Assembly: GCA_045805065.1 (NCBI GenBank)
Contig: JBJMMA010000164.1
Span: 1-13,205, forward strand
Direction: 5' to 3'
DNA length: 13,205 nucleotides
Source: Bdellovibrionia bacterium
GTDB lineage: Bacteria; Bdellovibrionota; UBA1018
The notes under the pieces are model-generated. The model was not told the DNA's origin, did no database searches, and saw nothing but the letters and a program-made list of their open reading frames with translations. Below, piece after piece: positions 1 through 13,205 of the stretch. Position 1 is the first letter of the stretch, and each line of letters opens with the position of its first letter. A program made the position numbers and the translations under genes.

Positions 1-720
1 GTGGGACCCCTGGTTGTCAATTCCGAGGCTGAAAAGTTCTCAGTCTATCGCTCTCCTGCCGATGACCGCGGCAAATCCGAGGGCGCGTTTGAGATCAAGA
101 CTTCATCCAGCGCTCAAGCCAACGTTACGCATCAGCTCAAAGGTGGAAAGCTTGGCGCATTGCTTGAAGTGCGCGACCAACTTTTGTCCGGTGTTCTCGA
201 CCGCTTGGATGAGATGGCTTTCAATCTCACTACTGCCGTGAACGACGTGCATACTCAGGGCTTCACGCGCCACGGCGCTCAAGGCATCGCGTTCTTTGAG
301 CCCATGGCCGGAAAAGAGCGCGCCTCTGAGTTCATCAATCTCTCTGAGGCCGTTCAGGCGAACGCCGCAAACATTGCGACCGCTGCGATTCCTGACGCTC
401 CAGGCGATAACCGCATCGCATTGGCTCTTGCCGGCCTTCAGTCACAAAAGCTGATGGGCGACGGCAAAGTCACCGTGGACGATTGGTACAACTCGATGGT
501 CAGCGACATCGGCGTTGCCTCAAGCCGCAATAAGATGGGCATCAATCAGCAGAAAGACATCATGCTTCAGCTCAACAAGATGCGCGACCAGATTTCGGGC
601 GTCTCAATTGATGAGGAAACCGCGAATCTGATGCAGTTTCAGCATACCTATGATGCATCGGCCAAGGTGATCTCTGTTGCCGATGAAATGCTCAAAACAG
701 TCCTGGAACTCAAACGGTGA
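1..720 (+). CDS. flgK: Flagellar hook-associated protein 1 (hook-filament junction), 3' part only; 5' end lies outside the window
   Basis: Contains GGKLGALLEVRD, AVNDVHTQG, PGDNRIALALA and the C-terminal ISGVSIDEETANLMQFQHTYDASAKVISVADEMLKTVL typical of FlgK. Directly upstream of flgL. The ORF is open at the window edge, so the GTG at position 1 is not a real start. Confidence 0.96.
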   Translation: MGPLVVNSEAEKFSVYRSPADDRGKSEGAFEIKTSSSAQANVTHQLKGGKLGALLEVRDQLLSGVLDRLDEMAFNLTTAVNDVHTQGFTRHGAQGIAFFEPMAGKERASEFINLSEAVQANAANIATAAIPDAPGDNRIALALAGLQSQKLMGDGKVTVDDWYNSMVSDIGVASSRNKMGINQQKDIMLQLNKMRDQISGVSIDEETANLMQFQHTYDASAKVISVADEMLKTVLELKR

Positions 721-730
721 GTAGAATTCG

Positions 731-1777
731 ATGCGCGTAACTGAGAACACTAATTTTGGAGCTGTCCGTGAGAGCATCCGCCGCAGTAAAGAGCGGATGG
801 AAAATCTCCAATTCCAAAACGCAACGTTGAAGAAGCTCAATACGCCCTCCGACGACCCGGTCGGAGCCGCAAAGGTTCTCGAAGTTCGCACCGACAAAGT
901 GAACAACGATCAATTCGTTTCAAACGGCAAACTTGCCGAGGCATTTCTCAATAATACCGACCATGCCCTCAGCCAGCTGGTAGACGTCGTTAATCGCGCC
1001 AAGGAAATTGCGATCGGTCAGTCGAGCGCCGCAAGCTCCACCAATGAAAGCCGCCTGGGCGTTGCTGAAGAAGTCACTCAGCTCTTCAATCAATCGGTCG
1101 CCATCGCGAACACTCGCATCGGCGATCGTTATCTTTTTGGCGGCTATAAAACGCAAACCCCTCCGGTCGACCCTAATGGCCGATACGTTGGAGATGAAGG
1201 CCAGATGATGGTTGAAATCTCAAAAGGGGTGTACCTCGCCATGAACGTTCCTGGCGTTGAAGCCTTCAACACGCAAAACTTAAAAAACCAGCAGCAGATG
1301 CCGGGCGAGGCGGATCCCAATTCTCCGGAGCCAGCCCAAAGCGGTGGAGCGAATCGAAAGCTCGCCTCCTTTGGACTCAACGGAAACGCTCGCACGCAGG
1401 CGTCTGACCCAGATACGCTGCCCGACCAGTCTGGTCCAGAAAATGTAAATGTCTTCGATGAGATTCAAAATCTGCGAATCGGTTTGTTAACCGGCGATCT
1501 CGATACGATTCGGAACACTCTGGACCGTTTTGATCAGATTCACGGGCAGCTTGTGGCCACTCGCGCAAAGATTGGCTCAAGACTCCAAGGGCTTGAGAGC
1601 ACTGGGCAGGCCATGGAACGGCACAACGTAACAAATGCACAACTGACTTCTGCATTGGAAGATGCCGACATGGCCAAGGTCGTGAGCGATCTTGCCAAAG
1701 AGGAAACTGTTTTTAGAAGTGCGCTGGCGAGCTCCCAAAAGCTCATTCAGCCCACTTTAATGGAGTTTTTAAAGTAG
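731..1777 (+). CDS. flgL: Flagellar hook-associated protein 3
   Basis: Flagellin-family N-terminus (MRVT..., KKLNTPSDDPVGAA, ANTRIGDRYLFGGYKTQTPP) and C-terminus (RAKIGSRLQGLE, LEDADMAKVVSDL, LIQPTLMEFLK). Follows flgK by 10 bp. Confidence 0.95.
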   Translation: MRVTENTNFGAVRESIRRSKERMENLQFQNATLKKLNTPSDDPVGAAKVLEVRTDKVNNDQFVSNGKLAEAFLNNTDHALSQLVDVVNRAKEIAIGQSSAASSTNESRLGVAEEVTQLFNQSVAIANTRIGDRYLFGGYKTQTPPVDPNGRYVGDEGQMMVEISKGVYLAMNVPGVEAFNTQNLKNQQQMPGEADPNSPEPAQSGGANRKLASFGLNGNARTQASDPDTLPDQSGPENVNVFDEIQNLRIGLLTGDLDTIRNTLDRFDQIHGQLVATRAKIGSRLQGLESTGQAMERHNVTNAQLTSALEDADMAKVVSDLAKEETVFRSALASSQKLIQPTLMEFLK

Positions 1778-1922
1778 TCTGGGAATTTTTAGAAGGAATA
1801 TAAGGTTGCAGGCGGCAGGGCGTTAGAGTAAACGTCTCCCCGTAATGGAATATGGCCGAGCCTGTGACAGGCTAGAGATTGTTGCTCATGTGGGGAGCCG
1901 ATCTCAAGGAGATTAAAAAAGT

Positions 1923-2147
1923 ATGTTAGTATTAACCCGTAAGCTGGGTGAAAGCATTGCCATTGATGACCACATCAAGATTGTAGTAGTTCAAATCAAG
2001 GGCAAGCAGGTTCGTCTAGGTATCCAGGCGCCGAAAGAAACTAAAATCCATCGTGAGGAAGTTTACACGGCGATCCAGGAACAGAATAAAGAAGCGGCGA
2101 AGAGCACTGCAGCAATCGCCCAAGTTTCCAAAGTGCTGAAGGGTTAA
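1923..2147 (+). CDS. csrA: Carbon storage regulator / translational repressor CsrA, FliW-regulated type
   Basis: MLVLTRKLGESIAI...VRLGIQAPKETKIHREEVY signature. Has Asn55 and a C-terminal helical extension, as in FliW-binding CsrA proteins. SD AAGGAG at 1906-1911. Confidence 0.98.
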   Translation: MLVLTRKLGESIAIDDHIKIVVVQIKGKQVRLGIQAPKETKIHREEVYTAIQEQNKEAAKSTAAIAQVSKVLKG

Positions 2148-2165
2148 GGTCCGGAGGACCCAACC
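2142..2165 (+). promoter_or_regulatory. Hairpin with a GGA loop at the csrA stop codon (candidate CsrA-binding site)
   Basis: GGTT-AA-GGTCC-[GGA]-GGACC-C-AACC. GGTCC (2148-2152) pairs with GGACC (2156-2160) around GGA. No U-tract follows, so it is not an intrinsic terminator. Confidence 0.45.
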
Positions 2166-2191
2166 TAAAAAGAGCATCACTTGCCCGATAA
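2166..2191 (+). promoter_or_regulatory. Putative sigma28 (FliA/SigD) promoter upstream of fliW
   Basis: TAAA (2166-2169), 14 nt spacer, then CCCGATAA (2184-2191), against the consensus TAAA-N15-GCCGATAA. Flagellar context, about 40 nt upstream of fliW. Confidence 0.6.
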
Positions 2192-2232
2192 GCTTTACGT
2201 GAGTCGGGTACTTATATTAGAAGGATATGAGC

Positions 2233-2781
2233 GTGATCATAGAAACAGGACGTTTTGGACAGCTCACCGTCGGCAACGACGAAATCGTTTCGATACCTCA
2301 AGGGATCCTTGGATTCGCGGAGTACACGAAGTTTTGCCTGGTTGACCCAGCAGACGACACTCTGATCCTTTGGCTCCAGTCGATCGAAAATCCTCAAATC
2401 GCTTTTGCTCTGCTTGAGCCTAAAATCTTCAAGCCAGAATACACGGCGCGTTTATCCGCAGCCGAGCTACGCGAACTCAAACTTGAGAACGTCAATCAAT
2501 CTGCTGTATTCAGCATCCTGACCATTCCAGAAGATGCAACGCAGATGACGGCGAACTTGAAGGCACCTTTGGTGATTAATCTTAAAGAGAACATCGCCAA
2601 ACAAGTCGTTCTTCAAGAGAACGAGTACAGCATCAAGCATCTGATGTTCAAAGAGCTGCGCGCACATCTCATCACGATCGGAACTCAAAAGCGTGCTCGT
2701 GAAGAGGCGGACCAACGCGCAATCCCGGTTTCGATTCGCGACATCCCACCTTCGCTCACGGTTAAAAGCCTTCAGGCTTAA
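2233..2781 (+). CDS. fliW: Flagellar assembly factor FliW (CsrA antagonist)
   Basis: IETGRFG, PQGILGF, LWLQS, FSILTIP, MTANLKAPLVIN and AKQVVL motifs. Adjacent to csrA. GTG at 2233 is preferred over ATG at 2227 because AAGGA (2221-2225) lies 7 nt before the GTG but only 1 nt before the ATG. Confidence 0.95.
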   Translation: MIIETGRFGQLTVGNDEIVSIPQGILGFAEYTKFCLVDPADDTLILWLQSIENPQIAFALLEPKIFKPEYTARLSAAELRELKLENVNQSAVFSILTIPEDATQMTANLKAPLVINLKENIAKQVVLQENEYSIKHLMFKELRAHLITIGTQKRAREEADQRAIPVSIRDIPPSLTVKSLQA

Positions 2782-2810
2782 TTTTCGTTCAGCGAAAGCA
2801 GGGAGTTTTC

Positions 2811-3923
2811 GTGATGATTCTCAGGATGAGTTTCTTCGTGTCGTGTTTTCTTCTCTGTGCGAGCGCGTACTCGCAGACAGAGGCACAACCTGCTTACCAA
2901 TGCTCCTCGGGCACTTCGCTTAAAGATGGCTTCCTGATCTATAAGACGGGAACTTTGCAGGCGGCCGCAAAGCATAAGGACGGCACCATCTCTGAGATCT
3001 CAGGTATCTTTGGAAACTTTGGGCCTAATGAAGGCTTCTTTGAAATCATGGCCATACGCCCTCTGACTTACGCTGAGCTGAACAATATGACGGTTCAGAT
3101 GAACCAGTATATGGCCAATCAGAATCAGCCGTTCCAGGGTGGTCTGATGAACTCGGGCGGTATGGGCGCAATGACTTTTGGTGTGGGATTTCCCGGGACC
3201 GACCCGAATGGCCAGGCTAATGGAATGGCCGGAGGCCAAGGCATATTCGGGGGCGGAGGCATGTCCGGTGGCAATGGTGCCCCTCAACCCGCTTCACCAC
3301 AACAATATGTGATGAGTGAAGAAGCGCCCGATCGCGAAGACATTGAATCCTCGCCCACCCGACAACTTGAACCCAAAGCAGGTGACGTGGCTGCAGCTCA
3401 AGCAAGACCAGGTCATAGGACTGCCCTAAGCCTAAGAGCCGGTGACATTGCTGCAACTCAACGAAAGTCGGGAGACAGGGTCCTACCACGCCGGGGAGAT
3501 CAGGCCCCATCGATGTCAGAAGGGGCCCGTAAGTTTCGGGAGCCGGTACAAGCAAAGACAGGCGATCTTGTCATGAAGCGTGGAGCGATCGCATTTTCTG
3601 CGCAGCTCGACTCACAGGGAAATATTCGTCAGATCTCATATCGTGATGGAAAAAGACCCACGGCGCTTTGGCGAGCCGGTGCAAGAAATCCTGCTGGTAG
3701 CGAGTCGGTTTACGCGCGTCTCAACGGCGAGCTCAGCAACATCAAATCACGCGCTTATTGCTGCACGCAAAACCCAGGCGCGAGCTGTGGCGATGTTCTC
3801 GATCGTGTTGGAGCTCAATCGTCACTTCGAACTGAAAAGCCATCCATCGGTCAGAGAATGCGGTCTGCCTGGTCAGACATGATCAATGCATTCAAATCTT
3901 CTTCAAGCTCCGAAGCCAAGTAA
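2811..3923 (+). CDS. Hypothetical secreted protein with a Gly/Met-rich segment and periodic xxGD repeats
   Basis: 370 aa ORF filling the gap after fliW. Sec signal peptide (RMSFFVSCFLLCASAYS|Q). GGGAG at 2801-2805 precedes GTG 2811 / ATG 2814. No family recognised. Confidence 0.8.
   Translation: MMILRMSFFVSCFLLCASAYSQTEAQPAYQCSSGTSLKDGFLIYKTGTLQAAAKHKDGTISEISGIFGNFGPNEGFFEIMAIRPLTYAELNNMTVQMNQYMANQNQPFQGGLMNSGGMGAMTFGVGFPGTDPNGQANGMAGGQGIFGGGGMSGGNGAPQPASPQQYVMSEEAPDREDIESSPTRQLEPKAGDVAAAQARPGHRTALSLRAGDIAATQRKSGDRVLPRRGDQAPSMSEGARKFREPVQAKTGDLVMKRGAIAFSAQLDSQGNIRQISYRDGKRPTALWRAGARNPAGSESVYARLNGELSNIKSRAYCCTQNPGASCGDVLDRVGAQSSLRTEKPSIGQRMRSAWSDMINAFKSSSSSEAK
3381..3500 (+). repeat. Degenerate intragenic tandem repeat (60 bp period, 30 bp sub-period)
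   Basis: ggtgacgtggctgcagctcaa (3381-3401) vs ggtgacattgctgcaactcaa (3441-3461), 18/21 identical. Gly-Asp/His codon pairs at 3381, 3411, 3441, 3471 and 3495. Confidence 0.75.
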
Positions 3924-3941
3924 GTTCAGCTGTCTCATCGT

Positions 3942-4949
3942 TTAAATCAATCGCATCATCGCCGAAACGCTGATCGTCGTCGTGCGAATCGGTTGATCGA
4001 GATACCAATCCATCCTTGGCGTAAATGAGAGCACGTCGTTGAATTGGTATCTGAGGCTTGGCATCAAACCAAAGACTTGAGTGCCACGCTCTTTGAAGAA
4101 ACCCTCTCCATCTTCGACCGGAATATCAGGACCAAACTGAGAGCCCGCGTGGAACATCAGCCCTGACTCAAGTGAGCGAGAGATTCGATATCCGCCTTGG
4201 ATCCCCGTGGAGAGGCGAGTGCTGATCAACGGACCCGCTTCATTTCGTCCATATAAGCCTGTCTTCACAGAGCAATGACCCGAGATCGAATAAGGCGTCC
4301 CATGAAAATGCAATCGAGGCGACGTGGATACCGAGAGCCCGCCCCAAGATGAGCGACGGCGAGAGTTATCACTCACAGGGAAAGACGCCGATATCATCAT
4401 ATTGGAGTGAAGGTTGTTTTCGCCAACCTTTGCCTGATACAAATCTAAAATCGTAAAGCGAAGTTGAGGATCTTCAATCGTGAGCTGGCCCTTACGACGC
4501 CCTGAGAATGGCTCAGAAACGTCCAGCGCAGGACCTAGAAGATATCCTGGCGTGAACTCATAATTGGCAGCCAGCGTGTGTCTGAGGCGATAACCGGGCT
4601 GATGCCCCCCGTGTCCCGCAGAATGGCTAGAAGTGCCTGACGCTTCTGGATCGCATGTTGCGGTAGCATTTCGAGCATGTCGATTCACGCCAGCTGATCC
4701 GCCTTCATCAGGAACCATGTCCATCTTGTTGAGATGAGAGTCGAGATTATTCAATCCCGGAGTCTGAAAGCTCGAACTGAACATCAGAGAGAAGGGGCGA
4801 ACCGAATGCATTTTTCGCGCAGACTCAATCGCATCCGAGTCTTGAACCATTCCCGAGACATCTGCCGCGTGCGCAAATTCCGCGCTCACCAGGAGTGCCC
4901 CAAAAGCCAAGACTGCAGCCGCTGAACGATAATTCTGAAAAATCCCCAC
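3942..4949 (-). CDS. Predicted outer-membrane beta-barrel protein with a His/Met-rich N-proximal loop
   Basis: Signal peptide ending AEFAHA|A. Many alternating amphipathic strands (LRHTLAANYEF, GIQGGYRISRSLESGLMF, LMPSLRYQFNDVLSFTPRMDWY, TTISVSAMMRLI). The fold is inferred by eye. Confidence 0.7.
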   Translation of the reverse strand: MGIFQNYRSAAAVLAFGALLVSAEFAHAADVSGMVQDSDAIESARKMHSVRPFSLMFSSSFQTPGLNNLDSHLNKMDMVPDEGGSAGVNRHARNATATCDPEASGTSSHSAGHGGHQPGYRLRHTLAANYEFTPGYLLGPALDVSEPFSGRRKGQLTIEDPQLRFTILDLYQAKVGENNLHSNMMISASFPVSDNSRRRSSWGGLSVSTSPRLHFHGTPYSISGHCSVKTGLYGRNEAGPLISTRLSTGIQGGYRISRSLESGLMFHAGSQFGPDIPVEDGEGFFKERGTQVFGLMPSLRYQFNDVLSFTPRMDWYLDQPIRTTTISVSAMMRLI

Positions 4950-5026
4950 GCGCCACTGATTCCACGGCAGAGATAGTTTGTAAAGCTAACTATTCTGGAA
5001 AGAAGTGGCAGATTGAGTAAAGCGGT

Positions 5027-5752
5027 TTAGACGCGTGGGCTCAGGCGCGCTTGTTTTGCCATTTCAAGATAAGCTAAAGCTTCGCGATTATTAGGATCCA
5101 TGTCGCGAACTGCTTCCCACTCAAGCTCGGCATCGAGCACATTGCCTTGGCTGTAATGGAGGAGTCCAAGTTGGATGCGGGACGGCAAAAACTCAGGCGC
5201 TTCAGCCTTGAGTTGCTGGAGCTCTTGTACGGCGCGGCTCAGGAAGCCCTTTTTAGCGTAGGCTTTTGCGCGACGGATCCGGATCTCATAGGTCGTTGGA
5301 TCCAAGATCGCAGCCTTGCTGTACTCTTCGATCGCCGCATCATAGCGTCGGTAACGGAAGTAAAGATCTGCAAGCTCCATGTGTTTGACGGCAAACTTGC
5401 GATCAATGCCACGATCATTGCCCGCATGCTTATGCGTGACGGACTGATTGGCGAGTTCAAAAACCTTCTTGGCTTCGTCGTATTTACCGACGTCGTTGTA
5501 AAGAACCGAGAGACAAATCGCTGCATCCGTATGATGAGGATCCAAAGAGAGCGACTTGCGAAGATTCTCAACGGCTTTTCCCACTTGTCCCTGGAAGTAA
5601 TACATCACTCCCAGCAAGTACCAGGCGTCAGCTGCTTCGGCGTCTTTCTTGAGCTTGTCGCGAATCAGCGGCTCTGCGCGCGAAAATTCGCGACGTGAGA
5701 GCAGGTCCTGAATCGTGCGGTCGCCGGAGCGAAGATCTGACTTCTCAACCAT
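5027..5752 (-). CDS. Soluble tetratricopeptide-repeat protein
   Basis: Repeated TPR patterns (AWYLLGVMYYFQGQVGKAVENLRKSLSLDP; LADLYFRYRRYDAAIEEYSKAAILDP; LGLLHYSQGNVLDA...MDPNN). No signal peptide. Likely start is ATG 5752, with GGGAAG 8 nt upstream, overlapping the bamD stop. Confidence 0.9.
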   Translation of the reverse strand: MVEKSDLRSGDRTIQDLLSRREFSRAEPLIRDKLKKDAEAADAWYLLGVMYYFQGQVGKAVENLRKSLSLDPHHTDAAICLSVLYNDVGKYDEAKKVFELANQSVTHKHAGNDRGIDRKFAVKHMELADLYFRYRRYDAAIEEYSKAAILDPTTYEIRIRRAKAYAKKGFLSRAVQELQQLKAEAPEFLPSRIQLGLLHYSQGNVLDAELEWEAVRDMDPNNREALAYLEMAKQARLSPRV

Positions 5753-6494
5753 TCTGGTCACTTCCCTTTTTCTCAGCGTGCGGGTGCTTTGCCTCGTAAT
5801 CCGAAATCTTCTCGAGCTTTTCTTTGGCTTCTGTTGCCGCAGACGACTCTGGATAGTTGGAAATCACGCGCTGAAAGCGAGGCTTTGCCGAGTCATAGAA
5901 ATCGCGCTTGAAATAGAAGTTACCGATATAAAGCTCTTTGCTGGCCAGTAGCCCGCGCGCAGCTTCCAAATCATTGCGAGCTTCCTGAGCGTCTGTCGCG
6001 TTTGGATAGCGGCGAAGATAGTCTTGATATGCATCCACGGACTTTTGTGCAGGTGTCAGGTCACGAGCCACGTTTGTTGGGCTGTCCTTGAAGTAGGACT
6101 TCCCGATGCGAAACATCGCGTAAGGAGCTTTTTCATGTTTTGGATGAAGATCACGAAAGGTTTCGTATGCAGCCGCCGCTTCAGCAAAATCTTCCTGAAG
6201 AAAGTAAACATCTGCCAAGCGAAGCTGAGCGTCGACCGCGTACTTGGAATAAGGAAATTTGTTACGAATCGAACGAAGCTTATCGATTGCGATCTGATAG
6301 TGATCGTTCTTGATATCGTCTTCGGCGTCTTTGTAGAGAGCGGCAGGATCCGCTTCGCTGACTTGAGCAGTCGTGCAGCTTGTCAGCAATGAGCTGACCG
6401 ATGCACCCGTCAGGGTCAAGAGGACAGCGAAAACAAGCGGGCTCATTCCAGTTCTCGTCAATTTAATCAGGTTAATCAAGTTAATCAGGCGCAT
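5745..6494 (-). CDS. bamD: Outer membrane protein assembly factor BamD (ComL/YfiO) lipoprotein
   Basis: Lipobox LLTS-C. Motifs FPYSKYAVDAQLRLADVYF, FRDLHPKHEKAPYAMFRIG, RDLTPAQ, YLRRYPN, LASKELYIGNFY and PRFQRVISNYP. The start is uncertain (ATG 6494 or 6446); the ORF-track start at 6566 overlaps the upstream gene. Confidence 0.93.
   Translation of the reverse strand: MRLINLINLIKLTRTGMSPLVFAVLLTLTGASVSSLLTSCTTAQVSEADPAALYKDAEDDIKNDHYQIAIDKLRSIRNKFPYSKYAVDAQLRLADVYFLQEDFAEAAAAYETFRDLHPKHEKAPYAMFRIGKSYFKDSPTNVARDLTPAQKSVDAYQDYLRRYPNATDAQEARNDLEAARGLLASKELYIGNFYFKRDFYDSAKPRFQRVISNYPESSAATEAKEKLEKISDYEAKHPHAEKKGSDQNG
6463..6489. repeat. 3 x 9 bp tandem repeat TTAATCA(G/A)G
   Basis: ttaatcagg (6463-6471), ttaatcaag (6472-6480), ttaatcagg (6481-6489). 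Reads LIN-LIN-LI(K) in the bamD frame. Confidence 0.9.
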
Positions 6495-6519
6495 ACTGAT
6501 AGTGGTCTTCCCATAGAAT

Positions 6520-7347
6520 TTAATCGATGACCAAGAAATCTTTAGCTCTGACCCATCCGATTCCATCCGGAGAAAAGCGCACCTGCAGCCATTCTTCTGT
6601 TGTCGTAGGAGAGGCGTTCGACGCAGGTCCGCCAGGCACGCTCATCTCGCTCGATGCACTGCCCAGAATTCGAACCTTTCCTCCAGCATCCACTTGTCCA
6701 AGCTCAACATACGTATCGCCAGGACCACTCCGAACGGGTTGACGGCTCATGGCGATGGCAGGGCTGCGGGAGCTTGCTAGTGTTTCAGTCCAGTAAAGCC
6801 CACCCACAAGAGCCATTGCCACGGCGCCGATTAAAGCAGCGGGTCTGAGAAGGGTTTCTTTCAAGTCGCGGCTTTTCCAATAATTTCTGATCCAAAAGAC
6901 GGCCAAGATCAACATGATGGCGCCCAAAACGCCGCGGATCTCTTCCAACGAGACTTGGTCCGCAAGAGTTTCCGTCCAGTTGGAGGCAGGATCCAGCTTT
7001 CCAGATCCCAAAGTCTTTTCGAGCTCAGATCGGGTCAGCTCGAGATTGTGATAAATATCCGGATCATGGCGTTTCAAGCGGTTGGCTTTTTCGAAATACC
7101 CCAAGGCCGCTCCCGTGCGGCCTTGACGATAGGCAATCGTTCCCAGGTTGTAGAAATAAAGTGGATCGTTACCGCTGGGTTGTGAGCTTAACGATTGAAA
7201 AGCGTCGTCATATTTTCCAGACTGATACAGTTGACGAGCTTCCTGCCAACGAGACCAGCTGCCTTCTTCTGCATGTGCCATCTGTACCGATGTGAGAGCA
7301 AAAGGATCGGCTATTAGGCTGGCAAAAAGAAGCGCAAAAATCATCAT
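6520..7347 (-). CDS. BatE-like protein: signal peptide, TPR, two TM helices, C-terminal bacterial SH3 domain
   Basis: TPR motif LYFYNLGTIAYRQGRTGAALGYFEKANRLKRHDPDIYHNL. Two hydrophobic helices. SH3b motif VRSGPGDTYVELGQVDAGGKVRIL...WLQVRFSPDGIGWV. This is the architecture of BatE. Confidence 0.8.
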   Translation of the reverse strand: MMIFALLFASLIADPFALTSVQMAHAEEGSWSRWQEARQLYQSGKYDDAFQSLSSQPSGNDPLYFYNLGTIAYRQGRTGAALGYFEKANRLKRHDPDIYHNLELTRSELEKTLGSGKLDPASNWTETLADQVSLEEIRGVLGAIMLILAVFWIRNYWKSRDLKETLLRPAALIGAVAMALVGGLYWTETLASSRSPAIAMSRQPVRSGPGDTYVELGQVDAGGKVRILGSASSEMSVPGGPASNASPTTTEEWLQVRFSPDGIGWVRAKDFLVID

Positions 7348-7356
7348 ATAGCCATC

Positions 7357-7385
7357 AAGTTAGCGAGGGGTCCGTTTCCTTGCAA
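7357..7385 (-). promoter_or_regulatory. Putative sigma70 promoter for the BatE-like/bamD cluster
   Basis: Minus strand reads TTGCAA (7385-7380), 17 nt, TAACTT (7362-7357). The ATG at 7347 follows 9 nt later with no SD, suggesting a near-leaderless mRNA. Confidence 0.5.
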
Positions 7386-7408
7386 CAAAAATAAGCTCAT
7401 GATATCTT
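7380..7408 (+). promoter_or_regulatory. Putative sigma70 promoter (extended -10) for the succinyltransferase operon
   Basis: TTGCAA (7380-7385), 17 nt, TATCTT (7403-7408), preceded by TGn (7400-7402). Confidence 0.65.
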
Positions 7409-7431
7409 TCGAAAAATTTGGGGAAATTCCT

Positions 7432-8835
7432 ATGACACAAGCCCAGTCTTTAATCGAATCCTCGAGCTATCGTTCAGCAAAAAACGAACTCCTGAAAACC
7501 ATCACCGAAGCCTCCCAAAAAATTCGCGGCGTTCGTCCTCCGAGCGGATCGCCCGAAGTGAAAGAAGCTTACGCAAAGCTGCTTCAGGATTTTGCGCACG
7601 ACAAAGGACGCGAGCCTTACTTCCCTTATCTTTCTTCGGGAATCGGCGCAGGCCCTTACGTGGAGCTGATGGATGGAAGCGTGAAGATGGATTTGATCAC
7701 TGGTATTGGCGTCAACTTCTTTGGTCACTCGCATCCGGAGCTGATGGCCGAGATGATCGATGCGGTTCCTTCTGATCTGTTTCAAGGAAACCTGCAGCCA
7801 GGAATCGAAGCCCAGAAGCTCTTGAGTACACTCCTGGCCGAAGTGAGCGGCAAATCAAGACTCAAGCACGGCTGGATCACGACTTGCGGTACGATGGCCA
7901 ATGAAAACGCGCTGAAGATGCTTCGCCAAAAGAAAGCTCCAGCCACGAAAATTTTGGCGTTCAAAGATTGCTTCTGCGGTCGCTCCACAGCGATGGCAGA
8001 ACTGACCGACAACGCAGGCTATCGCCAGGGTCAGCCTGTCTATGGCGAAGTCGAATACCTTTCATTCTACAGCCCAACCCTTGGGCTTGAGGCTAGCGTA
8101 AAGAAAACCTTGGGCGAGATGCAGGAGCATTTTGCTCGCTATCCAGGAAAATTCTGCGCTTTGATGATGGAACCGATTCAGGGTGAAGGCGGCTTTAATG
8201 CGGCCCCACGCGAGTTTTATGTTCGCGTGTTTGAAGAAGCAAAAAAAGCAGGCCTCATGATCTGGCTCGATGAGATTCAAACTTTTGGTCGCACGGGCGA
8301 GCTCTTTGCCTTCCAAAAGCTTGGACTCGATGAGTATGTCGATATCGTTACCGTGGCCAAGATGCTTCAGGCATCTGTCTTCCTTTGGACGGAAGAGCTG
8401 ACTCCTAAGCCAGGTCTTGTCGCGGGAACTTTTGCTGGACCTACCGCAGGACTTCGCGCAGCAACCAAGTCTCTCGAAATTCTCAAGCGCGATGGCTATC
8501 TGGGCCCTCAAGGCAAAATCGAAAAACTCTCCGCGCATTTTGTGAAGAACCTGAGCCGCATGCGTGAGACCACCTGCCAAGGCATGGTAGGCGAGATCCG
8601 CGCTGTCGGCGGAATGATTGCTTTCCTTCCATTCGAAGGAAAAATGGATGACTGCAAAGTCGTCTTGAAGAAACTCTTTGATCTGGGCGTTGTGGCTTTT
8701 TACTGCGGCCATGGCCCCTATTTGATTCGTATGCTCCCACCTCTGGGTGCCATGACCGAAGCGGACATTGATGTCGCATGCGGCCTGATTGAAAAAGCTT
8801 TGCATGAAGTGAAAGCGAGTAAGGCGGAAAAATGA
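7432..8835 (+). CDS. Class III PLP-dependent aminotransferase, probable succinyl/acetyl-ornithine transaminase (AstC/ArgD-like)
   Basis: DLITGIGVNFFGHSHP, GTMANENALK, FCGRS, MMEPIQGEGG, WLDEIQTFGRTG and the PLP lysine in VTVAK. In an operon with astA and astD. Start ATG 7432 is preferred (SD GGGGAA at 7420-7425; ATG 7399 lies inside the predicted promoter). Confidence 0.88.
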   Translation: MTQAQSLIESSSYRSAKNELLKTITEASQKIRGVRPPSGSPEVKEAYAKLLQDFAHDKGREPYFPYLSSGIGAGPYVELMDGSVKMDLITGIGVNFFGHSHPELMAEMIDAVPSDLFQGNLQPGIEAQKLLSTLLAEVSGKSRLKHGWITTCGTMANENALKMLRQKKAPATKILAFKDCFCGRSTAMAELTDNAGYRQGQPVYGEVEYLSFYSPTLGLEASVKKTLGEMQEHFARYPGKFCALMMEPIQGEGGFNAAPREFYVRVFEEAKKAGLMIWLDEIQTFGRTGELFAFQKLGLDEYVDIVTVAKMLQASVFLWTEELTPKPGLVAGTFAGPTAGLRAATKSLEILKRDGYLGPQGKIEKLSAHFVKNLSRMRETTCQGMVGEIRAVGGMIAFLPFEGKMDDCKVVLKKLFDLGVVAFYCGHGPYLIRMLPPLGAMTEADIDVACGLIEKALHEVKASKAEK

Positions 8836-10313
8836 AAAGACTCCTGGAAGAAGCAAAACGGATGATCCGAATCAATTCGGAAACATCCCGCGGGAATGAA
8901 GAGCTCGCGAACTACACCTTAGCGCTGCTGCAAGACCGAGGTCTCAAAGCCTCGCTTCAGCAAGTCACGCACTCGCTGGATGATATTTCAAAGCGCCAGT
9001 TCAACGTCATTGGGATTTTGGGTGATCCGCTGGTCGATCGCAAAATCCGCAAGGGACTTTTGCTGAACACGCATCTTGATACCGTTAGCCCAGGTCTTTC
9101 TGAGAACTGGACAGAAACGGGGGGCGATCCGTTTGCCGCCACGATCAAGGAAAACAAGATTTACGGCCTTGGAACGGCTGACGTAAAAATCGACTTTTTG
9201 TGCAAGCTTCACGCGGTCACCAAATTCCGTGAAAAGAAGCTCAAGATGCCGATCTATCTGGTTGGCACCTGTGGCGAGGAGCTTGGAATGTTTGGCGCAC
9301 GCTATCTGATCAAATCAGGCGCGCTGAATCCCCGCTTTGTCGTCGTCGGTGAGCCATCAGGACTCAAGCTTGTGCATGCGCATAAGTGCTTGAACATTTT
9401 CCGCGTGGCCGTCGGATTCCAACAAGTTGAGCGCGATGCTCGCGGCTTTAATCGCCGCATTGATCTTCATTCCTTTGGAAAGTCTGCGCACAGCTCTTAT
9501 CCGCACCTGGGCGTGAACGCCATTGTGGGCGCGATGGATTTCCTTCGTGCTGCAACGGATGCGGGCTTTGAGTTCCGCTTCACGCAGTTTGATGGCGGCG
9601 ACACGATCAATAAGGTTCCTGATCGCGCTCTCGCGCAGTTCTATGTCACGTCCCACCAGTTTGAGGACTTCAAGCGCTTCTTCCGTGACTTTGTCTCGGC
9701 AAAGGGCAAGGACAAGAACTTCCGCGTGGATCTTGGCGGGATTGGCGATACGGGCGTGCGCTTCCTGCCTGAAGCGCTTTATCCATGCCTTAACGAGATT
9801 GTGGATTTCTTCCGCGGCATCTCGCGCGACTTTGAGAAGGTCAAGGATGAGTCTTACAATCCAGCCTTCTCAACGATCAACTTTGGAAAGCTCAAGCAAT
9901 CGCAAGGAGCTCTCACGCTTGGATTTGATCTGCGCCTCCTTCCGGATCTTGTTCCAGAGGCGATCGAAAAGCATATTCAAGAAGGCGTTCAAGCCATTGC
10001 TTCGAAATATCCTCATCTCAACATCACCGCGGTTCGCGAGCGCATGAACCCGGGCCTCAACATGACGAACGAGCATGAGCTTGTGAAAGTCTGCAAAGAC
10101 GCGATGAGCGGCGCTGGCGTTGAGCCGATTCTCGACAAGAAAGCGACGTCGACTGAAGCCGCGCAGTATTTCAGCGCAGGCTACGAGGCAGTTGTCTTTG
10201 GGCCCGGTATGTCTCAAGGCAATAGTCACAGCCCGAACGAGCACAACCTCCTGGATCATATCGAAAAGGCGACGCTCTTTTACGAGAAGCTCATAGAAAA
10301 GGTGTGTTTATGA
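8832..10313 (+). CDS. M20 family metallo-amidohydrolase (ArgE/DapE-like); candidate desuccinylase
   Basis: Metal-ligand motifs LLLNTHLDTV, IYGLGTADVK, CGEELG, VVGEPS, GKSAHSSYP and GNSHSPNEH. ATGA overlap with the upstream gene. Confidence 0.9.
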   Translation: MKRLLEEAKRMIRINSETSRGNEELANYTLALLQDRGLKASLQQVTHSLDDISKRQFNVIGILGDPLVDRKIRKGLLLNTHLDTVSPGLSENWTETGGDPFAATIKENKIYGLGTADVKIDFLCKLHAVTKFREKKLKMPIYLVGTCGEELGMFGARYLIKSGALNPRFVVVGEPSGLKLVHAHKCLNIFRVAVGFQQVERDARGFNRRIDLHSFGKSAHSSYPHLGVNAIVGAMDFLRAATDAGFEFRFTQFDGGDTINKVPDRALAQFYVTSHQFEDFKRFFRDFVSAKGKDKNFRVDLGGIGDTGVRFLPEALYPCLNEIVDFFRGISRDFEKVKDESYNPAFSTINFGKLKQSQGALTLGFDLRLLPDLVPEAIEKHIQEGVQAIASKYPHLNITAVRERMNPGLNMTNEHELVKVCKDAMSGAGVEPILDKKATSTEAAQYFSAGYEAVVFGPGMSQGNSHSPNEHNLLDHIEKATLFYEKLIEKVCL

Positions 10314-11353
10314 TTTTGTTGCGCGAAATCCAGGAGAGGGATCTTGATGCTCTTGAGCGCTTTTCCCAGATTCCTGGCTTTATCAACCTGACGAACGACA
10401 AGGATGCTCTTCGCGAGAAGATCCTCCGCTCCGTGGCGTCTTTTCGGGATAACGTCGAAGAGTTCAGCGAACGAAAGTACATCTTCGTCGCCGAAGATCT
10501 CGAAAATCACCGCGTCGTCGGAACGTCGATGGTTGCTGCGCAACACGGCTCTGAAGAGTCGCCTCACTTCTATTTCCAGATCGGAAGCGAAGAGCGTTAC
10601 TCGGACACCATCAACACGGGCTTTATTCACGGAACGCTTGAGCTCAAATTCGATACCGATGGTCCTTCTGAGATCGGTGGCCTCGTTTTAGATCCAGAGA
10701 TGAGAAACTCGGACGCCCGCGTGGGCCGCCAGATCTCATTCATTCGCTTTCTCTTTATGGGGCTCAATCGCGAGCGCTTTAAAGACAAGGTGATTGCTGA
10801 ACTTCTTCCACCGCTCAATAAGCGCGGACAATCTCCTCTTTGGGAAGCCATCGGCCGTCGCTTCACCAATATGGATTACTGGGAAGCCGACGCTCTTTGC
10901 CAAAAAAACAAAGAGTTCATCTTCTCGCTCTTTCCATCGGGGAAGATCTACACGACTTTCTTTCCTGCTGAAGCCCGCAACGCGCTTGGAAAAGTCGGTA
11001 AAGACACTGAGCCGGTTGTGCACATGCTCAAGAAGATCGGCTTTAAATATAAAAACCAAGTTGATCCGTTCGATGGCGGCCCGCACCTTTGGGCTGATAT
11101 CGCTGAGCTTGCTCCCGTAAAAAGGATCGCTCGTTATCAGTTTGCTCCATCGGCTGAAGCTTCTTCCACCGCAACGCGCGAATCAGGTATTCTATGCCCA
11201 GCTCACCAGGAACCTGGTCAGTTCAGGGCGATCGCTATTCAGGCGGTTATCGAAGGCGATAAACTCTTTGTGCCCGAAGTCAAAGACGCAAGAATGCAAT
11301 CCGTTCTCGGCATTGGTACCGGAGACCGCGTTGTGTTCATGCCATACTACTAG
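10310..11353 (+). CDS. astA: Arginine (/ornithine) N-succinyltransferase
   Basis: YIFVAEDLENHRVVGTS, GPSEIGGLVLDP, RFLFM...RERFKDKVIAEL, SPLWEAIGRRFTNMDYWEAD, GFKYKNQVDPFDGGP. ATG 10310 overlaps the M20 stop (ATGA). Confidence 0.93.
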   Translation: MILLREIQERDLDALERFSQIPGFINLTNDKDALREKILRSVASFRDNVEEFSERKYIFVAEDLENHRVVGTSMVAAQHGSEESPHFYFQIGSEERYSDTINTGFIHGTLELKFDTDGPSEIGGLVLDPEMRNSDARVGRQISFIRFLFMGLNRERFKDKVIAELLPPLNKRGQSPLWEAIGRRFTNMDYWEADALCQKNKEFIFSLFPSGKIYTTFFPAEARNALGKVGKDTEPVVHMLKKIGFKYKNQVDPFDGGPHLWADIAELAPVKRIARYQFAPSAEASSTATRESGILCPAHQEPGQFRAIAIQAVIEGDKLFVPEVKDARMQSVLGIGTGDRVVFMPYY

Positions 11354-11375
11354 GCTGTATTACTAGGAGGCTGAA

Positions 11376-12917
11376 ATGTCCCATACGTTGAAGAAATTTG
11401 CAGTACGCGGCAACTACATCAACGGGAAGTTCACACCACCGGCTGCATCGAGTGATGTCAGCGGTGAGTGGGCCAGCAAAAGCCCGGCGAATTTCTCGGA
11501 TGAGATTGGGCGCTTTCAATACAGCTATCAAGCTGTTGATGCGGTTGTCGAAGCCGCACGAGCTGCCTTCAATCCCTGGAGAAAGCGACCTCTTTCTGAG
11601 CGCGCAGAGCTTTTGAAGAAGTTTCAGGCTGCCGTCAAGAAACGCGAAGAAGATTTCATTCACGTCATTGCCCGCGAAGTCGGAAAGCCTGCGTGGGAAG
11701 CAAAGACGGAAGTCGCAGCGGTTCTCGGCAAAGTCGATATCACGATCAACGACAGCATGCGCCTGGTGTCGGGATTTGAGATCCAAAAGATCATGGAAAA
11801 CACCAATGGCGTTTGCCGCTATCGCCCGCACGGCGTGATGGCAGTCATTGGTCCGTTCAACTTTCCTGCGCATTTGCCAAATGGCCACATCGTGCCAGCG
11901 CTTCTCACCGGCAACACGGTGATCTTCAAGCCCTCTGAAAAGGCACCGATGGTTGGCCAGCTCATGGCCGAATGTTTTGAAGAAGCAGGATTCCCTGCTG
12001 GCGTCTTCAACATGATCCAGGGCAATGGCGAGCTTGGACGCAGACTCTGCGTGCATGAGGACGTCTCGGGCGTGCTTTTCACGGGCTCTTATGAGGTCGG
12101 AACGCGCATCAAGCAAGACACTCTTCAGCAGCACTGGAAGATTCTGGCGCTTGAGATGGGTGGAAAAAACCCAACGATCGTTTGGGGAGATGCGAACCTG
12201 GATGTTGCGATTCAGGAAACACTCTTCTCCGCTTATGTCAGCGCGGGTCAGCGTTGCAGCGCTACCAGCCGCGTGATTGTTGAGAACAAGATTCTTGAGC
12301 AATTCATTGATCGCTTTCACACTCGCGCCAAAGCGTTCTCAATCGGACATCCACTCGATAACCCATTTATGGGACCCCTTGTCGAGTCTGCAGCCGTGGA
12401 TCGCTACATGAAGTTTTTGGGAATTGCCCAGCGCGAAGGTGCTGAGATCATCATGCGCGGCAAAGCCCTTGAACTTGAGCACCCGGGCAATTATGTCACG
12501 CCATCTATATGCTGGGTGAAGGACTCATCCATCGCTCAAACCCGTAAGAGCGTTTATCAACAGACTGAGCTATTTGCTCCAAACGTTGCGATCCTGGGCG
12601 TAGATACGCTTGAGCAAGCGATCGCACAAGCAAACGAAACTCAGTATGGCCTTGCTGCAACGATCTTTACTTCGGATCGCGCAAACTATGAGAAGGCTGT
12701 TGATGATCTCGAAATGGGTCTTGTGAACTGGAACAAGTCCACGGTCGGGGCTTCATCGAAGCTTCCGTTTGGTGGTTTCAAGAAGAGCGGAAACCACTTC
12801 CCAACGGCACTGACGTCGACGCTCTATTGCGCGGCTCCGATTGCTTCACTTGAAGTGGCTGAACCAAAACTTGCTGGCGCGAATGCTTATCCGGGTCTCA
12901 ACTGGGAGAGCAGCTAA
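11376..12917 (+). CDS. astD: N-succinylglutamate 5-semialdehyde dehydrogenase (aldehyde dehydrogenase family)
   Basis: RPHGVMAVIGPFNFPAHLPNGHIVPALLTGNTVIFKPSE (AstD-type), FTGS, LALEMGGKNP, catalytic SAGQRCSA, ELFAP and PFGGFKKSGNH. SD AGGAGG at 11365-11370. Next to astA. Confidence 0.9.
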   Translation: MSHTLKKFAVRGNYINGKFTPPAASSDVSGEWASKSPANFSDEIGRFQYSYQAVDAVVEAARAAFNPWRKRPLSERAELLKKFQAAVKKREEDFIHVIAREVGKPAWEAKTEVAAVLGKVDITINDSMRLVSGFEIQKIMENTNGVCRYRPHGVMAVIGPFNFPAHLPNGHIVPALLTGNTVIFKPSEKAPMVGQLMAECFEEAGFPAGVFNMIQGNGELGRRLCVHEDVSGVLFTGSYEVGTRIKQDTLQQHWKILALEMGGKNPTIVWGDANLDVAIQETLFSAYVSAGQRCSATSRVIVENKILEQFIDRFHTRAKAFSIGHPLDNPFMGPLVESAAVDRYMKFLGIAQREGAEIIMRGKALELEHPGNYVTPSICWVKDSSIAQTRKSVYQQTELFAPNVAILGVDTLEQAIAQANETQYGLAATIFTSDRANYEKAVDDLEMGLVNWNKSTVGASSKLPFGGFKKSGNHFPTALTSTLYCAAPIASLEVAEPKLAGANAYPGLNWESS

Positions 12918-12950
12918 GCTGAGAGGCTTTGAGCAGGGCTTATAAAAATC

Positions 12951-12988
12951 AAAAGGCGGAGTGGATTTCTCCATTCCGCCTTTTTCTT
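12951..12988. terminator. Bidirectional rho-independent terminator between astD and the csp gene
   Basis: AAAAGGCGGAGTGGA-TTTC-TCCATTCCGCCTTTT (one G-U pair on +). T-tract on both strands. Sits between convergent genes. Confidence 0.92.
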
Positions 12989-13025
12989 AATTCTTTCGCG
13001 CGGCTTTCGCCTCGCTTAAAAATTT

Positions 13026-13205
13026 TTAGTTAGCTGCTGCTGCTGCTGCTTTAGCAACGTTTGCAGCTTGGGGGCCCTTAGGGCCTTCGATCAATTCGAA
13101 TTCGACCTTTTGGCCTTCAGCGAGAGTCTTGAATCCATCGCCTGCAATAGCAGTGTAGTGAACGAACACATCGCGGTCCGTGCCTTCTGCTTGAATGAAT
13201 CCGTA
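13026..13205 (-). CDS. Cold-shock protein (CspA family), 3' part; 5' end outside the window
   Basis: Manual translation from 13205 gives [59 protein letters not shown], with RNP1 (YGFI) and RNP2 (VFVHY). Absent from the ORF track. Confidence 0.97.
13033..13050. repeat. (GCT)6 trinucleotide microsatellite overlapping the poly-Ala tail of the Csp
   Basis: gctgctgctgctgctgct on +; five GCA codons plus one GCT on the minus strand. Confidence 0.9.

Follow-up and report, generated by a model that had tools for sequence, protein, structure and literature searches.

The four-gene operon described here appears reasonably likely to be a catabolic module that converts an N2-succinylated basic amino acid to glutamate, with an M20 hydrolase doing the job of AstE. 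AST pathway operons are known as astCADBE in Escherichia coli and aruCFGDBE in Pseudomonas, and the M20 protein is a probable non-orthologous replacement for AstE within this known pathway, a reading backed by comparison of gene content, gene order, distribution, residues, and fold. The operon lies in a window of 13,205 nucleotides, the whole stretch of DNA that was analyzed, which is an entire contig of a Bdellovibrionia bacterium genome. Its features are as follows.

7380-7408, + strand: promoter-like block TTGCAA-N17-TATCTT with TG directly before the second hexamer, noted for its conservation in relatives
7399/7432-8835, + strand: ORF 1, aminotransferase (Aminotran_3, PF00202, 180.9 bits)
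8832-10313, + strand: ORF 2, M20 hydrolase of 493 amino acids (Peptidase_M20, PF01546, 104.7 bits; M20_dimer, PF07687, 53.5 bits)
10310-11353, + strand: ORF 3, AstA-family protein (AstA, PF04958, 326.3 bits; cutoff, 29.4)
11376-12917, + strand: ORF 4, AstD-like dehydrogenase (Aldedh, 427.1 bits)
12951-12984, + strand: intrinsic terminator, a 15-bp stem followed by a T-run

ORF and profile calls in the window placed the aminotransferase, M20 hydrolase, AstA, and AstD genes on one strand. ATGA overlaps join ORF 1 to the M20 gene (8832-8835) and the M20 gene to astA (10310-10313), and a 22-nt gap containing AGGAGG precedes astD. The terminator folds at -24.2 kcal/mol (z = -6.5), a value equaled by 0 of 200 shuffles. 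Together, the ORF, profile, and fold data confirm the four-gene unit described in an earlier, sequence-only reading of this DNA, including both of its ATGA overlaps and its terminator, which is strong. The contig ends 288 bases past the operon. Since the cold-shock gene located downstream (13032-13205) is convergent with the operon and shares its terminator, the operon is closed despite the nearby contig end. M20 and AstA may be translationally coupled via their overlapping stop and start codons.

The AstA-family N-succinyltransferase was present in a single copy in the genome, as determined by profile search. It scored 215 bits against the equivalog TIGR03244, which is under the cutoff of 391, and matched PDB entry 1yle (1e-32). 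The best NCBIfam match of the dehydrogenase was NF006992, succinylglutamate-semialdehyde dehydrogenase (468.3 bits, under the cutoff of 514), and its score against TIGR03240 was 432.7 bits (cutoff, 579.3). The top three PDB matches of this protein were all AstD (5u0l [8.7e-102], 3ju8, and 4kna). The dehydrogenase is thus AstD-like and is predicted to act on N-succinylglutamate-5-semialdehyde. The aminotransferase reached 95.5 bits against TIGR03246 (astC; cutoff, 609.95), and its best PDB matches were gamma-aminobutyric acid (GABA) and acetylornithine aminotransferases (~1e-28). Judged by these matches, it is a divergent class III (omega) aminotransferase and not an AstC or ArgD ortholog, and it is presumed to be an N2-succinylornithine transaminase. 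Because the aminotransferase is not an AstC ortholog and both AstA and AstD fall below equivalog cutoffs, the true substrate could differ.

Pfam matches of the M20 protein were limited to PF01546 and PF07687, with no AstE_AspA catalytic domain. The protein scored below the curated ArgE/DapE cutoffs of TIGR01892 (174.7 versus 297.7 bits), TIGR01246 (49.9 versus 361.8 bits), and TIGR01910 (143 versus 217.6 bits). The metal ligands and general-base glutamate of E. coli ArgE, which we take to be H80, D112, E144, E145, E169, and H355, agree with the alignment, in which they correspond to H81, D117, E149, E150, E174, and H466 of the M20 protein; all six residues are kept. An AF2 model of the protein (pLDDT, 89.4) had ArgE 7rsf as its best structural match in Foldseek (E value, 6.8e-27). 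The lid/dimerization domain is approximately 100 amino acids larger than that of ArgE/DapE and resembles PepD-type dipeptidases (2qyv; TMq, 0.70). By profile and model, the protein is an ArgE/DapE-like metallohydrolase with an enlarged lid domain but is not an ArgE or DapE equivalog. ArgE and DapE hydrolyze N-acyl and N-succinyl L-amino acids. Like these enzymes, the M20 protein has the M20 fold and a two-metal site with a general base, and its substrate is presumed to be an N-acyl-L-amino acid; unlike them, it is found in a catabolic genomic context. We propose that it is an N-succinylglutamate desuccinylase. It would catalyze the same reaction as AstE with an unrelated fold, since AstE belongs to the AstE/AspA zinc hydrolase family. 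The protein-atlas clusters nearest to it (698 and 58 members) are named merely "M20/M25/M40 metallo-hydrolase."

The sequence-only reading had described an operon without AstB or AstE and, from it, a complete AstB-independent route from ornithine. Neither gene is in the window. A genome-wide HMM check found no astE (best TIGR03242 match, 22.9 bits versus a cutoff of 305.65), arginase, or arginine deiminase, although the genome is 94% complete and an astE could have been missed. The same check found a full-equivalog astB on a separate contig (C46:2550-3911; TIGR03241, 708.4 bits; cutoff, 538.3). This result refutes an AstB-independent route in this genome, since arginine can enter the route. 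N2-succinylarginine is, to our knowledge, the only known substrate of AstB, and the presence of AstB together with a single AstA gene therefore indicates that AstA should accept arginine. The astB gene stands alone on its contig, outside the operon and among unrelated neighbors. Its neighborhood is not conserved, and in 16 of 16 relatives' loci no ast gene lies beside it.

In the proposed pathway, for which all substrates and the order of steps are inferred, AstA would succinylate ornithine and, in the window's genome, also arginine. The unlinked AstB would convert N2-succinylarginine to N2-succinylornithine, from which the divergent class III aminotransferase would yield N-succinylglutamate semialdehyde. 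The AstD-like dehydrogenase would convert this product to N-succinylglutamate, and the M20 hydrolase would release glutamate and succinate in place of the missing AstE.

The distribution of these genes was determined in the window's genome and 150 other Bdellovibrionota genomes (151 in total). The M20 family was present in 75 of the 150 other genomes, and in 65 of these 75 it immediately preceded astA in the same orientation (tables compared by hand). The two genes were likewise adjacent and on the same strand in 67 of 80 named loci; the named M20-astA loci include a complete genome of Bdellovibrio bacteriovorus and metagenome-assembled genomes (MAGs) labeled Myxococcota, Thermodesulfobacteriota, and Lindowbacteria. 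AstB was not found in the genomes that hold 52 of the 65 pairs; the AstB-independent ornithine route thus fits most relatives, though not the genome for which it was put forward. Sixteen other genomes carry AstB, and these contained the M20-astA pair in 13 cases and AstE in none. The best explanation of this pattern is that M20-AstA-AstD would be an old and widespread Bdellovibrionota module, mostly AstB-free and so starting from ornithine, and that AstB would be an extra in the window's lineage and a few others.

AstE was not found in the nine relatives from the window's family or in the rest of its order. Strong AstE matches (≥275 bits; n = 10) were all in one family of the sampled Bdellovibrionota, f17, in which M20 was present in 0 of 23 genomes and the aminotransferase-AstA-AstD order without M20 was seen in 7 of 7 such loci examined. 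Since these genomes have a true AstE without AstB, N-succinylglutamate is made there without AstB. M20 and AstE occurred together in no sampled genome; this complementarity rests on the single family f17 and is in effect one evolutionary event. Another family, f11, has AstA-AstD (AstA in 15/20 genomes) with neither M20 nor AstE, and no hydrolase was beside the operon in the three loci examined. A third, different solution therefore exists. The earlier suggestion that the M20 enzyme replaces AstE is supported by the low score of the best astE match in the genome, the locking of M20 to astA, its lack of co-occurrence with a true AstE, and the retention of its residues, all of which point to a probable replacement.

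A subset of M20 copies has degenerated. Of 45 copies from relatives, 16 have a substitution at one or more of the six catalytic/metal positions; all of these come from the order or class to which the window's genome belongs, and a quick tree of the copies requires at least three separate losses. Nine of the 16 still immediately precede astA, the start codon of which overlaps their stop codon, indicating either that hydrolysis is not the sole reason for keeping the gene there or that another desuccinylase is used. The genome does encode an AstE/AspA-superfamily protein, on contig C159 (PF24827 [AstE_AspA_cat], 139.2 bits), that could perform the desuccinylation step. These observations favor an alternative that we consider rather unlikely, namely, that M20 is not a desuccinylase, that another hydrolase such as the C159 protein acts last, and that M20 is kept for a noncatalytic or different role, for example, as a partner of AstA. 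Against it, all six residues are retained by the window's protein and by 29 of the 45 copies from relatives; among the copies sampled from the distant families f13, f14, f16, and f23, all are intact save one, whose only change is a conservative D117E. AstE_AspA_cat proteins are also sporadic among operon carriers (1/20 in f13; only weak partial matches in f16). Moreover, the degenerate copies evolve faster than the adjoining astA (e.g., 34 to 44% identity for M20 versus 53 to 65% for AstA), a pattern more consistent with decay than with a new function. An unlikely extension of this alternative would make M20 a stoichiometric partner of AstA that has become, across several lineages within the window's order, a dead pseudoenzyme scaffolding or regulating AstA, with desuccinylation moved to another enzyme. 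A complex prediction for AstA and M20 scored 0.01 versus a mark of 0.32 and is uninformative on binding either way.

The remaining alternatives concern the substrate. The module might degrade another basic amino acid (lysine or 2,4-diaminobutyrate, for example), which would in turn be succinylated, transaminated, oxidized, and desuccinylated, as the scores of AstA, AstD, and especially the aminotransferase under the curated equivalog cutoffs would allow; most carriers are also without AstB, and no above-cutoff arginase was found in f1, f13, or f14. This is improbable given that the dehydrogenase has AstD enzymes as its three closest relatives of solved structure, that true AstB is present in the window's genome and 13 other carriers, and that the M20-less operon of f17 is accompanied by a true AstE, the known substrate of which is N-succinylglutamate. 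Alternatively, M20 could be ArgE-like and act on N2-succinylornithine, in which case AstA, AstB, and M20 would turn arginine into free ornithine that is then continued unsuccinylated. Although the closest solved and curated relatives of M20 are acetylornithine deacetylases, this reading is very improbable: in the genomes without a detected AstB, which hold most of the M20-astA pairs, ornithine would be succinylated and desuccinylated in a futile cycle, and ORF 4 encodes an AstD-like enzyme, not a P5C or GSA dehydrogenase. That M20 is a biosynthetic DapE or ArgE placed in the operon by chance is hardly credible, even though the genome has DapD (347 bits versus a cutoff of 204) and an arginine biosynthesis cluster and proteobacterial-type DapE was found in 0 of 151 genomes. 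The cluster, argC-argJ-argB-argF, includes ArgJ, which removes the need for M20 to act as an ArgE. Across families, the presence of M20 is unrelated to that of DapD, as shown by their respective counts in f13 (19/20 versus 1/20), f14 (9/9 versus 0/9), f17 (0/23 versus 20/23), and f11 (0/20 versus 19/20), and in the loci examined it is linked to astA/astD and never to dap or arg genes.

With M20 as the probable AstE replacement, the module resembles the AST pathway in its AstA-family succinyltransferase, AstD-like dehydrogenase, class III aminotransferase, true AstB (in the window's genome), and predicted end products, glutamate and succinate. It differs in that the window's operon has an M20 hydrolase in the place of AstE and an aminotransferase that is no AstC ortholog (95.5 versus ~610 bits), and in that astB lies apart from the operon in the window's genome and was undetected in most of the relatives that carry the operon. 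The window's gene order, aminotransferase-M20-AstA-AstD, is also unlike astCADBE. Experimental precedent for ornithine entry via an AstA homolog comes from Acinetobacter baumannii, in which a second ast locus consists of astN, astO, and astP and AstO is an ornithine succinyltransferase (PMC12375414). The module is similar to that locus in having an AstA homolog, a putative succinylornithine transaminase, and AstB-independent ornithine entry. The Acinetobacter locus, however, is partial and depends on the astD and astE genes of the main operon (PMC12375414), whereas the Bdellovibrionota module includes both a dehydrogenase and a hydrolase, the latter of the M20 type.

A literature search, outside which most subscription journals lay, found neither an M20 protein described as a succinylglutamate desuccinylase nor this operon in Bdellovibrio, and the replacement of AstE by M20 is apparently undescribed. 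If true, this replacement would assign a role to a sizeable M20 subfamily that now has only a generic name, account for the "missing AstE" of Bdellovibrio, Bacteriovorax, and related bacteria, and correct automatic labels such as [quoted passage not shown] It would further suggest that in these predators the succinyltransferase route serves mostly ornithine, with AstB as an optional extra for arginine. Because the culturable B. bacteriovorus has homologs, the idea is directly testable.

Upstream of the first gene, the promoter proposed earlier at 7380-7408 was not called by a consensus scan, which it matches at 8 of 12 positions; the scan returned one site elsewhere versus 3.0 expected. The block itself is nevertheless conserved. 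The sequence TTGCAACAAAAATAAG-N5-TGATAT was exact in 7 of the 11 relatives examined, had one mismatch in 1, was partial in 1, and was lacking in 2, and it is unique at 0 mismatches in the 4.2-Mb genome. It may serve as a promoter, as a site for a regulator, or in both roles. A sigma-54 promoter upstream was also considered and, judged by eye, was rejected, as the GG-N10-GC spacing is wrong. The ATG at 7432 agrees with the N termini of homologs and is preceded by GGGGA 7 nt upstream.

The draft genome that carries the operon (G000; 4.22 Mb in 262 contigs, 94% complete) is placed, from the names on close homologues, in the Bacteriovoracaceae/Oligoflexia part of Bdellovibrionota; the window spans the full length of its contig C164 (13,205 b). 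The operon anatomy read from the sequence was borne out: four same-strand genes are joined by two ATGA stop/start overlaps (aminotransferase/M20 and M20/astA) and a 22-nt spacer containing AGGAGG before astD, and a hairpin terminator follows.

7432-8835, + strand: class-III aminotransferase
8832-10313, + strand: M20 metallohydrolase, 493 aa
10310-11353, + strand: AstA-family succinyltransferase
11376-12917, + strand: AstD-like aldehyde dehydrogenase
12951-12984: terminator hairpin, 15-bp stem plus T-run (-24.2 kcal/mol, z = -6.5)

The operon is flanked 5' by a divergent TPR/SH3 gene and, 3' of the hairpin, by a convergent cold-shock gene. Positions 1-7347 of the window hold the flagellar genes flgK (3' part), flgL, and fliW; a minus-strand series encoding a TPR protein, BamD, and the TPR/SH3 protein; and two open reading frames without a family match (2811-3923, + strand; 3942-4949, - strand).

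The promoter proposed at 7380-7408 was not called in a consensus scan (8 of 12 positions match), but the proposal did locate a conserved, operon-specific block. This 29-nt block, TTGCAACAAAAATAAG-N5-TGATAT, is kept in relatives although the flanking DNA there is no longer alignable: among the upstream regions of 11 relatives, it is exact in 7, carries one mismatch in 1, is partial in 1, and was not seen in 2. Because of this conservation, and because its sole zero-mismatch copy in G000 lies upstream of the operon, we take the block to be a real operon-specific cis-element, whether promoter, regulator site, or both.

All four proteins scored below the NCBI curated equivalog cutoffs: AstA had 237.8 bits against 284.35 (TIGR03243), the AstD-like protein 468.3 against 514 (NF006992), the aminotransferase 95.5 against 609.95 (TIGR03246, astC), and the M20 protein 174.7 against 297.7 (TIGR01892, ArgE). 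In the PDB, the AstD-like protein has N-succinylglutamate-semialdehyde dehydrogenases as its three best solved relatives; the aminotransferase is remote from AstC, and GABA and acetylornithine aminotransferases are about equally distant from it. Alignment of the M20 protein to Escherichia coli ArgE placed H81, D117, E149, E150, E174, and H466 on the two-metal ligands and general base, consistent with the ArgE numbering. AlphaFold gave a confident model of the M20 protein (pLDDT 89.4, pTM 0.86), whose top structural match was ArgE (7rsf, E 6.8e-27). The lid domain of the M20 protein is about 100 aa larger than that of ArgE and resembles that of a PepD-type dipeptidase (2qyv, TMq 0.70).

The sequence-only reading had proposed an AstB-independent ornithine route lacking both AstB and AstE. 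Searching the whole genome separated these claims. An unambiguous astB was found on another contig (C46:2550-3911; TIGR03241, 708.4 bits against a cutoff of 538.3), where its neighbors, encoding an APP1-like phosphatase and a DUF2461 protein, are unrelated. The only known substrate of AstB is N2-succinylarginine, and G000 has a single AstA gene, so its AstA should accept arginine; "AstB independent" is therefore wrong for this genome. The other enzymes sought in G000, namely AstE, an arginase equivalog, and arginine deiminase, were not found. The best astE match (22.9 bits against 305.65) was a 348-aa AstE/AspA-superfamily protein on contig C159, for which the nearest curated model is DoeB (99.8 bits against 402.7). 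Also present are a protein resembling agmatinase (177 bits against 174.3) and, divided between two contig ends, a hutG-like gene. A full arginine biosynthesis cluster (argH-argG, argC-argJ-argB-argF; contig C198, locus L184:3623-10475) is present alongside the catabolic operon. The cluster lacks argD, and a second generic class-III aminotransferase is encoded on contig C53.

Among 150 other genomes of the phylum (151 including G000), AstA was matched in 113, AstB in 16, AstE (counted at 275 bits or more) in 10, and the M20 family of the window (profile search, E<=1e-40) in 75. Coordinate tables compared by hand put the M20 gene directly 5' of astA, in the same orientation, in 65 of the 75 carriers; of the other 10, 7 are without AstA, 1 had no AstA found, and 2 have both genes at contig ends. 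True AstE was confined to family f17, in which AstA is present in 23/23 genomes and M20 in 0/23, and all seven such loci examined read aminotransferase-AstA-AstD. AstE and M20 were never found together in a sampled genome. A non-orthologous replacement would be expected to leave such exclusion, but it is seen through one family and so represents one evolutionary event.

The 16 other AstB carriers have the M20-astA pair in 13 cases and AstE in none. The remaining pairs (52/65) are in genomes with no AstB found, many of them 96 to 100% complete, so the ornithine-only route, though not applicable to G000 with its astB, would describe most relatives. That f17 genomes lacking AstB have true AstE is an independent indication that N-succinylglutamate is made in them without AstB.

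Among 80 named loci, 67 have M20 and astA side by side in one orientation and 5 have them convergent; 4 are without AstA, and in 4 the contig stops short of it. The aminotransferase is immediately 5' in 46, and none of the 80 has an AstB within 4 kb. These loci include complete Bdellovibrio genomes (e.g., B. bacteriovorus strain Bd16), a Bacteriovorax stolpii metagenome-assembled genome (MAG), and MAGs labeled Myxococcota, Thermodesulfobacteriota, Lindowbacteria, and Binataceae.

Other roles for the M20 protein were weighed against these distributions. It could be DapE, since DapD is encoded in G000 (C183:29433-31010 region; NF008808, 347 bits) and proteobacterial-type (M20-type) DapE was found in none of the 151 genomes. 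However, M20 does not follow DapD across families: their respective frequencies are 19/20 and 1/20 in f13 and 9/9 and 0/9 in f14, and in the M20-less families they are 0/23 and 20/23 (f17) and 0/20 and 19/20 (f11). An ArgE role would be superfluous in G000 because ArgJ is present, and hydrolysis of N2-succinylornithine would create a futile cycle in the many AstB-less carriers. The last step could instead fall to the C159 AstE/AspA-type protein in G000, but operon carriers have such proteins only sporadically (1/20 in f13; only weak partial matches in f16), which thus offer no general solution. Replacement of AstE by the M20 enzyme as desuccinylase is the candidate function well supported by comparative genomics, through both the astA linkage (65/75) and the AstE exclusion; against it stand degenerate M20 copies in relatives.

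Among 45 relatives' copies aligned, 29 have the full catalytic set, one copy showing only a conservative D117E, and in 16 between one and six of the six residues are substituted, with changes such as D117S/N/Q, E149A/R/G, E174A/K/R, and H466G/Q/Y (loci L011-L013, L015-L020, L022, L025, L027, L028, L030, L032, and L033). The set is intact in the window's protein and its five nearest relatives in the alignment. All 16 degenerate copies belong to families f1-f9, within the order or class of the window, and 9 lie directly before astA. A quick tree (SH-aLRT support only; split copy L033 omitted) requires at least three separate losses. The reading frames are open and full length, yet at L016, L017, L019, and L022 the degenerate M20 proteins share 34 to 44% identity against 53 to 65% for the neighboring AstA, and this greater divergence suggests relaxed constraint. 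These copies could be pseudoenzymes; either desuccinylation proceeds by other means in those lineages, or M20 has a second, noncatalytic role.

The M20 carriers without AstA (G025, G049, G080, G100, and G117 of genus g12, G065, and G106) are those in the window's class with a true arginase (TIGR01229 over cutoff), and every M20 copy among them is degenerate. A switch from the succinyltransferase to the arginase route appears to have left an M20 relic beside an aldehyde dehydrogenase.

The operon chemistry is that of the known AST pathway, of which this is a variant of moderate interest. The M20 enzyme in the position of AstE and the conserved M20-AstA-AstD module appear undescribed: full-text searches of the literature accessible to us found no account of either, and sources name the M20 protein only generically.

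Six f17 genomes (L050-L055) have a second, more divergent AstA copy (30 to 36% identity), with a class-III aminotransferase before it and no AstD after it. Family f11 has AstA-AstD with neither M20 nor AstE in the genome, leaving the last pathway step unaccounted for; no hydrolase adjoins AstA-AstD in the three loci examined (L189-L191), one of which also has the aminotransferase. In the control genome of Caulobacter vibrioides, AstA and AstB were matched and AstE was not, so missing AstE may be more widespread than Bdellovibrionota. Finally, in the G000 region C183:29433-31010 (locus L185:5416-7010, - strand), dapD adjoins a gene for a 249-aa MpaA-like M14/AstE_AspA-type protein, and coordinates place the two adjacent or nearly so in many genomes of the phylum. 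The MpaA-like protein may be an unrecognized DapE substitute, which would mirror the M20-for-AstE swap, or may serve DAP recycling.
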